Origin: Candidatus Limnocylindrales bacterium
GTDB lineage: Bacteria; Chloroflexota; Limnocylindria; Limnocylindrales; CSP1-4
Length of the DNA stretch: 64,000 nt
Assembly: GCA_044449785.1 (NCBI GenBank)
Contig: JBIOII010000002.1
Span: forward strand, 1,141 to 65,140
Direction: 5' to 3'
This document shows positions 1 to 64,000 of the stretch, piece by piece (position 1 is the stretch's first letter; each line of letters starts with the position of its first letter). A model generated the notes under the pieces. That model worked only from the letters and a program-made list of their open reading frames with translations. It did no database searches and had not been told where the DNA came from. The position numbers were made by a program, and so were the translations under genes.

Positions 1-472
1 GCGGAAACATCGGTTGGATCGGCGGCAGCCCCGGGGTCCCGGAAGGCAGCCGCTCGCCGGCCCACAGAGCGTGGAGCTGGTCCATCGCCTTGCTGACCCT
101 GTCCACCGCCTCGGCCGGCGAGTACGGGATCGCCATCTGGCCCAGGCGGAGCGGCAGGCCGGTGCCCAGCGCCATGACGATGCGCTCGGGCAGCAACTCG
201 TCGAGCGCCGACCCGGTCATGGCCAGGACCACGGGATGGCGGGTGTACGGGTTCACCGCACCCAGCGCGACACGGAACGAGCTGTCGGGATCCGTCGACA
301 GAGCGCCTGCTATCGCGGACCCGTAGGTGATCGCGTCCCGCTCGAAATAGGAATCATGGATCCAGATCGAATCGAGACCGGCATCCCGGGCACGCCTGGT
401 CCAATCGATGACGTCCGAGATGTCGCCGCGGGCGGCGATGCCCAGACCGACGGGGCGTGCCAGCGCTCGCAT
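1..472 (-). CDS. LLM-class (luciferase-like) flavin/F420-dependent oxidoreductase, N-terminal part, cut by window edge
   Basis: Own minus-strand translation from the ATG at plus 470-472: MRALARPVGLGIAARGDISDVIDWTRRARDAGLDSIWIHDSYFERDAITYGSAIAG... It stays open to position 1. It is absent from the ORF track because it runs off the window. Same family as 32204-33085. Confidence 0.7.
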   Translation of the reverse strand, partial: MRALARPVGLGIAARGDISDVIDWTRRARDAGLDSIWIHDSYFERDAITYGSAIAGALSTDPDSSFRVALGAVNPYTRHPVVLAMTGSALDELLPERIVMALGTGLPLRLGQMAIPYSPAEAVDRVSKAMDQLHALWAGERLPSGTPGLPPIQPMFP

Positions 473-620
473 GCTTCTCCGTCCCTGTTCCGTGGCGCCG
501 GCTGACCCGACGTCGTGAAGGCGGCGAGTTTGAGGCGCGCCGATATGTTACCGGCTCGCCGATAGATACGGCCGGCGCACGCGGCATGCTCGCGGCCGCG
601 CGATCCAATATGGTTCCGCC

Positions 621-1499
621 ATGCCACTACCGAGCGGTCCCAAACCGTGGTTTGGACTGAGCCAGGAGACCCTTCGCTTCCTGGAGGTCCACCCGGCGCG
701 CGCGGTGTCGATCCCGGGCCGCGGCTGGCGCGATTTCGGCGATGCCGTGATGCTCTTCTCAGGTGTCGAGAAGGAGCCGTACTTCAACCGGCTGACCGCA
801 GTCCGCTGGCCTGAGGAACCGCGGGCGTTCGATCTGCGGCTGCGACAGGCGATAGATCTCTTCAGCGCGCTCGGGCGCAAGCCGTATCTGTGGGCCATAC
901 CCGGGCTGAGCACGCCGACCGACCTCGTCGCGCGCCTCGCTGCGAACGGTTTTGTCGATCAGGGCGGAGGCTTTGACATGATCCTCTGCCACGACCCCAC
1001 CGAGCTCCCCGACCCGTTGCTCCCGCAGGGGGCCGTTCTCGAACGCTGGAACGACCCGTCCGATGCGGATCGCCCGGCACTGGCTTCGGCGCTGGCGCGC
1101 GTCATCGGCGAGTCGTTCGGCATTGCGGATGGCCGCCGGGCAAACCTGGCGACCGAGATAGACCTGACACTCCAGCAGCCGTTCTTCCACGCCTATCTGG
1201 TGCGCATCGACGGCGAACCCGTGGCAACGGGCGAACGCTTCACGTTCGATGGCGCGAGCTATGTCTCGTCCATCGGGACTCGGCCGGCCTGGCGTGGTCG
1301 CGGGCTCGGCAGGCTGATAACCCTGGCGTTGGCTCGCGATTCGATCGCGGGCGGCGTCGACCTCGTTTATCTCGGTGTCTACGCCGAGAATGCTCGGGCC
1401 ATGCGCCTGTACGATCAACTCGGTTTCGAGGTGCTTGGGCCAAGATCGTCCGACATGCTGCTCGCGGGCCCGGCTGACACTCGGGCATCCGCCCCGTGA
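621..1499 (+). CDS. GNAT family N-acetyltransferase
   Basis: The C-terminal half carries the acetyl-CoA binding motif RGRGLGRLITLALARD followed by VYAENARAMRLYDQLGFEV, typical of GNAT motif A/B. Confidence 0.8.
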   Translation: MPLPSGPKPWFGLSQETLRFLEVHPARAVSIPGRGWRDFGDAVMLFSGVEKEPYFNRLTAVRWPEEPRAFDLRLRQAIDLFSALGRKPYLWAIPGLSTPTDLVARLAANGFVDQGGGFDMILCHDPTELPDPLLPQGAVLERWNDPSDADRPALASALARVIGESFGIADGRRANLATEIDLTLQQPFFHAYLVRIDGEPVATGERFTFDGASYVSSIGTRPAWRGRGLGRLITLALARDSIAGGVDLVYLGVYAENARAMRLYDQLGFEVLGPRSSDMLLAGPADTRASAP

Positions 1500-1627
1500 C
1501 TGCCGGTCGTTCAGCCGGCCGAAGCCCGATCATCCGCAAGGCGGACGACCGTCGTGGCGAGGGCCGCGAGAATCACGAAATCGCCGGCCCGAGCTGTGAC
1601 CGGCGCAAAGCACAGCCAGGGTGAGAG

Positions 1628-2557
1628 ATGACGCAAAGCGGCGAGCCCGTCATCCGCGTATCCGACCTGAAGAAGTTCTACGGCGACGTGAAAGCCGTGG
1701 ACGGGGTGAGCTTCGAGGTCGCGCGGGGCGAGGTGTTCGGAATGCTGGGCCCGAACGGCGCCGGCAAGACCACCACGATCGAGGTCCTCGAGGGCCTGCG
1801 CGGCCCCGACTCGGGGAAGGCCGAGGTTTTCGGGCTCGATGTCACCCGTCACTCCAACGCAGTCAAGCAGCGCATCGGCGTCCAGCTCCAAAGCGTTTCG
1901 CTGTACCCGAGGCTTACGGTAAGGGAACTGCTCGATCTCTTCGGCAGCTTCTTCCACAAACACGTGCCCACCCAGCAGTTGATCGACGCCGTTGACCTCG
2001 GGGAGCGGGCCGGGGCACGATCCATGAACCTGTCCGGCGGACAGCAGCAGCGCCTGTCGATCGCGCTTGCCCTGGTCAACGACCCCGAGCTCGTCTTCCT
2101 GGATGAGCCGACGACGGGGCTCGACCCACAGGCTCGGCGTTCGCTGTGGGACCTCGTGAAGGGTCTCCAAGCGAAGGGCAAGTCCGTGATGCTGACCACA
2201 CACTACATGGAGGAAGCCACCGAGCTATGTGACCGGGTGGCCATCATGGACCACGGCCACATCCTCGAGATGGGCACGGTGCCCGAGTTGATCGGTCGGC
2301 GCTTCAAGGAGCGCGCCGTCTTCTTCGACACCTCGGCAAGTCTCCCGACCGAGAAGCTCGCCCGACTCGGCGGCGTGACGAGAGCCGCGCAGGAGGACGG
2401 CCAGACGGTGCTGTACTCGAAGGACGTGCCGGACACGATCGGAGGCCTGCTCGCAATGGCCGACGACCTCAAGTTCGAGCCGCACAACCTGGGCATTCGG
2501 TCTGCCACGCTCGAAGACGTCTTCCTCGACCTGACCGGTCGAGCGCTGCGCGATTAG
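1628..2557 (+). CDS. ABC transporter ATP-binding protein (ABC-2/DrrA-like)
   Basis: Walker A GPNGAGKTT, signature LSGGQQQRL, Walker B LVFLDEPTTGLD. It is followed 10 nt later by the permease gene. Confidence 0.95.
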   Translation: MTQSGEPVIRVSDLKKFYGDVKAVDGVSFEVARGEVFGMLGPNGAGKTTTIEVLEGLRGPDSGKAEVFGLDVTRHSNAVKQRIGVQLQSVSLYPRLTVRELLDLFGSFFHKHVPTQQLIDAVDLGERAGARSMNLSGGQQQRLSIALALVNDPELVFLDEPTTGLDPQARRSLWDLVKGLQAKGKSVMLTTHYMEEATELCDRVAIMDHGHILEMGTVPELIGRRFKERAVFFDTSASLPTEKLARLGGVTRAAQEDGQTVLYSKDVPDTIGGLLAMADDLKFEPHNLGIRSATLEDVFLDLTGRALRD

Positions 2558-2567
2558 GAGCCGAACG

Positions 2568-3674
2568 ATGAAAACGCTCCTCGGCCTTACGGTCGCGAAC
2601 GTCAAGAGCTTCACCCGGGATCGCTCCGCGCTCTTCTGGACCTTCTTCTTCCCGGTCATGTTCGTGCTGCTGTTCGGGGTGCTCTTCTCGGGCAGTGGCG
2701 ACAGCAAGGTAACGGTCGGTTTCGTAGACCTTGACGGGACGGGCACATCGGCTGCCCTGCGAGCTCAAATCGTCGCCAACGTGCCCATCCTGACGCTTAA
2801 CGACGGGACGCTCGACGAAGAGAAGGCGGCCATGCAAAAGGGCGACGTCTCGGCCATCATCGTCATCCCGAAGGGCTTGCAGGACGCGGTCGTGAGCACG
2901 AAGGCCGGGCATCCGGCCTCGGTGGCAGTCCAGCTGTACACCGATCCGGCACAGACTCAGACGTCGCAGGTCGTCCAGAACGCGGTCAGCCAGATCGCCA
3001 ACGGCTTCAGCCTCGGGGTCGTCTCTCCGAACAGGGCGGCCGTTCTTACTGTCGGCGAGCTGACGCTGAGCTCCACCAACATCTCGACGGTCACCTATCT
3101 CGTGCCGAGCATCCTCGCCATGGCCCTGATGCAGCTGGGGGTGTTCGCGGCCGTCCCGCTCGTCCAGCAGCGCGAGAAGGGGATCCTCAAGCGCATCGGC
3201 GCCACGCCGCTCGAGCGTTGGAAGCTCGTCGCGAGCAACATCCTGCTGCGGCTCATTATCGCCGCCCTCGACACGGTCCTCATAATCGGCGTCGGCATAG
3301 CCGTCTTCCACATCGATATCGTCGGTAACCTGGCTGCGGCCGCCGGACTCGTCTTCCTCGGAGCCGGAGCCTTCCTGGCCCTGGGCTTCATGCTGGCGTC
3401 GTTCCTCAAGACCGAGGAACAGGCCACCGGCGTCGTCCAGGTGGTTCAGATGCCCCTGATGTTCCTCTCCGGCATCTTCTTCCCATTCGACTTCATGCCG
3501 GACTTTCTGAGAACCGTGGCGCGGTTCCTGCCGCTCACGTATCTGGGGGACGGCCTGCGCCAGACGATGGTGAACGGCACGCAGGTCGCGCCGCTGGGCG
3601 TGGACGTCGTGATCCTCGCGGGCTGGCTCGTGGTCTGTCTCGCGATCGCCGCACGCTCGTTCCGCTGGGAGTAG
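2568..3674 (+). CDS. ABC-2 type transporter permease
   Basis: 368 aa. One N-terminal TM segment, a large loop, then 5 C-terminal TM segments, which is the ABC-2 architecture. Adjacent to the ATPase. Confidence 0.9.
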   Translation: MKTLLGLTVANVKSFTRDRSALFWTFFFPVMFVLLFGVLFSGSGDSKVTVGFVDLDGTGTSAALRAQIVANVPILTLNDGTLDEEKAAMQKGDVSAIIVIPKGLQDAVVSTKAGHPASVAVQLYTDPAQTQTSQVVQNAVSQIANGFSLGVVSPNRAAVLTVGELTLSSTNISTVTYLVPSILAMALMQLGVFAAVPLVQQREKGILKRIGATPLERWKLVASNILLRLIIAALDTVLIIGVGIAVFHIDIVGNLAAAAGLVFLGAGAFLALGFMLASFLKTEEQATGVVQVVQMPLMFLSGIFFPFDFMPDFLRTVARFLPLTYLGDGLRQTMVNGTQVAPLGVDVVILAGWLVVCLAIAARSFRWE

Positions 3675-3762
3675 ACCGGCCGATCCTGGTTCCCCATCGG
3701 CCGCCCGGTTCGCCCGGTTCGCCCGGCGCGGCCGAACTCTTTGGCGAAGCGCGCGGTCGACG

Positions 3763-4284
3763 CTACCAGCGTTCGTAGTGGGCGATCGCCTCGAGCGGCT
3801 TCCGCCCGCCAGCACGCTTGGCCCAGGTCAGCGCCTCGGGCTTGAGGGGGTAGCCGAATGAGAGCAGGAACTCACACCAGTGGTCGGCCGGGTAGCCGAG
3901 CAGTTCCCGGGCCAGCGGCTGGTTGTAGACGGTGGCGGGAACGCTGCCGATGCCGAGCTCCCAGGCGGCGAGCGTCATGTTCTGGGCCGCCCGGCCAAGG
4001 TCCCACATGATCGAGTACGGGGCGTCGTGCGTGGCCGGATCGGGCACGACCAGCGCCACGGCCGCGGCGGCGCCGGCGACGTGGCCGGCGTACGGACCCA
4101 CCTCCGCGAGCCGGCCCAGATGGTCGCGGTCAACGCAGACGATGAAGTCCCAGTGCTGCTGGTTCTTCGAGCTGCCCGATCGCCGTCCCGCGTTGAGGAT
4201 CCGTAGCAGGTGTTCGGGCTGGAGCGGCCGGTCGGTGAACTTCCGGATCGCTCGGGTCGTGTCGATTGCCTCCCAGGTGTCCAT
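3763..4284 (-). CDS. nitroreductase family protein
   Basis: The N-terminus TRAIRKFTDRPLQPEHLLRILNAGRRSGSSKNQQHW matches the nitroreductase-fold signature (R-x-F, S-x-x-N-x-Q-x-W). Confidence 0.8.
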   Translation of the reverse strand: MDTWEAIDTTRAIRKFTDRPLQPEHLLRILNAGRRSGSSKNQQHWDFIVCVDRDHLGRLAEVGPYAGHVAGAAAAVALVVPDPATHDAPYSIMWDLGRAAQNMTLAAWELGIGSVPATVYNQPLARELLGYPADHWCEFLLSFGYPLKPEALTWAKRAGGRKPLEAIAHYERW

Positions 4285-4358
4285 CGATGTCTCCGTGTGG
4301 CGAGCTGCTTGCGGCGGCGATGCACGACGCGTGGACGGCTCACCGGGCCGCCGGTTGG

Positions 4359-5450
4359 TCAGGGAAGGGCGGCGCCCGGGTCGGCCGAAGGCGTCTTGCC
4401 GGCCAGCGCTCCAAAACCGTAAACGGCGTCCGGCGGGCGTTTCACGATAGTTTCGGCGGCACGGGCCCCGGCCGCCTCCGGCGAGACGCTGCCACCCAGC
4501 CAGGTCGCGAAGAACACGGCAGTCCGGCGCCGGAAGCCCGCGTCCTCGTACAGCCAGCGGTGTCCATAATCCGGGAGCACGAGCGTCTCCACAGCAGGAT
4601 CGCCGTCCGAGCGCTGGTCGGCCGCGGCTCGGCCGATCAGCTCGAGATGCTCCACCGGCACCCCGTGGTCCTGGGCCCCGTGGATCAGCAGCAGCGGCCC
4701 GCGATACCTGGCCGCGGCATCAATCGCGCTGGCATCGTTGAGCGAGTGCCGGCGGGGAGTGAGCAGGACTATGGCCGTGATCCATGCCAGCGGTGTCGCG
4801 ATGGGCTCGGGAATGTTCATCTCGGCGATGTCGAAAGTCTTGCGCGTCATACGCACCAGGTCGGCGGGGGCGGAGAGACTGACGACGGCGCGGATCAAGG
4901 GCTCACGCGAGGCGGCCACGAGGGCGCCCGCGGCGCCCATCGAATGGCCCAGCACGCCGACGGTGGAAACGTCCGATCTGGCGGCCAGCCACCGGGCCGC
5001 CGCGGCCGTGTCATCGGCGAATTCGGGCACATTGACCGGCAGCGTCTCCGGCGGGTTGTCGCCGTGGCCGCGCACGTCGAAGACCAGGCAGTGGAAACCC
5101 GCGGCCTGGAGATATCGGACGTGGGCGAACGTTCGACCGCGGTTCGATTCCCAGCCGTGGACGACGGCGATCGCCGGCCGACGCTCGATCGATGAAGCGG
5201 ACCCGGTCTCCGGACCGGCCGCGGCGACGAACCAGCCGCGGAGCTCGTGGTCCCCGGCGGGCACGGAGACGTCCTCGAATGCCAGACCGAACTCGGCGGG
5301 CGACGTGTCCACCGAGCTGCGCCGCGGTAGACCGACTCGCTCGCGGTAGCGAAGGGCGAACCTGTATGCCGCAGCCAGCGCGGTAACGCCGCCGACGAGA
5401 ACGAACAGTCGAAGCCATCGAGATCGGTGGGAGCGTTTGGGTCGAGACAT
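4359..5450 (-). CDS. alpha/beta hydrolase, membrane-anchored
   Basis: Nucleophile elbow GHSMGA, with a downstream Asp/His region (HGAQDHGVP, YGHRW). Start moved to MSRPKRSHRSRWLRLFVLVGG (TM anchor, ATG at 5450). The 80 codons upstream in the ORF track are Arg/Gly-rich and look non-coding. Confidence 0.8.
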   Translation of the reverse strand: MSRPKRSHRSRWLRLFVLVGGVTALAAAYRFALRYRERVGLPRRSSVDTSPAEFGLAFEDVSVPAGDHELRGWFVAAAGPETGSASSIERRPAIAVVHGWESNRGRTFAHVRYLQAAGFHCLVFDVRGHGDNPPETLPVNVPEFADDTAAAARWLAARSDVSTVGVLGHSMGAAGALVAASREPLIRAVVSLSAPADLVRMTRKTFDIAEMNIPEPIATPLAWITAIVLLTPRRHSLNDASAIDAAARYRGPLLLIHGAQDHGVPVEHLELIGRAAADQRSDGDPAVETLVLPDYGHRWLYEDAGFRRRTAVFFATWLGGSVSPEAAGARAAETIVKRPPDAVYGFGALAGKTPSADPGAALP

Positions 5451-5594
5451 GAGGGTAGGGGACGCCACGCGGGCCGGACTGTCAAGAGCAAGGCCGCGGC
5501 CGCCGCCGGCGCCGGGCGCCGACCCGCGGCCGCGGCCCATCTTGCCGCGGGCCGGCCGGACCGGGCGGGCCTGCCGGACGGGTAGACTGGTGGG

Positions 5595-6341
5595 ATGCCG
5601 CGAAACCCTTTCGTCGTACTCGGGCTGGCCCCGGACGCGACCATGGAATCGATCAAGGTGGCGTGGCGGCGCCTCGCAAGACAGCACCATCCGGACGTCA
5701 CGAGCGGCGACCCGGCCGTGGAGCGGCGCGCCAATCGCACCATGGCCGAGATCAACGCCGCGTATCAGGAGCTACGCGATCCGGAGAAGCGGCGTGTCTA
5801 TCGGGATGCTGCCGCGAGAGCCGCGCATGAAGGCAACGGCGGCGTGCCCGGCAACGGCAGGGCTGGCGGCGCAACCGACCGCGCTCCCGGCCCCTCGGGA
5901 TGGGTTTCGAGGCCGGGCTCGGTCCGGCCGGTGACCGCCCGGATCGACATGAGCGCCCTGCTTCGGCCGCGCAACGCCACGCTGCGGCCGCTCGACCACA
6001 GTCCACTTCCCGGGTTGCCGCCGCGGCCGCGCTCGATCGAGGGGCACGAGCCGCCGCGCGCATCGACCCCTACCGGCCCGATGCACCGGCGTCGCGGCCC
6101 AAACATGGAGGCCGATCTACCGGCCCTGCCCGAGGCTCTTAACACGCGGCTGAGGTTCGGGAAGTTCGCCGGGCTGACGCTCGGCGAGGTTGCGGCGATC
6201 GAGCCGTCCTATGTCGATTGGATCGTCCGGACGATCGACAGGGACCCCGAGATCAGCCTTGCGGCGCGGGTCGTGCTGCGATTCCTGACCTCAGGCCCGG
6301 TTCGGCGTCCGCGCCTGGACACAATCTTCCCGAGGGGCTGA
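5595..6341 (+). CDS. J-domain (DnaJ-like) protein with C-terminal FGKFAG...YVDW motif
   Basis: J domain NPFVVLGLAPDATMESIKVAWRRLARQHHPDV with the HPD tripeptide. Pro-rich linker. C-terminal LRFGKFAGLTLGEVAAIEPSYVDWIVRT. A paralog lies at 31588-32097. Confidence 0.8.
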   Translation: MPRNPFVVLGLAPDATMESIKVAWRRLARQHHPDVTSGDPAVERRANRTMAEINAAYQELRDPEKRRVYRDAAARAAHEGNGGVPGNGRAGGATDRAPGPSGWVSRPGSVRPVTARIDMSALLRPRNATLRPLDHSPLPGLPPRPRSIEGHEPPRASTPTGPMHRRRGPNMEADLPALPEALNTRLRFGKFAGLTLGEVAAIEPSYVDWIVRTIDRDPEISLAARVVLRFLTSGPVRRPRLDTIFPRG

Positions 6342-6741
6342 GCTCTCCAGGGAATCGGAACGGCTCGCCCGGCATTCGAGCGAGCCGCTCCACCCCATGG
6401 CGAAGGATGAGACCGAGCCGCCGACCAAGAGCCCCATGCCGGCCGACAATCATGGTTGCTCGGGTCGTGATCGGGCCCGGCGGCCTCCTCGTACGAAACG
6501 CGGTTCGTCTCAAGAGCGGAGGTCGCGACTGACCTGATCCGTGTCCGACGCCTCTGGCACCCTCGGTGCACCTCGGCGGCCGACTACCAAGCTAGTCGGC
6601 CGCGGCCGAAGTTATCAATGGCACCTACGATCCCGGCCCGACGGCCCGTAAGTACGGCGCATCCTGGCACCGCTTCGCGCCGAGCACGATCGTTCGCGTG
6701 CCGTCCGCGCCACCCGCGCCGCGGCGCGTTACCATCGATCC

Positions 6742-7230
6742 ATGTATGCCGACGGGCTGTCCTTCCTCGACGAAGAGCGCGATGCGTGGCGGCCTTTCGA
6801 GGCCTTGCTGGCCCTGCCGGACGCCCAGCTGGAGCAACCGCTGGCCGGCGCCCACGGCTGGACCGGTCGCGATCTGATGGCGCACCTGGGGGTTTGGATC
6901 GAGTGGTGGCTGAACATCGCCCGCGAACTGGCGGTCGGTCCGAAGAGCCCGGCCTTCGACGCGCTGAGCGCCATCGGCAGGGAGTGGCAGGATCGGGGAG
7001 ACGAGCTCAACGCCCGCTACCAGGCTGAGTGGGCGGCGCTGCCGATCGCCGAGGTTCGGCGGCGCTTCTCGACGCTGCCGGGCGAGCTACGCGGTTACCT
7101 GACCGTAGTGCCGGAAGCGCGCTGGCTCAAGGACTCTCAGCATCTCAAGTCGCTGCTCGCCAATACCACGGAGCATTACGCGGATCACGAGGCGGACCTG
7201 CGGGCCGTTCTCGATCGGGCCGCAATTTGA
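6742..7230 (+). CDS. DinB/MDMPI_N-like four-helix-bundle protein
   Basis: GWTGRDLMAHLGVW and the C-terminal TTEHYADHEADL resemble DinB_2/mycothiol-maleylpyruvate-isomerase N-terminal domain proteins. Family assignment is from memory only. Confidence 0.55.
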   Translation: MYADGLSFLDEERDAWRPFEALLALPDAQLEQPLAGAHGWTGRDLMAHLGVWIEWWLNIARELAVGPKSPAFDALSAIGREWQDRGDELNARYQAEWAALPIAEVRRRFSTLPGELRGYLTVVPEARWLKDSQHLKSLLANTTEHYADHEADLRAVLDRAAI

Positions 7231-7321
7231 ACGGCATGGCGTCGGGCCGCGAGCTGACGTGATGCGTCTGCCCGTCGAAAGTACTCCGGAGTAATCGTCG
7301 CCGCAGACGAGGATAGGCCAA

Positions 7322-7687
7322 ATGACCGATAACCACGGTCCAAACGGCAAGGCGGCGACCGAAACCGCGGCCGAGTCGATGGATCGGCTGGCTGCCGAGC
7401 TTGATGGCGTCCGGCGGACTCACGAAGGCGGCGCCGTCCGATACGCTCGGGGTGGCGTCGTGTTCGCGGCCCGGGAGGGCGGCCGCCTCAGTTTCCGACT
7501 CCGCCCCGAGGTCGTGGAGGCCGCGCTGAGAACGCCCGACACGTCGCTCTCCGCTCGCGGATTGCAATGGATCACGCTATCGCCCACGGTCGAGGATTCA
7601 TTCACGTTGGACCGGGCCGCCGCCTGGTTCGAAAGCGCCTGGCGCCTGGCGGGAGAATCGAGTGCCGGCGGTGCGCCGCTTCACTGA
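7322..7687 (+). CDS. hypothetical protein
   Basis: 121-aa ORF with coding-like composition. No motif recognised. Confidence 0.45.
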   Translation: MTDNHGPNGKAATETAAESMDRLAAELDGVRRTHEGGAVRYARGGVVFAAREGGRLSFRLRPEVVEAALRTPDTSLSARGLQWITLSPTVEDSFTLDRAAAWFESAWRLAGESSAGGAPLH

Positions 7688-7728
7688 TAGCACGGCCGAC
7701 CGTCCTCATCGCGTCGCCCGTGCGTAGC

Positions 7729-7762
7729 ACGACCCCGGCCTGAGGGGGGAGGCCGGGGTCGT
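7729..7762. terminator. 12-bp perfect GC hairpin between convergent genes (possible bidirectional terminator)
   Basis: ACGACCCCGGCC-tgagggggga-GGCCGGGGTCGT lies between the stop of 7322-7687 (+) and the stop of trxA (-). There is no U-tract on either side. Confidence 0.45.
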
Positions 7763-7819
7763 AAGGCCGGAGCCAAGGGGGAGGCTCCGTTGGATATTCG
7801 ATTGAGTGCGAGCTGGCGC

Positions 7820-8161
7820 TCAGCTGACTGGCTTAGCGTACTGCGAGAGCCCGAACCTCGCCTCGAACTGCTCGGCGGGCATCGCCCCGACAACTGCCAT
7901 TGGCTGCTGGCCGGGGCGGAAGAAGGCGATGGTAGGGAGGGTCATTATCTGGAGGGCCTGCGAGACTCCCGGGTTCGCATCGACGTCCATCTTTACGACG
8001 TCTATCGACCCGGAGTATTTCTCGGCGATCCGCTCTAGCTCGGGCGCGACCATGCGGCACGGTCCGCACCACGATGCCCAGAAGTCGACGATGATCGGCC
8101 GTGCTGCGTTCAGTACGACCTCCTCGAACGTCTCGTCCGTGACTGCTTTGACTTCGGCCAC
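7820..8161 (-). CDS. trxA: thioredoxin
   Basis: Active site WASWCGPCR, 113 aa, typical TrxA length and layout. Confidence 0.95.
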   Translation of the reverse strand: MAEVKAVTDETFEEVVLNAARPIIVDFWASWCGPCRMVAPELERIAEKYSGSIDVVKMDVDANPGVSQALQIMTLPTIAFFRPGQQPMAVVGAMPAEQFEARFGLSQYAKPVS

Positions 8162-8206
8162 CTGGTGATGGTCCTTTCTACCTGACGGTCTTGACCGGCT
8201 CGAGTT

Positions 8207-8500
8207 TCAGCCAGCTATTGATTGGAGCAGCCGACACGCTTCGAGGATCCGGGGATCCGCGAGGCGATAGTAGATCGCATTGCCGTCCCGGCGGGTGAGC
8301 ACGAGGCCCGAATTCCGCAGGACCGCAAGGTGCTGGCTCATGTTCGGAACGTGGCATCCAACCCGGTCGGAAAGCTCGTGTACCGAAAGCTCGCCGTCGG
8401 CGAGCGACTGGAGAACGCACAGGCGCTTGGCATCGCCGAGGGCACGTGCCACCGCCGCACTTCGCTGCCTGACAATCTCCATGTCGCCAACTTCGAGCAT
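8207..8500 (-). CDS. ArsR/SmtB family transcriptional regulator
   Basis: Only the last 97 codons of track ORF 8207-9601 look real: LGDAKRLCVLQSLADGELSVHELSDRVGCHVPNMSQHLAVLRNSGLVLTRRDGNAIYYRL (wHTH). It lies directly upstream of trxA on the same strand. Confidence 0.88.
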   Translation of the reverse strand: MLEVGDMEIVRQRSAAVARALGDAKRLCVLQSLADGELSVHELSDRVGCHVPNMSQHLAVLRNSGLVLTRRDGNAIYYRLADPRILEACRLLQSIAG

Positions 8501-8617
8501 GCCCGAACCATACAACAGCTTGCGCAAAGACGCAAGCAGGTTGCAGGGAGTCGGTCGACCCGGATCCGGCGCTGCGTCGGGCCCGACGAGATAGACAGTT
8601 TTGGCTACGATGACCGC

Positions 8618-9694
8618 ATGGACGACGACGGCGGCTTCGGCGGCGGCTTCGGCGGTGAGTCGGGGCCCGGCTTTGGCGGCGACCCGCGCGATCCCCGGCT
8701 TGCCGGTGGGGCGGGCGGTATCGGCGGTCTCGGCGGGCTGGCCGGACTCGGCCCCGGCGGGCTGCAGGGCCTGGCCGGCATCCTGGGCGTCGGCGGCATG
8801 CAGGGTCAAGACGCCCGTGACCCGCGGGGAATGCGGATCGGCGATCGAGACTCGCGCGACGTTCGGACCCAGACGGGCCGCGACATGGCCGGCGACGGTG
8901 GGGGCGGAGAGAAGCTCGAGACGATCGACATCACCGGTGAAGGCAGGCCGGCGGGATCGAACACGACGCTCGAGCCGGCAACCGTCGCCATCGACTCGAC
9001 CGGGCTGACGCTTTCGATCGGGACCGGGCGGCCGATTCGAGCCGGCTTCCGCGATCTCAGCCTCATCGCGATCCAGCAGTCGACCGCACTTCTCGTTCTC
9101 GGCCAGGGCCCGGACTCGATGCCGTTCATGCTCGAGAAGTTCGGGGACCGTCTTGGGCCGATGGTTCGGCTGCTGCGTGAGCTCAGACTCAAGCAGCGTC
9201 TTTCCGACGGCCTGGTGAAGGTGCCCGCCGGCCCCGCCGAGCTGGTCGAGTTCGCCTGGGCGCGAACGGCCGACCCGATTGGTCCCGGTCCGGATGGGCC
9301 GGCGACCGCGACGACGGGCGTCGGCCAGTTGGTCGTTCATTCGTGGGGTTTCGTCGTGTGCCCGCTGGACGAGCGCGCCACCTGGATCCACTTCCGGCGC
9401 GCCTCGATCGCCACGGTCACCACGCCCAACCCCGGTGAGGTGGCAGTCGACGGCTCGCCCGGGACGCTGACGCTGCGGGGGCTCGGGTCGGCAGCCACGC
9501 GGATGCACGACACGCTCGCCAAGCTGCGCGACGGCGCCTTCGACGACGCAGCGGGTTTCGTCGAGGGGCTGATGCCTGACGCTCCCTTCGGGTTGCGCCA
9601 AAAGGCCTCGAGCCTGCTGGTGGACGGCCGCCCGACGCGCCCCGACGCTCGGCGACTCCGGCTGGCCGATCGTCGAGACCGCGGTGCTGGGTGA
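8618..9694 (+). CDS. hypothetical protein with Gly-rich N-terminus (probably the 5' part of a disrupted longer gene)
   Basis: Start placed at ATG 8618 (MDDDGGFGGGFGG...), because upstream codons overlap the ArsR gene on the other strand. No motif recognised. See the frameshift finding. Confidence 0.5.
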   Translation: MDDDGGFGGGFGGESGPGFGGDPRDPRLAGGAGGIGGLGGLAGLGPGGLQGLAGILGVGGMQGQDARDPRGMRIGDRDSRDVRTQTGRDMAGDGGGGEKLETIDITGEGRPAGSNTTLEPATVAIDSTGLTLSIGTGRPIRAGFRDLSLIAIQQSTALLVLGQGPDSMPFMLEKFGDRLGPMVRLLRELRLKQRLSDGLVKVPAGPAELVEFAWARTADPIGPGPDGPATATTGVGQLVVHSWGFVVCPLDERATWIHFRRASIATVTTPNPGEVAVDGSPGTLTLRGLGSAATRMHDTLAKLRDGAFDDAAGFVEGLMPDAPFGLRQKASSLLVDGRPTRPDARRLRLADRRDRGAG

Positions 9695-10379
9695 GCCGAC
9701 ATTTGCCGACAGCTACGGTTCGTTGTGCTCGACCGCCGGGCCGGCGGCTCCTCGTTGGGTCGCGATGTCGCCGGTCGATCCGGGCGGGACCGACTCGAAG
9801 ATCTGGTTCCTGATCGCCATGCCGGGCAACCTTGTCGCGCTCGAGCTGGTCACCGCCGGTGCGCACGCTACGTACTTCTACCGGGTCATGCCGCGAGCTC
9901 AGTACAACGGCGAGCCGCCCGAGAAGCTGGGGATAGGCGCGGAGCAGGCGGTCCGGGACGTCAGCGAGGCGCTGGTCGACTGCCGTTTCCTGCGCGAGCC
10001 GATGGCGCTCCCGGCCGATCAGCTGCGATTGCCGAAGTACCTGCGCTACCGACTGGCGCTGGCGGTACTTCCGACTCTCGCGTGGGCGCGAGGCAGGTTC
10101 GTGGCGCGGATCGTCCACCGCGACCCGGCCAGCTGGTCCGCGGCCGTGGCCGACCTGATTCGCTGGCACGCCACCGCTCGCGACGAGGCGGCGGAGTGGC
10201 CCGGCCGCGCGGCTCAGGAAGCCGCGATTTCGCAGGCCGGCGACGACGACGGCGACGATTCGGGCGCGGCCGCCGATAGCGAGGACCATTCCACGGGCGA
10301 CGATTCGGGCGCGGCCGATACCCGCGTGGCGGTCAACCCTGCAACGCCGAACATCAAGCCTTCGGGCACAACTGGCTAG
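9684..10379 (+). CDS. hypothetical protein (probably the 3' part of the same gene)
   Basis: The ORF starts at GTG 9684 and overlaps the previous stop by 11 nt. Its frame reads protein-like sequence (APTLGDSGWPIVETA) before any start codon. Confidence 0.45.
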   Translation: MLGEPTFADSYGSLCSTAGPAAPRWVAMSPVDPGGTDSKIWFLIAMPGNLVALELVTAGAHATYFYRVMPRAQYNGEPPEKLGIGAEQAVRDVSEALVDCRFLREPMALPADQLRLPKYLRYRLALAVLPTLAWARGRFVARIVHRDPASWSAAVADLIRWHATARDEAAEWPGRAAQEAAISQAGDDDGDDSGAAADSEDHSTGDDSGAADTRVAVNPATPNIKPSGTTG

Positions 10380-10391
10380 GAGGACCGGACG

Positions 10392-10850
10392 ATGCCGACT
10401 TTCAAGCACGCGTGCCCGTACTGCGACAAGTTCATCGACAGGGCCGTGGCGGCATGCCCGTACTGCGGCCAGGTGGACCCGTTCGCGCCGAAGCGCTGCC
10501 AGAACTGCCGCAAGGACGTCGAGGACCCGGCCTGGACGGTTTGCCCGTCGTGCGGCCAGTCGCTGATAGCGCCGCCGCCCGGTGCCGCGACTTCCGGCAC
10601 GGGTGCCGGGGCGCCGGCCGCCACGGCCGCTTCCGCCCCGACCGCCCCGGCGCCGGCTGCCCAACCCGCCACTGCCGGCTCCGGGGCCGCGGCTCAGAAC
10701 GCTCCGCCGCCGCCTCCGCCGCGGCCGCCACTCAACCCGGATGCTGCGGCGCCCGTTCTGAAGTCGGCGGGTGCGTGCAGCGGCTGCGGCGCCGCGCTCC
10801 CGGCTGGCGCCCGCTTCTGCACCGTGTGCGGGACACTTGCCGGGGCCTAG
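10392..10850 (+). CDS. double zinc-ribbon domain protein with Pro/Ala-rich linker
   Basis: CPYCDKF..(10)..CPYCG, CQNC..(12)..CPSCG and C-terminal CSGCGAALPAGARFCTVCG. RBS AGGAGG 5-10 nt upstream. It starts 13 nt after the preceding stop. Confidence 0.75.
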   Translation: MPTFKHACPYCDKFIDRAVAACPYCGQVDPFAPKRCQNCRKDVEDPAWTVCPSCGQSLIAPPPGAATSGTGAGAPAATAASAPTAPAPAAQPATAGSGAAAQNAPPPPPPRPPLNPDAAAPVLKSAGACSGCGAALPAGARFCTVCGTLAGA

Positions 10851-10886
10851 ACCGAAGCCGGTTGGCAGCGAAGGCGCGCGGCGCCG

Positions 10887-11510
10887 CTACGCGACCTTGT
10901 TGCCGCAGTTGCCGCAGAAGCGGGTGTCGGCCGCCAGCTCGGCGCCGCACTTGCTGCACTTGGCCGTGCCCAACGGCGTCCCGCAGTTGCCGCAGAACTT
11001 CTCGCTGCCGACCGGCTTGCCGCAGTTGGGGCATTCGGTGGCCCGGGCGCTGAGGTCGCCTGAGAAGAGCTGCTGACCCTGCATCGCCTGCTTCATCTGC
11101 TGAAGCTCCACGGACGAGCGTTCGGCCTCCATCTCGGTGGCCAGGTTCGGCGCGCAGTTGACGCACAGGCCGCGCTGCTTGTTGAAGCAGGTCTCGTCGA
11201 CCCAGTTATTGCACCGTACGCAGCGGTGGAACAGCGGCATGATCTCATTGGAGGCTTTTTCGAGCGCCTTATCCCGCGCGTCGCGGTCGGTGACGTTCTG
11301 GGCCGTGGAGGCCGCGTTGGAAGCTCCCCAGAAACGGCCGCCCAGGATGCTGCTGGCGCCGCCGAGGAGCGTTGCGCCCGTGCCGAGGAGGTTCTTCTGA
11401 TACTCGCTTCGGTAGCCGCTGCCGCAGATTTCGCAGCGGAACTCGAATTGGTAGCCCTGGTTGGTCGAGAGATCCTGGTAGTTGCTGGTGAACGGGGTGA
11501 AGCCCGGCAT
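10887..11510 (-). CDS. zinc-ribbon domain protein
   Basis: Only the last 207 codons of track ORF 10887-12059 are taken (ATG at 11510, MPGFTPFTSNYQ...). Motifs: CEICG, CVRCNNWVDETCFNKQRGLCVNC, CPNCGKPVGSEKFCGNCG, CSKCGAELAADTRFCGNCG. Confidence 0.75.
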   Translation of the reverse strand: MPGFTPFTSNYQDLSTNQGYQFEFRCEICGSGYRSEYQKNLLGTGATLLGGASSILGGRFWGASNAASTAQNVTDRDARDKALEKASNEIMPLFHRCVRCNNWVDETCFNKQRGLCVNCAPNLATEMEAERSSVELQQMKQAMQGQQLFSGDLSARATECPNCGKPVGSEKFCGNCGTPLGTAKCSKCGAELAADTRFCGNCGNKVA

Positions 11511-11613
11511 TCGACCCACTCCTGAGTGGCGGCCGCGTGGCGGCCTCGGCTGCGACGTTGCGCCTTGAATGGTAACGCCACGGGCGGGGGTTGGGGCGCC
11601 TGAGCAGCGCCGG

Positions 11614-13296
11614 TTAGGGCAGAACGGCTGGCTCCAATCGAGCCAGGATGACGGCGTGAGGGGTGCAGGTGTCGGGCCCGGTGTCCATGCCGCCCGAGCA
11701 ATGCCCGCCGGGCTCCCATCGGAACAGGAAGAGCCCATGAATTGACTCGCCGCCACCGACTGGCCCGCCGCCGAACTCATGATAGGCGCCGAGCTGTGCG
11801 TCCATCTCATGGCCGCCGGGCTCCGACCCGAGCCACGAGACCTCGTAGCATGGCGCGCCGGCCACGTCGCAGGCATCTGCCCCCATGCCGGTGATCCATG
11901 CATCCAGGACGAAGAGGTAGGGCTGGCCCGAGGCCGTTGCCGCGGCCTTGGCGTCTGGCACGGTCCAGACCAGCCCGCCATCCGACCGAGCCGTGAGTGG
12001 ACCGAGGAGCGTGGCAGGAACGATCTCAGCGTAGGCCACATTCTGCTGGCCGGAGCCACTGCAACCGGTGCAGGGACCGCCGATCAACTGCTCGTGAATG
12101 AGGTATCTGCCGACCAGGTAGTGCGGGTCCAACTTCTCGAGAGCCGATAGCTCGGCGTCGGTCAGGGCGCGGTTGCCAGGCCCAATGAGCCCCGTCGGGG
12201 CGATTGGGAGGGTTGATGTAGGGGCGACGATCGGGGTGGCCGGCGGGCCGGTCGTGGGTGTTTGAGTCACGGCCGCAGAAGCGCTCGGCGCCGGCATCGA
12301 GATGTCGGCGACCTGCGCCAGGACTCGCCAGGCAGTGCAGCCGCGATTGTCCTGCGGCGAAGTGTTTGGGCATTGCTCAGTCACGCCGCGGACAACGTAG
12401 ACGCCGTGGATGCCGCCGGGGCTCCACGGCACTCCGTCGATCTGGTGGACGCCGCCGGCTTCGACGTGACGTTGAGGGACCGGTAGAAGAGGTGAGCTCG
12501 ATCCCGCGCGCTCCGAAGATCCGGACTCGTTCTGCGCCGCCATTGAGGCATCGACTTGTGAGTCGGCGAACCAGTCGTCGTAGGGACAGTCGTCGCCGTT
12601 CGGGTTGAGGGCGTCGCCGGCTGCCGGGACGGACGCGCACGACACAGTCAGTTCAGTGGCTCCCAGCCAGCCTTCGACCACGAATGTCTTGCCGCCCACC
12701 GGCCAATCGTCGGCCACCTTGAAGGCGTAGCCGGTGGACGCCGGCGTGATCTGACCGAGGAGCCCGAGATACCCTGGGGCAAGGTACCGGAAGGCGAACG
12801 TGCCGGTTGCGGTCGGGCCCGGAAGCTGCGCTGCCAGTGTCGCGCCCATGACGCAAACCTGCGAAGGCATGCTCTCCACGACACCAACGGTCGAGTACCG
12901 GTTCATAGGGCAGACGTCCGTTCTGGCATCGATGGTCACGGACGCGACCACCGCCGAGTTGATCGCAAGCGGCGGCCCGGCCATGAGAGAAGCCAGCTCG
13001 GCAGTCGTCAGGGGGCGGCCGGCAGGGTAGCCGTTCGATGCCGCGGGCCCCGGGTTGAAGGCCGGGAGGGCGAGGGCGATGGCGACGATCGCCACGAGCA
13101 GGACAACAACCCCCGCCGCCGCGAGTCGGGGAGGGTGCCGGACGACTCGCGGCCACCGGAGCCCGGCTCTGGGCTCTTGCACGCCATCGAGCGCAGCCGC
13201 AACGCCCGTCAGCAGCCCCTCGGGGAGGCCGCCGGCCGAGCGTCGGGCCAGATGCTCGCGGATTGCCGAGTCGATAGGCGGCAGATGCTCGTTCAT
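11614..13296 (-). CDS. putative anti-sigma factor, single-pass membrane protein with large Cys-containing extracytoplasmic domain
   Basis: Start MNEHLPPIDSAIREHL at 13296 overlaps the sigma-factor stop (ATGA). One TM segment, AAAGVVVLLVAIVAIALALPAF. The call rests on position and topology, not homology. Confidence 0.6.
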   Translation of the reverse strand: MNEHLPPIDSAIREHLARRSAGGLPEGLLTGVAAALDGVQEPRAGLRWPRVVRHPPRLAAAGVVVLLVAIVAIALALPAFNPGPAASNGYPAGRPLTTAELASLMAGPPLAINSAVVASVTIDARTDVCPMNRYSTVGVVESMPSQVCVMGATLAAQLPGPTATGTFAFRYLAPGYLGLLGQITPASTGYAFKVADDWPVGGKTFVVEGWLGATELTVSCASVPAAGDALNPNGDDCPYDDWFADSQVDASMAAQNESGSSERAGSSSPLLPVPQRHVEAGGVHQIDGVPWSPGGIHGVYVVRGVTEQCPNTSPQDNRGCTAWRVLAQVADISMPAPSASAAVTQTPTTGPPATPIVAPTSTLPIAPTGLIGPGNRALTDAELSALEKLDPHYLVGRYLIHEQLIGGPCTGCSGSGQQNVAYAEIVPATLLGPLTARSDGGLVWTVPDAKAAATASGQPYLFVLDAWITGMGADACDVAGAPCYEVSWLGSEPGGHEMDAQLGAYHEFGGGPVGGGESIHGLFLFRWEPGGHCSGGMDTGPDTCTPHAVILARLEPAVLP

Positions 13297-13835
13297 CGCG
13301 ACTCCTTCGCCAGCGCCGATTCCAGCGCCGCCCGAGCGCGGTGGAGTCGGGACTTCACCGTGCCGATCGGTACGGCGAGCACGGCAGCGATCTCGGCCAC
13401 GGAGCGCTCCTGGAGATGGTGCATGACCAGGACGCCGCGATCGTCGATCGACAACCTGGCGAAGGCGCGATCGAAGACATCGGCGTCGGCCGCCCGGTCG
13501 TCGATGGCGCGATCGGTCGATGCCGGCTCGCGATCCTCGATCGGGTCTAGCAGTCGGATCTCGCGCACGCTCGTCCGGCGGCGCCGGCGGAGCTGACTCC
13601 GGCAGGCGTTGAGGTTGATTCGCCCCAGCCATGCATCGAAGAGATCGGGATCCCGCAGGGCGTCGCGATGGCACCAGGCGGAGACGAAAGTCTCCTGGGT
13701 CGCGTCTGCTGCGTCGGCCTCATCCCCGAGGATGGCGAGCGAAGTGCGGAACACGGCATCGATCCGGCTGCGGACCAGGGAATCGAAGGCAGCGCGATCG
13801 CCCGATCGGGCTCTCTCGACGAGCGCTCGCTCCAT
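13293..13835 (-). CDS. ECF-type RNA polymerase sigma factor (sigma-70 family)
   Basis: Region 2 (DATQETFVSAWCHRDALRDPDLFDAWLGRINLNACRS) and region 4 HTH (RGVLVMHHLQERSVAEIAAVLAVPIGTVKSRLHRAR). Confidence 0.9.
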   Translation of the reverse strand: MERALVERARSGDRAAFDSLVRSRIDAVFRTSLAILGDEADAADATQETFVSAWCHRDALRDPDLFDAWLGRINLNACRSQLRRRRRTSVREIRLLDPIEDREPASTDRAIDDRAADADVFDRAFARLSIDDRGVLVMHHLQERSVAEIAAVLAVPIGTVKSRLHRARAALESALAKESR

Positions 13836-13943
13836 CCGCCTCCCTCTGGTGTCCTACCTGTATCGATGCTGGCGGCTCAGCCGGGGTTCCATCTGAATTG
13901 GCGGCCCGCTCGCCCCCGAGTCGCCGCCTGGCATACTCGCACC

Positions 13944-14972
13944 ATGACCGACCACATCGTCCCTCTAGAACGCTTCCACGAGGCGAGGCGCGTCCTCGAT
14001 GGCCGCATCGAACGAACGCCTATTCTGTCGTCGGCGACGGCGGGGCGCGTCCTCGCCGCGCGCGGCATCCGTGTGGCCGGCGGGCGCGTTTACGCCAAGG
14101 CGGAGAATCTCCAGAGGACGGGCGCCTTCAAGATCCGCGGCGCGATCAACAAGCTGAATGCGCTGACGCCTGCGGAACGAGCCGCCGGCGTGATTGCGTT
14201 CTCGACCGGTAACCACGCGCAGGGAGTGGCGCTCGCGGCCCGCGAGGCCGGGGTGCACGCCGTCGTGATGATGCCGGCCGGTGCAGTTCGGTCAAAGGTC
14301 GATTCATGCCGCGGTTACGGTGCCGAGGTGATCCTCTTTGGCGAGTCCACGGGCGAGACGTGGGGGCGAACCGAAGAATTGGCGGCCGAGCGAGGCCTGG
14401 TTTTCATTCCGCCATTCAACGATCCCTGGATCCTGGCGGGGCAGGGGACCATTGGCCTCGAGATCCTGGACGACCTCCCCGACGTGGACGTGGTCGTGGC
14501 GGGCATAGGCGGTGGTGCGCTTTGCACTGGTACCGCGGCCGCGATCAAGGAGACTCGGCCCGGCGTACGCGTCTACGGCGTGGAGCCCGAACGATCGAAC
14601 GCGCTGTCGCTCGCGCTCGAGCGAAACGAGATCGTGCGGATTACGCCGGTTTCGGTGGCGGACGGGCTGAATGCGCCGTTTGCCGGCGACTTGACGATGG
14701 CGATGGGCCGGCGTTACCCGGACGGGATCGTGCTGCTCGACGAGGGAACAATCCTTGCCGGCGTCCGATTCGCGCTCGAACGGATGAAGCAGCTGATTGA
14801 ACCGGCCGGAGCCGCTGCCCTCGCCGCGGTTCTCTTCGGCAGGATACCGATCCGCGACGGCGAACGAGTCTGTGTGGTCCTCAGCGGCGGCAACGTGGAG
14901 GTGGGGCGGCTGGGCGAGTTGCTTGCCGGCGCGGCGCCGCTCGACGTGCCGCCGGTGGTCGGTCAGGCGTAG
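13944..14972 (+). CDS. threonine/serine dehydratase (PLP-dependent, short catabolic type)
   Basis: PLP lysine motif TGAFKIRGA, FSTGNHAQGVALAA, and glycine loop GIGGGAL. Start moved to ATG 13944 (MTDHIVPLERF), because the upstream part overlaps the sigma gene region. Confidence 0.85.
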   Translation: MTDHIVPLERFHEARRVLDGRIERTPILSSATAGRVLAARGIRVAGGRVYAKAENLQRTGAFKIRGAINKLNALTPAERAAGVIAFSTGNHAQGVALAAREAGVHAVVMMPAGAVRSKVDSCRGYGAEVILFGESTGETWGRTEELAAERGLVFIPPFNDPWILAGQGTIGLEILDDLPDVDVVVAGIGGGALCTGTAAAIKETRPGVRVYGVEPERSNALSLALERNEIVRITPVSVADGLNAPFAGDLTMAMGRRYPDGIVLLDEGTILAGVRFALERMKQLIEPAGAAALAAVLFGRIPIRDGERVCVVLSGGNVEVGRLGELLAGAAPLDVPPVVGQA

Positions 14973-14984
14973 CCGGCCGCTGCC

Positions 14985-15395
14985 TCAGTCGGCGCCCAGC
15001 TCGTGCAGCCGCGAGTCCGATATCCCGAGGTGGTGCGCCAGCTCGTGGACGACGGTCAGCCGGACCTCGAGCTCCAGCTCGGCCGGATCGGGGAAGTCCT
15101 CGATGAGAGCGATCCGGAAGAGCGTGATCTTGTTCGGCGCGAATGCCCAGTCGGCGGCATATTCGTTTCGCGGCACTCCCTCATAAAGCCCGTAAAGCCC
15201 TTCGTCTGGGCGGAGCCCAGCCTCGCGGCGCTGCACCGGCGACGGCTCGTCGTCGATTACGATGGCCACCTCATCGAGTGCCCGCGCGAACGGCTCGGGG
15301 ATAGCGTCGAGGGCGCGCCCGACCAGCTCCTCGAAATGTCGGGCGGAATTTCCGCCGGTTCGACGGCGTGAACTTCCCCTGGGTCGCTTTGCCAT
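14985..15395 (-). CDS. zincin-like metallopeptidase family protein
   Basis: HELAHHLG (HExxH) near the C-terminus of a 136-aa protein, the architecture of the small 'metallopeptidase family protein' group. Confidence 0.75.
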   Translation of the reverse strand: MAKRPRGSSRRRTGGNSARHFEELVGRALDAIPEPFARALDEVAIVIDDEPSPVQRREAGLRPDEGLYGLYEGVPRNEYAADWAFAPNKITLFRIALIEDFPDPAELELEVRLTVVHELAHHLGISDSRLHELGAD

Positions 15396-15530
15396 GCCGG
15401 TATGCTACGGCCCGCCCGCAGCCGGTGCGATCGACGATCACCCGCGGCGCCCCACCGAGTTGATCATCCTCCGCCCCGAGCTGCGTTCGAAACTCGGGCA
15501 CGGCGTAGGATTCGACGAAAGGAGCCCGCC

Positions 15531-16250
15531 ATGCCGCCCGATCAGCCGCCCCACGACAAGCTCGACATGCAAGCCCACGTCCGCCAGCTCGTGGAATCGA
15601 TCGAGAGCGACGACGACGGCGCGAATGGCGGGTCAATCGGCGAGGGTTCCGCAGAATCGGCTGCTTCCATCGCGAGTAGCGAGCCTACCGGCGTCGAGCG
15701 GGCGGTTCGCGAGATCCTGGTCGAGATCGGCGAGAATCCCGATCGTGAGGGACTGCTCCGAACTCCGGAGCGAATGCACAAGATGTGGCTCGAGTTAACC
15801 TGCGGCTATCGGGTCGACCCGGATCGGCTCATCAACGGCGCGGTCTTCGACGTCGGCTACAGCGAGATGGTGGTGATCAAGGGGATCCCCTTCTACTCGC
15901 TTTGCGAGCACCACATGCTGCCGTTCTTCGGCGCCGCTTCGGTTGGGTACCTGCCGCGCGGCAGGGTGATCGGCCTCTCCAAGATTCCGAGGGTGGTCGA
16001 GATGTACGCCCGGCGGCTTCAGGTCCAGGAACGCATGACCCAGCAGATCGCCGATTTCCTCCAGTCTCGGCTGAACCCGTACGGCGTGGGGGTGGTCATA
16101 GAAGCAGAGCATCTCTGTCTGGCCATGCGCGGCGTCCAAAAGGGCGGGGCTACGATGGTCACGAGCAGCGTGCTGGGAACGTTCCGGTCCACCAAGGAAA
16201 CGCGCGACGAGTTCATGGCCCACCTGGAGCGAGCGGTGCCGCGAGTTTGA
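15531..16250 (+). CDS. folE: GTP cyclohydrolase I
   Basis: GENPDREGLLRTPERMHKMW, FYSLCEHHMLPFFG, RLQVQERMTQQIA. Start set at ATG 15531, preceded by GAAAGGAG. Confidence 0.93.
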   Translation: MPPDQPPHDKLDMQAHVRQLVESIESDDDGANGGSIGEGSAESAASIASSEPTGVERAVREILVEIGENPDREGLLRTPERMHKMWLELTCGYRVDPDRLINGAVFDVGYSEMVVIKGIPFYSLCEHHMLPFFGAASVGYLPRGRVIGLSKIPRVVEMYARRLQVQERMTQQIADFLQSRLNPYGVGVVIEAEHLCLAMRGVQKGGATMVTSSVLGTFRSTKETRDEFMAHLERAVPRV

Positions 16251-16321
16251 TCAAATCGTCGCGCGATCGCCGGTGAGCCTGCCAGGAATAGTGCTCCCGC
16301 AGACGAAAGCAGAGGGGCGAC

Positions 16322-16564
16322 ATGATCATCGATGAAAGCGAGTCCAATCCCCACGAGGAACCATGCCTCGTTTGCGGCGAAGAGACGGCCGTGGGCAGCG
16401 TCTTCTTCTCTGACCGGCATGCGGCGGAATTGCCGGACGGGACACGCGGCTTCCTGTGCTCGGCGTGCATCCAGCGCATCCGCGCAAAGGGATACCCCGT
16501 GGGTCCGAGTGAGGGGCGGCTGGTCGAGGGGTCGGTCATTACCCTGGCGCAGGGGTGGTTCTAG
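16322..16564 (+). CDS. small hypothetical CxxC...CxxC protein
   Basis: 80 aa, CLVCGEE ... CSACIQRIR. No family recognised. Confidence 0.45.
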
Positions 16565-16665
16565 GCGGCGGGAGTCGCCGAGGCGCGCAAGCATGTGCGG
16601 CGGCTGCGCCTGAGTGCTTCCCGGCAGTCGGTCTGCGTGGGTCCGTCGCGGCTATCATTCCGACC

Positions 16666-17070
16666 ATGACTGATCGGCCGCTCAAGGTACTCATCGCCAA
16701 GCCGGGCCTCGATGGGCACGATCGCGGCGCGAAGGTGCTCGCGCGCGGTCTTCGGGACGAGGGCTTCGAGGTCGTGTACACCGGCCTGCGCCAGACGCCC
16801 GAGATGATCGTCGCGGCGGCCCTCCAGGAGGACGTCGACGTCGTGGGCCTGTCGATCCTCTCGGGGGCGCACATGACGCTCGTGCCGCGGGTCTGCAGTC
16901 TTCTGCGTGACCGGGGCATGAACGACGTCCTCGTCACGGCCGGCGGGATCATTCCCGACGACGACGTGCCCGCGCTCAAGGAGAGTGGCGTTGCCGCCGT
17001 CTTCGGCCCCGGCACGACGATCGCCCAGGTGGCGGATTTCCTGCGGGCCAACGCCCGGCCGCGGGACTAG
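16666..17070 (+). CDS. cobalamin (B12)-binding domain protein, methylmalonyl-CoA mutase small subunit type
   Basis: [34 protein letters not shown] (DxHxxG B12-binding motif) and GLSILSGAH. Start at ATG 16666 (MTDRPLK). Confidence 0.9.
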
Positions 17071-17080
17071 TCGAACCCGC

Positions 17081-18133
17081 GTGGCCGAGGCACACGCCCC
17101 TGCCGCAGACGACGCGACGGTTTCCGCGCGAGCCGAGGCTCTCTGCGACGCCGCGCTGGCCGGCGACCGGCGTTCTCTGGCCCGCCTGCTGACCGCCGTC
17201 GAGAACCGAACCACGCTCGCCGAAGCCGCCCTGCGACGGCTGCACAGGATGGCCGGCCACGCCCAACTGATCGGCATCACGGGCCCGCCGGGAGCCGGAA
17301 AGAGCACTCTGGTCGCGGCCCTGATAGCGGAGTTGCGACGCGCCGGACGACCGGTGGCGGTCGTGGCCGTCGACCCATCGAGCCCCATTACGGGCGGGGC
17401 CGTACTCGGCGACCGGGTCCGCATGCAGGCCTACGCCGTGGACGACGGCGTCTTTATCAGATCGATGGCCGCGCGCGGCCACGCGGGTGGACTCTCGTCG
17501 GCGACGGCTGCCGCTGCCGCCATCTTCGACGCCGTCGGGTTCGACGTCGTCCTCATCGAGACCGTCGGCACGGGCCAGAGTGAGGTCGAGGTGGCCGCCA
17601 CGGCCGACACGACTGTGGTCGTCGAGGCACCCGAGATGGGCGACGAGATACAGGCCATCAAGGCCGGGCTGCTCGAGGTTGCAGACATCGTCGTCGTGAA
17701 CAAGGGCGATCGTCCCGGGGCCCACCGGACCGCGGGACAGCTCCACGCCATGCTCGCCGACTCTCCGCGCGAGGCTCATCCGGGTCGACCGTTGCCGAAG
17801 CACCCGGAGGTTCTCGTGACGACTGCCGCGACCGGTGAGGGCGTGGCCGAGCTCCTCGCAGCGATCGACCGCCACCGCACCGCGGCCGGCGGAGCCGGGG
17901 GCGAGCGGGCACGGATGCGGCGCGCCGAGGCCCAGGTGTGGGCTGTGCTGGTCGATCGCCTGCACGAACGCGTCAGGACCCTCGAAGGCGCACCAGCGCC
18001 GGAATCGTCGGACGATGATGGGGTCGCGGAACTACCGGTCGCGGGTGATCTCCTCCGGCGTGTCGCCGCACACGACCTGGATCCGTATGCGGCAGCGGAC
18101 GAGATCCTCGACCAGCTGGTGCCTCGAGTCTGA
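17081..18133 (+). CDS. meaB: methylmalonyl-CoA mutase-associated GTPase MeaB/ArgK
   Basis: P-loop GITGPPGAGKSTLV, VAVDPSSPITGGAVLGDRVRM, VLIETVGTGQSE, VVNKGD. Start placed at GTG 17081, after the preceding stop. Confidence 0.9.
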   Translation: MAEAHAPAADDATVSARAEALCDAALAGDRRSLARLLTAVENRTTLAEAALRRLHRMAGHAQLIGITGPPGAGKSTLVAALIAELRRAGRPVAVVAVDPSSPITGGAVLGDRVRMQAYAVDDGVFIRSMAARGHAGGLSSATAAAAAIFDAVGFDVVLIETVGTGQSEVEVAATADTTVVVEAPEMGDEIQAIKAGLLEVADIVVVNKGDRPGAHRTAGQLHAMLADSPREAHPGRPLPKHPEVLVTTAATGEGVAELLAAIDRHRTAAGGAGGERARMRRAEAQVWAVLVDRLHERVRTLEGAPAPESSDDDGVAELPVAGDLLRRVAAHDLDPYAAADEILDQLVPRV

Positions 18134-18203
18134 GCGGGCTCGCCGGGCGGCCGGGAGATGGCGCGGCCCGCTCCACGATCACACTCGCGACGGCCGTTTC
18201 GAG

Positions 18204-21200
18204 CTACTGGGACAACCCCTCCGTATCGGCCCGTTCGGCGGCCGCGAGGGCTTCGCGAACGACTCGGATGACGGCGTCGATGTCGAACGGCTTGGCCAGC
18301 AGTCGGATGCCACGCTGCGTCGCAAAGCCGCGCAAGTCCGGGTTCAACACGTCGCCGCTCATGAATACCGCCCGCCTGGCCAGCTCGGGTCGGAACCTGA
18401 CTGCCGCTTCGTAGAATTCGGTGCCGCTCATGCCCGCCATGCGATGGTCGATCAACATCACGTCGAACGCGACGTCGCGCAAGCCGTCGAGCGCCTGGGC
18501 GCCGTCCTGGAAGGGCAGGCATTCCATCCCGGCGGCGGCCAACGCCTTACGCAGGAATGCCCGGATCGACGGCTCGTCGTCGAGGGCCAGGACCAGGGGA
18601 CGCCGGGTGGTGGTTGCCGGCCGGGCGGCCACCGACGGCACACGGGCGACCGGTGCCGGTCCAGCCGCGACGGCGGAGTGGAGCGGGGCACCTGCCGGGT
18701 GGCCGGGACGGGGCGGCGCCGGAACGAAATCGGGGAGTGAAGGAGCCGAATACGGAGCGGGAGCCGGTGGCGCGATCGCCTCGGCCGGCGCGTCTGACGG
18801 ACTGTCGGCAACGTCTGGGGCGACCGGCCCCGGGTCGGCTGCGATCCGGGCATGGCGCCGCGTGACGACCGCCGGGCCGGGCGCCTTGGAACCGGGCTTG
18901 ACCGGATGGATCGGCGCCGGAGCAGTCGGCAGCGCAATCAGCTCCAGATACCGCTCGTCCACACTCCGGCCGCTGACCGGCAGCTCCATGATGAAACAGC
19001 TTCCCGAGCCGCCTTGTCGAGGCTCGTACCAGAGATGTCCGCCGTGGGCGGCGACGATGCCGAACGACACGGACAGACCGAGGCCGGTCCCGTCGCCGGG
19101 TTGCTTGGTCGTGAAGAACGGGTCGAAGAGGCGTGGCCTGGCCGATTCCTGGACTCCGGGTCCATCGTCGCAGATAGCGATCCTGACCCGGTCCCCGGCG
19201 TCCAGGAGCCTCTGTGTCTTGGCTGCCCCGGAATTCGACTGTGGCTTTACCAGAGCGGCCTTGACCCACAAGTGGGCCGCATGGCTGCGGTCGCGGCCGC
19301 GCATCGCCTGGATGGCATTGATCGTCAGGTTCAGGAGAACCTGCTGGAGCTGAGCGCGATCGAGATCGACTTCCGGCAGCGTGGCAGGGATGTCGATCTC
19401 CACCTGGATCTGGTTCGTGCCGAGCGCGTACGACTGCAACTCGAGGACGCTCTGGACGAGCACCGAAATGCTCGTCGGGCGCCGCTCCGGGGGTCTCGCC
19501 CTTGCGAAGTCGAGGAGGTTCTGCACGATGCGCCGGGTCCGGTCGGCTTCCTGGACGAGCAGGCCGGCGTCGTGCTTCATGTCTTCGGGCAGCCGTTCGT
19601 CGCTGCGCATGAGCTGGCTGAACGCGATGATCGCCGCGAGCGGGTTGTTGAGCTCGTGAGCGACGCCGGAGACCAGCTGCCCGATCGCTTCCATCTTCTG
19701 GGCCTGGAGCAGCTCCCTCTGCAGGCGTTCCTGGTCGGAGAGGTCGCGGACCAGATGCAGAAAGCGGCGCTGGCCGCCCAGTTCCACGACGCGAACCTCC
19801 ACCTCCACCGGGAATTCCGAGCCGTCGGCCCTTCGGCCGCGGTCGCTGAAGGTACCGCGGCCCTGAGCCCAGACGATCTGCCTGCGGCGGGCCATCTCGC
19901 GCTCGTCGGCGGCGACGAGCTGGCCGAAGTAGCGGCCGAGGACCTCGCCGCGGTTGACGCGGTACAGGCGGACTGCGGCCTCGTTGGCGTCGAGCACGGT
20001 GCCGTCCAGGGCGGAGACGAGCAACGCGTCCGGCGACTCCTCGAACAGGGTGCGATACCGCTCCTCAGAGGAAACGAGCCGCTCGCGCAGCCGGTAGTTG
20101 GCGAGGGCGATGCCGGCGATCCTGGCCTCGGAATCCAGCGCGGACTCGTCGAGCGGCAGGCTCGACACGGGCCCCTCGAAGAAGCACAGGAGGGCGCCGG
20201 CCAACTCCTCTCCCGTGCGGATCGGGATTGCACCGAAAGAGTGGAAACCTGTGGCGCGGGCGAGCGGCAGAACCCTCTCGTTGACCTCGCCGGCCGCGAA
20301 GTCGCCCAGGACGCTCGTGCCGCCCGACAGCAGGATCGAGCCGCCGGGGGCCTCCCGGGCCGGGACGCCCTTCAGCCACAACCTGAACGCACCCGTTTCA
20401 CCCGCGACTGCGTGTGTCTCGAAGTGGTGCCCAGGTTCGATCAGCAGGTAGCAGACGCCGCTCGCGTCGAGCGCCTCTCGGACCAGGCTGACCGTCCGGT
20501 GGGCCAGTTCCTCGAACGAGCTCGCCTCCTCGCCGATCCGGGTCAACTCGTCGAGCGTGTCCAGGCGGTGCCCCAGCGCTCGCTGGGCGGCAGCCCTGTG
20601 AAGAAGCTCGGAGCGGAGCCGGAAGTTGGCGAGCGAGATGCTGCAGATGCGGGCGATCGGCTCCAGGAAATGGCCGTCGAACTGCTCGGATCGGGGAGGC
20701 TCCGCCCACTCCAGGTGAAGAACGCCCTCGAGTCTGCCCTCGAGCCTGAGTGGGAGCACTGCCTCGGCATGCGCCGCATTCGAGTCGGCCTCACCGTCGG
20801 AGGTGGCAAGCCAGACCTCCCCATACGCCCCGAGCTGCGACAGCGACGGCCAGCTACCCGGGATCTGCAGTCCAGCGCCGCTGTCCGACCAGCTCCGGCT
20901 GGGGAGTCCAACCCACGCCACCTGGTCTATCTTCTCGAACGCCGGATCCACCAGGATGTATCCCCCGCCGGCCGCTCCCGTGGCCAGGACGACGGCCTCG
21001 ATCGTCTCCTGGGCCAGACGGAACAGGTCGTCGGTGGACGCGCCGAGGAATGTCAATTCCTGCAGAGCCCGCAACTCGGCAGTCAGCCGTCGTTCATGCT
21101 CGGCTGCCTCCGCCAGGCCTTCGCTCATCCGTACGTTTGCAAAGGCGATCGAGATGACCCGCCCCACCGCCTCGACGTTGCGATCGTCGGTATTCGCTCT

Positions 21201-23039
21201 CGCATCGCTCGATCCGAAGAAGTAGCACAGGAACGCGCCGACGAGCCGGTCGCCCTCACGCACGGGGAAGACGGCATGGCCCGTAATGCCCGCATCCACC
21301 ATGCGCCTCAGCTCGGGCTCGAGCTCTGCGGCTGCGGCGAGGTGTTCCTGGTAAGCGCCGCCGCGGTCGGGTGAATTCAGGCGCTGCCAGAAGCCGAACG
21401 ATTCGGGCGGGCGGGTCTCCAGGAGCACTTGCATTGCTTCCGGCATCTGGCGCGATGCCACCACGTGCAGGCGGCCTTCGGAGGCAGCGACCACGATGCC
21501 GGCATCGGCGCCGAGCGAGCCGAGGATCCGTTCCAGCAGGAGATCGGCAATCGTGGCTTCCGAGATCTCGCCCTGTGGCAGCAGGGTCAGGCCCATCAGC
21601 ATCTCGAGTTGGGCCGTCAGGCGGCGCTCCTGATCGAGGCCGCGCTCCAACCGCTCCATCAGCCGCGCGTTCTCGAAGGCGCTAGCAACCTGGGAAGCGA
21701 CCTGCAGAACGATATCGTCGGCAGGACGGCGCCAGTCCGGGCGGCGCGAGCCGAGGGCGAGGAAGCCGATCGATTCGTCCCGGATGCGGAGCCCGACCAG
21801 GAACCCGGTAACGATTCCGTCGCGAGCCAGCAGGCCCGGGCTGTCGGTTCCCTCGAGGAACCTGCCGAGAGCCTCCACCGCTACGACCTCGCCCAGCTGT
21901 TCCAGAGCCTGTTCGAGCATCGGTATGTCGGCACGGCGGATGACCGCTAGCAAATCCTCGCTGACTCCAAGGCTGGCCTCGATTGTCTGACGTTCCCTGC
22001 CGGCCGCCCACGTCGCGATGATCCCTAGATCGGACATCGTGGCCTCGCGCAGCCGCTCCAGGGCTGCGGCCGCCACTTCGTGGCGATTGCGGGCCCGACC
22101 CGTGGCCACGGCCAGCGATCCGAGCGCAGCAGGGTCTGTTTCCGCGGCCGCCCGGATCTTCGTCAAGTCTCGTAGACGCACCATGACGTAGCCGCTGTCG
22201 GTTGGGGAAACCACCGTACCGATGGCCTCGACCTTGATCGGCTCGCCCGAACGAGGCTTGATCGTGATCTCGCGAACGAGCGTTCCGGCCGTGGCGGCCT
22301 CTCGCCGTGCCGCCTCGGCGTCAGAGTCGGACCAGTCGGCCAGGACGGACTCGTACTTGGTTCCGATCATCTCGGCGCGTGTGGCACCGTACATGGCCAC
22401 CGCGATGTCGTTGGCGTCGATGATCGTGCCGTCGGCGTCGATGAGGAGGAGCGCCTCGGGCGACCGGACGAACAAGTCCCGGTACGGCAGAGGTTCGGTC
22501 GGGGCGGCGTCTTGCGAGGCGGGACCGGTGTCGGGCCAGAAGATCGCCGTGATGCCGGGGTCGGCGTCCGTCGGGGCCAGTTTGAGGGCGTGGACATGAG
22601 CCCTGACCCAGATGTCCTTGGCGCCGACACGGAGATTCGTCAGGCCGTGCCAGCCGCCCGGCTTCATCGCCTGGAGACGGACCGCGCGGCCGGCAAGGTC
22701 TGCGCCACGGACTACGGACATCAATTCGGCCAACGGGCGGCCGAGGGCGACGTCGGTGGAGAGGCCGAGGATGGACTCGGCGTGCGAATTCCAGTGCACG
22801 ACGATGCCCGCCGAGTCGATGATGACGATGCCTGCCTGCAGCTGTTCGAGCAGCTGGAGGCTCTCCGCCGCCGAGCTCTGAGTCACGCCTGCCGCCGGGA
22901 GTGCGACGGACCACCGACATCCTGTCGGGTCCTCGGAATCGCAGGCGCATATCGTAGCCGGTGACGGCGTCCTGTCTGTAGGGAACCGCAGTCCCCATTC
23001 GAGGTCACACGTTCGGGGTAACCGGCCGCCGCCCGGCAC
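18204..23039 (-). CDS. multi-PAS/multi-GAF hybrid sensor histidine kinase with C-terminal receiver domain
   Basis: HisKA H-box GVAHELNNPL. HATPase N/G boxes (LLNLTINAIQA, DDGPGV, GTGLGLS). A Pro/Ala-rich spacer of roughly 130 aa, then REC (LVLALDDEPS...MLIDHRMAGMSG). Repeated PAS and GAF-like segments upstream. True start uncertain; GTG 22886 is an alternative. Confidence 0.9.
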   Translation of the reverse strand: MPGGGRLPRTCDLEWGLRFPTDRTPSPATICACDSEDPTGCRWSVALPAAGVTQSSAAESLQLLEQLQAGIVIIDSAGIVVHWNSHAESILGLSTDVALGRPLAELMSVVRGADLAGRAVRLQAMKPGGWHGLTNLRVGAKDIWVRAHVHALKLAPTDADPGITAIFWPDTGPASQDAAPTEPLPYRDLFVRSPEALLLIDADGTIIDANDIAVAMYGATRAEMIGTKYESVLADWSDSDAEAARREAATAGTLVREITIKPRSGEPIKVEAIGTVVSPTDSGYVMVRLRDLTKIRAAAETDPAALGSLAVATGRARNRHEVAAAALERLREATMSDLGIIATWAAGRERQTIEASLGVSEDLLAVIRRADIPMLEQALEQLGEVVAVEALGRFLEGTDSPGLLARDGIVTGFLVGLRIRDESIGFLALGSRRPDWRRPADDIVLQVASQVASAFENARLMERLERGLDQERRLTAQLEMLMGLTLLPQGEISEATIADLLLERILGSLGADAGIVVAASEGRLHVVASRQMPEAMQVLLETRPPESFGFWQRLNSPDRGGAYQEHLAAAAELEPELRRMVDAGITGHAVFPVREGDRLVGAFLCYFFGSSDARANTDDRNVEAVGRVISIAFANVRMSEGLAEAAEHERRLTAELRALQELTFLGASTDDLFRLAQETIEAVVLATGAAGGGYILVDPAFEKIDQVAWVGLPSRSWSDSGAGLQIPGSWPSLSQLGAYGEVWLATSDGEADSNAAHAEAVLPLRLEGRLEGVLHLEWAEPPRSEQFDGHFLEPIARICSISLANFRLRSELLHRAAAQRALGHRLDTLDELTRIGEEASSFEELAHRTVSLVREALDASGVCYLLIEPGHHFETHAVAGETGAFRLWLKGVPAREAPGGSILLSGGTSVLGDFAAGEVNERVLPLARATGFHSFGAIPIRTGEELAGALLCFFEGPVSSLPLDESALDSEARIAGIALANYRLRERLVSSEERYRTLFEESPDALLVSALDGTVLDANEAAVRLYRVNRGEVLGRYFGQLVAADEREMARRRQIVWAQGRGTFSDRGRRADGSEFPVEVEVRVVELGGQRRFLHLVRDLSDQERLQRELLQAQKMEAIGQLVSGVAHELNNPLAAIIAFSQLMRSDERLPEDMKHDAGLLVQEADRTRRIVQNLLDFARARPPERRPTSISVLVQSVLELQSYALGTNQIQVEIDIPATLPEVDLDRAQLQQVLLNLTINAIQAMRGRDRSHAAHLWVKAALVKPQSNSGAAKTQRLLDAGDRVRIAICDDGPGVQESARPRLFDPFFTTKQPGDGTGLGLSVSFGIVAAHGGHLWYEPRQGGSGSCFIMELPVSGRSVDERYLELIALPTAPAPIHPVKPGSKAPGPAVVTRRHARIAADPGPVAPDVADSPSDAPAEAIAPPAPAPYSAPSLPDFVPAPPRPGHPAGAPLHSAVAAGPAPVARVPSVAARPATTTRRPLVLALDDEPSIRAFLRKALAAAGMECLPFQDGAQALDGLRDVAFDVMLIDHRMAGMSGTEFYEAAVRFRPELARRAVFMSGDVLNPDLRGFATQRGIRLLAKPFDIDAVIRVVREALAAAERADTEGLSQ

Positions 23040-23118
23040 TCGATGCGTCGCCGCGGATGCGCGCCATGGTGGGTCGGTCAGCCGGTTCGGCGCTTGTTGC
23101 TGTATCCTTCGCGGCCGT

Positions 23119-23193
23119 GGGCCCGTAGCTCAACGGTAGAGCGGGGGACTCTTAATCCCTAGGTTCAGGGTTCGAATCCCTGCGGGCTCACCA
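23119..23193 (+). tRNA. tRNA-Lys (anticodon CTT), CCA encoded
   Basis: Manually folded cloverleaf. Acceptor GGGCCCG/CGGGCTC, D arm GCTC-AACGGTA-GAGC, anticodon arm GGGGA-CTCTTAA-TCCCT, variable loop AGGTT, T arm CAGGG-TTCGAAT-CCCTG, discriminator A plus CCA. Confidence 0.93.
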
Positions 23194-23400
23194 ACATTCA
23201 CGAGGGAATCCGACCCCTTGGAGCCTTCCGCGGAAGGTCCGACGGGTGGTTTGACCGCTTTGCAGGGCCAGTCGAGCGGCTCCGTCGGGGGCTGCCTTCA
23301 GGTGAAAGCGAGGGTTTGGGGGGCGACTGGGCGCTTGCCTTCGGCGGGCCCGCCCGTGTTGGCCGACCGCTCGTCTTCGCTGCAAGACGCAAGCCTTGGG

Positions 23401-23769
23401 CTATGTGACTGCGGGCGGACCCCTCCGACTCGGCCGCCGCAGCACAATCGCCACAAGGCCGACGACTGTTGCTACGGCGAGAACTGGGACCGCTGCCTTC
23501 GCGGCCTGGGGCGGCAGCACGAGCTCGAAGAATGGCTTCGGATCGCCCCACTCTGCCTGGAGCGTCCCCATCGGGCAGTCACCGCCACCCATGATGAGCC
23601 CTGCGCCCTCGATCAAGAGGAAGCCGATGCTCGCCACGAGAGCTTTGTCACGACGACCCGTCGCCGCACATGCCCAGATGTAGCCGAGGCTCGCGAGACC
23701 GACCCCGGACCACGCGGCGTGTACAACCCGCCACGCCCTGGCTCGACGGCCAAGTGTTGTCCAGCTCAT
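23401..23769 (-). CDS. hypothetical membrane protein (about 3 TM segments)
   Basis: 122 aa with hydrophobic stretches AAWSGVGLASLGYIWACAA, LVASIGFLLIEGAGLIMGG and AAVPVLAVATVVGLVAIVL. Confidence 0.5.
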   Translation of the reverse strand: MSWTTLGRRARAWRVVHAAWSGVGLASLGYIWACAATGRRDKALVASIGFLLIEGAGLIMGGGDCPMGTLQAEWGDPKPFFELVLPPQAAKAAVPVLAVATVVGLVAIVLRRPSRRGPPAVT

Positions 23770-23911
23770 TGCCAGAGGATGCCATAGGCCGGTGGCCTGG
23801 CGGGATTACGGGAAGGCTCAAGTCCCCACCTCGCAACTACACGGTTTGCGCGAGCCCGGAGACGCTACAGTGTCGAGCGGCTAGCTGCTCAGAGCCAGGG
23901 AGGAATAACCG

Positions 23912-24130
23912 GTGACCGAACGCCGAATCGCAACGGGAAAGATCGCGGCCAACTCTCCGGAGGCGGTTCTCTATGACCTCATCCGGGCAGACCTTCTGGT
24001 GCTGGGGAAGGGCATCTGGGACCGTCTAGAGAAGCTGGAGAAGCAGGAGCAGATGCTGCAAGCGATCGAATCTCACCTGGCCGTACTAGAGAGCCAAATC
24101 TCCGAACTGCGGGGCCGCGTCGCGTCTTGA
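23912..24130 (+). CDS. small coiled-coil hypothetical protein
   Basis: 72 aa. GTG start preceded by GGGAGG. Heptad-like LEKLEKQEQMLQAIESHLAVLESQISELRGR. Confidence 0.4.
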   Translation: MTERRIATGKIAANSPEAVLYDLIRADLLVLGKGIWDRLEKLEKQEQMLQAIESHLAVLESQISELRGRVAS

Positions 24131-24391
24131 AATCCGCGCCTGCGATCGCGACGCCGGTTGACGTCCGGGCGGCGAGGGGCACCGACTTCTCCGGGCGGGT
24201 CATCCGGGCGTCTGTCGCGTTGCCCACGCCCGTAAACGAGGTAGGCCGCGTACGTCATCTGGGACGCGCGGCGCTACGGCTTCGGGAGAGCCTGCGCCGG
24301 CCGACTGTCCGTCAGGCGGCGGCGTACCCTCACGGCCTCCGACGTCGTACGAGCGCCATGGGCTCTGGTTGACGCCACGGATCCGCGCGGG

Positions 24392-25318
24392 TCAGTCCGG
24401 CTGAGCGATCTCGATCCGGTCGCGGCCGGCTTTCTTGGCGCTGTACAGCGCGCTGTCGGCACGGGCGAACAGCTGGTCGGCGGACTCGTCAGCGCACGCT
24501 AGCGCGCCGCCGACCGAGACGTGCACCTTGTGCTGAACCCCGGCCAGGCGAACCTCGGACTGGGCGACGAGGGTTCGGATTCTTTCGGCGGCGTCGGCCA
24601 GGCCGCCGTCGTCGGACGATTCGACGAGGACGGCGAACTCTTCACCGCCCCAACGTGCCACCACGTCTCCGCCTCGCACAGCACCACGGAGAGTGGCGCC
24701 GACGCCCACAAGCACCGCGTCGCCGAAGGTGTGACCGTATGTGTCGTTGACGTGCTTGAAGTGGTCTATATCTACGATGAGAAGGCCGAAACGCCAACCG
24801 TAGCGACCCATGTTGTCGAGGCGGCCAGCGAGGGCGGCGTCGAAGAGCCGGCGGTTTGGAAGGCCGGTCAACTCATCGGTGAGCGCGTCGTGGCGAGCGC
24901 GATCGGCGTCTTCGACCGCCCGCAGAACGGCCGAGTCGTCGGAAAAGACTTCCACCGCGCCAACGATGTTCCCGTCGCCGTTGCGGACCGGCGCCGTCCG
25001 AATGCGGACAGGCTTGCGATATCCCTCCGCGTGCCGGAGCCAGACGGAGACCTCGCGGGAATGTCCATCGCGGATCGTCGCGGCCAGCGGGCAGACCGTA
25101 TGGCAGAGTGAGTTTCCCTGGCCGTCGACGTGGTCGAGGATGTTCTCGAAGCAGCGATGCCCGACCACCTCGGCCGACGAGTAGCCGGTGATGCGCTCGG
25201 CGCCGTGGTTCCAGTAGCCGATCTCGCGGCCCGGATCGACGAAGTAGACGCCGTCGGCAAGGTTGTCGACGATCGTCTTGTGGAAGTCGTCTCCGAACGG
25301 GTTGTCTGGCATGGGCAC
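24392..25318 (-). CDS. PAS domain-containing diguanylate cyclase (GGDEF)
   Basis: N-terminal PAS (GVYFVDPGREIGYWNHGAERITGY). GGDEF domain with LPNRR, FKHVNDTYGH and active site RWGGEEFAVLV. Confidence 0.9.
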   Translation of the reverse strand: MPMPDNPFGDDFHKTIVDNLADGVYFVDPGREIGYWNHGAERITGYSSAEVVGHRCFENILDHVDGQGNSLCHTVCPLAATIRDGHSREVSVWLRHAEGYRKPVRIRTAPVRNGDGNIVGAVEVFSDDSAVLRAVEDADRARHDALTDELTGLPNRRLFDAALAGRLDNMGRYGWRFGLLIVDIDHFKHVNDTYGHTFGDAVLVGVGATLRGAVRGGDVVARWGGEEFAVLVESSDDGGLADAAERIRTLVAQSEVRLAGVQHKVHVSVGGALACADESADQLFARADSALYSAKKAGRDRIEIAQPD

Positions 25319-25688
25319 TCCGGCAGCTGCGGGTCCGGGGCGGGCGCCCTGAACCAGACCTCGAGCCGACGCCGGCTCAATGTACTACGCACCGGTGGAG
25401 TGGCTGGACCCGCGGCCATTCGATCACCTGGCGCAACCCGGGTCGCGCAGGGCGGGGCGGATTCCATCCCGCGGATGTGCCCTGAAAGCCGGCGACGCGC
25501 CACGAACGTCGTTCAGCTTGTATCTCAGCGCCGGGGCCGGTCGGAATGGTAATGTCCCTCCGGGCGCGGAGCCGATCTGGGACGGCCGAGCACCCTGGCA
25601 AGCGGTTCGTCTCGCCTTCCGGCGCCTGGGCACGGCCGGACTCTGTTCGAGACGCGGTCGACAGCAGTGGCCAACGAAGAGGAGAGTC

Positions 25689-28139
25689 GTGCGCTACGGT
25701 CACTTCGACGATGAGCGACGCGAGTACGTCATCACCCGTCCGGACACGCCGTTGCCGTGGATCAACTACCTCGGCAGCGAAGCGTATTTCGGAATCATCT
25801 CGAACACCGCCGGCGGCTACTCCTTCTACCGCGACGCACGCCTGCGCCGCCTGACCCGGTACCGATACAACAATGCGCCGCTGGACCTGGGCGGGCGCTA
25901 CATCTACCTGCGCGACGACGAGTCTGGCGAGTACTGGAGCCCGAGCTGGCAGCCCACCCAGTGTGAGGTCGAGGACTACAGCTGCCGCCACGGGCTGGGC
26001 TACTCGATCATTGGCTCGCGTTTCAAAGGCATTCGAGGCGAGACCCTCTACTTCGTTCCACTCGGCGAGAACCTCGAAGTGTGGCGGATCCGCGTCACGA
26101 ACGAACGGGCCACTCCGGCGAAGATCTCACTCTTCGACTCGATCGAGTTCTGCCTTTGGGAAGCCAACGAAGACGCCACGAACTTCCAGCGGAACTACTC
26201 CACGGGCCAGGTCGAGGTGGAGGACGGCGTCATCTATCACAAGACCGAGTACCGCGAGCGGCGCGACCATTTCGCGTTCTTCGCCTGCTCGGCTCCGCTG
26301 ACCGGGTTCGACACTCAGCGCGACGCGTTCCTCGGGCCCTACCGCGGCTGGGATCGGCCGCTTGCCGTAGAGAACGGCGCCGCCACCGGCTCGATCGCCC
26401 ACGGCTGGCAGCCGATGGGCTCTCACCACGTCAAGCTCGATCTGGCGCCGGGCGAGACGAGGGAAGTCATCGTGCTGCTCGGGTACCAGGAGAACCCCAA
26501 GGACGACAAATTCGATCCGCCCGGCTCGCAGAAGATCAACAAGAAGCGGGTCAAACCGATCATCGCCCGCTACCTCCAGCCGGCTGTCGTCGAGAAGGCA
26601 TTCGCCGACCTCCATGCCTACTGGACGAACGCGCTCGGCATCTTGCAGGTGACGACCGCCAGCGAGCACGTGAACCGGATGGTGAACATCTGGAACGCAT
26701 ACCAGTGCATGGTGACGTTCAACATCTCGCGCTCGGCCTCGCTGTTCGAGTCTGGTATAGGCCGCGGCATGGGCTTCCGAGATTCGAACCAGGACTTGCT
26801 GGGCTTCGTCCACATGGTCCCGGCTCGGGCCCGCGAGCGAATCCTCGATATCGCCGCGACCCAGCTGCCGAGCGGCGGCGCATACCACCAGTACCAGCCG
26901 CTGACCAAGCGCGGCAACGACGACGTGGGTGGCGGCTTCAACGACGACCCGGCCTGGCTCGTTCTCGCAGTGGCGGCGTATCTCAAGGAGACGGGAGACT
27001 CCGGCGTACTGGATGAGCCGGTGCCCTACAACAACGCCCACGGCACCGAGAAGCCGCTGTACGAACACCTGCAGCGATCGCTCGGTTACACGCTGGAACG
27101 CGTTGGACCGCACGGCCTGCCGCTCATCGGCCGGGCCGACTGGAACGATTGCCTGAACCTCAACTGCTTTTCAGATACGCCGGGCGAGTCGTTCCAAACG
27201 ACGGAGAACAAGGAGGGCGGCGTCGCCGAGTCCGTCTTCATCGGTGGGCTATTCGTGCTCGCCGCCAGGGAGATGGTGGACATCGCGACCCGGCGCGGGG
27301 ACTCGGTCGAGGCGAAGCGATCGGCGGACGCGGCAGCGGCGATGACGTCGATCGTCGAGACAGCCGGTTGGGACGGTGACTGGTTCCGCCGTGCCTACGA
27401 CTTCTTCGGGAATCCTGTCGGGTCGAAGGAATGCACCGAGGGCCAGATCTTCGTCGAGCCTCAAGGCATGTGCATCGTGGCCGGCATCGGTCTCGAGAAT
27501 GGGCTGGCCGGCAAGGCCCTGACCGCGGTTCGTGAGCGGCTGGCCACGCCGCACGGCATCGTCCTGAACCAGCCCGCGTTCACCTCCTATCACCTCGAGC
27601 TCGGCGAGATCTCGACTTATCCGGAGGGCTACAAGGAGAACGCCGGCGTCTTCTGCCACACCAACCCCTGGGTGATGATCGCGGAGGCGATGGCCGGCAA
27701 CGGCGACGGCGCGCTGGACTACTACCTGCGCATCAACCCCTCGGCGCGTGAGGAGATCTCCGAGGTGCATCGCTGCGAGCCGTACGTCTACGCCCAGATG
27801 ATCGCCGGCAAGGACGCGCCGACCCACGGCGAAGCAAAGAACTCGTGGCTCACGGGCACGGCCGCCTGGAACTTCGTCGCGATCAGCCAGTGGATCCTGG
27901 GCATCAGGGCCGAGCACGACGGCCTGCGCATCGATCCGAGCCTGCCCGCGGACTGGGGCGACTACACCGTGGGCCGCCGCTTCCGCGGCGCCCGATACGA
28001 GATAACGGTCCACAAGGCCAGGGGCGCTTTCGGTCGCGTGGCGAGGATGACGCTGGACGGGGCGGCGATCGACGGCAATCTCCTCCCCCTTCCAACCAGA
28101 CCCGGCCAGTCATTCGTGGTCGAGGCGTTCGTCCAGTAG
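25689..28139 (+). CDS. GH94 family glycoside phosphorylase (cellobiose/chitobiose phosphorylase-like)
   Basis: N-terminus RYGHFDDERREYVITRPDTPLPWINYLG, GGYSFYRDARLRRLTRYRYNN, and catalytic region HGLPLIGRADWNDCLN. Start set at GTG 25689 after GAAGAGGAGAG, giving about 816 aa. Confidence 0.88.
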   Translation: MRYGHFDDERREYVITRPDTPLPWINYLGSEAYFGIISNTAGGYSFYRDARLRRLTRYRYNNAPLDLGGRYIYLRDDESGEYWSPSWQPTQCEVEDYSCRHGLGYSIIGSRFKGIRGETLYFVPLGENLEVWRIRVTNERATPAKISLFDSIEFCLWEANEDATNFQRNYSTGQVEVEDGVIYHKTEYRERRDHFAFFACSAPLTGFDTQRDAFLGPYRGWDRPLAVENGAATGSIAHGWQPMGSHHVKLDLAPGETREVIVLLGYQENPKDDKFDPPGSQKINKKRVKPIIARYLQPAVVEKAFADLHAYWTNALGILQVTTASEHVNRMVNIWNAYQCMVTFNISRSASLFESGIGRGMGFRDSNQDLLGFVHMVPARARERILDIAATQLPSGGAYHQYQPLTKRGNDDVGGGFNDDPAWLVLAVAAYLKETGDSGVLDEPVPYNNAHGTEKPLYEHLQRSLGYTLERVGPHGLPLIGRADWNDCLNLNCFSDTPGESFQTTENKEGGVAESVFIGGLFVLAAREMVDIATRRGDSVEAKRSADAAAAMTSIVETAGWDGDWFRRAYDFFGNPVGSKECTEGQIFVEPQGMCIVAGIGLENGLAGKALTAVRERLATPHGIVLNQPAFTSYHLELGEISTYPEGYKENAGVFCHTNPWVMIAEAMAGNGDGALDYYLRINPSAREEISEVHRCEPYVYAQMIAGKDAPTHGEAKNSWLTGTAAWNFVAISQWILGIRAEHDGLRIDPSLPADWGDYTVGRRFRGARYEITVHKARGAFGRVARMTLDGAAIDGNLLPLPTRPGQSFVVEAFVQ

Positions 28140-28205
28140 CATTCGCCTGCGTCCAGCCGCGTTTGCGCCCGACCCGTAGATTCGGGCGGCGCCGGAGACA
28201 ACCCA

Positions 28206-30605
28206 ATGTCTGAGGTCGAGGCTCGCCCTGGCGCCAACGCATACGGCTACTTCGACGTGGCGGCCCGTGAGTACGTCATCACTCGCCCCGACACGCCGAC
28301 GCCATGGCTCAACTACATCGGCGAGGGCCGGTACGGCGGCATCGTGTCGAACACCGGCGGCGGCTACTCGTTCGACCGCGACCCGCGCAACCGGCGGGTC
28401 ACCCGCTACCGCTACAATGCCATCCCAGTCGATCAGCCGGGCCGCTACGTTTACCTGCGGGACCAGGATTCCGGCGAATACTGGAGCCCAACCGCACGCC
28501 CGACAAAGCGCGATCTGGACGCCTACGAATGCCGCCACGGCGCGGCTTACACGCGGATCTCCAGTTCGTGGCGTGGGATCGCGGCCGAGATCACCTATTT
28601 CGTCCCGCCGAGCTCGGCGGATGAGCCCGCCCCTTGCGAGCTGTGGGTCCTCAAGGTCCGCAACGTCGGCTCGTCCCCGCGCCGGCTGCGCTCTTTCAGC
28701 TACGCCGAGTTCAGCTTTGCCGATGCCTTCAACGACCTGACCAACCTGGACTGGGCCCAGCACATCGTCTTCTCGAGCTGCGAGAACGGCGTCATCCGGG
28801 TCGGGACCAAGTTCAACCCGCTGACCTACTTCTTCGGCGCCAGCGAGGCGCCCGCCGGTTACACCTGCGACCGCGAGGACTTCATCGGGCGTGGCCGCGA
28901 CCTGGCCGATCCGATCGTCGTCGAGACCGGACAGCCGTCGAATGGCGGCTCGCCGCGAGGCAACAGCGTGGGTTCGCTCGTGCACGACATCGAACTGGCC
29001 GCTGACCAGGAACGCCTGATCGTCTTCGTCATGGGTGCCACGGAGCAGCCGGTGGAAATAGGCCGTGTGGTGGCTCGCTATGCCGATCCGGCCGAGGTGA
29101 GTGCCGCATTCGCGGCCCTCCGCGACGACTGGGCGGCCTACTTGTCGCGGTTCACCGTGGAAACCCCGGACGCCGACACGAACGCAATGATCAACTTGTG
29201 GAACCAGGTTCAGTGCCGGACCACGCTGTACTGGTCACGCTTCGTCTCCGGCTACGAGAGCGGCCTGGGCCGTGGCATGGGCACGCGCGACAGCGGCCAG
29301 GACACGCTGGGCACGATGCACACCGTGCCGGACCACGCCCGCCGGATGCTCACCACGATCTGGAGGATGCAGTTCGCCGACGGCCACACCTGGCACCAGT
29401 TCTTCCCGTTGACGCTGGAGGGCGGACCCGGGCTGGCTTCGGAGTATCCGAACTGGCCGCAATGGTTCAGCGACGACCACCTGTGGTTGATCCTTTCGGT
29501 CTGCGCTTACCTCCGAGAAACCGGCGACTTCGATTATCTCGAGCAGAAGGTCGCCTACGTCGACCATGCCGATGAGACCATCTGGGAGCACATGCTCCGG
29601 GCGGTCGATTTCACGCTCGGGCATCTCGGACCGCACGGATTGCCCCGCGCCGGCTTCTCTGACTGGAACGACACGCTCAACATCGACCACGGCTCCGGCA
29701 AGGCGGAGAGCGTCTGGACGGGGATGCAGTTCTGCCGGGTCATGCTGGATTTGCAGGAGCTTGCCCAGCATCTGGGCCGGCCGGCCGACGCGGCGCGCTA
29801 CGCGGCGCTTCACGCCTCCATGGCGAAGGCGATCAACCAGTGTGCATGGGATGGCGCTTGGTACAAGCGCGCCTTCGACGACGACGGCCTGCCGATCGGC
29901 GAGTCCGGGGCGGCGCACCAGGCGATCGACCTGATTCCGCAGAGCTGGAGCGTCCTTGGTGGGGTTGCGTCTCGGGAGCGGGCGGTCATGGCGATGCGCT
30001 CGGCCGACGAGAGGCTCAACACGAAGTTCGGTATCGCATTGCTCTGGCCGCCCTACGATGGCGCCGACGATCGGGTCCGCGGCACTGCGACGTACGTGCC
30101 CGGGGCCAAGGAGAACGGCGGCATCTTCTGCCACGCCAACACGTGGTCGATCGTGGCCGCGGCGATGCTCGGCGACGGTGACGCGGCGTACAAGTACTAC
30201 CGCCAGATCCTGCCACTGGCCCGTACCGACTCGGACCTCTACAAGGTGGAGCCGTACACGTACCCGCAGAACATCTGCGGCCCGACTCACCCGTCGTTCG
30301 GGATGGCGCGAAACGCCTGGTTGACGGGAACGGCATCGTGGACTTTCGTGGCCGCCTCGCAGTGGATCCTCGGCATCCGGCCAACGTACGATGGGCTCCG
30401 CGTGGCGCCGGCACTACCAAGCGCGTGGCCGGGCTTCAAGGCCCATCGTGAGTTCCGCGGCACGGCCTACGAGATCTCGGTCCGGCGTGGCGGCGCCGGC
30501 AATGCCGTGTCGCTGATCGTCGACGGAACGGAAGTGGCCGGCGATGTCGTACCGCTTCCGGCGCCCGAAACGCCGATGGTGAAAGTGGAGGTCGTTCTGC
30601 GATGA
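28206..30605 (+). CDS. GH94 family glycoside phosphorylase, second paralog
   Basis: YGYFDVAAREYVITRPDTPTPWLNYIG, GGYSFDRDPRNRRVTRYRYNA, HGLPRAGFSDWNDTLN. 799 aa. Confidence 0.88.
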   Translation: MSEVEARPGANAYGYFDVAAREYVITRPDTPTPWLNYIGEGRYGGIVSNTGGGYSFDRDPRNRRVTRYRYNAIPVDQPGRYVYLRDQDSGEYWSPTARPTKRDLDAYECRHGAAYTRISSSWRGIAAEITYFVPPSSADEPAPCELWVLKVRNVGSSPRRLRSFSYAEFSFADAFNDLTNLDWAQHIVFSSCENGVIRVGTKFNPLTYFFGASEAPAGYTCDREDFIGRGRDLADPIVVETGQPSNGGSPRGNSVGSLVHDIELAADQERLIVFVMGATEQPVEIGRVVARYADPAEVSAAFAALRDDWAAYLSRFTVETPDADTNAMINLWNQVQCRTTLYWSRFVSGYESGLGRGMGTRDSGQDTLGTMHTVPDHARRMLTTIWRMQFADGHTWHQFFPLTLEGGPGLASEYPNWPQWFSDDHLWLILSVCAYLRETGDFDYLEQKVAYVDHADETIWEHMLRAVDFTLGHLGPHGLPRAGFSDWNDTLNIDHGSGKAESVWTGMQFCRVMLDLQELAQHLGRPADAARYAALHASMAKAINQCAWDGAWYKRAFDDDGLPIGESGAAHQAIDLIPQSWSVLGGVASRERAVMAMRSADERLNTKFGIALLWPPYDGADDRVRGTATYVPGAKENGGIFCHANTWSIVAAAMLGDGDAAYKYYRQILPLARTDSDLYKVEPYTYPQNICGPTHPSFGMARNAWLTGTASWTFVAASQWILGIRPTYDGLRVAPALPSAWPGFKAHREFRGTAYEISVRRGGAGNAVSLIVDGTEVAGDVVPLPAPETPMVKVEVVLR

Positions 30606-31531
30606 GCGTTTCTGCAATTGGGGCGGACGGATTGCCGGGCGTCCCCGGCGACTACCACGGCCGGGCCACTCGCCGCCTGGATAACGGCCGTTGCTGGGTC
30701 GACGTCCTGGCAACCGGCGGGCCGCGCATCGTGGGCTTCGGGTTGAGTGGCCGGGACAACTTCCTCGTCGAGACGCCGCAGATCAGCTGGGACGCCGGCT
30801 ACGGCACGTACGATCTGCTCGGCGGGCACCGGCTCTGGTTCGCGCCCGAGACCTCGCTCTGCAGCGTGCCGGACGCCACGGGCTTGACTCTGACGGCAAT
30901 CCCCGACGCCGCGGCACCTGCGGTCCGTTTGGTGGGGCCGGTAGAGGGGCCGACCGGCCTGCGACGGACGATGGAGATCCGGCTCGACGCGGATTCGGCC
31001 GCAGTCACGGTTCACCACGTGATCGCGAACGAGGGCTCGGGCGAGATCGAGCTGGCGCCGTGGGGGATCACGCAACTCCGCCTGGGCGGCGTCGCGGTCG
31101 TCCCGATGGCACCGGAGGCCAAAGAGCACGCCCTCCAGCCAAACCAGGTCGTCGCGCTCTGGCCCTATGCGTTCTGGTCCGACGACCGGCTGCACATCGG
31201 CGATCGAACCCTCACCGTGGCCGGACGGCCGGCAAAGGCGTTCAAGGTCGGCTGTCTCGACACGTCGGGCGTGGCCGCCTATCTGCGCGACGGGCTCCTG
31301 TTCGTGTTGCGTTTCGATCCCGCGGTCGGCGCCGCTCGCGCCGATTTCGGCTGCAACGTCGAGGTCTACGTCGACGAGTCGGCGATCGAGCTGGAGTCTC
31401 TCGGGCCGCTCGAGTGTCTGGGTCCGGGCGAGGCCACCGCTCACGACGAGAGCTGGGAATTGCGCGAGGTCGAGCCGGGAATCGACGCTGCCGGGGTACT
31501 CGACCTCCTCCAGGCGAGGAATCGGCGTTAG
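30602..31531 (+). CDS. hypothetical protein, translationally coupled to the GH94 gene (possibly mutarotase-like beta-sandwich)
   Basis: ATGA overlap with the previous stop. 309 aa, beta-rich composition. The mutarotase-like guess rests only on context and weak resemblance. Confidence 0.55.
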   Translation: MSVSAIGADGLPGVPGDYHGRATRRLDNGRCWVDVLATGGPRIVGFGLSGRDNFLVETPQISWDAGYGTYDLLGGHRLWFAPETSLCSVPDATGLTLTAIPDAAAPAVRLVGPVEGPTGLRRTMEIRLDADSAAVTVHHVIANEGSGEIELAPWGITQLRLGGVAVVPMAPEAKEHALQPNQVVALWPYAFWSDDRLHIGDRTLTVAGRPAKAFKVGCLDTSGVAAYLRDGLLFVLRFDPAVGAARADFGCNVEVYVDESAIELESLGPLECLGPGEATAHDESWELREVEPGIDAAGVLDLLQARNRR

Positions 31532-31587
31532 CCGGCGGGCGCGTTTAGGGCTGCCCGCGGAACGAAGGCCGATGTAGGCTCTCCGCA

Positions 31588-32097
31588 ATGCCGGATCTGT
31601 ACGAAGTACTTCAGGTTCATCCGAGGGCCGAATCGGAAGTTATTCGCGCGGCCTACCGCACCCTGGCGCGGAAATACCACCCCGACCACGGCGGCGATGC
31701 GCGGCGGATGATCGAGATCAACGATGCCTGGGACGTCCTCGGCGATCCCCGCCGGCGAGCCGCGTACGACGCCGAGCGCGCCAGTGCGCCGGCCGCCGTC
31801 CCGAACCCCGAGCCGCCCCAGCAGCCGGTGTCGACTTCTACGGTGTCGCATGCGCCGGCCGATTCCCATGCGGGCCCGCCGCCGGGCCGTCCATCGGGCA
31901 CGGTGCTCGACTTCGGCCGCTACGCCGGCTGGTCGCTGGGCGAGATAGCCAGGCAGGACCTCGATTACCTCGAATGGCTCCAGAGGTCGACTCTCGGACG
32001 GCGCCTCCGCGCCGAAATCGACGTCCTCCTCGCCCCGAGGCGCCGGCCGGGATCGTCGGCTACGTCCACCGCCAGTCCGTGGCGCGGGCACCGCTAG
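31588..32097 (+). CDS. J-domain protein, paralog of 5595-6341
   Basis: DLYEVLQVHPRAESEVIRAAYRTLARKYHPDHGGD. C-terminal LDFGRYAGWSLGEIARQDLDYLEWLQRS. Confidence 0.8.
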   Translation: MPDLYEVLQVHPRAESEVIRAAYRTLARKYHPDHGGDARRMIEINDAWDVLGDPRRRAAYDAERASAPAAVPNPEPPQQPVSTSTVSHAPADSHAGPPPGRPSGTVLDFGRYAGWSLGEIARQDLDYLEWLQRSTLGRRLRAEIDVLLAPRRRPGSSATSTASPWRGHR

Positions 32098-32203
32098 GCC
32101 CGTACCCGGACGCAGCTGGCGCAAGCCGCCCTCGAGTCGTGGCGCGGCCCTGAAGATGCCGGGGCCGCTGCCGGTGGCGCATCTGCGCTAGCATCGGGCC
32201 GTC

Positions 32204-33085
32204 ATGAAGTTCGGGTTGATCCTTAGGAACACCGGCGCCGGGTCGAGCCGCGAGGCGATCGAGGCCGGCGCGGAGACGGCCGAACGCCTGGGCTGGGAGA
32301 CGGTCTGGACGACCGATCACGTCCTCGCGCCGCACTCGGCCGCGACCGAATACGGGCGCGTCTTCGAGGCGATCGCCACCCTGGCCTGGGTCGGCGCCCG
32401 GCATCCGAACCTGAAGCTCGGGACGAGCGTGATCGTCGTGCCGCAGCGCAACGCCGTTCTGCTGGCCAAGGAGCTCGCCACTCTCGACGCCTTGAGTGGC
32501 GGGCGCCTGATTGCGGGCGTTGGCGTCGGCTGGAACGAGATCGAGTTCGGCAATCTCGGCGCGGCCGACCGATTCCATCGTCGCGGCGCTTATCTCGATG
32601 AGACGATCCGGCTGTGGCGGCACCTCTGGTCCGGCTCCGCGGAACCGTTCGAGGGCGTGTTCCACACCTTCACGGACTATGTCTTCGGGCCGTTGCCGGC
32701 CCAGGGCGATCGTGTCCCGATAGTCATCGGCGGGGGGTCCGAGGCGGCTCTCCGGCGCGCGGGTGCGCTCGGTGACGGCTACCACGCCACTCGGGCGACG
32801 CCCGAGGTCTTTGCCCCTCGGATCCCGATCATTCGAGCTGCAGCCGACGCGGCCGGACGGCCGATGCCCGTGCTGTCGGCGCGAGTGAGCGTCGCGGCGC
32901 CCGGGTCGGGAACCACCGGCGATCCGCTCGCCGGCGATCCCGCGGCCATGCTCCGAACAGTTCAGGCGTACGAGAGCCTCGGGCTCGCGCACCTGGCGCT
33001 CGTGTTCGGGCCGACCGAGCCGGCGGAGCTCGAGGCCTCGATCGAGCGTTTCGACGCCGAGGTCGTCAAAGCGGCCGCGGTCTGA
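32204..33085 (+). CDS. LLM-class F420/flavin-dependent oxidoreductase
   Basis: MKFGLILRN..., TVWTTDHVLAP, GVGVGWNEIEF, GGGSEAALRRAGALGDGY. This is the typical luciferase-like monooxygenase layout. Confidence 0.85.
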   Translation: MKFGLILRNTGAGSSREAIEAGAETAERLGWETVWTTDHVLAPHSAATEYGRVFEAIATLAWVGARHPNLKLGTSVIVVPQRNAVLLAKELATLDALSGGRLIAGVGVGWNEIEFGNLGAADRFHRRGAYLDETIRLWRHLWSGSAEPFEGVFHTFTDYVFGPLPAQGDRVPIVIGGGSEAALRRAGALGDGYHATRATPEVFAPRIPIIRAAADAAGRPMPVLSARVSVAAPGSGTTGDPLAGDPAAMLRTVQAYESLGLAHLALVFGPTEPAELEASIERFDAEVVKAAAV

Positions 33086-33119
33086 TCCGCAGAGAAGCTC
33101 GCGCCTTAGGCCGCGGGCG

Positions 33120-33323
33120 ATGGATTGGCGGCTGAGCGGCTGTAGATCGAGTCTCCGCCTGTTCGACGAGATGCGGATCGACCGATTCGAAGGCGGTCGC
33201 ATTGTCGAGTCGTGGTTCATTCCGGATCGGCTCTCGCTCTGGCATCAGCTCGGCATCGGCGGAGGCGTGGCGGCGGGCGGCACGGAGGTTGCTGCGCCGC
33301 CGCGCCACGATGATCTGGCCTAG
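33120..33323 (+). pseudogene. possible remnant of a SnoaL-like/ester-cyclase gene (C-terminal fragment only)
   Basis: RIDRFEGGRIVESWFIPDRLSLWHQLG resembles the C-terminal strand and helix of ester cyclases. Too short for a full domain. Confidence 0.3.
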
Positions 33324-33365
33324 GATCGGCGGCGGCGGAGGGACTTAGTTCGTAGGGACCAGACG

Positions 33366-34100
33366 ATGACCACAACCGAGGCCCCGCTCAAGACGGCGCT
33401 CGTCGGCCGCGAGATGGTAGCCGAGCGCACGATGTCCTTCCGTTTCGAGAAACCGGCCGGCTGGACGTATCGAGCCGGACAGTCGATCGATGTGACGCTG
33501 CTCGACCCGCCCGAGACCGACGCAGAAGGCAACCTGCGGGCGTTTACCATGTCGAGCGCTCCACGCGAGAGCGTGATCGCGATCACGACCCGATTGCGCG
33601 ACACGGCATTCAAGCGAGTGTTGCAGCACGTCCCCCTTGGGACCGAAGTCAAGATAGAAGGGCCGTTCGGGAGCTTCCGGCTCCACAATGCCGCCCGACC
33701 GGCGGTGCTGCTGGCCGGCGGCATAGGGATCACGCCATTCCGCAGCATCCTGGTCGAGACGATCGGCGGCGGCCCCTTGCCGTACCGCGTCGTGCTCTTT
33801 CACGCCAACCGGCGCCCCGAAGACGCGGCCTTCGCTGCCGAGCTGCGGGCCCTCGCCCAGAAGGACACGAACCTGAACTTCGTTCCGACGATGACCGTGA
33901 TCGCCGGATCGACCCCGGCGTGGGACGGCGAGCGCGGTCACATCGATGCATCGATGCTGGCAGGCCACCTGGAAGGGGTCACGAATCCGATCTACTACAT
34001 CGCCGGCCCGATGGGCATGGTCGCGGCCCTGCGCGAAATGCTCCTCGCCTCCGGCGTCGACGAGGACGACATCCGGACCGAGGAATTCACCGGCTACTGA
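33366..34100 (+). CDS. FNR-like FAD/NAD(P)-binding oxidoreductase
   Basis: RAFTMSSAP (RxYS-type FAD motif), LLAGGIGITPFRS (NAD(P) glycine loop), C-terminal EEFTGY. Confidence 0.8.
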   Translation: MTTTEAPLKTALVGREMVAERTMSFRFEKPAGWTYRAGQSIDVTLLDPPETDAEGNLRAFTMSSAPRESVIAITTRLRDTAFKRVLQHVPLGTEVKIEGPFGSFRLHNAARPAVLLAGGIGITPFRSILVETIGGGPLPYRVVLFHANRRPEDAAFAAELRALAQKDTNLNFVPTMTVIAGSTPAWDGERGHIDASMLAGHLEGVTNPIYYIAGPMGMVAALREMLLASGVDEDDIRTEEFTGY

Positions 34101-34124
34101 GTCCGGACGCGGACCAGGACACGG

Positions 34125-35501
34125 TTGACTTCGCGAGCTAGCATCGGGAAGAGCAGGGCGAAGGAGCCAGGTGTCATAGCCGGAAAGACCGCGGCCATCG
34201 ATGCAGGGATCGCCACCGCCGAGTCACGGCGTGTTGCGATCGCCAGGGAAACCATCGCGCTGGTGCGGAGCGCGCTTCCGCCGGCCGGCAGGTTGGAGGT
34301 CGTGCTCGCACAGGATGCGACGCCCGATCGAACGGCTGCCGCGCGCGTCGTCGTCTCTGGACCGGGCGCCCTGGCGCGAATGCTTTGGCCGCCTTCCGCG
34401 GACGGCTTCGGCGAGGCGTATCTGCGCGGCGACATCGACATCGAGGGTGACATCTGGGCGGCGATCGACGCCGGACGCGCCGTCGACCTGCGACGACTCG
34501 GCCGCCACCTGCCACGTCTGGTGCAGCTGGGGCTCGATCTACGGCGGGGTGCGACGGAACCCGCACGCGAGCTTCGGCGAGTTGCCCGTCTGCACGGACA
34601 ACGTCACTCTCGGGCACGCGACCTCGCGGCCGTCCGCTTCCACTACGACGTCGGGAACGACTTCTTCTCGCTCTGGCTCGATAAGCGGCTGGTCTACTCG
34701 ACCGCCTACTTCGAGACTCCCGAGACGACTCTCGACGACGCTCAAGAGGCGAAGCTCGACCTCATCTGCCGCAAGCTCAGGCTCGCGCCGGGCATGCGAG
34801 TGCTCGACGTCGGCTGCGGCTGGGGTTCGCTCGTTTGCTTTGCAGCTGAGCGGTACGGCGTCGAGGCGGTCGGGATCACACTCAGCGCTGCACAGGCGAA
34901 GTGGGCATCGGCGGAGATCGAACGCTGGGGCCTGGGTGGGCGCGCCAAGGTGCTCGTCCGCGACTACCGCGACATCGGTGGGCTCGGGACCTTCGAAGCT
35001 GTCAGCTCCGTCGGCATGTTCGAGCACGTCGGCCGCGAGCGTCTGAACGACTACTTCGGGGCCGCGTTCCGAGCGCTCCGGCCCGGCGGGCTGTTCCTCA
35101 ACCACGGCATAGCGACGACCGCGGTGGCCCGCGGCCTGCGGCCGGGGTGGACCAGGTTCGGCGGCGGGGGCTTTGTCGGCCGGTATATCTTCCCGGACGG
35201 AGAGCTGGTTACCGTCGAAGACGCCGCTGGCTTTGCTCGGCGCTCGGGTTTCGAGCTGATCGATGTCCAGCGGCTCCGACCGCACTACGCGCTGACGCTC
35301 AAGGCGTGGGTCGAGCGCCTGGAGGCGTCGGCCGACCGCGCCCGCCAGATCGCCGGTGAAGAGGTCTATCGCGCATGGCGGCTGTACATGGCCGCCGCCC
35401 GGCGAGGCTTCGAGGAAGGCTCGATCGACGTCGCCCAGCTGCTGCTCGCCCGGCCCGGCGCGGACGGCCCAGCCTCACTCCCGCTTCGACCGTGGTGGTG
35501 A
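34125..35501 (+). CDS. cyclopropane-fatty-acyl-phospholipid synthase family SAM-dependent methyltransferase
   Basis: GEAYLRGDIDIEGD, HYDVGNDFFSLWLD, SAM motif VLDVGCGWGSL, FEHVG, YIFPDGEL. Confidence 0.85.
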   Translation: MTSRASIGKSRAKEPGVIAGKTAAIDAGIATAESRRVAIARETIALVRSALPPAGRLEVVLAQDATPDRTAAARVVVSGPGALARMLWPPSADGFGEAYLRGDIDIEGDIWAAIDAGRAVDLRRLGRHLPRLVQLGLDLRRGATEPARELRRVARLHGQRHSRARDLAAVRFHYDVGNDFFSLWLDKRLVYSTAYFETPETTLDDAQEAKLDLICRKLRLAPGMRVLDVGCGWGSLVCFAAERYGVEAVGITLSAAQAKWASAEIERWGLGGRAKVLVRDYRDIGGLGTFEAVSSVGMFEHVGRERLNDYFGAAFRALRPGGLFLNHGIATTAVARGLRPGWTRFGGGGFVGRYIFPDGELVTVEDAAGFARRSGFELIDVQRLRPHYALTLKAWVERLEASADRARQIAGEEVYRAWRLYMAAARRGFEEGSIDVAQLLLARPGADGPASLPLRPWW

Positions 35502-35640
35502 CCTGAGCCGACGGCGGGGGCCCGACCCGGGCCCGACGCTCCAGTTGTCACCAAGAGTCGTCGGCGGTCGGGGAGGAGGTACTCCGGTCTTTCGAAATGA
35601 GGCCGGCCCGGCCGCTTTGACCATGCCTTCGTGCTAACCT

Positions 35641-35765
35641 ACGGCCAACCTTTGCGGCCGGTCCTGTGAGGCCGGCGTACCGGTCCCGAGAGGCCGGAAG
35701 GGAGGTCCATGGTTGCCTGTAATGAGAACCACCGCGCCCGTAAGGCCGGTGGCCTTTTTGTGTGA
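35641..35765 (+). promoter_or_regulatory. PyrR-type transcription attenuator (leader of carA)
   Basis: Tandem stem-loops GCCGG-UCCUGUGAGG-CCGGC (35657-35676) and CCGG-UCCCGAGAGG-CCGG (35680-35697). The second matches the PyrR binding core UCC(A/C)GAGAGG. An intrinsic terminator follows at 35729-35759. Confidence 0.72.
35729..35759 (+). terminator. intrinsic terminator of the carA attenuator
   Basis: CCACCGCGCC-cgtaa-GGCCGGTGG (9 bp with one bulge), followed by CCTTTTTG. Confidence 0.7.
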
Positions 35766-37000
35766 AGCAGCCGCCGTTCCCGCGCTCCAGCGCGGTCGTC
35801 GATCCGAGAGTCGGTGACTACGGACCGGCGTTGCTGGCCCTCGAAGACGGCCGGCTCTTCCCGGGAATCGCGTTTGGGGCGCAGCGATCGGGCGAAGGCG
35901 ACCTGGTCGTGAACACCAGTCAGACCGGCTACCAGGAGATCGCTACTGATCCCTCGTATGCCGGCCAGCTCGTCGTCATGACCTACCCGCTGATCGGCAA
36001 CTACGGCCGCGTCCGATACGACGACCAGTCCGAGCGGCCGTGGCTTCGCGGTTTGATCGTGGCCAACGCCACCGCCGCGGTTCTGGACGATGCCCAGCAG
36101 CTGGCCACGATGCTGCGCGAGGCTGGTATTCCGGCCATCGCCGGCGTCGACACCCGAGCCCTGGCCCGACATCTCCGAGCCAACGGCAGCCTGCGCGCCA
36201 TTGTTACGGCGCCCGGCGAAATCGACCCGGAGGAGGCCCGAGCGCTCGCCCGAGCGGTGCCTCGCTGGGAGGACCAGGACTTCGTGGCCGCTGTCTCGGC
36301 CGAGGCCGCGCGCGACGAGGGTGATCCCTCCGAGGGCGGGCCGCTGTTGGCAATCCTGGATTTCGGCCTGAAGACGAACATCGTGCGCAGCCTTCGCCGC
36401 CGCGGGGCCCGGGTCCGAGTGCTGCCGCACACGGCTACGGCGACGGATCTGCTGGCAGCCGAAGTCGATGGCGTTGTCTTCTCGCCCGGGCCGGGTGACC
36501 CGGCCCGCCTCGACGGCGCGGTTGCCCTCGCCGCCGCCGTGATTGCCGACGGCCGGCCGCTGCTCGGCATCTGCCTTGGCCACCAGATCGTGGGTCGGGC
36601 CGCCGGGGCGAGTACTCGACGCCTCCCATTTGGCCACCACGCCGCGAACCACCCGGTCCAGGACCTGGAGACGGGCCTGGTCCAGGTAACCGCGCAGAAC
36701 CACGAGGTCACTGTGATCGGCGACACGCTGCCGGCGGCGAGTGGCTTCGTGGTCAGCCAGGTCGACCTGAACGACTGCTCGGTCGAGGGGCTGCGCCACC
36801 GCGACAAGCCGATCGAGACGGTCCAATACCACCCCGAAGGCGGCCCGGGTCCGCTCGACGCGCTGGCCGTGTTCGATCGCTTCGTCTCGGCCGCTCGCGC
36901 CCGCCATGGGGGACGGGAGCCCGAGCCGACGATCGGGCGGGTCGAGCCGCTCCACCTGGACACGGCCGAGCTCCAGCGCCGCCTGGCGGGCATGGGCTGA
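35762..37000 (+). CDS. carA: carbamoyl-phosphate synthase small (glutaminase) subunit
   Basis: ALLALEDGRLFPGIAFGA, class-I amidotransferase nucleophile LGICLGHQ, VQYHPEGGPGP. The start (GTG 35762, directly after the terminator T-run) is uncertain. Confidence 0.92.
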   Translation: MKQPPFPRSSAVVDPRVGDYGPALLALEDGRLFPGIAFGAQRSGEGDLVVNTSQTGYQEIATDPSYAGQLVVMTYPLIGNYGRVRYDDQSERPWLRGLIVANATAAVLDDAQQLATMLREAGIPAIAGVDTRALARHLRANGSLRAIVTAPGEIDPEEARALARAVPRWEDQDFVAAVSAEAARDEGDPSEGGPLLAILDFGLKTNIVRSLRRRGARVRVLPHTATATDLLAAEVDGVVFSPGPGDPARLDGAVALAAAVIADGRPLLGICLGHQIVGRAAGASTRRLPFGHHAANHPVQDLETGLVQVTAQNHEVTVIGDTLPAASGFVVSQVDLNDCSVEGLRHRDKPIETVQYHPEGGPGPLDALAVFDRFVSAARARHGGREPEPTIGRVEPLHLDTAELQRRLAGMG

Positions 37001-37089
37001 GGCAGTCAGGCCTGGCCCAATTCGGGGCCATATGCTGGTGGCGTCGCTTGTCCAAAGTCCCTACGCCAGTCCGTAGTCAGGTGCACGAA

Positions 37090-37455
37090 ATGCCAACCAC
37101 GTTGATCACCAGCACGATCGACCAGTACATCGCCGGCTTCCCACCCGAGACCCGGAAGGTGTTGGCGGAGATGCGAGCCCTAATCAAGTCGGTCGCGCCC
37201 GGCGCCACAGAGACGATCAGCTATGCGATACCGACCTTTGACCTGAACGGACGCCACCTTGTGCATTTCGCTGGTTACGCGAAGCACATCGGTTTCTATC
37301 CGATCCCGAGCGGCATGGAGGCGTTCGAGGAGGAACTCAAGACCTACAAGCGTGGCCGGGGCTCGGTGCAGTTTCCGCTCGGCAAACCGCTGCCCACGGA
37401 CCTGATCCGCCGGATCGTCGAATTCAGGGTCGAAGAGAACACGCGCGCCCGATAA
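37090..37455 (+). CDS. DUF1801 (YdhG-like) domain protein inserted between carA and carB
   Basis: IDQYIAGFPPETRKVLAEMRALIKSVAPGATETISYAIPTF...HFAGYAKHIGFYP...GRGSVQFPLGKPLP. Family recognised from memory. ATG 37090 preferred over the track start 37048. Confidence 0.72.
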   Translation: MPTTLITSTIDQYIAGFPPETRKVLAEMRALIKSVAPGATETISYAIPTFDLNGRHLVHFAGYAKHIGFYPIPSGMEAFEEELKTYKRGRGSVQFPLGKPLPTDLIRRIVEFRVEENTRAR

Positions 37456-37934
37456 GCTGAAGGACCGACCGGCGGCATCGTCCCAGCCTCCGCCTCCACC
37501 GCGTCGCGCTCCGCGGGCGAGAGCCGGCGCCATGACTCGATCGCGACGGCACCAGTGGACCGCCGGTACGTGACGATCTGCTCGCGGGTTAGCTCGAGCC
37601 GAGCCCTCGTCACGTCAGATGTCCCTCCGCCCCTGACGAGTCCTTGAGCTTCCTGCCTGGACCCGTTGTTGAGCGTCAAACGAGAGCAGCAGCACGGTCA
37701 AGTCATGGACTGTTCTGCGGTGCGACCGGGTCGACGGTTTCCGTGTCGAGCCAGTGCGTGGTTGTCGGTGATGGTCGGCTTGAGCCCTGATCGCCGAGAC
37801 AATTCAGCGGCAGCTGGGGCTAAGGTGGTCCGGCGGGGAGAGTTCACGCAGATCCAACATGAGCGGATCGAGCCAGGGTTGCTTTCGGCGCTGCCCTGCT
37901 TTCGGCGCTGCCAACCTCCTTCCTGCTATCCTTC

Positions 37935-38057
37935 GCGCAACCCTTGGGGCCGGTCCTGTGAGGCCGGCGTACCGGTCCAGAGAGGCCGGGGAGGAAGTCG
38001 ATGCGCACCTGCGATGAGAACCACCGCGCCTGTTTCGGCCGGTGGCCTTTTTGTGTG
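37935..38057 (+). promoter_or_regulatory. PyrR-type transcription attenuator, second copy (leader of carB)
   Basis: Same tandem stem-loops. The second loop is the exact consensus UCCAGAGAGG (37976-37985). Terminator at 38021-38052. About 85% identical to 35646-35772 by manual alignment. Confidence 0.75.
38021..38052 (+). terminator. intrinsic terminator of the carB attenuator
   Basis: CCACCGCGCC-tgtttc-GGCCGGTGG followed by CCTTTTTG. Confidence 0.7.
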
Positions 38058-38068
38058 AGGCAGCCTCT

Positions 38069-41533
<3,465 letters not shown>

Positions 41534-41539
41534 TCGCCG

Positions 41540-41932
41540 ATCTCAGCGCCGCGCCGGGCGAAACCCCGGCGCCCGTCCTGTCCTGAGTCGGGTTATTGGG
41601 GTCGCAGACGTAGACGGTCATATCGGATGGCCCGGCCTCGTAGGCGTTGGCCACGACCTGATGGCTGGAACTGAGCGCCGCCTTGATCGACGGGCAGGTT
41701 CACGACCTGCCAGTTGGTTCCGGGCGGGTAGTTTTTACTGAATGGCAGGCCCGAACTGCTGGGAAACCGGCGACGGCTTGCGTCTTGACCCATCTGTTGC
41801 TTGCCCAGAGTGCCGCGGGATTGCCCGAGTCGTAGACGACGTCGGGTTGGAGCGTCAGGCTGAACCGGCCGTCCGCCGAGACGATCGACTGTCCTGGTGT
41901 AACTTTCGGTCTCAACGGGCCGGCTCCTGGTG
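41540..41932 (-). pseudogene. decayed gene remnant (bulb-lectin-like fragment plus unrelated fragments in three frames)
   Basis: Own minus-strand translation gives three fragments. First SADGRFSLTLQPDVVYDSGNPAALWASN. After a frame change, SSSGLPFSKNYPPGTNWQVVN. After another, TCPSIKAALSSSHQVVANAYEAGPSDMTVYVCDPNNP. No start, signal peptide or clean stop. Confidence 0.35.
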
Positions 41933-43234
41933 TCAGGCGTGCTCGACGAGAGCCGGGGACTCGGTCGGAATCGGTACGGAGACCATCGGAAGCGCGACGC
42001 GATCCGAGTCTCGGAACCAGAACCAGAGCAGCGACGTGGCGGCCGTGTACAGGACGATGATCGTGACGAAGTCCACCGCGTAACCGGCGGTGAAGCCGAG
42101 CGTCGCCTGGAGCCAGCTGTAGTACAGCGGCGCGATCGTCCAGCCGAGGGACCACAGGAGTGTCATGCCCGCGGCGACCGTGGCCCGCTCCGCCGGCGAG
42201 ACCCGCTCCATGGCGAAGGCATCGAAGATCGGGCTGCCTGCATTCATCAGCGAGTTGCGCACGGTCAGGGCCACGACGACGGTCCAGAGCACCGGCGAGA
42301 AACCGAGCACCACAAGGAACGGGATGCTGGCCCCCTGAACGAGGACGATCGACCCGATCCGTCCGAACCGGCGCGCCAGCGCGGGCTGCGCCAGGATCGC
42401 TGCGGCAGTGCCCAGGCTCGTGATGCCGAAGACGAGGTTCACGACCGGGAGATCAAGGCTGAATTTGGTCTTGATGAACACGTTGAGGAACGGGATCAAC
42501 TGGCCAGCACCCAGCGACGTCAGGAAGCCCGGCAGCAGCAGCCGGAAGAAGAGACGCCTGTCCGAGACCACCAGCCCGAACCGGCTGCGTGTCTCGGAGC
42601 GTTCCCGATTGAAGACGGGCCTGTCGCTGGTCAGCAGGTAGACAGTGCCCAGGGCCAGGACGGCCAGGATCGCCACCCCAGCCAGCAGGATCTGATAAGG
42701 AGCCGCGGCCGAAACCAGATCGAGTCTGTCGGCCAGAACAGTCGCGGCCGCGCCGCCGATAACGGCCGAGAGTAGCGAAGTCAGAAACCCTAAAGCCGAC
42801 CAGATTGCGAAGTACTCGTTCCGCTGCTCGGGCAGAGTGTGCTCGGCGATGAACGGTATCTGCACCACCGACACCACTTGCGAGCCCGCGCCCAAAGCCG
42901 CGACGCCCACGAACAGCAGCGCCCACCGACCGGGCAGGAAGGCGAAGAGCGCCACCGCCACCAGGGCCATGCCGCCGGCCATGATCGTCCTGCGGCCCAG
43001 GCGGTCGGACAGGGCAACCGCCGGAATGGCGACGACTACGCCCGCGAGCTGGGACAGGGCCAACATCCAGCCGATGGTCGGGCGGTCGACTCCTATCGAT
43101 TCGAGATACAGATTGAAGTCGACCCAATACAGGCTCAGCGCTGCGCCGTAGACGATAGTGGTCAGCAGGAATAGCCGCGCGTCGCGGCCGAATCCTGTGA
43201 AGCTATGGACATAGCGGGCCAGGGCTCCCGTCAC
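41933..43234 (-). CDS. MFS transporter
   Basis: 433 aa, about 12 TM segments, loop 2-3 motif LSDRLGRRTIM (MFS signature G-x-x-x-D-R-x-G-R-R). Confidence 0.9.
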   Translation of the reverse strand: MTGALARYVHSFTGFGRDARLFLLTTIVYGAALSLYWVDFNLYLESIGVDRPTIGWMLALSQLAGVVVAIPAVALSDRLGRRTIMAGGMALVAVALFAFLPGRWALLFVGVAALGAGSQVVSVVQIPFIAEHTLPEQRNEYFAIWSALGFLTSLLSAVIGGAAATVLADRLDLVSAAAPYQILLAGVAILAVLALGTVYLLTSDRPVFNRERSETRSRFGLVVSDRRLFFRLLLPGFLTSLGAGQLIPFLNVFIKTKFSLDLPVVNLVFGITSLGTAAAILAQPALARRFGRIGSIVLVQGASIPFLVVLGFSPVLWTVVVALTVRNSLMNAGSPIFDAFAMERVSPAERATVAAGMTLLWSLGWTIAPLYYSWLQATLGFTAGYAVDFVTIIVLYTAATSLLWFWFRDSDRVALPMVSVPIPTESPALVEHA

Positions 43235-43267
43235 CCGTCTCCTCGCTGCGCTGGCGATCGCGTGACC

Positions 43268-43489
43268 CTATGAATGGGCCGGGTCGTGCCGCAGGACATC
43301 CTCTTCGCAGAGGGTACGCCCCACGACGATGAGGAGCGTCCCCAGCCGCACACGCAGGCCTGTGAAGCCGCGGCGATCGCGAGCCGCACGTCGGGCGAGT
43401 CGAGTCGACGCCGCCTCGGCGATGAGGTCGGAGTTTCGCTGGTTGATGGTGTCCAGTCTTTGCTCAGGCGTGTCACGCCACATTTCCAT
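43268..43489 (-). CDS. small hypothetical protein (small ORF A)
   Basis: 73 aa, RBS AGGGAAG before the ATG. It sits 33 nt upstream of the MFS gene on the same strand. Shares a pattern with ORF 57023-57220. Confidence 0.5.
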   Translation of the reverse strand: MEMWRDTPEQRLDTINQRNSDLIAEAASTRLARRAARDRRGFTGLRVRLGTLLIVVGRTLCEEDVLRHDPAHS

Positions 43490-43518
43490 CTTCCCTGTGT
43501 TAGAAGAAGTGATGATCG

Positions 43519-43540
43519 ACGTTAGTTGTTTATCTAACGT
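43519..43540. promoter_or_regulatory. perfect inverted repeat ACGTTAG-N8-CTAACGT (candidate operator)
   Basis: Seen directly in an AT-rich island 30 nt upstream of small ORF A. An extra half-site, CTAACAC (minus strand; plus-strand GTGTTAG at about 43496-43502), lies nearer the start. Confidence 0.5.
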
Positions 43541-43577
43541 AAGGAGGTGTTTGTTTTGGCATTGGGTTCCTCCCGGG

Positions 43578-44663
43578 TCAGTGGGCCAGGTACGCCCGAA
43601 GCTCCACCCCGGCCTCTTCGGCGCGGTCGTGGCGCAGGCTGTAGTAGGTCAGGTTGCCCTGCTCCGTGAGCGTTATGAGCCCGGCCGCCCGGAGAAGAGC
43701 CAGGTGGTGCTTGATGGTCGGCTTGCTGAGCTCGAGCTCGTTGGCGATCTCGGTCAGGTATCGATCCCGCTCGGCGAGGAGTCGGAGGATGCGCAGCCGG
43801 CTACCGTCGCCGAGCGCCCGATACAGGCGTACGGTCGCCGCCGGAGGATCGATCTTGTCCGCGGCGCCCAGCGCGGAATCGGCGATCGGGTAGCACACCA
43901 ACTGCACGTCGCCGACTTTGGTCAACGAGTTGTATGGACGCCCGAAGTAACTCGGGGCGAGGATCACGCGACGGATTCGCTGCTCGGGCACCAGGCGGAT
44001 GCCGTTGGTCGCTCGCTCGACGAAACCGATTGGGTCGCGAGTAGCGTCTTCCGCACGGCGAGCCGCGATGTCTCGCTCGATCATTCGGCCGACACGGGCC
44101 TCGATGACTTCATAGCGAGGCAGCCAAGCCCGGACGATCGCTCGGGCCGTCGGGACCAAATCGGCCACGGGCTGCGTGAGGACGGGGTGGCCCTTGAATG
44201 TGTCGAGCTTTCGCTGGAGCTCGGCGTAGGCCTCCCCATCGCCGTCTACGGCGCGACGGGTGATGGCCGACAGCTCGGGATCGTCGAGCAGGTCGCCGAC
44301 CATTTCCTCGAGCAGCTCCTTGTCGGCCATGGCGTCGATGGCGACCAGCACGTCGCGGGCCGTCCGAATCTCGGGACGGCTAACCAGCATCCGGCCCAAC
44401 TCGGCGACGAAGCCGCTGCATGTGTTGAGGAACGGGTCGCTTCCCATCTCCGCCGTGATGGCGGCTCTCGACTCCTCGAGCCAGCGGCGATCCTCGGGCA
44501 GCAAATCCTCGAATTCGCCGCACTCGTTGCAGGCGCTCGTCAGGAAGTCGTACGCGGTCCGGGCATCGATCTCGACCCTGGGCGGCTGCGCGGTAGTGAA
44601 CCCCGGGCGAACGAGCCCGCCGGTCCGAGTCGATGTTGAACTGGAGTCCCGCCTCACTGCCAC
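43578..44663 (-). CDS. ArsR-type winged-helix regulator with a large N-terminal domain of about 260 aa
   Basis: C-terminus LYRALGDGSRLRILRLLAERDRYLTEIANELELSKPTIKHHLALLRAAGLITLTEQGNLTYYSL. Start placed at GTG 44663; the upstream part of track ORF 43578-45173 is antisense to the M16 peptidase gene. Confidence 0.8.
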   Translation of the reverse strand: MAVRRDSSSTSTRTGGLVRPGFTTAQPPRVEIDARTAYDFLTSACNECGEFEDLLPEDRRWLEESRAAITAEMGSDPFLNTCSGFVAELGRMLVSRPEIRTARDVLVAIDAMADKELLEEMVGDLLDDPELSAITRRAVDGDGEAYAELQRKLDTFKGHPVLTQPVADLVPTARAIVRAWLPRYEVIEARVGRMIERDIAARRAEDATRDPIGFVERATNGIRLVPEQRIRRVILAPSYFGRPYNSLTKVGDVQLVCYPIADSALGAADKIDPPAATVRLYRALGDGSRLRILRLLAERDRYLTEIANELELSKPTIKHHLALLRAAGLITLTEQGNLTYYSLRHDRAEEAGVELRAYLAH

Positions 44664-44683
44664 TTGGACAAAGCCTCTAACAT

Positions 44684-44705
44684 GTGTTAGATGAAATACT
44701 AACAC
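44684..44705. promoter_or_regulatory. perfect inverted repeat GTGTTAG-N8-CTAACAC (candidate operator in divergent promoter region)
   Basis: Seen directly, about 20 nt upstream of the regulator start, in the gap shared with the M16 peptidase gene. Confidence 0.5.
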
Positions 44706-44901
44706 GGACCTACACAGAATCAAGTCCGGATCGTCTGACGGACCCGTGGTCGAGGGCGCCGAGAGGCAGACGAGTCCCGAAAGGCGGCCCCGATCGCCCC
44801 GTCGCCGCCGGCTCCGGCCGTGGCCGGTACGGTCGGTACAATTGCCCCAGCTCACGCAGAAACGTACTCGCGGCCCTATGCCTCCAAAGGAGTCCGACCG
44901 A

Positions 44902-46209
44902 ATGACCGCCCCGAGCGTCACGTTCAGCGACGAACGCCTGGCCAACGGCCTACGCCTGATCGTCTCGGAGGACCACCTGGCGCCGGTCGTCGCGGTGAAC
45001 ATCTGGTACAACGTCGGCTCCAAACACGAGGTTCCGGGCAAGACCGGCTTCGCCCACCTCTTCGAGCACGTCATGTTCCAGGGCTCGGGCCACGTGGCCA
45101 AGACCGAGCACATGGCCCTCGTCCAGGCCGCCGGCGGAACTATGAACGGGACTACGTTTCTCGACCGCACCAACTACTTCGAGACGGTCCCGAGCCACCA
45201 GCTCGAGCTCGCCCTGTGGCTGGAGGCCGACCGTATGGCCACACTGCTCGATGCCCTGAACCAGGAGAATCTGGACAATCAGCGCGACGTCGTGAAGAAC
45301 GAGAAGCGCTCGTCGTACGACAACCGGCCCTACGGTTCGTGGTTCCACAAGATGCAGGAGCATCTCTTCCCTCAGGACCATCCTTACCACCACCCGACGA
45401 TCGGGTCGATGGAGGATCTCGACGCAGCCGCGCTCGAGGACGTTGCCGCGTTCTTCCGGACCTACTACGCGCCCAACAACGCGGTCCTTTCGATCGTCGG
45501 CGACGTGGACAGAACGACGGCGCGGGCCTGGGTCGAGCGCTATTTCGGCGAGATCCCGGCGAACTCCGCGATCCCCCCGCTCGGCGACGCCGGCCTGCCG
45601 CCTATCCTGGGATCCGAGAGCCGCGAGGTGGTCGAGGATCGAGTGCCTCTGCCGCGCCTGTTCTTCGGCTTCCGGGCGCCGGTCCTCGGCGATCCGCGCT
45701 TCGACGCCCTCGAGGTCGCCTCCCAGATCCTCTCCGGCGGAAAAGGCAGCCGCCTCTATCGGCGCCTGGTTCGCGAGGAACGCATCGCCCAGGACGTGGC
45801 GTTCTTCTCGCTCGGCCTGGTCTCCGGTGCGTCGCTCGTCGCGGGCCAGGCGACCGTGCGACCGGGCGTGGACCCGGGCGTTGTCGAGCGCGCTTTCGAG
45901 GAGGAGCTCGAGCGGCTGGCCGGAGAACCGGTCACCGACGACGAACTGACCCGGGCGAGGGCGTTGATCGAGACATACGAGCTGGAGGCTCTCCAGCGGG
46001 TAGAGGAACGGGCCGACCGGCTTTCGATGTACGCCACGCTGCTCGACGACCCGGAGATGATCAATCGCCAGCTGGGCCGGTACCTTGCCGTGGGAGCAGC
46101 CGAGATCCAGGCCGCCGCCGGGGAGGTGCTGCGGCCCGATAACCGGGTGGTTCTGACATACGTTCCCGCGACCGAGGCAGCCGGCGCCACTGAGGAGTCG
46201 GCCGCATGA
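44902..46209 (+). CDS. M16 family (pitrilysin-like) zinc peptidase
   Basis: Inverted zinc motif HLFEHVMFQG (HxxEH), with a downstream E in NEKRSSYDN. ATG 44902 is preceded by AAAGGAG. Confidence 0.9.
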   Translation: MTAPSVTFSDERLANGLRLIVSEDHLAPVVAVNIWYNVGSKHEVPGKTGFAHLFEHVMFQGSGHVAKTEHMALVQAAGGTMNGTTFLDRTNYFETVPSHQLELALWLEADRMATLLDALNQENLDNQRDVVKNEKRSSYDNRPYGSWFHKMQEHLFPQDHPYHHPTIGSMEDLDAAALEDVAAFFRTYYAPNNAVLSIVGDVDRTTARAWVERYFGEIPANSAIPPLGDAGLPPILGSESREVVEDRVPLPRLFFGFRAPVLGDPRFDALEVASQILSGGKGSRLYRRLVREERIAQDVAFFSLGLVSGASLVAGQATVRPGVDPGVVERAFEEELERLAGEPVTDDELTRARALIETYELEALQRVEERADRLSMYATLLDDPEMINRQLGRYLAVGAAEIQAAAGEVLRPDNRVVLTYVPATEAAGATEESAA

Positions 46210-47663
46210 CGCTTCAAGAGGTTCTTTCGACGCGACCGTCGCCCGGTCAACCGCGCGCCTACGAGTTCCCCCGCTTCGAGCGGACCGTCCTGCCGTCGGG
46301 CCTCCAGGTACTGGCAGTCAACGTTCCGGGCCGGGCGTTGGTTGCCGCCAACCTGATAGTGCGGCGTGGAGCCGTCGACGAGCCGGCGGACGTGGCCGGC
46401 GCAACGATCCTCGCGGCGCGGGCGATGACCGAGGGCACTCGGCACTACCCGGGAGTGGAGTTGATCGAGGCCGCGGAGCGGCTGGGTGCGACGCTCCACG
46501 TCGACGCCGGCTGGGACGCGTTCATGGTTACGGTGGACGTGGCGGCTACCCGCGTCGGCGCCGCGCTCGAGCTGCTCGCCGAGCTGGCCGAGCGGCCCAC
46601 ATTCCCGGAGCCGGACGTGGCCCGCCTGCGGGACGAGCGTCTCAACGACCTGCTCCAGGTCAAGGCAGATCCCCGCCGCCGCGTGGAGCAGGCCTTCGCA
46701 GCGACCATCTACACGCCCGAGTCGCCCTACTCCCGGTCCGCCGGCGGTGACGAGGCAACGGTCCCGAGGCTGACGCCGGATGTCCTGCGATGCGTGCACG
46801 GGTCGATACTCGATCCGCGCCAGGCGGCCGTCGTGATCGGCGGCGATCTTTTCGGCATAGACATAGCGCAGATGGTCGAGGCCGTGCTCGGCTCATTCGG
46901 GGCAGGTTCCGGGGCCCGGACCGGCGGCCCCACCGGCGCTGAGCAGCCGGCCGGCGCCGTGGCTTTCGCCCCCCCGCCGCCGCGGGCCGACTCGGCTGTG
47001 GATCACCCGATCGTCCGCTTCTACCACCGCCCCGGAGCGGTCCAGACCGAGCTCCGAATCGGCCACATCGGGCTGGCGCGGCGCGTGCCGGACTTCCATG
47101 CCGTCCAGGTCATGGCGGCCATCCTCGGCGGTCTGTTCAACTCGCGGCTCCAGATGAACCTGCGCGAGGAAAAGGGCTACACGTACGGGATCGGCGCAGG
47201 CTTCGACATGCGCCGCGGCGCGGGCCCGTTCTCGGTCCGAACAGCGGTCCAGACCGCGGCCACGGTTCCGGCCATCGCCGAGTCGCTCTCGGAGCTGCGC
47301 CGCATACGTGAGACGATGGTCACGGCGGCCGAGCTGGCGGCTGCACGCGACTTCCTGGTGGGGGTCTTCCCGCTGCGGTTCGAGACGCCCGGCGCCGTCG
47401 TCGGCACGCTGGGCGGACTCTTCATCCACGAGCTGCCCGACGAAGAGCTGGCTCGGTACCGGCAGGCGATCGAGGAGGTCACCATTGACGGTGTCCAGAA
47501 GGCCGCGCAGGACCACATCGACCCGGCTCGGCTCGCAATCGTGGCGGTCGGCGATGCCGACGCGGTGGGCGAGGAGTTGCGGGCGGCCGGCTTTGGCGAG
47601 CTCGAGGTGATCACCGAAGAGGTGGTGGCCGAGGCCGGTGAGAGCGAAGAGGAGGAAACGTGA
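46206..47663 (+). CDS. M16 family peptidase, non-catalytic partner subunit
   Basis: Same fold and length but no HxxEH motif. ATGA overlap with the preceding gene. Confidence 0.82.
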   Translation: MTLQEVLSTRPSPGQPRAYEFPRFERTVLPSGLQVLAVNVPGRALVAANLIVRRGAVDEPADVAGATILAARAMTEGTRHYPGVELIEAAERLGATLHVDAGWDAFMVTVDVAATRVGAALELLAELAERPTFPEPDVARLRDERLNDLLQVKADPRRRVEQAFAATIYTPESPYSRSAGGDEATVPRLTPDVLRCVHGSILDPRQAAVVIGGDLFGIDIAQMVEAVLGSFGAGSGARTGGPTGAEQPAGAVAFAPPPPRADSAVDHPIVRFYHRPGAVQTELRIGHIGLARRVPDFHAVQVMAAILGGLFNSRLQMNLREEKGYTYGIGAGFDMRRGAGPFSVRTAVQTAATVPAIAESLSELRRIRETMVTAAELAAARDFLVGVFPLRFETPGAVVGTLGGLFIHELPDEELARYRQAIEEVTIDGVQKAAQDHIDPARLAIVAVGDADAVGEELRAAGFGELEVITEEVVAEAGESEEEET

Positions 47664-48316
47664 TCGTCGTCGTTGGGCTGCCCGCTTACGCCGACTCGCC
47701 CGACTGCGAGGGGTGCGCCGGCGGCCTGGCGGTCGAGGTGGCGGCCGCCGCCAAACGTCGTGGCGGCGCGGTCGAGCTGGTCGGGAAGATCGGGGACGAC
47801 GGGGCGGGGGATGCCGTCGTGGTCGCCCTGGGCCGGCTTGGCGTTGGCCACGCGGCGTTGCTGCGGGATCCCGCCCGACCGACACCGGTGCTTGCGGCCG
47901 AGGCCGCCGACGACGACGCCGCGGAGCTGGACGCGGCAGTGCCCGAGGCGCGGCTGCTGCCCGAATCTGCGGAATCGCGGCCGGCGCTCGAGGCGGCCGA
48001 CGTGGAGCTGGCGCTGCGGTACCTGCCTCAGGCGGGGGTCATCGTCCTCGCCGATCCGCTGCCCGAATCTGCGGTCGCGGCCGGCGCCGAGGGTGCCGAC
48101 TTTGCCGCCGCTCGACTGATCGTGCTCGTCCCGGCCGGGTTGACGCCGCCTCCGCTCCCCGCCGCAGCGACCGTGCTGGAGGCGCCGGCCCACGACGACG
48201 GGTCGTTCGGCCGGCTTGTCGGCATCTTCGCCGGCGCGCTCGACGCCGGAGTGGAGCCGGCCGCGGCCTTCAAGGAGGCGGTCGCCGCCTCAGGCTGGGA
48301 GGCGATCGCCGACTGA
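47660..48316 (+). CDS. hypothetical protein, degenerate PfkB/ribokinase-like
   Basis: GTGA overlap with the previous gene. GGLAVEVAAAAKRRGGAVELVGKIGDDGAGDAVVVALGRLGVG resembles the PfkB N-terminus, but the protein is short (218 aa) and I see no C-terminal DTxGAGD motif. Confidence 0.45.
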   Translation: MIVVVGLPAYADSPDCEGCAGGLAVEVAAAAKRRGGAVELVGKIGDDGAGDAVVVALGRLGVGHAALLRDPARPTPVLAAEAADDDAAELDAAVPEARLLPESAESRPALEAADVELALRYLPQAGVIVLADPLPESAVAAGAEGADFAAARLIVLVPAGLTPPPLPAAATVLEAPAHDDGSFGRLVGIFAGALDAGVEPAAAFKEAVAASGWEAIAD

Positions 48317-48428
48317 ACCGGCGCCGTGGCACGATAGCCGCGGGGCTCCGTGACGCGCCCGCCTTCCGCCGGCTGCATGTCTCCGCCGCTCGACGGACCG
48401 ATCGGTTCTTCCTGTACAGTGCCGGTCT

Positions 48429-49772
48429 ATGGACCGCGCCACAAACGGGCTTCGGATCGACGAGGCAACTGCCCTCCCACCTGGATTCGATCCGGCAACC
48501 ACGACCAATCCCGACCGCGGGGCGGCGATCGGGGCCATCTCCACCGCCGACGATCGGATGGAGCAGAGCGAGCCGGACCTGGCCTTGCCCCTGTACTCGT
48601 GGGCGACGGGTTGCGCCGATCGCGACGTCTCGGCCGCCGGCTACTACGGCCTCGGCAACGCGCTCTACCGGCTGGATCGAGACACCGAGGCGCGCGAGTC
48701 GTGGGAGCGGGCGACGAGCATGGGCGAGACGCCGGTGGCCTATCGAGCCTGGCGCCAGGTGGCCGCCGCCCGGGTTCGCGAGGGCGACCTGCGGGGTGCC
48801 CTCGACGCCTACCGGCAGTGCGAGAAACGGGCCCCCAGGCAAGATCGTGCTGAGATCGCATCCAGGCTCGGCTGGCTCAACAAGGAGACCGGCAACGCCG
48901 GGGCCGCAAACCGCTACTTCGCGCGAAGCCGCGGCGATACGCTTCCGCCCTTCATGACCTACCTGATCATCGCCGTAACGGTGGTAACGTCCCTCGCGGC
49001 AATGTCGGGCGCCCTGACCGGTCGGGGCGACCTCATCCTGAGGTCGCTCGAGGGCCAGCTCGCTCTCGTGCCGCAACTGGTCGCCCACGGCGATTACTAC
49101 CGGTTGTTGTCCGTGACGCTCGTCCACGATCCTACCGACATCTTCCACTTGCTGTTCAACATGTACGCCCTCTGGTACGCCGGGCAGCTCGTCGAGCGGA
49201 TGTACGGGTCGTGGCTGATGATCGCGCTCTACGCGGTGTGTGGGGTTGCCGCAAGTTCGGCCAGCTTCGCCTTCGGCCTATCGTCGGGTGGCTGGAGCGT
49301 CGGCGCGTCGGGAGCGATATTCGGCCTGTTCGGAATCGTGCTGGTCGCCACGCGCTTCCACCACGCCATCCTCGACGCGCAGTCACGAGCCGTCGCTTCC
49401 CAGGTAGGGATCCTCATCGTCCTGAACCTGGTCCTCGGCTTTTCCGGCATCTTCAACGTCGACAACTATGCCCACGTCGGCGGGTTGCTCGCCGGTTTGT
49501 GGCTGGCCTTCGTCCTCCCGCCAGGCCAGGTGCAGACGCTTTCGTCGGTGTGGCAGGCTCCTCGGGGCGCGAAGTCACCAGTCCAGACGATTGCCCTTCG
49601 TGTCGTCGGTGTGGCGGGTCTGGTCGCCATCGTGGGCGGGGTGATCGTCTACGGCACCGCCAAGTGGCAGGCCGACCCGTCCTACCAGTACTTCGGCTCG
49701 GTGGCGGCGCCGGGGCGCACGGTCGGCGCCGGTCCGGCGGCATCGCTCGTCGGGCTGTCCATCGTCCGCTGA
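48429..49772 (+). CDS. TPR repeat plus rhomboid family intramembrane serine protease
   Basis: Catalytic GASGAIFGLFG and AHVGGLLAG in a 6-TM C-terminal half. TPR-like N-terminal half (YYGLGNALYRLDRDTEARESWERA). Start uncertain. Confidence 0.85.
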   Translation: MDRATNGLRIDEATALPPGFDPATTTNPDRGAAIGAISTADDRMEQSEPDLALPLYSWATGCADRDVSAAGYYGLGNALYRLDRDTEARESWERATSMGETPVAYRAWRQVAAARVREGDLRGALDAYRQCEKRAPRQDRAEIASRLGWLNKETGNAGAANRYFARSRGDTLPPFMTYLIIAVTVVTSLAAMSGALTGRGDLILRSLEGQLALVPQLVAHGDYYRLLSVTLVHDPTDIFHLLFNMYALWYAGQLVERMYGSWLMIALYAVCGVAASSASFAFGLSSGGWSVGASGAIFGLFGIVLVATRFHHAILDAQSRAVASQVGILIVLNLVLGFSGIFNVDNYAHVGGLLAGLWLAFVLPPGQVQTLSSVWQAPRGAKSPVQTIALRVVGVAGLVAIVGGVIVYGTAKWQADPSYQYFGSVAAPGRTVGAGPAASLVGLSIVR

Positions 49773-49778
49773 CTCGGG

Positions 49779-50855
49779 TCAGGCCAGGTCCTCGCGCCAG
49801 CCGAAGCGATCGAGCACTCGATACATGTTGCGGCGGTTGAGCCGCGACCGGTCGGGCGGCCATGGCACCTCGGCGCGATCGAGCTGGAGATCAAGCCGCA
49901 CCGCGCGGCGTGGCGCCGGCATTTGGACTTCCGGTGCGGCCGGATCTGCGGCGTCCGAGTCCTCGGTCTCGCCCGCGCCCTCCGGCTCCACGTATTCGGC
50001 GCCCTCCGGCTCGGCTCCGGCACGGAGCCGCAGCGACCACCAGACGTCGAGCCAGGCCGGCGTGACGAAATGCTCGTCGAAGGGGCCCAGATCGCGATAG
50101 TCGGAGCGGCGGAAGGCGAGCCAGCCGGCGTCGAGCGCGGCCACATCGGCGTCCTCGCCGACCGCAGACGCGTCACCGTCCAACGGCTGTAGCCCATTGG
50201 GTCGCAGCGGACCCGGCTCGGCTGAGGTCAGCCCGAAGCCCCCTGCGGCCGCGACCGCAGGATCGTGGAGCGCGGCCTCGACAGAGGTAAAGGCGTCGCC
50301 CGTGGGCAGGGCCGTATTGTCGGCGAGCAGCACGAACTCGCCGGCGGCGCGGCGCATCGCGATGTTGAGGGCGGCCGCGTAACCCAGGCGCGTGGAGGTT
50401 CGTAGCACCTCCGGCACCACCCCGCCGATGGGAGCGAGGTCCGGGCTTCCGGACGCCAGGGCCCGGCCCTGGGACGCGCTCGGGTCGTTGGCGGCGACCA
50501 CGACCTGGGTCCCGGCCGGGGCGTGCGCGCGCAAAGCCCCGAGCAGCCGCGACAGGCGCTCGGGCTCTTCCGAAGCGACGAGCACGACCGTCCAGGTCGT
50601 TGTGGCCGGCTCGTCGAGCAAAGATGGCACGGCGCAGGCGGCTCCATACCGAAGCTCGCCGTCCAGTTCGATGCTTGCCGGGGCCGCGGGCCCGACGCTG
50701 GTGCGGCTGCCGTGGTCGACGACTCGCCAGCCGGCAGCCTCGATCTGCCCCTTGAGTGCGTCGGCGCGGGCCCAGTCTCGGCGGGTTCGGGCTTCGGTGC
50801 GCTCGCGGACTAGGTGGGTGATCTCTGCCGGGGGTCCGTCGGTGGGGCTGCTCAC
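49779..50855 (-). CDS. glycosyltransferase family 2-like protein with N-terminal CysRS-C-terminus-like helix
   Basis: WTVVLVASEEPERLSRLLGALRAH...AAALNIAMRRAAGEFVLLADN fits the GT-A fold. N-terminal REARTRRDWARADALKGQIEAAGWRVVD. Confidence 0.65.
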   Translation of the reverse strand: MSSPTDGPPAEITHLVRERTEARTRRDWARADALKGQIEAAGWRVVDHGSRTSVGPAAPASIELDGELRYGAACAVPSLLDEPATTTWTVVLVASEEPERLSRLLGALRAHAPAGTQVVVAANDPSASQGRALASGSPDLAPIGGVVPEVLRTSTRLGYAAALNIAMRRAAGEFVLLADNTALPTGDAFTSVEAALHDPAVAAAGGFGLTSAEPGPLRPNGLQPLDGDASAVGEDADVAALDAGWLAFRRSDYRDLGPFDEHFVTPAWLDVWWSLRLRAGAEPEGAEYVEPEGAGETEDSDAADPAAPEVQMPAPRRAVRLDLQLDRAEVPWPPDRSRLNRRNMYRVLDRFGWREDLA

Positions 50856-50904
50856 GCTCGAAGGATAACGGCGCCACAGCCGCGGACGCTTTGGCGATGG
50901 ACCC

Positions 50905-50950
50905 GGGCCGGCGGTCGGGGCGGCGCCGGGCCGGCGGTCGGGGCGGCGCC
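50905..50950. repeat. perfect 23-bp tandem duplication (2 copies plus 5 nt of a third)
   Basis: GGGCCGGCGGTCGGGGCGGCGCC occurs at 50905-50927 and again at 50928-50950. Intergenic. Confidence 0.9.
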
Positions 50951-50966
50951 GGGCGTCGCGCCCGCG

Positions 50967-52397
50967 CTACTCACGACCTGAGTGGGGGTTGGTAGCCGGC
51001 ATTGAAGGCACGATCGGCATCAAGACCGTGACGCGGGCGCCGTGCGGGGCGACGTTCTCTGCCCATGCCTCGCCGCCGTGGGCTCGGGCCAGCTCGCGGA
51101 CAATCGCCAGACCTAGGCCGGAACCGCTGCCGCTGCGGGATGGGTCGGCTCGGTAGAACCGCTCGAACACCTTCTCGGTGGTCCCGGGCGGGAATCCCGG
51201 TCCGTCGTCGGTGACGCTCATCGAAACACCCGGCGCGCGGGCGGGCAACGTCATCGGTGCGGCCCGAAGCCATACGTGGCCTCCCCGGGGAAGAACCGAC
51301 AGCGCGTTGTCGACCAGGTTCTGGAGGATCCGTTCGGCCGCGAGACGGTCGCCCGTGAAGTTCAGCTCGGGCTCTCCCGGGGCCGCCCCGGCTGCGTCCA
51401 CGACCACGCTCTGGGCCGATGCCCGAGTCTCGAACCGCGCCGCCGCGTCGGCGATCAGACTGGTGGCGTCGAGCGCTTCAGGACGGAGCGCGGCCGGCCC
51501 TTCCCTCAGCCGCTCCACGACGCCGAGCTCGCCGACGAGCCGCTCCAAGCGCTGCGTCTCTTCGGCGATGGTCCTCGCCGCGGACGCCGCCCGGTCGCCC
51601 GAGGCCGTGCCGTCCGCGATGGCCTCCGCAAACCCGCCGATGCTGGTGAGCGGGGTGCGCAGGTCGTGGCGCAGGTTGGCCAGCATCTGCGTCTCCTCAT
51701 CCCGCGTCGACGTCAGGGCGTGGGCCATCGCGTTGAAGCGTTCGGTTAGGACCCTCACCTCGGTTGGGCCCTCGACCGGTAGAGGCTCCTGGCCCGTGCT
51801 CGTCGGCAGGTCGCGCGCCGCCTGCGCCAGCCGCCGCATCGGCCCCGTGATGGATCGTGACAGCAGCCAGGCGATCGGGGCGCCGCCCACGAGCAGGACC
51901 AGCATGATGATCAGAACGGCGCGGTACATGTCGCCGAGAGCCTGGTCGACCGACCGATCGGGCACGGCCAGCACGAAGGTCCAGCCGCGCGTGCTCGAAC
52001 TGGCCGGTTCGATGTAGACGAACCGTTTGCCGTCCGAAGTTGTCGTCGTCCCGATGGCCGTCTTGGCTCCACCCGTCGGCGGAGGCGGCATCCCGATCGA
52101 CGACGGGCTTCCAACCAGGACACGTACGTTGCCGTTCGGGTTCTGGACCAGGATGTAGCCGCCATCGGCGGCAACCGAGGCGCCATAGTCAGTGACGGTG
52201 GCGTCCCACCTCGCGACCGGCTCGAGGTTGATCGCATACACCAGCCCAACCGTCTTGGCGCCGAGAGATTGTTGGATCTCGTCCTGGTGGACGTTGCGGA
52301 GAGCGACGAACATCGTCGCGCTCACGGCCACCAGGAGGGCCGCCGACAGACCAACGAAGGCCAGGATGATCCTCCCCGGCAGGCCGCGCGGCAGCAC
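50967..52397 (-). CDS. sensor histidine kinase (two TM, HAMP, HisKA, HATPase_c)
   Basis: H-box LANLRHDLRTPLTSI, N box LQNLVDNAL, G boxes DDGPGF and GSGLGLAIV. Confidence 0.9.
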   Translation of the reverse strand: MLPRGLPGRIILAFVGLSAALLVAVSATMFVALRNVHQDEIQQSLGAKTVGLVYAINLEPVARWDATVTDYGASVAADGGYILVQNPNGNVRVLVGSPSSIGMPPPPTGGAKTAIGTTTTSDGKRFVYIEPASSSTRGWTFVLAVPDRSVDQALGDMYRAVLIIMLVLLVGGAPIAWLLSRSITGPMRRLAQAARDLPTSTGQEPLPVEGPTEVRVLTERFNAMAHALTSTRDEETQMLANLRHDLRTPLTSIGGFAEAIADGTASGDRAASAARTIAEETQRLERLVGELGVVERLREGPAALRPEALDATSLIADAAARFETRASAQSVVVDAAGAAPGEPELNFTGDRLAAERILQNLVDNALSVLPRGGHVWLRAAPMTLPARAPGVSMSVTDDGPGFPPGTTEKVFERFYRADPSRSGSGSGLGLAIVRELARAHGGEAWAENVAPHGARVTVLMPIVPSMPATNPHSGRE

Positions 52398-52409
52398 CTG
52401 TGCGGCCTC

Positions 52410-53126
52410 CTAGTCGGCCGAGGCGGGCGGCGTGGCTGCCACGGCGGTCCCACGCGGCGGCGGTACCAGCCTGTATCCGATGCCTCGAACCGTCTCCACC
52501 TGAGGACCGTCGTCGCCGAGCTTCTTGCGGACCTCCGCCACGTGAACGTCAACTGTTCGCGTCTCGCCGGGGAAGTCGGTGCCCCACACGTCTTCGAGCA
52601 GGGCGTCCCGGCTCAGGACCACGCCCGGGTCGCGGGCCAGCGCGGCCAGCAGGTCGAACTCGCGTGCCCGGAGATCGAGCGATCGGTCGCCGACCACAGC
52701 CTCGCGCCGTCGCGGGTCGATGCGCAGGTTGCCGACCTGGATCGGCCGGCCGCCCTTGGCCGTAACGTCGGTCCGGCGCAGGATCGCCTTGACCCTCGCC
52801 ACCAGCGCTCGAGGGTTGAACGGCTTTGTCACGTAGTCGTCCGCGCCCAGCTCTAGACCGACGATGGCGTCGACGTCCTCGGAACGCGCGGTGAGCATCA
52901 GAATCGGCACGTCCCCGCGACGCCGCAGCTCGCGGCAGACCTCGAACCCGTCCATCTTGGGGAGCATCAAGTCCAGCACGACGAGATCCGGATCGCTGCG
53001 CTCGTACTGGACCAGAGCCTGCTCGCCGTCGCTCGCAGCGACGACGTTGTAGCCCTCTTTCTCCAGGTAGAGCCGGACCAGCTCGACGATATTGCGTTCG
53101 TCGTCGACCACCAGGACGGTTTTCAT
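52410..53126 (-). CDS. OmpR/PhoB family response regulator
   Basis: VLVVDDERNI...LVVLDLMLPKMDG. Winged-helix output LTAREFDLLAALARDPGVVLSRDALLEDVWG...VDVHVAEVRKKL...VRGIGYRL. Confidence 0.95.
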   Translation of the reverse strand: MKTVLVVDDERNIVELVRLYLEKEGYNVVAASDGEQALVQYERSDPDLVVLDLMLPKMDGFEVCRELRRRGDVPILMLTARSEDVDAIVGLELGADDYVTKPFNPRALVARVKAILRRTDVTAKGGRPIQVGNLRIDPRRREAVVGDRSLDLRAREFDLLAALARDPGVVLSRDALLEDVWGTDFPGETRTVDVHVAEVRKKLGDDGPQVETVRGIGYRLVPPPRGTAVAATPPASAD

Positions 53127-53421
53127 GGGCGGAGCATACGTCGGCCGTCACGGGGCTCGTGGAACGGATGTAAGCGGAACGTAAGACGAGGCGCGCCTAA
53201 CCCCGGATGCGGCCTTGTGAAAGTGCCCCAGAACGCTCCCAAAACTCCGTCGAGCATGGTCCCACCCAAAAGGAAGCCTCAGCGGAGCTTCCTCGTCCGA
53301 GTTGACCGGCAAATCGGTGTGCTTCACCGGGCGAGCGTCGACGACTGTCAGGATTCGGGACCGTCAGCGAGTCGTTTCCCCGGACGGGGTCGTGTGAGGG
53401 ATGGTCAGCGAGGCGGCCGAG

Positions 53422-53562
53422 TCAACGCGATAGCAGTCCCAGGACCAACCCCACCGCGAGCACCGCGTAGGCAACGATCGCGCCGGGCGTATTCCTGCGG
53501 AAGCGGGCCACCACGACGAGGACGGCGCCGACCAGGATGATGATCAGAGCCAGGGCTCTCAT
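53422..53562 (-). CDS. possible 46-aa two-TM membrane peptide
   Basis: Own translation: MRALALIIILVGAVLVVVARFRRNTPGAIVAYAVLAVGLVLGLLSR. Below the ORF-track length cutoff. No clear RBS seen. Confidence 0.3.
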   Translation of the reverse strand: MRALALIIILVGAVLVVVARFRRNTPGAIVAYAVLAVGLVLGLLSR

Positions 53563-53848
53563 GTCCAGTAATGCTCCTTTTCACTTGTACGGGGTCAAAT
53601 CCGGCCTCACCCGCGAATGGCGTCGCCGAAACTTAGCCGTACCCGCGCGTTCTCGGCAAACCCTGTGCAATGCGCGCAGACGGCCGAGCGTCGGGACGCA
53701 ATCACGAGGCCCGAAATCGGGGAACTTGATCCCGCCTCGGGCCCGGGCCGCTCCTGGCCACAAGCGCGTCGCGGTGCCGGAGCCGTTACGATGGCGACGC
53801 CGTGATCGGCCCGCCACGGATCGCCCGGCTCCACGATCAGGAGGAACG

Positions 53849-54307
53849 ATGCATCTCTCCGGAGAAACCGAGATCGCGGCGACCCGCAAGCGGGTCTGGG
53901 ACACCGTCAGCAACCCCAATCGCGCGGCTGCCTCGAATTCCACGGGCCAGGCTCAGGTCGAGAAGATCGACGACCGCCACTACAAGGTCACTGTGAGTGC
54001 ACCGGCGGCGATGATGCCCATCACCGTGGTCCTCGATGTCGTCCTGACCGGCCTGGACGAGCCGTCGCGTCTGGCCGCGACGATCGAGGGGATGGTCATG
54101 GGCGGCCCCATAAACGGCACCGGCTTGATCGAGCTGGCCGAGCTCGGACCGAAGCTGACGCGCGCGACCTGGGTTGCCGACGCGACCCTCGGCGGGTTCC
54201 TCGGCGGCTTCGACGCGATGATGCAGGGCCCAATCCAGCAGGCAGCCGACCAGGGCTTCGCTTCGCTCAAGACTCGTCTGGAGGCTGAGGAGGCCGCCGG
54301 AGCGTAG
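53849..54307 (+). CDS. SRPBCC family protein (CoxG-like)
   Basis: MHLSGETEIAATRKRVWDTVSNPNRAA...HYKVTVSAPAAMMPI... ATG 53849 is preceded by AGGAGGAACG. Confidence 0.72.
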   Translation: MHLSGETEIAATRKRVWDTVSNPNRAAASNSTGQAQVEKIDDRHYKVTVSAPAAMMPITVVLDVVLTGLDEPSRLAATIEGMVMGGPINGTGLIELAELGPKLTRATWVADATLGGFLGGFDAMMQGPIQQAADQGFASLKTRLEAEEAAGA

Positions 54308-54374
54308 CCGGCCGCCGGTTCGGGTAGCCCGCGGAGGCCGACAGGCGGTCGAGCCAGACGTCCCGGTCCCGCGC

Positions 54375-55001
54375 CTACTTCTGGCGGGTGTAAGTAGCTG
54401 TCAGCGTCGTCTGGCCGAGAATCTTGGTCGTCAGCGCGGTGCGCACTTGAGCAGCGGACGGAGTGCCGCTCAACCCCAGACGCGACGAAAGCGCCAACAA
54501 CGTAAATCGGTAACGGTGAGTGCCGGACGGCGGGCACGGGCCGCCGTAACCCGCCTGGCCGAAGTCGTTGCGGCCCTGCGCCGGACCGCCGGTTGGCTTG
54601 ATGCCTTCGGGCAGCGACCCGCCGGAACCACCGGGCAGGTCGAACACCACCCAGTGGATGAACCCGCGGGCGTCCGGATCGTCGACGATGAGCGCGAACG
54701 AAACGGTTCCCTGCGGCGCACCCTGCCAGGCCAGCGCCGGGGACAGGTTCGAGCCGTCGCACGACTGGCGGGCGGGAATGGCGCCGCCTTCGGCGAAGCT
54801 CGAGCTCGAGAGTACGAAACCGGCCATCGCTGTCTCCCAGGCTGTATCGACTGGCGCGGCCGACCTATCGATCGGCGACGGACCTCCCGATGAGCACGAC
54901 GCACAGGCGAGGAGGGCGGCGATCGCGAGTGCGCCAGCCGGCCCCGATCTTCGCAAGGTGCCCATCGGGGCCAGGATGTATCGGCCGGCGCGCGGGGTCA
55001 A
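54375..55001 (-). CDS. YbhB/YbcL (PEBP/Raf-kinase-inhibitor-like) family lipoprotein
   Basis: Lipobox LLACASCSS. Signature GYGGPCPPSGTHRYRFTLLAL. Confidence 0.85.
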   Translation of the reverse strand: MTPRAGRYILAPMGTLRRSGPAGALAIAALLACASCSSGGPSPIDRSAAPVDTAWETAMAGFVLSSSSFAEGGAIPARQSCDGSNLSPALAWQGAPQGTVSFALIVDDPDARGFIHWVVFDLPGGSGGSLPEGIKPTGGPAQGRNDFGQAGYGGPCPPSGTHRYRFTLLALSSRLGLSGTPSAAQVRTALTTKILGQTTLTATYTRQK

Positions 55002-55042
55002 CGCCCGATCGTCGGGCGGCGCGCCGCCGGCGGCCCGAGCCG

Positions 55043-56185
55043 CTACATCGAGTCGTCCCCGTCCGCGTAGTGTTTTCGGGCCATGTTGTCGGCCGCGGCA
55101 TTGCGCATAGCCTTCCCGAACCGCCGGTCACGATCGCGCCGCCGGGCCGTCGAAGGCTGCTCGGCAAGCTCGTGGGCGAGCTGGCGGTAGCTCTTCAGCC
55201 GTGCGGCGTCGAGACGGCCCGCCTGGACCGCCGCCCGAACCGCACACCCGGGCTCGAACCTGTGGCCGCAGTCGGCGAAACGGCAACCAGACGCCAGCTC
55301 GACTATCTCGACGAATGTTTCGTCGACGCCTTCGTCCGCGTCCCACAGACCGAACTCGCGCATCCCCGGCGTGTCGAGCAGGAGGGCGCCGTTCGCGAGC
55401 AGGAACAGCTCCCGATGAGTGGTCGTATGCCGGCCCCGGGCGTCATCCTCGCGAATTTCGCGCGTGGCCATCAACTCCTCGCCGGCGAGCCGGTTGAGCA
55501 GGGTCGACTTGCCGACCCCCGACGAGCCGACGAGGGCCAGCGTCCGGCCGGGCTCGAACCACGGCGCGAGAGAATCGATCCCGCCACCGGTCCGAGAACT
55601 GACGGCGACAGCGCGTACCCGGAACTCGGCCTCGAGCCGCGCCACCAAGCCTGTCGCGTTCGGCGCTAGGTCGGCCTTGGTCAGGAGGATCACCGTCTCC
55701 GCACCCGACTCGCGACCCATGGCCACGTACCTCTCCAGCCGGCGGGGGTTCAGGTCGACGTTGAGCGACGTGGCAAGGAAGAGCGTGTCCACATTCGCCG
55801 CGAGGATCTGGGCTCCCGGCCGCGAACCAGCGGCCCGCCGCCGGAATACGGATCGCCGGCTGAGGATCATGTCGATGCGTGCCTCACCATCGTGCGGGGC
55901 ATCGACGCAGCCGACCCAATCGCCGACTGCCGGCAGGTCGCCATCGCCGGCGTTGTGCCGGAACCTGCCGGTCGGAGAGGCCGGGCTCTCGCGCTCCTCG
56001 CCCACCACGTGCCAGATGCCGCGGTGCTGGGCGATCACGCGAGCCGGCCAGAGGCCGTTCCCGACGAACGGGGCGAATTCGGCTGTCCGTCGCTCGTCCC
56101 AGCCCCATGCCCGGAGCGTCTCGATTGGACCGGTAGAGGAGGGGAGCGCCGCCGAGTTCCCGGCGGCGCCATGGTTGGTGGCCAC
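55043..56185 (-). CDS. rsgA: ribosome small-subunit-dependent GTPase A
   Basis: LTKADL, VGSSGVGKSTLLNRL, GRHTTTHRELF, DTPGMREFGLWD, zinc cluster CRFADCGHRFEPGC. GTG 56185 lies 2 nt after the permease stop. Confidence 0.9.
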   Translation of the reverse strand: MATNHGAAGNSAALPSSTGPIETLRAWGWDERRTAEFAPFVGNGLWPARVIAQHRGIWHVVGEERESPASPTGRFRHNAGDGDLPAVGDWVGCVDAPHDGEARIDMILSRRSVFRRRAAGSRPGAQILAANVDTLFLATSLNVDLNPRRLERYVAMGRESGAETVILLTKADLAPNATGLVARLEAEFRVRAVAVSSRTGGGIDSLAPWFEPGRTLALVGSSGVGKSTLLNRLAGEELMATREIREDDARGRHTTTHRELFLLANGALLLDTPGMREFGLWDADEGVDETFVEIVELASGCRFADCGHRFEPGCAVRAAVQAGRLDAARLKSYRQLAHELAEQPSTARRRDRDRRFGKAMRNAAADNMARKHYADGDDSM

Positions 56186-56187
56186 GG

Positions 56188-56988
56188 TCAGCCCACCCTC
56201 TTGAGTTTCCCGGTGCGCTTGGCGTAGCGCTCGGCTTTGCCGAAGCCCCACAGTCCGAGCGGGATAAAGACGAACGCCATGACAAGCAGCGGCCACAGGT
56301 CGGGCAGCAGCTGGCCGACCGAGGCGCCGTCGATGAGCGCTCGCCGAACGGCGTCGAGGACGTACGTCGCCGGGGAGATCCGCGAGATCAGCTGCATCCA
56401 GCCCGGCAGGATCGTGGTCGGGTAGTAGACGCCGCTGATCAGCAGCAGGCACGACTGCAACACGAAGACCATCTGCGAGCCGCGCTCGACCGACATCATG
56501 GGCAGGATCGCAGCCAGCATTCCGATACCGACGAAGCTGGCCGAGCCGACGGCCATGAACAGCGCCGCGGCCCCGATATCCGCCCGACCGAGGTCGAGCG
56601 AGAAGAAGAGCGCCAGCACGATCAGCAGGATCGTCGTGTGGATCAGGCCGTAGATGACCGCGTAAACCGCCGATCCGAGCAGCTGCACCGAGCGCCGGAC
56701 AGGCGCCATCATGGTGTACTCGAGCGTCCCTTCCCAGCGTTCCCAGGTGATCGTGTCGCCGATCGACTGGAAGACCACGGACAGGTAGTTCCAGAAGACG
56801 GCGCCGACGACGAGCAGCATCAAGAGCCGCGTGCTGCCTACGGACTCGCCGATCAGCGAGACCGACAGCGCGCCCGCGACGGCATAGACCAGGAAGGCGA
56901 CTTCCCAGCCGAAATAGCGCTTGGTGAGGTTGAAGTTGCGCTCCACGAAGGCGTAACTGGCACGCGCCTCGCGAGTTAGTGCGATCAC
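56188..56988 (-). CDS. ABC-2 type transporter permease
   Basis: 6 TM segments, ABC-2 pattern. Start moved to GTG 56988, preceded by GGAG. The track start 57075 overlaps small ORF B. Confidence 0.85.
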   Translation of the reverse strand: MIALTREARASYAFVERNFNLTKRYFGWEVAFLVYAVAGALSVSLIGESVGSTRLLMLLVVGAVFWNYLSVVFQSIGDTITWERWEGTLEYTMMAPVRRSVQLLGSAVYAVIYGLIHTTILLIVLALFFSLDLGRADIGAAALFMAVGSASFVGIGMLAAILPMMSVERGSQMVFVLQSCLLLISGVYYPTTILPGWMQLISRISPATYVLDAVRRALIDGASVGQLLPDLWPLLVMAFVFIPLGLWGFGKAERYAKRTGKLKRVG

Positions 56989-57022
56989 GGTGGTATCTCC
57001 TGTGGGCTTGCCGCCCGGCGCC

Positions 57023-57220
57023 TCAGCGTCGGGCGGCAAGCTGGAGTGGGCCGTCGGCCGCGAGCATCGATCCAACCTGGATCAAGCCGTGGCCTACGCG
57101 TCGACGGAACGAGATTCGAGGGATCGGCGCGGCCCCGTCATTCAACCGGAGCCGCAGCCTTCGCTCGATCTCGCGCTGCCGCTGGTTATGGATGTCCATG
57201 GCGATGAGATGGTTCAACAC
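57023..57220 (-). CDS. small hypothetical protein (small ORF B) between ABC ATPase and permease
   Basis: GTG 57220 is preceded by AAGGAA (the track gives ATG 57250). MLNHLIAMDIHNQRQREIERRLRLRL...SFRRRVGHGLIQVGSMLA. Resembles ORF 43268-43489. Confidence 0.45.
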   Translation of the reverse strand: MLNHLIAMDIHNQRQREIERRLRLRLNDGAAPIPRISFRRRVGHGLIQVGSMLAADGPLQLAARR

Positions 57221-57280
57221 GGTGGTTTCCTTTCGATATGAGCGGGTCATGGCCGCGACTGGCCGACCGCCGGCCGACGG

Positions 57281-58162
57281 TCAGTCGGTCGAGTCGGCTT
57301 CGCCTTCCTCGACGTCGTCGTCGAGCGAGCGGCCGGTGTACTTCATGAACACGCTCTCGAGCGTTGGCGCGAGGCCGTGCTCGGTCTCGATGTCGGTCTT
57401 GAGTTGTTCCGGAGTACCCTCCGCGGTCAACCGCCCGCCTGCCAGGATCCCGATTCGCCCGCACAGTCGATCCGCTTCCGCAAGGTCGTGCGTTGTCAGC
57501 ACGATCGTTGCGTCGTGATCGGCCTGGAGCTCCTCGACGAACGCCTGGACGTCCAGCTTCGAGCGCGGATCGAGGCCGGTTGTCGGCTCATCCAGCAGCA
57601 ACAGGGCAGGGCTCGTCAGGAGTGCCCTGGCGATCGCCACCTTCTGCTGCATACCCCGGCTCATCTGCTCGACCGGCCGGTTCATCCGCTTCTCGCCGAT
57701 GCCCAGACGGGCCAGGATCCGGACCGCCTCGCGGCGGGCCTTCCCCGGGTCCAGGCCGTACAACCTCGCCGCGAACGAGAGGTTCTCGGCCGGCGAGAGC
57801 TTCTTGAAGAAGGCGGCATCGACGCTGACCCGATTGATCAGCCTCTTGACCGCCATCTCCTCGTGAACCAGGTCGTGGCCGAAGACCTCGACGCGTCCTT
57901 CGTCGAGCGTCAGCAACCCGCTGACCAGACGGATGAAAGTGGACTTGCCGCTGCCGTTGGCGCCCAGCAGACCGTAGATCTCGCCTCTCTCCAGCCGGAT
58001 CGAGACATCGTCCACGGCCATCACGGGCGGTTTGCGGCGGTCCACCTTGAACCGCTTCGTAGCGTGCTCGACGAGGAGTGCGGCCTCGCCCGCGGGTAGA
58101 GCCCGGATGAACGGCCGGCTTGCTGCCGGCGATTGAGTTGTTTCGAGAACCGCGACGCTCAT
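57281..58162 (-). CDS. ABC transporter ATP-binding protein (ABC-2/DrrA-like)
   Basis: Walker A GLLGANGSGKST, signature MSRGMQQKVA, Walker B LLLLDEPTTGLD. RBS AAAGGGAGG 5 nt before ATG 58162. Confidence 0.93.
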   Translation of the reverse strand: MSVAVLETTQSPAASRPFIRALPAGEAALLVEHATKRFKVDRRKPPVMAVDDVSIRLERGEIYGLLGANGSGKSTFIRLVSGLLTLDEGRVEVFGHDLVHEEMAVKRLINRVSVDAAFFKKLSPAENLSFAARLYGLDPGKARREAVRILARLGIGEKRMNRPVEQMSRGMQQKVAIARALLTSPALLLLDEPTTGLDPRSKLDVQAFVEELQADHDATIVLTTHDLAEADRLCGRIGILAGGRLTAEGTPEQLKTDIETEHGLAPTLESVFMKYTGRSLDDDVEEGEADSTD

Positions 58163-58269
58163 GTCACCTCCCTTTGAGGCATGGCTCGCGGTATGGAGAA
58201 CCGCGAGCGCTGGAAGGGGATTGGGCTCGCGGCCTGCCCTCGAGGCGCACGCCGCCTGACGAGGGCATC

Positions 58270-58301
58270 AAAAAAGCCGGGGCCCGATCTGGCCCACGGC
58301 T
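58270..58301 (-). terminator. intrinsic terminator
   Basis: Minus strand: AGCCG(U)GGGCC-agaucg-GGCCCCGGCU followed by UUUUUU (plus-strand A6 at 58270-58275). Confidence 0.7.
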
Positions 58302-58460
58302 CAGAGGTTCATCCGGCGGCTTTACCGCCTGGCTCTACCTCTCGGTGGGCGCAGACCTCCCGCGCACGACAAGGCCGCCGCCCGCTGGGGCGGTGGACCC
58401 TGGTGCTGTAGCGAGATTGCGCACGACACACCTCTTGCACGGCTGCCGATCTAGCAGACC
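58270..58460 (-). ncRNA. candidate structured RNA (unclassified riboswitch-like leader or sRNA)
   Basis: Bounded by a near-consensus promoter and a strong intrinsic terminator. Several GC helices, no credible ORF. The ends are estimates. Confidence 0.45.
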
Positions 58461-58466
58461 GCGGGG

Positions 58467-58496
58467 AATCTACGCGACGAGCCCAGGACCTGTCAA
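58467..58496 (-). promoter_or_regulatory. sigma-70-like promoter (TTGACA, 18 nt, TAGATT)
   Basis: Read on the minus strand: -35 at plus 58491-58496, -10 at plus 58467-58472. Confidence 0.5.
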
Positions 58497-58545
58497 CGGC
58501 CGGTCCGCTCGGAGCGCTCCGTGGGCGGTTCGCTGCGGGCCGCCC

Positions 58546-59643
58546 TCACGCCGGCCAGTCAGGCGGGTCGAGCCTGAGCCTGTCAGCCGCGGCCACGTCC
58601 CGGCTGCTCTCGCGGACGATCAAGGTGGGCTCGAGGAGAGTCATCTCGGGTACCGCGTCGGCGGACCGCCGAGTCTGGCGGGCCTTCCCGATCAGCTGAT
58701 CGATTTCCTGGACGGCGAGTGCCCCGGCATCGCCGAGGGGCTGGTGGACGGTTGTCAGGGGCGGCCAGAAATGGGACGCCTCGGGAATGTTGTCCACGCC
58801 CACGACGGAGAGCGCCTCCGGCACCGGCTTTCCGAGGCAATGCGCGGCATGCAAAACCCCGAGAGCCATCTGGTCGTTGCTGGCGAAGATCGCGTCGATG
58901 TCGGGGCATGCCTCGATCATCCGGTAGAAGGCCTGCTCGCCGCTCGCGACCGTCCAGTCGCCCTCGACGACGATGCCTTCCTCGACTTTGCGGCCGTGGG
59001 CGCGCATCGTCTTGCGCCAGCCCGCCTGGCGCTCTTGCGCTTCCCACCACGTCAACGGCCCGGTGATGATGCCGACGTGGCGAGCTCCGCCGCCCAGGAG
59101 GTGCTCGGCTGCGAGGCGTCCGATTGCCGCGTTGTCGATGGCGATGGACCGGAGGTAGGGCCGGCCGGCCATGCCGCCGACCATGATCACCGGGACTGGA
59201 ACCTCGGCCAATTGGGTGCGCAGCGATGCTCGGTTCGAACCCACTTCAGGAATGGCCCAGATGATGCCGTCGACCTGGCGCGCCCTCAGGCTGTTGATCA
59301 GGTTGTCGACGTCGTTCGACTCTGGCTCGAGGATCAGGTTGAGCATGATGGCATAGCCCAGCTCGGCGGCCTGGCGCTCGATCGCCGTCAGCACGCGCGA
59401 CGGCCCGAAGTAGTCGAGGCCGTAGGCGACGGCGCCGAGAACGTGGCTGCGACCCTGTGTCAGGCTGCGGGCCAGCATGTTCGGGGCATAGCCCGTCTCA
59501 CGGATGACGTCCTGCACGCGCTGGAAGGTCGCCGGAGCCACGTCCGGACGATTGTTGAGCACGCGCGACACGGTCTGCGTCGAGACCCCTGCCGCCGCGG
59601 CCACCTCTCTGATCGTGAAGCCTTTTCGTTGGGCCATGGGCAA
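58546..59643 (-). CDS. LacI family transcriptional regulator (likely arabinose repressor)
   Basis: N-terminal HTH FTIREVAAAAGVSTQTVSRVLNNRPDVAPATFQRVQDVIRETGYAPNMLARSL plus a periplasmic-binding-protein-like sugar domain. Divergent from the ara operon. Confidence 0.92.
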   Translation of the reverse strand: MPMAQRKGFTIREVAAAAGVSTQTVSRVLNNRPDVAPATFQRVQDVIRETGYAPNMLARSLTQGRSHVLGAVAYGLDYFGPSRVLTAIERQAAELGYAIMLNLILEPESNDVDNLINSLRARQVDGIIWAIPEVGSNRASLRTQLAEVPVPVIMVGGMAGRPYLRSIAIDNAAIGRLAAEHLLGGGARHVGIITGPLTWWEAQERQAGWRKTMRAHGRKVEEGIVVEGDWTVASGEQAFYRMIEACPDIDAIFASNDQMALGVLHAAHCLGKPVPEALSVVGVDNIPEASHFWPPLTTVHQPLGDAGALAVQEIDQLIGKARQTRRSADAVPEMTLLEPTLIVRESSRDVAAADRLRLDPPDWPA

Positions 59644-59689
59644 ACCTCGCTTTTGGGGCTGGCTGCCCCCACACCGGCCTTTCTCCGCG

Positions 59690-59719
59690 TTGACGCAACG
59701 TCAATGCCGATGCTAGATT
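59690..59719 (+). promoter_or_regulatory. candidate ara operon promoter (TTGACG, 18 nt, TAGATT)
   Basis: Seen directly. The -35 is part of the palindrome TTGACGcaaCGTCAA. Confidence 0.5.
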
Positions 59720-59726
59720 GTTCTAT

Positions 59727-59742
59727 CCGTTAGCGCTAACGG
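59727..59742. promoter_or_regulatory. LacI-type operator, perfect 16-bp palindrome CCGTTAGCGCTAACGG
   Basis: Begins 8 nt downstream of the -10 element. The central CG and the GTTAGCGCTAAC core fit LacI-family (AraR-type) operators as I recall them. Confidence 0.65.
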
Positions 59743-59821
59743 GAACGATAACATTGCGGCAGAGTGGGCACAACGGAACGGATCTCAGACAGGACGTTGC
59801 GGAACAGCGGGAGTAGGAACG

Positions 59822-61330
59822 TTGAAGGCGCTTGGCGAGTTCGAGGTCTGGTTACTCACGGGGAGCCAGGACCTGTACGGCGATGAGACTCTGCGGCAGG
59901 TCGCGGAGAACTCCAAGAGAATCGCCGCCGGCTTGGACGAGTCGGAGGCCATCCCCGTCCGCGTCGTGTGGAAGCCGGTCGTCAAGAACGCCGACGCAAT
60001 TCTGGCCGCGTGCATCGAGGCGAGCGCCACCGACAAGTGCATCGGCGTCATCGTCTGGATGCATACATTCTCGCCGGCGAAGATGTGGATCGCCGGGCTG
60101 CAGGCGCTGACGAAACCCCTGCTGCACCTGCACACTCAGTTCAACCGCGATCTCCCGTGGGGCGAGATCGACATGGACTTCATGAACCTGAACCAGGCCG
60201 CCCACGGAGACCGGGAGTTTGCGCACATCGAGGCCCGCCTTGGGTTGCGCCGCAAGACGGTCGCGGGCCACTGGCAAGAGGGCGTCGTTCAGCGCCGCAT
60301 CGGGACGTGGTCGCGAGCCGCGTGCGGGCTGTACGAAGCCAGGCACCTCAAGCTCGCTCGTTTCGGCGACAACATGCGCGACGTGGCGGTGACCGACGGC
60401 GACAAAGTCTCGGCGCAAATGCAGTTCGGGGTCACGGTCAATGGCTTCGGCGTCGCCGATCTGGCCCATTCGGTTCGTGCCGTGCCCGACTCGAAGGTCG
60501 ACGCCCTCGTCGAGGTCTACGAAGCGACATACGACATCGCGCCGTCTCTGCGCGCGGGCGGGGCCGACCGCGAAGCTCTCCACGACGCCGCGCGGATCGA
60601 GGTTGCCTTACGGGAGTTCATGACGGCCGGCGGCTTCGGCGCCGTCACGGACACGTTCGAGAACCTCCACGGGCTCAAGCAGCTGCCCGGGATCGCCGCG
60701 CAGCGATTGATGGCCGACGGCTACGGCTTCGGAGCGGAAGGCGACTGGAAGACCGCCGTACTGGTTCGGCTCGTCAAGGTCATGGCTAGGGGCCTTCCCG
60801 GCGGAACGTCATTCATGGAGGACTACACCTACCATCTCGACCCGGCCGGGACGAGAGTGCTTGGCGCCCACATGCTCGAAGTCTGCCCTTCGATCTCCGA
60901 CGAGAAGGTCTCATGTGAGATCCATCCGCTTTCTATCGGCGGCAAGAGTGACCCGGTGCGGCTGGTCTTCGACGCCGGAACGGGCCCGGCAATCGTCGCC
61001 GCGCTGATGGACATGGGCGACCGGTTCCGGATCGTGGCCAACGAGATCGACCTCGTGCGGCCCGAGAAGCCGATGGTCAGATTGCCGGTTGGACGAGCCG
61101 TCTGGAAGCCGAGACCGGACTTCGCCACGGCTACGGAGAGCTGGTTGATGGCAGGCGGCTCACACCACACGGTCCTTAGCCGGGCGGTTGGGGCCGAGAC
61201 GATCGCGGACTTCGCCGAGATGGCCGGCTGTGAATTCCTGCTGATCGACGGTGAGACGACCGTCGCGAGCTTCAAGAAGGAGCTCCGTTGGAACGAGGCC
61301 TACTACCACCTGTCCCACGGCCTGCGATGA
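59822..61330 (+). CDS. araA: L-arabinose isomerase
   Basis: [57 protein letters not shown]. 502 aa. Confidence 0.94.
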
Positions 61331-61361
61331 TTGGTGGCCGGGTGCGCACAAGGTGAGATGA

Positions 61362-62078
61362 GTGTCGTCGCTTTCGCTGCCCGACCTTCGGGACGAAGTG
61401 CTCCGCGCGAATCAGGCCCTCGTCCGGGCCGGGCTGGTGACCCTCTCTTTCGGCAACGCCAGCGGCGTCGACAGATCGGCCGGCGTCCTCGTGATAAAGC
61501 CCAGCGGCGTGCCGTACGACGAGCTCGCTCCGGAAGACATGGTGGTCGTCTCGCTGGAAGACGGGAGTGTGGTCGAGGGCGATCTGAGACCGTCTTCGGA
61601 CACCCCGACTCATCTGCTGCTGTACCGCCGCTTCCCTCAGATCGGCGGAGTGGTGCATACGCACTCGACGGCTGCGACGGCATGGGCCCAAGCGGGCATG
61701 CAGATCCCGCTGCTCGGGACGACCCACGCCGACCACTTCCACGGCCCCGTGCCTGTGACGCGCCGTCTGACGCGGACCGAGGTGGCGGGCGAGTACGAGA
61801 CGACGACCGGGGCGGTGATCGTCGAGACACTCGAGCGGTTGGGCCTGAGCGCGGGAGAAATGCCCGCGGCCCTGGTGGCCTCGCACGGGCCGTTCACGTG
61901 GGGCAGCGACGCCGGCGACGCGGTGGATAACGCCATTGCGCTCGAGGCGGTGGCGGCGATGGCGACGCAGACGCTCGCCATCAACCCGCAGGTACGGCCG
62001 GTCGCCGCCTACCTGCGCGAGCGCCACTTCCAACGAAAGCACGGACCGGGCGCGTACTACGGCCAGCGGCAGAAGTGA
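61362..62078 (+). CDS. araD: L-ribulose-5-phosphate 4-epimerase
   Basis: Class II aldolase/adducin fold: LVTLSFGNASGVDR, VIKPSGVPYDEL, PSSDTPTHLLLYR, VVHTHSTAATAWA, HGPFTWG. Confidence 0.92.
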   Translation: MSSLSLPDLRDEVLRANQALVRAGLVTLSFGNASGVDRSAGVLVIKPSGVPYDELAPEDMVVVSLEDGSVVEGDLRPSSDTPTHLLLYRRFPQIGGVVHTHSTAATAWAQAGMQIPLLGTTHADHFHGPVPVTRRLTRTEVAGEYETTTGAVIVETLERLGLSAGEMPAALVASHGPFTWGSDAGDAVDNAIALEAVAAMATQTLAINPQVRPVAAYLRERHFQRKHGPGAYYGQRQK

Positions 62079-63154
62079 CGACGGTGGACAGCTTGATCGA
62101 GGCGGCCCGCATCCACGGAGCGGGTGACGTCCGCGTTGCGGTGGAGCCGGCGGACGAGCCCCGCCCCGACGAGATCCTCCTGCGCGTGACCGCGGTCGGC
62201 TTGTGCGGATCTGACCTGCACTGGTACGAAGAGGCGCAGATCGGCGACGCCCTCCTTTCCCGGCCGCTCGTCCTGGGCCACGAGTTCGGCGGCGTCATTG
62301 CATCCGGGCCCCGTTCAGGTGAGCGCGTGGTCGTGGATCCAGCCTACAACTGCGGTACCTGCGGACCCTGTTTGGAGGGGAATACCCACCTGTGCCTGGT
62401 CATGCGCTTCGCGGGCCACGGAACGACAGACGGGGCCCTCCGTTCGCTGTTGGCCTGGCCCGAGAGGCTGGTTCACCTGATCCCGGACGCCATAGCCGAC
62501 GACGAAGCTCCCGTCCTGGAACCGCTCGGTGTTGCGCTCCACGCCATGGATATAGCCTCGATGGCGCTCGGCGGGCGGGCAGGCGTCTACGGCTGCGGAC
62601 CTATCGGACTGCTGCTGGTCCAGCTCCTTCGCTTCCGAGGCGCCGCCCAAGTCATCGCCACGGACACTCTCGAACATCGCGTTGCCTCCGCCCGCGCCAT
62701 GGGCGCCGATGAGACGTTCGTGGTGGACGATATGCCGGGGTCCGAGGTCTCTTCGGCACGCAAGCTCGTCCGGGAGCACGAGGTCGACGTCGCCTTCGAG
62801 GTGTCTGGTTCGGACAACGCGCTGGCCGACGCCATCGCGTCGGTTCGACCCGGCGGTCGCGTCGTGCTGGTCGGGATCCCGCCTGGCGACCGGACCTCTT
62901 TCCCGGCGGCAGCCGCCCGTCGGAAGGAGCTCTCGCTGTTGTTCAGCCGGCGGATGGCTCCGCTCGACATGGCCCGCGGGGTGACGCTCGTGGCCGGCGG
63001 CCGAATACAGCTCGCGCCCCTCATTACCCATCGCTACCCGATGGCATCGGCTCCGGAGGCATTCGCGACCCTGGCGGCGCGGAGCGGGGTAAAGGTCGTC
63101 ATCAACCCTTCGAGAGGCATTACCCAACAGGAACGGGAGGCAGGTCGTGGCTGA
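62075..63154 (+). CDS. zinc-dependent medium-chain alcohol/polyol dehydrogenase
   Basis: GLCGSDLHWY, GHEFGG, structural zinc CGTCGPCLEGNTHLC, Rossmann GCGPIGLL. GTGA overlap with araD. Confidence 0.88.
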   Translation: MTTVDSLIEAARIHGAGDVRVAVEPADEPRPDEILLRVTAVGLCGSDLHWYEEAQIGDALLSRPLVLGHEFGGVIASGPRSGERVVVDPAYNCGTCGPCLEGNTHLCLVMRFAGHGTTDGALRSLLAWPERLVHLIPDAIADDEAPVLEPLGVALHAMDIASMALGGRAGVYGCGPIGLLLVQLLRFRGAAQVIATDTLEHRVASARAMGADETFVVDDMPGSEVSSARKLVREHEVDVAFEVSGSDNALADAIASVRPGGRVVLVGIPPGDRTSFPAAAARRKELSLLFSRRMAPLDMARGVTLVAGGRIQLAPLITHRYPMASAPEAFATLAARSGVKVVINPSRGITQQEREAGRG

Positions 63155-64000
63155 GCCGCGTTACGTCATTGGGGTCGATTTCGGGACAGAATCGGGGCGC
63201 GCCGTGCTCGTGGATGTCGCAGACGGGCGAGAGCTCGGGGTGGAGGTCTACAAGTACCGCAACGGCGTCATCGACGAGCGGCTCCCCGCCCCGAACGGAG
63301 ACGTGATCCTTGGGCCCGACTGGGCGCTCCAGGATCCGGACGACTACATCGAGACGTTCAAGCGAGCCGTGCCGGGCGTCGTTGCCGGCGCGGGCATCGA
63401 CCCGTCGGCGGTCATCGGCGTCGGCATCGACTTCACGGCTTGCACGATGCTGCCGACTCTGGCCGACGGTACCCCTCTGTGCATGGTGGACCGCTATCGC
63501 CGCGAGCCGCATGCCTGGGTCAAGCTGTGGAAGCACCATGCCGCCCAGCCCGAGGCGGACGACGTGAACCGCGTGGCGGCCGAAATGGGTGAGACCTGGC
63601 CCGCCCGATACGGCGGCAAGATCTCCTCGGAGTGGTTCTTCCCCAAGTCGCTCCAGATCCTGCATGAAGCGCCGGAGATCTACCGCGCGGCAGATCGCCT
63701 GATCGAGGCGGCCGACTGGGTCGTCTGGCAGCTGACCGGCTCCGAGACCCGCAACAACTGCACGGCCGGGTACAAGGCGATCTGGTCGGCCGAGGATGGC
63801 TTCCCGCGCAGGGAGTTCTTCGCGGCGCTTGATTCCGAGTTCGCCGACGTCGTTGACGCCAAGATGTCGCGGTCGATCGACCGGCTGGGGAAGGCTGCGG
63901 GACGGCTGACCGAGAGAGCCGCCGAATGGACCGGATTGCGTCCGGGCATCGCGGTGGCTGTCGCCAACGTCGATGCCCACGTGTCCGCGCCGGCTGCCAC
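63147..64000 (+). CDS. araB: ribulokinase, N-terminal part, cut by window edge
   Basis: Own translation from GTG 63147: VAEPRYVIGVDFGTESGRAVLVDVADGRELG...GIDFTACTMLP...HAWVKLWKHHAAQPEA...GGKISSEWFFPK (FGGY kinase). Not in the ORF track because it is open at the window end. Confidence 0.88.
   Translation, partial: MAEPRYVIGVDFGTESGRAVLVDVADGRELGVEVYKYRNGVIDERLPAPNGDVILGPDWALQDPDDYIETFKRAVPGVVAGAGIDPSAVIGVGIDFTACTMLPTLADGTPLCMVDRYRREPHAWVKLWKHHAAQPEADDVNRVAAEMGETWPARYGGKISSEWFFPKSLQILHEAPEIYRAADRLIEAADWVVWQLTGSETRNNCTAGYKAIWSAEDGFPRREFFAALDSEFADVVDAKMSRSIDRLGKAAGRLTERAAEWTGLRPGIAVAVANVDAHVSAPAA

What the first reader, a model, noticed from the sequence alone, without database searches (positions are those of the whole stretch)
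8618..13835. Convergent unknown-function cluster: ECF sigma, Cys-repeat anti-sigma and zinc-ribbon protein facing a Gly-rich protein and a double zinc-ribbon protein
Minus-strand unit: ECF sigma, then a 560-aa single-pass anti-sigma candidate coupled by an ATGA overlap, then a 207-aa zinc-ribbon protein. Plus-strand unit: a roughly 590-aa (frameshifted) protein with a GGFGGG-rich N-terminus, then a 152-aa zinc-ribbon protein.

The two zinc-ribbon genes end tail to tail 36 nt apart and share nearly the same C-terminal ribbon: CSGCGAALPAGARFCTVCG versus CSKCGAELAADTRFCGNCG.

The extracytoplasmic part of the anti-sigma candidate contains three similar modules. Each is a hydrophobic strand followed by a Cys pair:
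- KTFVVEGWLGATELTVSCASVPAAGDALNPNGDDCPYDDW
- HGVYVVRGVTEQCPNTSPQDNRGCTAWRVLAQV
- HGLFLFRWEPGGHCSGGMDTGPDTCTPHAVILARL

I recognise none of the four non-sigma proteins as a characterised family. The arrangement looks like a self-contained envelope-signalling module.
Basis: partly seen in the sequence, partly recalled or inferred. Interest (0 to 1): 0.6.

Follow-up and report, generated by a model that had tools for sequence, protein, structure and literature searches.

The report
Sigma pair beside PH/zinc-ribbon cassette
The five genes are not one signalling module: a genus-specific sigma/anti-sigma pair sits next to the local, frameshifted copy of an undescribed three-gene cassette (a double-PH-domain protein plus two zinc-ribbon proteins) found widely in bacteria and archaea.

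Summary
Limnocylindrales) MAG. They belong to two separate units.

**Unit 1: ECF sigma factor plus 560-aa single-pass membrane protein (ATGA overlap)**
- A promoter, GATG(G/C)AACC-N15-GCATCGAT, is conserved in 31/31 related loci and occurs once in this genome.
- The ectodomain is two homologous Cys-rich domains (hhalign E 2e-14). Relatives carry 2-4 copies. It matches no Pfam or PDB entry.
- Strong matches are confined to one genus, and some members of that genus have lost the pair.

**Unit 2: a three-gene cassette**
- A is the frameshifted, roughly 585-aa protein. An AF2 model of the intact ortholog's core has pLDDT 93. It shows two PH-like domains plus a conserved domain with no structural match in PDB or BFVD.
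- B is the 152-aa multi-ribbon protein.
- C is the 207-aa protein with a Cys-rich N-domain, a coiled coil and a double zinc ribbon.
- A, B and C stay adjacent, in several gene orders, in Bacillota-like, Spirochaetota and Thermoplasmatota loci.
- Of 80 metagenome loci carrying A, 61 also carry B and C, and none carries an ECF sigma.

**Independence of the two units**
- Of the 24 other same-genus genomes, 17 have both units and 4-5 have only the cassette.
- One has only the sigma pair and one has neither.

The cassette's function is unknown.

The parts
13862..13893 (-). Putative autoregulatory ECF-type promoter. The -35 box GATGGAACC lies at 13885-13893, followed by a 15-nt spacer and the -10 box GCATCGAT at 13862-13869. 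The RBS AGGGAGG is at 13839-13845.
   Evidence: The motif GATG(C/G)AACC-N15-GCATCGAT is conserved upstream of the sigma gene in 31/31 related loci with invariant spacing. It occurs once in the window and once in the whole MAG. The PWM score is 30.2 against 18.9 for the next best site. Sequence read.
13293..13835 (-). ECF (group 4) sigma-70 factor, 180 aa
   Evidence: Pfam Sigma70_r2 (E 3e-11) and Sigma70_r4_2 (E 3e-14). NCBIfam TIGR02937 scores 78.7 against a cutoff of 42.9. No equivalog-level model reaches its cutoff.
11614..13296 (-). Candidate anti-sigma factor, 560 aa. Cytoplasmic head: residues 1-58 (13123-13296). TM helix: residues 59-80 (13057-13122). Ectodomain D1: residues 88-338 (12283-13035). 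Pro/Thr/Ala-rich linker. Ectodomain D2: residues 365-560 (11617-12204).
   Evidence: ATGA overlap with the sigma stop codon. The AF2 model has mean pLDDT 75, with helices at 10-20, 28-37 and 59-80 and two beta-rich domains. D1 and D2 are homologous: hhalign probability 98.3%, E 2.3e-14. No Pfam, NCBIfam or PADLOC hit. No significant PDB match by sequence or fold. The near-invariant head motif PPID..IR..LARRS.GR.P is seen.
11511..11570 (-). Conserved leader of gene C. It holds the hairpin GGCCG-CCACG-CGGCC (11531-11545) and the RBS GGAGTGGG (11515-11522).
   Evidence: The same ~60 nt precede gene C in same-genus loci whether or not the sigma/anti-sigma pair lies upstream. Sequence read. No Rfam match.
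10887..11510 (-). Cassette gene C, 207 aa. It has an N-terminal Cys-rich domain (invariant C26, C29, C97, C108, C116), a Gly-rich segment, a helical/coiled-coil stretch and a C-terminal double zinc ribbon.
   Evidence: Pfam DZR scores 40.8 bits against a cutoff of 27.3. It is 67-92% identical across 80 Limnocylindrales species. Full-length homologs at 37-41% identity sit next to A-family genes in a Bacillota-like locus, Thermospira and a Thermoplasmatota archaeon.
10392..10850 (+). Cassette gene B, 152 aa. It has two N-terminal zinc ribbons, a Pro/Ala-rich linker and a C-terminal ribbon.
   Evidence: Pfam DZR scores 41.9 bits and Zn_ribbon_3 41.9 bits. It starts 12 nt after the stop codon of A, with an AGGAGGA RBS. 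Homologs of ~110 aa at 32-35% identity, with an invariant Cys pattern, lie in the cassettes of L109, L114 and L117.
8618..10379 (+). Cassette gene A, frameshifted here (frames 8618-9694 and 9684-10379, 2-nt gap at 9648/9649). The Gly-rich disordered head is about 8618-8920. PH-like domain 1 is about 8924-9208 and PH-like domain 2 about 9239-9571. The conserved C-terminal alpha/beta domain is about 9587-10240. The acidic tail runs to 10379. Domain limits are transferred from the L031 ortholog and are approximate.
   Evidence: The 2-nt gap against three relatives is seen. The gene is one ORF in 58/62 loci. The AF2 model of the intact ortholog's core has pLDDT 93.0 and pTM 0.89. Foldseek matches tandem-PH modules: BBS5, Pob3/Spt16 middle domains, IRS-1 and Dok7 PH-PTB, with E 1.7e-4 to 1e-3 and probability 0.9-1.0. 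The profile matches the pan-prokaryotic ~445-aa family: hhalign probability 99.96%, E 9e-39.

Best explanation
The region is a juxtaposition of two unrelated units.

**Unit 1 (11614-13893, minus strand): ECF sigma plus cognate membrane anti-sigma**
- A two-gene operon transcribed from the sigma's own promoter (shown: conserved and unique motif).
- The anti-sigma's short, conserved cytoplasmic head would hold the sigma at the membrane (inferred).
- Two tandem, disulfide-type Cys-rich extracytoplasmic domains of no recognised family would sense an unknown envelope or external cue and release the sigma (inferred).
- The regulon appears to be essentially the operon itself.
- Strong matches are confined to one genus, the pair is often deleted, and the sensor domain count varies from 2 to 4 (shown).

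**Unit 2 (8618-11570): the local copy of a three-gene cassette found in many bacterial and archaeal phyla**
- A has tandem PH-like domains plus a highly conserved C-terminal domain. B is a small multi-zinc-ribbon protein. C has a Cys-rich domain, a coiled coil and a double zinc ribbon.
- The three genes stay adjacent through several rearrangements (shown).
- The proteins most likely form one cytoplasmic complex. The two zinc-ribbon proteins would dock on the PH scaffold, and A's C-terminal domain, rich in invariant Arg, His and Glu, would be the ligand-binding or catalytic part (inferred, function unknown).

**State in this genome**
- The A-B unit is inverted, so it converges on C.
- A carries lineage-specific Gly-rich and acidic tails.
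- A is interrupted by a 2-nt frameshift that is either very recent or an assembly error.
For: **Independence of the two units**
- In 80 species-level loci anchored on C, A and B accompany C in two orientations. The convergent form is as here. The co-directional form C>A>B is seen in L080, L083-087, L094, L097-099, L102, L105 and L107.
- The sigma/anti-sigma pair is present only in the closest clade. It is missing from L041, L045, L048, L055, L058, L065 and L104. L046 and L060 retain truncated sigma remnants.
- L026 has the sigma pair directly beside ArsR, with A, B and C absent.
- Whole-genome phyletic patterns among the 24 other same-genus genomes: 17 have both units. G003, G007, G010 and G017 have only the cassette, and G022 has partial contig-edge evidence for it. 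G002 has only the pair and G024 has neither.
- In a class sample of 301 genomes and 57 genera, the anti-sigma family is strong only in this genus. A occurs in 28 genomes of 10 genera.

**Cassette beyond the class**
- The A profile finds 541 cluster representatives.
- Named relatives come from Bacillota, Actinobacteria, Thermotogota, Spirochaetota (cultured Thermospira aquatica), CPR, Thermoplasmatota and Asgard archaea.
- B and/or C homologs lie beside A in L109, L110, L112, L113, L114 and L117.
- Of 80 metagenome loci with A, 61 carry B and C, and 0 of 80 carry an ECF sigma. The same scan detects unrelated ECF sigmas in control loci.

**Sigma unit**
- ATGA coupling, promoter, conserved head and TM helix, and domain repeats with variable copy number.

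**Folds**
-.
Against: - No experiment or complex model links the sigma to the 560-aa protein. Its head matches no anti-sigma-domain family in Pfam at E <= 0.1 and is modelled with low confidence.
- C lies 103 nt downstream of the anti-sigma gene on the same strand, with no canonical terminator. Read-through from the sigma promoter into C cannot be excluded.
- A different ECF/anti-sigma pair lies two genes from the cassette in L109. An earlier scan note reports a third such neighbourhood.
- Within the class the whole neighbourhood (folE, threonine dehydratase, ArsR, Trx, DinB) is also syntenic. Adjacency there is weak evidence on its own.
- A physical complex of A, B and C is inferred only from gene linkage.
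- The genome is 64.5% complete, so the claim that the promoter is unique holds only for the part assembled.
Confidence: 0.8

Rival explanations
1. One reading: all five genes form one envelope-signalling module. The ECF sigma, released by the Cys-rich anti-sigma, would control the zinc-ribbon and Gly-rich proteins as its dedicated output.
For: - The five genes are adjacent in 17 of 24 same-genus genomes.
- C follows the anti-sigma gene on the same strand, after 103 nt and without a canonical terminator.
- Another ECF/anti-sigma pair lies near the cassette in L109.
- A similar neighbourhood was noted elsewhere in this scan (e1-733137).
Against: - The two units have independent presence/absence patterns.
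- No ECF sigma lies within the fetched flanks of any of 80 metagenome cassette loci, and the control scan is positive.
- The sigma-type promoter is found only in front of the sigma gene, and none lies upstream of A or C.
- C keeps the same leader whether or not the sigma pair is present.
Confidence: 0.07
2. The 560-aa protein is not an anti-sigma factor. It would be a surface or envelope protein that is simply the sigma's co-transcribed target, with the sigma controlled some other way (for example by transcription alone or by another partner).
For: - No anti-sigma-domain family matches its head.
- The head has only two short predicted helices, at low pLDDT.
- The ectodomain evolves fast and varies in repeat number like a surface protein.
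Against: - The protein is strictly paired and translationally coupled with the sigma in every locus that has either gene intact.
- The cytoplasmic head is the best-conserved non-enzymatic part of a fast-evolving protein.
- The sigma is a minimal 180-aa ECF with no regulatory extension.
- Short two-helix anti-sigma domains are known, such as the class II domain of CnrY (from my own knowledge, not tested here).
Confidence: 0.2
3. The A-B-C cassette is a mobile conflict or anti-phage defence system rather than a cellular housekeeping-type complex.
For: - Its distribution is patchy within the class: 28 of 301 genomes.
- It occurs across bacteria and archaea at 40-55% identity, which suggests horizontal transfer.
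- In Thermospira it lies among small ORFs, an HTH gene and an integrase-like gene.
- Streamlined relatives have lost it.
Against: - There are no PADLOC hits.
- No nuclease, NTPase or toxin-type domain is detected.
- Purifying selection is very strong: C is 67-92% identical across a class in which the anti-sigma is 26-63% identical.
- Its chromosomal position among metabolic genes is stable in Limnocylindrales.
- Most sampled contexts are not defence islands.
Confidence: 0.15
4. In this organism cassette gene A is a genuine, very recent pseudogene, so the cassette is being lost. The alternative is that the 2-nt gap is an assembly or consensus error in the MAG.
For: - The 2-nt gap is in the deposited sequence.
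- The cassette is dispensable and repeatedly lost in relatives.
- Other MAGs also show split A genes: L037, L086, L092, L105.
Against: - There is only one lesion. Both halves remain 64-91% identical to orthologs, with no further stop codons.
- B and C are intact.
- Split copies in other MAGs may equally be assembly errors.
Confidence: 0.4

Closest known systems
ECF sigma / single-pass anti-sigma pairs (e.g. SigE-RseA, SigW-RsiW; short class II anti-sigma domain of CnrH-CnrY)
   Same: - A minimal two-domain sigma (regions 2 and 4).
- The downstream gene is translationally coupled and encodes a single-pass membrane protein with a small cytoplasmic head and a large outside domain.
- The operon is preceded by an ECF-style AAC-type -35 box and a short -10 box, consistent with autoregulation.
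   Different: - The head matches no anti-sigma-domain family and has only two predicted helices.
- The ectodomain is a lineage-restricted Cys-rich domain with no significant PDB match. The best Foldseek E is 0.09, to OB-fold-like proteins.
- It is tandemly repeated 2-4 times, with variable copy number between species.
- Binding and release have not been tested.
Tandem (double) PH modules: FACT Spt16/Pob3 middle domains, Rtt106, BBS5, IRS-1 and Dok7 PH-PTB
   Same: - The N-terminal half of A's core is two consecutive PH-like beta-sandwich-plus-helix domains.
- Foldseek probability is 0.9-1.0 and E is 1.7e-4 to 1e-3.
   Different: - Sequence identity is 8-12%, and no Pfam PH or bacterial-PH family hit is found.
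- The TM-scores over the whole query are low (0.15-0.25), so the similarity is at domain level only.
- A has an additional ~200-residue conserved domain with no structural match.
- It is prokaryotic and genetically tied to two zinc-ribbon proteins.
Double zinc ribbon proteins (Pfam DZR PF12773, Zn_Ribbon_1 PF13240)
   Same: B and C match these models above the gathering score. The C-terminal ribbon they share follows the CxxCG...FCxxCG pattern common to simple zinc ribbons.
   Different: - DZR is a generic module with no assigned function.
- C's conserved N-terminal 150 residues (GYQFEFRC...RC..C..WVDETC...LC) and B's N-terminal MPxxKHPCxYC pattern are specific to this cassette and match no family.
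PH-plus-zinc-finger adaptors such as ESCRT-II Vps36 (GLUE domain with NZF fingers); archaeal CheF (PF04283), as suggested in earlier scan notes
   Same: Both combine a PH-type scaffold with small zinc-binding modules in one functional unit.
   Different: - This is an analogy only, recalled from my own knowledge and from earlier notes.
- No sequence match was found. Pfam at E <= 10 gives nothing for A.
- Neither Vps36 nor CheF (7ovp) appears among the top 50 Foldseek matches.

Membership tests
ECF (group 4) sigma-70 factors | Sigma-70 regions 2 and 4 only, about 170-200 aa | tested here: met
   PF04542 (E 3e-11) and PF08281 (E 3e-14). TIGR02937 scores 78.7 against a cutoff of 42.9. The protein is 180 aa.
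ECF (group 4) sigma-70 factors | Membership of a named equivalog (SigE, SigM, SigW, etc.) | tested here: not met
   All equivalog and subfamily NCBIfam models score far below their cutoffs. For example, TIGR02983 scores 104.6 against 141.55.
ECF (group 4) sigma-70 factors | Autoregulatory promoter with an AAC-containing -35 box and a short -10 box | tested here: met
   GATG(G/C)AACC-N15-GCATCGAT is present in 31/31 loci and is unique in this genome. Its activity has not been tested.
Anti-sigma factors (class I anti-sigma domain, zf-HC2/RskA type) | Recognisable N-terminal anti-sigma domain | tested here: not met
   No Pfam or NCBIfam hit at E <= 0.1 for the 560-aa protein. AF2 shows only two short helices before the TM segment.
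Anti-sigma factors (functional class) | Gene adjacent to, co-oriented with and co-inherited with the sigma gene; single-pass membrane topology | tested here: met
   ATGA overlap. The two genes are paired wherever both are intact. There is one predicted TM helix at residues 59-80.
Anti-sigma factors (functional class) | Physical binding and inhibition of the cognate sigma | not testable with these tools
Double zinc ribbon (Pfam PF12773) | Score above the gathering threshold | tested here: met
   C scores 40.8 bits and B 41.9 bits, against a cutoff of 27.3.
PH-like fold superfamily | Seven-stranded beta-sandwich capped by a C-terminal helix, confirmed by structural match | tested here: met
   The AF2 model (pLDDT 93) shows two such units. 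Foldseek matches tandem-PH structures with probability up to 1.00. No Pfam PH or bPH sequence family matches.
PH / zinc-ribbon trio cassette (undescribed; defined by this and earlier scan work) | A-family gene adjacent to B-family and C-family genes, each with full-length homology | tested here: met
   hhalign of the window clade against the broad A family gives probability 99.96% and E 9e-39. C is 37-41% identical and B 32-35% identical to cassette partners in other phyla. B and C lie beside A in 61/80 metagenome loci.
Known anti-phage defence systems (PADLOC-DB 2.0) | Any component matching a defence-system model | tested here: not met
   No hits at E <= 0.1 for any of the five proteins.

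The most novel reading that the evidence does not exclude
The A-B-C trio is a previously unrecognised, horizontally exchanged prokaryotic machine. A tandem-PH scaffold would carry a new ligand-binding or enzymatic domain and work with two dedicated zinc-ribbon array proteins. It would be present in hundreds of bacterial and archaeal species and unrelated to any characterised pathway. The Limnocylindrales branch would have added intrinsically disordered Gly-rich and acidic tails to it.
Probability: 0.35. Interest if true: 0.75.

Novelty: categorically new. Interest (0 to 1): 0.5.

Why it matters
**The correction**
- The five-gene 'envelope-signalling module' is two units with separate histories. 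No regulatory link between the sigma factor and the zinc-ribbon genes should be annotated.

**The sigma pair**
- It is a new variant of a familiar kind of system.
- It offers a lineage-specific, disulfide-type sensor domain with variable copy number, plus a clean one-promoter regulon that is easy to test.

**The cassette**
- This is the larger point. It is three strongly conserved proteins of unknown function with no Pfam family for the largest one.
- Its largest protein (A) models with high confidence.
- It is shared between distant bacteria and archaea, including at least one cultured species, so it can be studied at the bench.

**What this window adds**
- A divergent Chloroflexota branch of the cassette.
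- Direct evidence that nearby ECF sigma genes are only neighbours.
- Evidence that the cassette is dispensable: it has been lost in genome-streamlined relatives.

Tried and rejected
**Searches that found nothing**
- Pfam, NCBIfam and PADLOC scans of all the proteins gave only the sigma domains and generic zinc ribbons.
- Profile searches of PDB sequences with A, C and the anti-sigma gave nothing significant. The only hits were bL32-type ribbon matches at E about 0.02.
- Foldseek of the anti-sigma model against PDB gave a best E of 0.09, with only vague OB-fold resemblance, so I do not claim a fold.
- Foldseek of A against viral structures gave nothing at E <= 0.001.
- Rfam found nothing in 8000-14200.
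- The simple promoter/terminator scan found no more than chance.
- Three literature searches found no description of the cassette. One paper gave context on sigma-factor loss in Limnocylindria (PMC13212565).

**Ideas tested and dropped**
- Pairwise BLASTP of D1 against D2 was not significant. Only the profile-profile comparison showed the duplication.
- The ~670-aa A variants are not fusions to a zinc-ribbon protein. Their extra C-terminal part has no Cys pattern.
Alignment to three orthologs instead shows a 2-nt gap, and the repeated CCCGACGC encodes the conserved RPTRP.
- ArsR-Trx as the cassette's divergent regulator is unlikely. The spacing varies from ~0.1 to ~7 kb and the orientation changes between loci.

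**Not possible**

Full report
**Organism and gene map**

The window comes from a 64.5%-complete MAG of 2.3 Mb in 198 contigs. Homologs carry NCBI names 'Candidatus Limnocylindrales bacterium', so the organism belongs to Chloroflexota, class Limnocylindria. G+C content is about 68%.

- ECF sigma at 13293-13835(-).
- A 560-aa protein at 11614-13296(-). Its ATG overlaps the sigma stop codon as ATGA.
- A 207-aa zinc-ribbon protein at 10887-11510(-).
- A Gly-rich gene on the other strand, split into 8618-9694 and 9684-10379.
- A 152-aa zinc-ribbon gene at 10392-10850. It starts 12 nt after the Gly-rich gene, behind an AGGAGGA ribosome-binding site.

The two ribbon genes end 36 nt apart. Flanking genes are ArsR-Trx and a DinB-like gene on one side, and threonine dehydratase, a small ORF and folE on the other.

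**The frameshift**

Alignment with three orthologous loci shows a 2-nt gap in the window between 9648 and 9649 (GACGC--TCGGC). The two halves form one ORF in 58 of 62 related loci. The gene therefore encodes one protein of about 585 aa that is interrupted here.

An earlier scan note proposed a 10-nt near-duplication as the cause. The alignment does not support that, because the repeated CCCGACGC is simply the conserved RPTRP coding sequence.

I could not decide between a real recent mutation and an assembly error.

**Family searches**

Pfam and NCBIfam identify the sigma as a generic ECF. Regions 2 and 4 match, and TIGR02937 is above its cutoff, but no equivalog model reaches its cutoff. The only other matches are generic zinc-ribbon models on the two small proteins. 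The 560-aa protein and the Gly-rich protein match nothing, and PADLOC gives nothing for any of them.

**Synteny inside the class**

I fetched about 13 kb around the 560-aa gene in 15 same-genus genomes, and 20 kb around the 207-aa gene in 80 species-level genomes. I mapped all local proteins onto these loci with tblastn. Three results matter.

*First*, the 207-aa gene (C), the Gly-rich gene (A) and the 152-aa gene (B) travel together at all depths sampled.
- They occur in two arrangements: the convergent one seen here, and a co-directional C>A>B order in 13 more distant loci.
- They also occur in neighbourhoods that lack folE, ArsR-Trx and the other local genes (L075, L081, L088-L090).

*Second*, the sigma gene and the 560-aa gene occur only in the closest clade.
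- They are absent from seven fairly close loci: L041, L045, L048, L055, L058, L065 and L104.
- L046 and L060 retain only truncated sigma remnants.

*Third*, one same-genus genome (L026) has the sigma pair lying directly against ArsR, with A, B and C gone.

Whole-genome searches confirm independent inheritance. Among the 24 other same-genus genomes:
- 17 have both units.
- G003, G007, G010 and G017 have only the trio. G022 is partial, with a contig-edge copy of A, no C and no anti-sigma.
- G002 has only the sigma pair.
- G024 has neither.
- All 16 streamlined ~1.1-Mb genomes of the sister family have neither.

In a sample of 301 genomes from 57 genera of the class:
- The 560-aa family is strong only in this genus. 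Four other genera show weak single-domain matches.
- A occurs patchily, in 28 genomes of 10 genera.

**The sigma unit**

The 130 nt upstream of the sigma gene contain GATG(C/G)AACC, exactly 15 nt, then GCATCGAT, in 31 of 31 loci. In the window this lies at 13862-13893(-), about 20 nt upstream of a strong ribosome-binding site.
- The motif occurs once in the window and once in the assembled genome.
- A position-weight scan scores it at 30.2. The next best site scores 18.9 and has the wrong spacing.
- This is the signature of an autoregulated ECF operon with a very small regulon. No copy precedes A or C.

The ~60 nt immediately upstream of C hold a GGCCG-CCACG-CGGCC hairpin and a GGAGTGGG ribosome-binding site. 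They are the same in same-genus loci with and without the sigma pair. C therefore carries its own leader, although read-through from the sigma operon cannot be excluded.

The 560-aa protein has four notable features.
- *A strongly conserved head.* The near-invariant motif is PPID..IR..LARRS.GR.P..L.
- *One predicted TM helix*, at residues 59-80.
- *Two beta-rich outside domains.* The AF2 model has mean pLDDT 75, with the domains mostly at 85-95.
- *Homologous domains.* D1 (88-338) and D2 (365-560) are related: hhalign gives probability 98.3% and E 2.3e-14, although pairwise BLAST misses it.

Cys counts are even in most orthologs, and the Cys pairs flank loops. This fits extracytoplasmic disulfides (inference).

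Across species the protein has 2 to 4 copies of the domain and ranges from 450 to 1089 aa. It is only 26-63% identical within the genus, whereas the sigma is 72-86% identical.

Foldseek finds no significant PDB match. The best E is 0.09, and the weak matches are OB-fold proteins.

I conclude that the protein is probably the cognate anti-sigma factor, with a sensor domain that matches no known family. It fails the sequence test for a classical anti-sigma domain, and binding is untested.

**The cassette**

An AF2 model of the intact ortholog's core (L031, with 35 sequences in the alignment) is excellent: pLDDT 93.0 and pTM 0.89. It shows two PH-like domains followed by an alpha/beta domain of about 200 residues.
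- Foldseek matches the first half to tandem-PH modules: BBS5, Pob3 and Spt16 middle domains, IRS-1 and Dok7 PH-PTB, and Rtt106. E values are 1.7e-4 to 1e-3.
- Nothing in PDB or BFVD matches the C-terminal domain.

A profile of the Limnocylindrales proteins finds 541 cluster representatives among 1.84 billion proteins. Many are full-length proteins of about 440 aa. Homologs of one of them carry names from:
- Bacteria: Bacillota, Actinobacteria/Coriobacteriia, Fervidobacterium, Ca. Saccharicenans, Ca. Roizmanbacteria, Spirochaetales and the cultured Thermospira aquatica.
- Archaea: Thermoplasmatota and Njordarchaeota.

All are 'hypothetical' and none has a Pfam domain.

Profile-profile comparison ties the window's clade to this broad family: probability 99.96%, E 9e-39, 403 columns. 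The shared C-terminal motifs are:
- WF..PGN.VA.E ... ATY.FR
- (N/R)F(R/L)REP..LP
- F(I/V)(G/A)R(V/I)(I/V)H

Gene contexts of distant members show the same partners:

| Locus | Arrangement around A |
|---|---|
| L109 | A > 108-aa ribbon protein > 221-aa DZR protein |
| L113 | 214-aa DZR protein > A |
| L110 | A ... 222-aa DZR protein |
| L112 | A, then two extra genes, then 218-aa DZR protein |
| L114 (Thermospira) | A > CsgG/FlgO-like lipoprotein > 109-aa protein > 224-aa DZR protein |
| L117 (Thermoplasmatota) | 112-aa protein > 229-aa DZR protein > A |

- L111 and L116 lack these partners. In L115 the contig ends just after A, so downstream partners cannot be assessed.
- The ~220-aa proteins align with C over their whole length at 37-41% identity, including the N-terminal PFT.NY.D.S...G.QF.F.C..C motif.
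- The ~110-aa proteins align with B at 32-35% identity, with an invariant Cys pattern.

In 80 metagenome loci retrieved with the broad A profile, the partner counts are as follows:

| Partners found beside A | Loci |
|---|---|
| Both B and C | 61 |
| C only | 3 |
| B only | 2 |
| Neither (mostly A at the end of a short contig) | 14 |

Several gene orders occur, including convergent ones. None of the 80 loci (775 kb in total) contains an ECF sigma detectable with two ECF queries. The same scan does find unrelated ECF sigmas at 31-34% identity in control loci.

So the cassette is a real, widely distributed three-gene unit. The sigma pair is only a local neighbour.

Earlier notes of this scan describe the same trio in other genomes. 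I treat them as leads. The statements above rest on my own calls.

**Lineage-specific features of the local copy**
- A has a Gly-rich disordered head of about 95 aa (FGG and DxRDPRG repeats) and an acidic tail of about 60 aa ending in a conserved KPSGTxG. Both are missing from the ~440-aa forms elsewhere.
- B has replaced its middle ribbon with a Pro/Ala-rich linker.
- B's last ribbon has become very like C's last ribbon.

**How it most likely works**

*Unit 1* (most steps inferred). The anti-sigma head sequesters the sigma at the membrane. An unknown extracytoplasmic signal acting on the Cys-rich domains releases it. The sigma then transcribes its own operon from the unique promoter.

*Unit 2.* Conserved linkage through rearrangements and very strong purifying selection argue that A, B and C act together, probably as a cytoplasmic complex.
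- C is 67-92% identical across a class in which the anti-sigma is 26-63% identical.
- The zinc ribbons would act as docking modules on the PH scaffold.
- A's C-terminal domain has many invariant Arg, His, Glu and aromatic residues, which suggests a binding or active site.
- What the complex binds or does is unknown.
- Its patchy distribution, its loss in streamlined genomes and its spread across domains of life show that it is accessory and horizontally mobile.
- I found no support for a defence role.

**Verdict**

The five-gene interpretation is not, although its sigma/anti-sigma part is reasonable. The sigma pair is a new variant of a known kind. The cassette has no characterised counterpart in the libraries and papers I could search.

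Noticed in passing
window 10775-10831 and 10903-10959: The coding sequences of the C-terminal ribbons of B and C form a 57-nt inverted repeat, 75% complementary, flanking the 36-nt convergent gap. It could fold in read-through transcripts or promote gene conversion between the two ribbons.
   Followed up: partly
window 11531-11545 (-): A GGCCG-CCACG-CGGCC hairpin lies just upstream of gene C's ribosome-binding site. It is conserved across the genus whether or not the sigma operon lies upstream. It could be a terminator for the upstream operon or a leader structure of C. It has no Rfam match.
   Followed up: partly
window ~10355-10376; orthologs in L028-L068: Protein A of this genus ends in a conserved KPSGT(x)G motif after a variable acidic tail. 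This could be a short docking motif. It is absent from the ~440-aa forms in other phyla.
   Followed up: no
L030, L036, L040, L043, L061, L079 (between genes C and B): The convergent gap between C and B is 36 nt in the window. It holds insertions of 0.5-1.3 kb in several relatives and about 4.4 kb in L079, so it is a recurrent insertion site. An earlier scan note mentions a repeat array between the ribbon genes in another genome.
   Followed up: no
L046 4115-4405; L060 420-533: Truncated remnants of the ECF sigma gene lie directly upstream of gene C, with the anti-sigma gene gone. These look like deletion scars, showing that the pair was lost rather than never present in those lineages.
   Followed up: partly
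G016:C10:37514-39016 and G011:C37:9948-10628: In two relatives the anti-sigma repeat region contains an in-frame stop codon (TAG or TGA). This may reflect decay or assembly errors in the repeated domains.
   Followed up: no
L114 6372-7274 (Thermospira aquatica CP073355): In the cultured spirochaete the cassette is interrupted by a CsgG/FlgO-like lipoprotein gene. It lies among small ORFs, an HTH gene and an integrase-like gene, so it may sit on a mobile element.
   Followed up: no
P0424, P0447 and other ~670-aa homologs: A subset of A-family proteins carries an extra C-terminal region of about 230 aa with no Cys pattern and no annotation. It is a further uncharacterised domain fused to the scaffold.
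   Followed up: partly
L109 8970-10722: A different ECF sigma with a DUF4179/DUF5643 anti-sigma lies two genes downstream of the cassette in a Bacillota-like contig. This is the only other ECF neighbour among the non-Limnocylindrales loci I sampled.
   Followed up: partly
In relatives the spacing to A varies from ~0.1 to ~7 kb, so a regulatory link to the cassette is unlikely.
   Followed up: partly

What the first reader, a model, noticed from the sequence alone, without database searches (positions are those of the whole stretch)
35641..38069. carA and carB split by an inserted gene, each with its own near-identical PyrR attenuator
Two roughly 125-nt leaders (35646-35772 and 37938-38064) are about 85% identical by my manual alignment. 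Each contains two tandem stem-loops with loops UCCUGUGAGG and UCC(C/A)GAGAGG; the latter matches the PyrR RNA-binding core. Each ends in a bulged 9-bp terminator with a T-run that abuts the start codon region.

carA and carB are normally adjacent or overlapping. Here about 1 kb lies between them, holding a DUF1801-like gene plus about 480 nt with no gene, and carB has acquired a duplicate leader. This suggests an insertion and duplication event that preserved pyrimidine control of both subunits. No pyrR gene is in the window.

Most of the mismatches between the two copies cluster in the segment between the binding loops and the terminator, which is the presumed antiterminator.
Basis: partly seen in the sequence, partly recalled or inferred. 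Interest (0 to 1): 0.6.

Follow-up and report, generated by a model that had tools for sequence, protein, structure and literature searches.

The report
Twin PyrR leaders with upstream ORFs

Summary
Two about 150-nt leaders (35626-35772 and 37918-38064, 84-86% identical) precede carA and carB.

Each leader carries these parts:
- a conserved -10-like box;
- two tandem hairpins whose hexaloops fit CNGNGA inside the PyrR core GGUCCNGNGAGGCC;
- a Shine-Dalgarno site;
- an 18- or 23-codon upstream ORF (uORF) that contains an intrinsic terminator;
- a uORF stop that overlaps the gene's start codon (GUGA at carA, UUGA at carB).

pyrR is in the genome and in all 41 related genomes searched. No RNA antiterminator is predicted.

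Best reading: PyrR clamps the Shine-Dalgarno site and blocks uORF translation. The terminator then forms, and carA and carB are not reinitiated. This is Thermus-like, ribosome-mediated attenuation combined with translational coupling.

The design is shared across Limnocylindria. There, one leader normally serves an adjacent, coupled carA-carB pair.

The split and the leader duplication are shared by most species of this genus, so they did not happen in this genome. Two close relatives keep the unsplit form.

Rfam RF00515 misses these leaders, but it also scores Thermus leaders below its threshold.

Verdict: a new variant of a known kind, of moderate interest. All of this is inferred from sequence; nothing has been tested experimentally.

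The parts
35632..35640 (+). -10-like box TGCTAACCT (extended -10 TGn + TAACCT) of the carA leader
   Evidence: Conserved as GTGCTAACCT, TGATAACCT or TGCTATCCT upstream of every carA and carB leader in the genus, and as TGCTACCCT in other genera. The consensus promoter scan found nothing, so this rests on conservation only.
35647..35653 (+). Anti-Shine-Dalgarno stretch AACCUUU, the 5' strand of the closing helix
   Evidence: Pairs with GGGAGGU(C) in the minimum-energy folds. The same CCUUU or UCCU pairing with the Shine-Dalgarno site appears in nearly all of 90 related leaders. It is the counterpart of the CCUUU/AAAGG lower stem of the Rfam PyrR model and of Thermus leaders.
35657..35676 (+). 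Hairpin H1 of the carA leader (GCCGGUC-CUGUGA-GGCCGGC)
   Evidence: RNAalifold consensus. Three pairs show changes on both sides, against none for the alternative long hairpin. The loop fits CNGNGA.
35680..35697 (+). Hairpin H2 of the carA leader (CCGGUC-CCGAGA-GGCCGG), the PyrR core
   Evidence: Matches the Rfam PyrR core GUCCaGaGAGGC (seen on the carB copy). Only loop positions 2 and 4 vary across relatives.
35698..35705 (+). Shine-Dalgarno site (AAGGGAGG) of the upstream ORF
   Evidence: GGAGG or GAAGGAGG is conserved directly after H2 in all leaders.
35709..35765 (+). Upstream ORF of 18 codons (MVACNENHRARKAGGLFV*). Its stop, TGA 35763-65, overlaps the carA start GTG 35762-64.
   Evidence: It has 18 codons in most genus copies. 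The frame is kept through the terminator even where the start codon moves. The stop overlaps an in-frame gene start in 33 of 38 copies.
35729..35759 (+). Intrinsic terminator inside the upstream ORF (stem-loop 35729-35752, U-run 35755-35759)
   Evidence: -15.9 kcal/mol. The stem is invariant across 49 leaders.
35762..37000 (+). carA (carbamoyl-phosphate synthase small subunit). GTG start, no Shine-Dalgarno site of its own.
   Evidence: Pfam CPSase_sm_chain and GATase. The N-terminus MKQPPFPR is conserved from this start in relatives.
37090..37455 (+). DUF1801 gene (121 aa), part of the variable insert
   Evidence: Pfam PF08818. Also lies after carA in G001, G003, G015 and G016.
37464..37640 (-). 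Remnant of an AlkZ-like DNA glycosylase gene: the two ends are joined and about 850 nt are missing
   Evidence: blastn and tblastx match two segments that lie about 850-920 nt apart in relatives. The intact relative gene is Pfam AlkZ-like.
37924..37932 (+). -10-like box TGCTATCCT of the carB leader
37949..37968 (+). Hairpin H1 of the carB leader (loop CUGUGA)
37972..37989 (+). Hairpin H2 of the carB leader (loop CAGAGA)
   Evidence: Aligned to the Rfam PyrR core with high posterior probability.
38001..38072 (+). Upstream ORF of 23 codons (MRTCDENHRACFGRWPFCVRQPL*). Its stop, TGA 38070-72, overlaps the TTG at 38069-71.
   Evidence: A 1-nt insertion in the terminator loop shifts the frame relative to the 18-codon form, yet the stop still lands on an in-frame start codon of carB.
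38021..38052 (+). Intrinsic terminator inside the carB upstream ORF (stem-loop 38021-38045, U-run 38048-38052)
   Evidence: -16.6 kcal/mol.
38069..41533 (+). carB (carbamoyl-phosphate synthase large subunit). Probable TTG start coupled to the upstream ORF.
   Evidence: Pfam CPSase_L domains; frame analysis. The start codon is inferred. GTG 38042 and TTG 38051 are also in frame but lie inside the terminator.

Best explanation
Each leader is an independent, PyrR-controlled transcription unit that works through a short upstream ORF (uORF).

**Layout.** Transcription starts a few bases after the TGnTAaCCT box. The 5' RNA folds into two tandem hairpins, H1 and H2. Each presents the PyrR recognition hexaloop CNGNGA in the context GGUC-loop-GGCC. 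A short helix closes the hairpins by pairing an upstream CCUUU stretch with the Shine-Dalgarno site of the uORF.

**Pyrimidines plentiful.** PyrR, loaded with UMP or UTP, binds the hairpins and locks this closed form. No ribosome loads on the uORF. The terminator that lies inside the uORF then folds and transcription stops after about 125 nt. Any transcript that reads through stays untranslated, because carA and carB have no Shine-Dalgarno site of their own.

**Pyrimidines scarce.** PyrR is off and a ribosome initiates on the uORF. After a few codons it covers the 5' arm of the terminator (codons 7-10, AAC CAC CGC GCC), so RNA polymerase reads through. The ribosome stops at the UGA that overlaps the gene's start codon (GUGA for carA, UUGA for carB) and reinitiates there.

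**History.** The ancestral layout was leader - uORF - carA - carB, with every junction translationally coupled. Within this genus variable DNA separated carA from carB. carB acquired a copy of the promoter, leader and uORF, and in several species also the first carA codons. That copy restores both pyrimidine control and a way to start translation.

**Shown from sequence:** the anatomy, its conservation, the presence of pyrR and the phylogenetic distribution.

**Inferred:** PyrR binding, uORF translation, ribosome-mediated read-through and reinitiation.
For: **PyrR link.**
- The core GGUCCNGNGAGGCC matches the Rfam PyrR consensus core.
- Among about 90 related leaders only loop positions 2 and 4 vary.
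- pyrR scores 247.8 bits against a 138-bit cutoff in this genome and is found in 41 of 41 relatives.
- Its closest solved structure is Thermus PyrR, 1UFR, at 230 bits.
- The strict tandem pattern occurs once per genome in 74 of 121 family genomes and 2-3 times in this genus. The reversed control pattern gave no hits.
- The only other site in the genome is a single CNGNGA hairpin before pyrR-pyrB.

**The uORF.**
- The Shine-Dalgarno site and ATG are conserved.
- It has 18 codons in most genus copies.
- The frame through the terminator is kept even when the start moves to TTG or GTG.
- Its stop overlaps an in-frame, open start codon of carA or carB in 33 of 38 genus copies.
- Copies with extra DNA after the terminator either lengthen the uORF to 26-57 codons or extend the N-terminus of the gene. 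In both cases the stop-start overlap is kept.
- In other genera 59 of 70 scorable leaders overlap, and 10 more have TGA directly followed by GTG, with uORF lengths of 8-49 codons.

**No RNA antiterminator.**
- The terminator forms in the minimum-energy and centroid folds.
- Truncated leaders show no conserved pairing of its 5' arm.
- The RNAalifold consensus has only H1, H2 and the terminator.

**Shine-Dalgarno sequestration.**
- CCUUU or UCCU pairs with the Shine-Dalgarno site in nearly all folds.
- The two window copies differ in a compensating way around the AUG: GCCA:UGGU in the carA copy against CGCA:UGCG in the carB copy.

**Precedent seen directly.** Thermus and Meiothermus pyrR leaders have the same order of parts: CCUUU, hairpin, AAAGG Shine-Dalgarno site, then a 30-codon ORF holding a terminator and ending inside pyrR.

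**History.**
- carA and carB are split in G001, G003, G006, G008, G009, G012, G015, G016, G017 and G021.
- They are unsplit, with a GTGA-coupled junction, in L057, and close together behind a single leader in G011.
- carB N-termini such as VRQPPLPT and VKQQPL resemble the carA N-terminus VKQPPFPR.
Against: - There is no experimental or transcript evidence.
- Rfam RF00515 does not reach its threshold.
- Covariation is thin because the stems are almost invariant: three double-sided changes, all in H1, and none in H2 or the terminator.
- The uORF residues NHRA..AGG.FV are dictated by the terminator stem. Peptide conservation therefore says nothing about translation.
- Predicted folds sequester the Shine-Dalgarno site even without protein. 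The 'on' state must therefore rely on kinetics or on ribosome competition.
- The Shine-Dalgarno-to-AUG spacing in the carA copy is short: 3 nt after GGGAGG.
- The two hairpins can refold into one long hairpin of slightly lower predicted energy.
- The carB start codon (TTG 38069) is inferred.
- What I say about the published Thermus and mycobacterial mechanisms and the CNGNGA consensus comes from memory. Those papers were not held in the library.
Confidence: 0.7

Rival explanations
1. A classical Bacillus-type PyrR attenuator. PyrR stabilises an anti-antiterminator. Without PyrR, an RNA antiterminator formed by the middle segment competes with the terminator.
For: PyrR-type hairpins lie upstream of an intrinsic terminator. 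GGCCGG motifs in the hairpin arms could in principle pair with the CCGCGCC of the terminator's 5' arm (read from the sequence).
Against: - No antiterminator appears in the minimum-energy or centroid folds of the full or truncated leaders.
- None appears in the RNAalifold consensus of 49 leaders.
- The middle segment carries a conserved Shine-Dalgarno site, a start codon and a frame-preserving ORF instead.
- The hairpins and the terminator are each far more stable than any long-range 6-7 bp alternative.
Confidence: 0.08
2. Purely translational control. PyrR blocks the Shine-Dalgarno site, and the uORF merely delivers ribosomes to carA and carB. The stem plus U-run is not used as a regulated terminator.
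For: - Several other genera, and the sister family, have the hairpins, the Shine-Dalgarno site, a uORF and the stop-start overlap, but no U-run or no hairpin after it.
- The pyrR leader of the genus has a 7-codon uORF with no terminator.
Against: In this genus the 9-bp stem followed by 5-6 U is invariant and is placed exactly inside the uORF. That placement is hard to explain without terminator function.
Confidence: 0.12
3. UTP-sensitive, ribosome-coupled attenuation of the E. coli pyrBI/pyrE kind. RNA polymerase pausing at low UTP lets the leader ribosome catch up. This would act instead of PyrR or in addition to it.
For: A leader ORF spanning an intrinsic terminator just before the gene is the pyrBI layout (from my own knowledge). 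It is compatible with the anatomy seen.
Against: - No U-rich pause tract lies between the uORF start and the terminator.
- The conserved PyrR-type hairpins and the universal presence of pyrR argue that PyrR is the sensor.
Confidence: 0.05
4. The hairpins are bound by a factor other than PyrR, or they are a structured repeat with no regulatory ligand.
For: Rfam PyrR is below threshold. The 14-nt core alone occurs at background frequency in these GC-rich genomes.
Against: - The full tandem pattern is unique to carA and carB leaders, with no control hits.
- The loop varies only at the two free positions of the PyrR consensus.
- A related hairpin precedes pyrR itself.
- Thermus pyrR leaders have a nearly identical hairpin, CCGGUC-CNGCGA-GGCCGG.
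Confidence: 0.05

Closest known systems
Thermus pyr operon leader (PyrR box, leader peptide and terminator; Van de Casteele et al. 1997, J Bacteriol 179:3470, cited from memory). The anatomy was checked here on Thermus and Meiothermus genomes.
   Same: - The hairpin stem and loop type are the same (CCGGUC-CNGNGA-GGCCGG).
- An upstream CCUUU pairs with the Shine-Dalgarno site of a leader ORF.
- An intrinsic terminator lies inside that ORF.
- The ORF ends at or inside the start of the regulated gene.
- The PyrR proteins are each other's closest solved relatives.
   Different: - Two hairpins here (three in some relatives) against one in Thermus.
- The targets are carA and carB, not pyrR-pyrB.
- The uORF is shorter (18 against 30 codons) and ends in a 4-nt NTGA overlap.
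- The regulated gene has no Shine-Dalgarno site of its own, whereas Thermus pyrR has GGAGG.
- The leader is duplicated within one locus.
Bacillus subtilis pyr attenuators (Rfam RF00515; Turner, Lu and Switzer 1994-96; summarised in PMC4347634 and PMC6524683)
   Same: The PyrR protein family. The recognition core UCCNGNGAGG. An intrinsic terminator upstream of pyrimidine genes. The presumed uridine-nucleotide signal.
   Different: - There is no RNA antiterminator or anti-antiterminator pair.
- Read-through is proposed to need a translating ribosome.
- The Rfam model scores only 20.8 bits.
Mycobacterium smegmatis PyrR translational repression (Fields and Switzer 2007, J Bacteriol 189:6236; reference seen in PMC12369341, paper itself not held)
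   Same: A PyrR hairpin lies next to, or pairs with, a ribosome-binding site in a high-GC organism. Control acts at translation initiation.
   Different: The blocked site here belongs to a uORF, not to the first pyr gene. A terminator adds transcriptional control.
E. coli pyrBI and pyrE leader-peptide attenuators (Turnbough and Switzer 2008 review, cited from memory)
   Same: The terminator lies inside a leader ORF just upstream of the gene. A ribosome following the polymerase prevents termination.
   Different: The sensor there is UTP-dependent polymerase pausing, with no PyrR. No U-rich pause tract is seen here.
Split carA/carB loci in other bacteria, for example the large variable carA-carB spacer of Neisseria (Lawson et al. 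1995, cited from memory)
   Same: carA and carB are separated by variable, partly mobile DNA.
   Different: Here the separated carB carries a duplicate of the whole regulatory leader and depends on it for translation initiation.

Membership tests
Rfam RF00515 (PyrR binding site) | Covariance-model score at or above the gathering threshold (54 bits) | tested here: not met
   No hit at gathering threshold. The carB copy scores 20.8 bits, E = 8.8, and the carA copy gives no hit. As a control, Thermus and Meiothermus pyrR leaders also fall short at 36.7-39.6 bits.
Rfam RF00515 (PyrR binding site) | Stem-loop presenting the conserved core (A/G)UCCNGNGAGG(C/U), i.e. hexaloop CNGNGA | tested here: met
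   The core aligns to the model's GUCCaGaGAGGC with top posterior probability. All four hairpins in the window fit it. Across about 90 leaders only loop positions 2 and 4 vary.
Rfam RF00515 (PyrR binding site) | Lower stem (CCUUU/AAAGG) with an internal loop below the recognition hairpin | tested here: inconclusive
   A CCUUU:AAGGG closing helix is predicted. It encloses two hairpins rather than one, and covariation for it is only suggestive.
Rfam RF00515 (PyrR binding site) | Mutually exclusive antiterminator and terminator downstream of the binding loop | tested here: not met
   The terminator is present, but no antiterminator appears in single-sequence or consensus folds.
PyrR regulon (functional) | A pyrR gene in the genome, and sites located upstream of pyrimidine-pathway genes | tested here: met
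   pyrR scores 247.8 bits in this genome and is found in 41 of 41 relatives. The sites lie before carA, carB and pyrR-pyrB.
PyrR regulon (functional) | Uridine-nucleotide-dependent binding of PyrR to the RNA | not testable with these tools
   Needs purified protein and RNA.
Thermus-type leader-ORF-coupled PyrR attenuation | PyrR hairpin directly upstream of, and paired into, the Shine-Dalgarno site of a short leader ORF | tested here: met
   The same arrangement was seen in Thermus loci.
Thermus-type leader-ORF-coupled PyrR attenuation | Intrinsic terminator inside the leader ORF | tested here: met
   Codons 7-16 of the 18-codon ORF form the stem, and the U-run comes just before the stop.
Thermus-type leader-ORF-coupled PyrR attenuation | Leader ORF ends at or inside the start of the regulated gene | tested here: met
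   GUGA at 35762-65 and UUGA at 38069-72. 33 of 38 genus copies and 69 of 70 leaders in other genera overlap or abut.
Thermus-type leader-ORF-coupled PyrR attenuation | The leader ORF is actually translated, and its translation suppresses termination | not testable with these tools
Needs ribosome profiling or reporter assays.
E. coli pyrBI-type UTP-sensitive attenuator | U-rich polymerase pause sites between the leader start and the attenuator | tested here: not met
   No U-rich tract lies in 35709-35728 or 38001-38020.

The most novel reading that the evidence does not exclude
Throughout the class Limnocylindria, pyrimidine genes would be expressed only by reinitiation after a PyrR-gated upstream ORF. 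carA, carB and pyrR lack ribosome-binding sites of their own, and their start codons sit on the uORF stop (NUGA).

If so, this obligatory coupling explains why a whole promoter-leader-uORF cassette, in several species with the first carA codons, had to be copied in front of carB once mobile DNA separated the two genes. It would also explain why later indels are compensated so that the overlap is kept. The window's carB copy is an example: a 1-nt insertion in the terminator loop goes with a shifted start codon.

This would be a natural case of a regulatory and translational 'starter cassette' being duplicated to rescue a gene cut off from its operon.
Probability: 0.5. Interest if true: 0.55.

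Novelty: new variant of a known kind. Interest (0 to 1): 0.42.

Why it matters
PyrR control is textbook for Firmicutes. The leader-peptide variant proposed for Thermus has stayed a little-tested curiosity.

- **Comparative support.** More than 100 independent leaders from an uncultured, environmentally abundant Chloroflexota class share the same logic. In nearly all of them the uORF frame and the stop-start overlap are kept, even though uORF length ranges from 2 to 57 codons. That is the strongest comparative support so far for ribosome-mediated PyrR attenuation.
- **Testability.** The design is compact (about 125 nt), so it can be tested in cell-free systems.
- **Operon evolution.** It shows how an operon that depends on translational coupling can survive being split: the whole starter leader is copied.
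- **Annotation.** Rfam RF00515 misses PyrR sites outside Firmicutes. The start codons of carA and carB in these genomes should be placed at the uORF stop.

Tried and rejected
- **Rfam at gathering threshold.** Searches on the window and the genome gave nothing but a tRNA.
- **Consensus sigma-70 promoter scan.** No hits. The promoter call rests on conservation only.
- **carA or carB debris in the 37456-37930 gap.** I looked for this as evidence of a whole-operon duplication followed by reciprocal loss and found none. The gap holds an AlkZ-like gene remnant instead.
- **Single long hairpin.** I tested whether the two hairpins really form one. It is slightly more stable in silico. It has no compensatory changes, against three for the tandem form. 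Relatives with three tandem hairpins, or with an insert between H1 and H2, also argue for separate hairpins.
- **Leader tree.** I tried to date the duplication with a tree of 49 leaders. carA and carB labels are intermixed (10 changes against 12.1 in shuffles). Either gene conversion has occurred or 116 nt carries too little signal, so no timing is claimed.
- **Further regulon members.** A generic hairpin-plus-CNGNGA scan gave 617 hits and was useless in this GC-rich genome. The 14-nt core occurs at background frequency, and the recurrent extra hit lies inside rplP coding sequence.
- **Arginine sensing.** I considered that the uORF senses arginine through its conserved Arg codon in the terminator arm. 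I rejected this as untestable. The codon is fully explained by the stem, and it is replaced by His codons in other genera.
- **Third leader copy on contig C153.** It is cut by the contig end. It follows a DnaJ-like gene that is only 67-82% identical to the window's copy and is split by an IS21-like element. It is probably a co-binned relative rather than a third locus.
- **Literature.** The key PyrR papers (Thermus 1997, M. smegmatis 2007, Bonner 2001, the 2008 review) are not held.


Full report
**1. The observation**

- Window 35600-35800 aligns with 37892-38092 at 86% column identity.
- The repeat finder gives 35626-35741 against 37918-38033 at 83%.
- blastn within the genome gives 83.8% over 148 nt, E = 2.5e-39.

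Pfam confirms the genes:
- carA, 35762-37000;
- a DUF1801 gene, best start 37090, ending at 37455;
- carB, ending at 41533.

Each leader has two hairpins with hexaloops and a bulged 9-bp terminator followed by five U.
- carA leader: hairpins 35657-35676 and 35680-35697; terminator 35729-35759.
- carB leader: hairpins 37949-37968 and 37972-37989; terminator 38021-38052.
- Terminator energies are -15.9 and -16.6 kcal/mol.

It starts at a shared -10-like box: TGCTAACCT at 35632-40 and TGCTATCCT at 37924-32.

**2. The organism and the regulator**

CarA relatives come from MAGs labelled Chloroflexota, Candidatus Limnocylindria or Limnocylindrales. The window lies in a 2.3-Mb MAG that is 64.5% complete.

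pyrR is not in the window. It lies on another contig (C4:55919-56446, minus strand). It scores 247.8 bits against the NCBIfam PyrR model, whose cutoff is 138 bits. It is followed by pyrB. All 41 related genomes searched have one pyrR. The closest solved structure is Thermus thermophilus PyrR, 1UFR, at 230 bits.

**3. Are these PyrR sites?**

Rfam RF00515 does not reach its threshold of 54 bits. Nothing was found at gathering threshold. Only the carB copy appears in a permissive search, at 20.8 bits, E = 8.8.

In that alignment the best-conserved part of the model (GUCCaGaGAGGC) is matched exactly. The loss of score comes from the lower stem and the antiterminator part.

As a control I fetched Thermus and Meiothermus pyrR loci. 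Their leaders score only 36.7-39.6 bits. The model therefore under-detects PyrR sites outside Firmicutes, and the miss is not informative.

Positive evidence:
- Across about 90 distinct related leaders the sequence CCGGUCC-N-G-N-GAGGCCGG is almost invariant. It changes only at loop positions 2 and 4. From memory, those are the free positions of the published PyrR loop consensus CNGNGA.
- The strict tandem pattern is found in 74 of 121 genomes of the family. It occurs once per genome outside this genus and 2-3 times inside it. The reversed control pattern gave no hits.
- The only other site of this kind in the genome is a single hairpin (CCGGCA-CNGNGA-GGCCGG) in front of pyrR.
- A 14-nt core alone is not specific in these GC-rich genomes. 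I therefore claim no further regulon members.

**4. What lies between the hairpins and the terminator**

I find no support for that.
- The terminator forms in the minimum-energy and centroid folds of both leaders.
- In leaders truncated before the 3' arm, the 5' arm has no conserved partner.
- RNAalifold on 49 leaders predicts only H1, H2 and the terminator, with nothing paired in the middle.

Instead, the segment holds a conserved Shine-Dalgarno site (GGAGG, directly after H2) and an ATG.
- The resulting ORF is 18 codons in most copies of the genus. Its consensus is M-V-A-C-(K/N)-(L/E)-N-H-R-A-x-x-A-G-G-(F/L)-F-V.
- Codons 7-16 are the terminator stem-loop.
- The two loop codons vary freely, but their length is kept.
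- Where the ATG is lost, a TTG or GTG appears in the same frame (L024, L045, L047).

**5. The stop-start overlap**

In the window the carA upstream ORF runs 35709-35765. Its TGA (35763-65) overlaps the GTG (35762-64) from which the conserved CarA N-terminus MKQPPFPR is read.

The carB copy has a 1-nt insertion in the terminator loop. Its ORF therefore runs 23 codons, 38001-38072. Its TGA (38070-72) overlaps a TTG (38069-71) that is in frame with CarB.

In the genus, 33 of 38 scorable copies show this overlap with an in-frame, open start codon. The five exceptions are in assemblies with evident frameshifts, or my motif search failed there.

Some copies carry extra DNA after the terminator. They resolve it in one of two ways, and both keep the overlap:
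- the upstream ORF lengthens to 26, 33, 46, 49 or 57 codons and still ends on the start codon;
- the gene gains an N-terminal extension from an ATG placed on the uORF stop, for example MTPPHPLKQPPFPR.

In other genera of the class, upstream ORFs of 8-49 codons end in NTGA on the carA start in 59 of 70 scorable leaders. In 10 more the TGA is followed at once by GTG.

Neither carA nor carB has a Shine-Dalgarno site of its own. The sequence in front of each start codon is the terminator.

**6. The 5' domain**

An upstream pyrimidine stretch pairs with the Shine-Dalgarno site and closes the two hairpins into one domain. The stretch is AACCUUU in this genus and UCCUU or UCCU elsewhere. The pairing appears in nearly all of 90 folds.

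This corresponds to the CCUUU/AAAGG lower stem of the Rfam model and of the Thermus leaders.

A further 4-bp helix may cover the AUG.
- The window's two copies differ there in a compensating way: GCCA:UGGU before carA and CGCA:UGCG before carB.
- The association across 32 copies is only suggestive: 165 of 5000 shuffles do as well, and phylogeny is ignored.

Covariation overall is thin because the stems barely vary.
- H1 has three pairs with double-sided changes.
- The alternative single long hairpin has none.
- H2 and the terminator are invariant.

Some relatives have three tandem hairpins or an insertion between H1 and H2. That favours separate hairpins.

**7. Mechanism proposed**

*Pyrimidines plentiful.* PyrR, bound to uridine nucleotides, holds H1 and H2 and with them the closing helix. 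The Shine-Dalgarno site of the upstream ORF is then unavailable. Without a ribosome the terminator folds and transcription ends at the U-run. Any read-through RNA is not translated.

*Pyrimidines scarce.* A ribosome starts the upstream ORF and soon covers the terminator's 5' arm. The polymerase reads on. The ribosome terminates on the NUGA and reinitiates on carA or carB.

The anatomy and its conservation are shown. PyrR binding, translation of the ORF and ribosome-dependent read-through are inferred.

A weak point is that the predicted folds hide the Shine-Dalgarno site even without protein. The 'on' state must therefore depend on kinetics or on ribosome competition.

**8. Comparison with what is known**

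*Thermus pyr operon.* This is the closest system. From memory, Van de Casteele et al. 1997 proposed that PyrR blocks translation of a leader peptide whose ribosome would otherwise prevent termination. I could not read the paper, but I checked the anatomy on Thermus and Meiothermus genomes.
- The order of parts is CCUUU-AAA-CCGGUC-CNGCGA-GGCCGG-AAAGGGGG-ATG.
- A 30-codon ORF then holds a terminator and ends 11 nt inside pyrR.

The present leaders differ from Thermus in five ways:
- they have two hairpins rather than one;
- they control carA and carB;
- they end in a 4-nt overlap;
- the regulated gene has no Shine-Dalgarno site of its own;
- the leader is duplicated within one locus.

*Bacillus attenuators* (mechanism summarised in PMC4347634 and PMC6524683). 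The present leaders lack the antiterminator.

*M. smegmatis translational repression* (reference seen in PMC12369341). The present leaders add the upstream ORF and the terminator.

*E. coli pyrBI attenuator.* It shares the ribosome-versus-terminator logic but uses UTP-dependent pausing, for which I see no U-rich tract here.

**9. History of the split**

In other genera carA and carB are adjacent, with gaps mostly -28 to +90 nt, behind a single leader.

In the window's genus the leader was found in 23 of 24 other genomes, at 2-5 matches each. In every well-assembled split case, carA and carB each have a leader. They lie 2.3-20 kb apart.

The DNA between them is variable:
- PNPOx-like, SnoaL-like and LysR genes;
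- a DUF1801 gene;
- an AlkZ-like glycosylase gene;
- a Mutator-family transposase in G021.

The window has the shortest insert. Its 'empty' 480 nt contains the two ends of the AlkZ-like gene, with about 850 nt deleted.

Two close relatives are unsplit. L057 has a GTGA-coupled carA-carB junction. G011, which the tool places in the same genus, has carB within about 100 nt of carA and only one leader.

The split therefore arose within or near the base of this genus, not in this genome.

Several CarB N-termini (VRQPPLPT, VKQQPL) resemble the CarA N-terminus VKQPPFPR. The copied segment therefore reached into carA.

Ancestral carB was translated by coupling to carA. A separated carB would have lacked any way to start translation. 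That gives a functional reason for copying the whole cassette.

A tree of the leaders does not separate carA from carB copies. Gene conversion may have occurred, or 116 nt carries too little signal.

**10. Verdict**

- The PyrR reading is supported in kind.
- The antiterminator reading is replaced by an upstream-ORF mechanism.
- The insertion and duplication are real but old.

This is a new variant of a known kind of regulation. It has good comparative support and no experimental support. Interest is moderate.

Noticed in passing
G000 contig C4:56446-56530 (locus L002), outside the window: The pyrR gene of the genus has its own small version of the same design. It runs: -10 box TGTATCCT, CCUUUAA, a single hairpin CCGGCA-CNGNGA-GGCCGG, Shine-Dalgarno site GGAAGGAGG, then a 7-codon upstream ORF (TTG/GTG/ATG CAG GGC AGC GAG AAT CGA TGA). 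The ORF's stop overlaps the pyrR ATG (ATGA). There is no terminator. It is conserved in 23 genomes.
   Followed up: partly
G000 contig C4:56560-56880 (minus strand), outside the window: Upstream of the pyrR leader lie about three tandem copies of a roughly 120-nt unit (GATCGAGTTCCGTGGCGTCCGGCCGGACGG...). The array runs to the contig end. Its nature is unknown.
   Followed up: no
window 37464-37640: The 'gene-free' gap holds the two ends of an AlkZ-like DNA glycosylase gene (minus strand) that has lost about 850 nt internally. Relatives have the intact gene between carA and carB. A related copy lies on contig C84.
   Followed up: yes
G000 contig C153 (3698 nt), outside the window: A third, truncated leader copy sits at the contig end. 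It lies downstream of a DnaJ/ExoX-C-like gene that is only 67-82% identical to window 31588-32097 and is interrupted by an IS21-like element (istA/istB). A 92%-identical partial copy of that element is on C139. This contig is probably from a co-binned relative.
   Followed up: partly
L036 (G010:C27) 4793-4932: A decayed extra leader copy lies in front of a secreted GH3 glycosidase gene. Its loops are mutated to CUGGGG and UCAAGG, while its upstream ORF and terminator are intact. It looks like a duplicated leader losing its PyrR sites.
   Followed up: partly
L116 4245-4313 and L124 4332-4399 (other genera): Two genomes with carA and carB still close (gaps of 232 and 343 nt) carry a second pair of PyrR-type hairpins plus a Shine-Dalgarno site between carA and carB. 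Internal leaders before carB may have arisen more than once.
   Followed up: no
L015/L050 (G005) and L033 (G001) carA leaders: Some relatives have three tandem PyrR-type hairpins instead of two. L040 (G017) has a roughly 40-nt hairpin inserted between H1 and H2.
   Followed up: no
L048 (G036, sister family with genomes of about 1.1 Mb) 5700-5830: carA and carB are adjacent here. The leader follows directly after a tRNA gene. It has two hairpins, a Shine-Dalgarno site and only a 2-codon upstream ORF (AUG AAG UGA) overlapping the carA GTG. There is no terminator. The Shine-Dalgarno site could also serve the GTG directly.
   Followed up: partly
window 38021-38072: The carB leader has a 1-nt insertion in the terminator loop. 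Downstream, the carB start lies in a different frame from that of relatives such as G021. Together the two changes keep the uORF stop on a start codon (UUGA). This may be compensatory evolution or coincidence.
   Followed up: partly
window 25695-25870 and 28242-28417: A 176-nt direct repeat at 75% identity reflects two paralogous large ORFs (25380-28139 and 28206-30605). It is unrelated to the finding.
   Followed up: no

Follow-up and report, generated by a model that had tools for sequence, protein, structure and literature searches.

A leader with a conserved upstream ORF and mutually exclusive helices probably acts as a ribosome-mediated transcription attenuator of an ABC-2 exporter operon in Limnocylindria

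The window analysed here is a stretch of 64,000 nucleotides of a Candidatus Limnocylindrales bacterium, on the minus strand of which a leader region lies between a LacI-family gene and an operon encoding an ABC ATPase, a small conserved ORF, an ABC-2 permease and the ribosome-assembly GTPase RsgA (Table 1). Searches bearing on the substrate of the transporter gave only generic DrrA/ABCA-like matches, and the permease has no relative in the PDB. The small ORF (75 aa), which occupies the gap of about 200 nt between the ATPase and permease genes, has an arginine-rich N-terminal half (...HNQRQREIERRLRLR...) and a hydrophobic C-terminal half, and no Pfam family was found for its product. A link of the leader to the upstream LacI-type gene was considered and rejected, because this gene is present in only 18 of the 80 related loci introduced below. 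Another promoter-like sequence, TTGACG-18-TAGATT, is located on the plus strand (59690-59719), just upstream of an L-arabinose isomerase gene (59822-61330) and divergent from the LacI-type gene.

Table 1. Features of the leader, the operon and its surroundings (window coordinates, except in the last row)
Feature	Sequence or content	Coordinates	Strand	Remarks
LacI-family gene	stop precedes leader promoter	59643..58546	minus	
Sigma-70-type promoter	TTGACA (58496..58491), 18 nt, TAGATT (58472..58467)	58467..58496	minus	10/12 match
H0, 5'-terminal stem-loop of the transcript	GGUCUGC-UAGAUCG-GCAGCC	58441..58460	minus	stem kept in both lineage groups
Leader Shine-Dalgarno	AAGAGGUG	58429..58436	minus	contains the second AGAGGU copy of the initial annotation
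Leader ORF	GTG start, 29 codons and UAG; MRNLATAPGSTAPAGGGLVVRGRSAPTER	58335..58424	minus	open in 80/80 loci
Hi, hairpin inside the leader ORF	CCACCGCCC-CAGC-GGGCGGCGG	58375..58396	minus	covaries in close group
Segment A, anti-terminator 5' strand	CGGGAG-GUCUGCGCCCAC	58345..58362	minus	about leader codons 22-27, within the last eight
P2, apical hairpin of the anti-terminator	AGAGGU/ACCUCU around GGCGG-UAAAG-CCGCC	58303..58342	minus	leader UAG (58337..58335) at its base
T1, intrinsic terminator	AGCCG-U-GGGCC / GGCCC-CGGCU stem, then U6	58270..58301	minus	
Segment A', anti-terminator 3' strand	GUGGGCCAGAUC	58286..58297	minus	5' inner arm and loop of T1
S1	GCCCUCG...CGAGGGC with inner hairpin	58236..58266	minus	conserved; compensatory variants in close group
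T2	a (GGCCGCGAGCCC, 58234..58223) : c (GCUCGCGG, 58208..58201)	58201..58234	minus	
b	CCGCGAGC	58184..58191	minus	second copy of a, alternative partner of c
Shine-Dalgarno and start of ATPase gene	AAAGGGAGG (58175..58167), ATG at 58162	58160..58175	minus	
Regulated operon	ATPase, small ORF, ABC-2 permease, rsgA	55043..58162	minus	domains and synteny
ABC ATPase gene		58162..57281	minus	domain ABC_tran
Small conserved ORF		57250..57023	minus	tblastn, same position in 32 loci
ABC-2 permease gene		57075..56188	minus	domain ABC2_membrane
rsgA	ribosome-assembly GTPase	about 56188..55043	minus	domains and synteny
T1 regions lacking the U-run	CAAGUGAUUC-like sequence instead	about 3700-3770 per locus; 2420-2440 in L049		L036, L040, L041, L045, L049, L050, L059, L066, L075, L076, L078 (locus coordinates)

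Eighty related loci, one per species, were retrieved with the ATPase protein (71-94% identity), all of them from Chloroflexota MAGs labelled Limnocylindria or Limnocylindrales, the class being uncultured. Among the closer of these loci, the intergenic region before the ATPase gene can be aligned, and a core of about 107 nt (window positions 58366..58262) was detected by nhmmer upstream of the ATPase gene and on the same strand in 79 of the 80, the last one having no upstream DNA. Downstream, the permease gene is present in 78 of the 80 loci, and rsgA follows it directly on the same strand in 70, suggesting that the leader may control rsgA as well. When metagenome contigs were scanned for the pattern, 120 additional leader instances were found, 16 of which were too short to evaluate, and in about 97 of the other 104 an ATPase gene was found downstream on the same strand. 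The distance from the terminator T1 to the ATPase start is 105-210 nt, and the same-strand linkage is invariant in about 180 loci. This constant linkage to the same operon indicates that the leader is a cis element of the ABC operon and not a free-standing gene. A covariance-model search of the 64-kb window detected one copy of the leader motif and no further ones.

The exceptions that were examined (L099 and L133) are deletion relics of the operon, and the motif was otherwise found in the metagenomes only at this operon. The orphan leader of L099 (9030-9560) is left from an operon deleted after about 20 ATPase codons; its -35 element is mutated and its leader stop codon has changed from TAG to CAG. 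The orphan leader of L133 (1-330) is fused to the P-loop region in the middle of rsgA, and L189 gave an identical model match.

The promoter of the leader agrees with the consensus at 10 of 12 positions, where shuffles are expected to yield 0.1 such matches, and no better promoter match was found in 40-60 kb. Of 79 loci, 78 have a site of the form TTGAC[AG]-N17/18-TAnnnT at a distance of 124-138 nt upstream of the core; no match was found in L053. Transcription would start about 7 nt after TAGATT, so that the stem-loop H0 would form the 5' terminus of the RNA; double changes were found at 2 and 4 pairs of its stem in the two lineage groups, and its loop is variable. The leader folds better than its dinucleotide shuffles, none of which equalled it (z = -4.3 for 201 nt and z = -5.6 for 308 nt). 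A cmscan of positions 57000-60000 against Rfam at E<=10 identified no family, the best match being Xoo2, which scored 27.8 bits (gathering score 45) and covered the terminator only.

The initial annotation, which was made from the window alone, had described a structured RNA running from promoter to terminator and fitting none of the RNA families considered, and the structural elements that it listed were recovered where it had placed them. These include the promoter, the helices CUGC-UAGAUCG-GCAG (58460..58441), CCGCCC-CAGC-GGGCGG (58396..58375) and AGAGGU/ACCUCU around GGCGG-UAAAG-CCGCC, the GC stem with its U6 terminator (58301..58270), several repeated 6-9-mers, the ribosome-binding site and ATG of the ATPase gene, and two further hairpins, the first of which is S1 and the second the pairing of c with b. 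The absence of a known family held as well, given the Rfam result, and the RNA proved to be conserved among relatives.

The same annotation found no credible ORF in this RNA. In this respect it was wrong, since a frame of 29 codons, preceded by a Shine-Dalgarno sequence, is kept in all 80 related loci. As frames of 30 codons often stay open by chance at 68% GC, the case for this ORF rests on its conservation across loci. The leader frame is open over 25-30 codons in 80 of 80 loci; across this span, the two alternative frames are open in only 39 and 47 of the 80. In almost all loci GAGG or GGAGG is found between promoter and core, 3-9 nt upstream of the chosen ATG or GTG (11 nt in L053), and the stop codon, which is TAG in 71, TGA in 7 and TAA in 2 of the 80 loci, has a fixed position at the P2 base, within the motif GGUAG. 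The loci encode 79 distinct leader peptides, of which only the C-terminal tail G-R-[S/G]-[A/V]-P-[T/I] is conserved, the N-terminal two thirds showing no conservation. All three codon positions are substituted at equal frequency, and this holds for the variable part as well as for the tail. A frame that is kept without codon periodicity suggests selection on frame, start and stop and none on the amino-acid sequence, so that translation itself matters and the peptide sequence does not; judging from sequence comparison, the leader ORF carries the signature of a regulatory uORF, which argues against a functional small protein. The latter was rejected on account of the missing codon periodicity and the absence of a Pfam match for the peptide. 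Searches of the leader peptides for a run of regulatory codons found none, the sole candidate feature being the rare GGG-AGA-UCU on segment A, and no known arrest motif was apparent in the peptide.

A second ORF, starting from a conserved GAUGCCC after T1, was also considered and rejected, as it has no Shine-Dalgarno sequence, its length ranges erratically between 3 and over 400 codons, and the distant group lacks it. The hairpin Hi, which lies inside the leader ORF, shows 7 and 13 double changes in CCGCY/RGCGG in the close group only, and no equivalent was found in the consensus of other lineages; it is possibly an RNA polymerase pause hairpin.

The end of the leader ORF overlaps the 5' strand of a long helix which competes with the terminator. 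Segment A, located within the last eight codons, pairs with segment A' (58357..58345 with 58297..58286), and A' is at the same time the 5' inner arm and loop of T1, so that the A:A' helix, capped by the hairpin P2, and the terminator exclude each other. The A:A' duplex was found in 79 of 79 loci, with energies from -13 to -23 kcal/mol, and carries lineage-specific compensations (GAUCUG/CAGAUC, AGGUG/CACC, GAUCCG/CGGAUC, GGUCUG/CGGACC, GAACUG/CAGUU and GAUUUG/CAAAUC), as well as a matched one-nucleotide deletion on both strands in L052. In a model-guided alignment this helix is 92.4% paired, with double changes at 6 pairs, and the upper stem of P2 is 83.5% paired, with double changes in 6 of 7 pairs (for example GGCGG/CCGCC to GGGGC/GCCCC); the lower stem of P2 is variable (68% paired) and the P2 loops vary freely. 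Taken together, A:A' and P2 are 84% paired and have 16 pairs with double changes; none of 500 shuffles was as good, and slid controls reached 25-43%. Segment A pairs with its own A' at -18.7 kcal/mol, against -16.2 kcal/mol with permuted partners, and none of 2000 permutations was as good.

In an alignment of 82 sequences the 10-bp GC stem of T1 is 99.4% paired and shows essentially no variation, as would be expected where one strand is constrained twice, and U5-6 follows it in most lineages; within 20 kb it is the only terminator match with an uninterrupted U6. When segment A was blocked in constrained folding, P2 and T1 formed, and when the 3' arm of T1 was withheld, A:A' and P2 formed. The mean predicted energies of the two states are nearly equal (-38.8 kcal/mol for P2 with T1 and -38.9 kcal/mol for A:A' with P2). 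From the end of the leader ORF the distance is 38 nt to A' and 65 nt to the end of the U-tract. A mutually exclusive pairing of the attenuator type had been suspected in the initial annotation, and such a pairing exists and covaries, but between strands other than those proposed there. The upstream AGAGGU (58435..58430), which had been put forward as the alternative partner of ACCUCU, is part of the leader Shine-Dalgarno sequence, and neither of the two partners is kept outside the closest relatives.

In one sub-lineage the T1 hairpin is intact and the U-run is lost, so that termination there may be non-canonical or moved elsewhere. The eleven loci concerned, in which another sequence stands in place of the U-run, are given in the last row of Table 1.

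The invariant bases of the leader belong to the terminator arm, the anti-terminator arm or the stop codon (GAGCC being the outer arm of T1 and UAG the leader stop), and only CGGGAG is left over. This hexamer (58357-58362, minus strand) forms the 5' edge of segment A, is nearly invariant and Shine-Dalgarno-like, lies outside any covarying pairing and encodes Gly-Arg through the rare codons AGA or AGG. The codons GGG-AGA/AGG-UCU of segment A are rare, AGA and UCU making up 7% and 4% of their codon families, and arginine elsewhere in the leaders is mostly encoded by CGC.

Two further structures separate T1 from the ATPase gene, S1 and the hairpin T2, which was found in nearly all loci with energies from -14 to -30 kcal/mol and with compensatory variants in L007, in L034, L037 and L067, and in L036 and L040. 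A U-run follows T2 in a few lineages only (L062 and L080, L058, L069, L043). T2 resembles a duplicate of the T1 arms. A relay was considered whereby the 3' arm of T1, once released, would capture the 5' arm a of T2; it was unsupported, since constrained folding predicted this capture in only 25 of 70 loci and T2 still formed in 46 of 70. T2 has no role in the attenuator model proposed below.

A conserved uORF overlapping segment A, a covarying anti-terminator and a terminator before the first gene were all found at this locus, and the leader is therefore probably a ribosome-mediated (leader-peptide) transcription attenuator which controls the ABC-2 exporter operon. What the sequences show is the open frame, both competing helices with their covariation, and the linkage in cis; the direction of control and the signal are inferred. 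A ribosome moving in step with the polymerase, while decoding codons 21-29 or waiting at UAG, would occupy both segment A and the P2 base on its 5' side. If A stayed covered while the remaining 65 nt were transcribed, T1 would form by pairing of A' with its 3' arm, and transcription would stop at the U-tract, producing an RNA of about 190 nt. If no ribosome were loaded, or if it lagged or stalled within the first 20 or so codons, A would be free to pair with A' as it emerges, and the long anti-terminator formed by A:A' and capped by P2 would exclude T1 and allow read-through into the genes of the ATPase, the small protein, the permease and RsgA. Read-through with a lagging or absent ribosome means that the operon would be induced by impaired translation, and ribosome-targeting antibiotics, starvation and ribosome shortage might be the inducing conditions. 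The rare GGG-AGA/AGG-UCU codons and the Shine-Dalgarno-like GGGAG fit a design that would hold the ribosome on A.

A classical 1:2 anti-antiterminator was rejected, as duplexes of A with the upstream leader are no better than those of shuffles (z near 0). A 1:2 pairing of GCGCA with UGCGC was predicted by RNAalifold in the close group only, without double changes, and may possibly represent a lineage-specific option. As a 1:2 pairing is not conserved, the state without translation is predicted to read through, unlike in attenuators of the trp type.

Compared by mechanism only, the closest analogue appears to be the bmrB leader with bmrCD. BmrCD belongs to another class of ABC exporters than the separate ATPase and ABC-2 permease found here, and the two systems also differ in phylum. 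The bmrB leader of the Bacillus subtilis bmrBCD operon is reported to control a multidrug ABC transporter by ribosome-mediated transcriptional attenuation, which requires translation of the leader, responds to translation stress with induction by ribosome-targeting antibiotics, and is affected in its decision by rare codons (PMC4191407). A small leader ORF before ABC transporter genes, alternative stem-loops and an intrinsic terminator are common to both systems, while the bmrB terminator lies inside the leader coding region and the Limnocylindria ORF ends 38 nt before A' and 65 nt before the end of the U-tract. With the trp, his and leu attenuators the Limnocylindria leader shares a leader peptide, a 2:3 anti-terminator that excludes a 3:4 terminator and a fold that would be decided by ribosome position. 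In contrast to them, it has neither a run of regulatory codons nor a conserved 1:2 pairing, its ORF runs through segment 2 and does not end before it, and the genes controlled are those of an exporter and not of a biosynthetic pathway. Translation of a short uORF also controls a terminator before a resistance or efflux gene in the msrD/mef leader MsrDL (PMC10314930) and in mef(E)/mel (PMC4335068); these systems use drug-specific nascent-peptide stalling motifs, whereas no such motif was identified in the Limnocylindria leader.

Another possible explanation is that the leader is a riboswitch, as the initial annotation had proposed alongside a small RNA. In this case A:A' and P2 would be the aptamer, a toxic ligand would stabilise them, block T1 and switch the exporter on, and the ORF would be incidental. 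The architecture looks like that of an ON-riboswitch, with a covarying hairpin set inside a helix that rivals the terminator; exporter genes are common riboswitch targets, and CGGGAG together with parts of the internal loops is incompletely explained by the attenuator. However, the Rfam search gave no match at E<=10, the loops and the lower stem of P2 vary freely, and the invariant unpaired bases are accounted for by the T1 outer arm (GAGCC) and the stop codon (UAG), which leaves no orphan loop core for a ligand pocket. In addition, a Shine-Dalgarno sequence, start, frame and stop maintained in 80 of 80 loci over 79 different peptides are hard to explain if the frame is untranslated. A riboswitch is for these reasons highly improbable, and the structured leader is most likely not a ligand-sensing one; of the initial proposal, the structured leader from promoter to terminator stands, and its reading as a ligand-sensing element or an ORF-less sRNA does not, given the uORF and the linkage in cis. 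Even less credible is an independent small gene merely adjoining the operon, either with the 190-nt transcript acting in trans as an sRNA or with the 29-aa product as a functional small protein. The leader does have its own strong promoter and terminator, and transcripts ending at T1 would build up as a distinct small RNA. Against this stand the same-strand linkage to the ATPase gene, constant over 105-210 nt in about 180 loci, the presence of a single copy in the 64-kb window and the failure to see any other promoter in the window downstream of T1 and ahead of the ATPase gene, as well as the peptide itself, which has neither codon periodicity nor a Pfam match.

It is also conceivable, if quite improbable, that the peptide is the sensor, the tail G-R-[S/G]-[A/V]-P-[T/I] with its rare AGA and UCU codons causing an arrest or pause and a small molecule, an antibiotic or a tRNA modulating the dwell of the ribosome on A. 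No other part of the peptide is conserved, the tail is encoded with rare codons, and GGGAG(A/G) is Shine-Dalgarno-like; the bmrB attenuator is likewise reported to be tuned by rare codons (PMC4191407). Nevertheless, the tail is equally conserved at all three codon positions, and its Ser/Gly and Ala/Val changes follow the compensations in A', which points to a constraint at the level of RNA and not of the peptide. A ribosome-mediated attenuator, in which the position of the ribosome on A would decide between the anti-terminator and T1, remains the preferred reading.

The leader is best read as a new attenuator family that is absent from Rfam, with a mechanism that is itself well known; as this mechanism is found in textbooks, the gain is incremental. 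It also illustrates that in GC-rich genomes a leader seemingly devoid of ORFs can hide a conserved regulatory uORF. An extension of the attenuator model, which we regard as unlikely, would be that the leader serves the whole class as a sensor of translation capacity: the slow patch of GGGAG and AGA-UCU would hold the ribosome on A, and lost coupling of transcription and translation would switch on the exporter, the arginine-rich small protein and RsgA via T1 and T2. If true, such a sensor would tie efflux and ribosome biogenesis to translation stress. For Limnocylindria, an abundant and uncultured class of Chloroflexota from soil, peat and freshwater, the attenuator offers a model of how a core operon may be regulated, and one that can be tested. 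Should the switch respond to ribosome-targeting antibiotics, this would make the exporter a candidate for an inducible resistance determinant of soil Chloroflexota.
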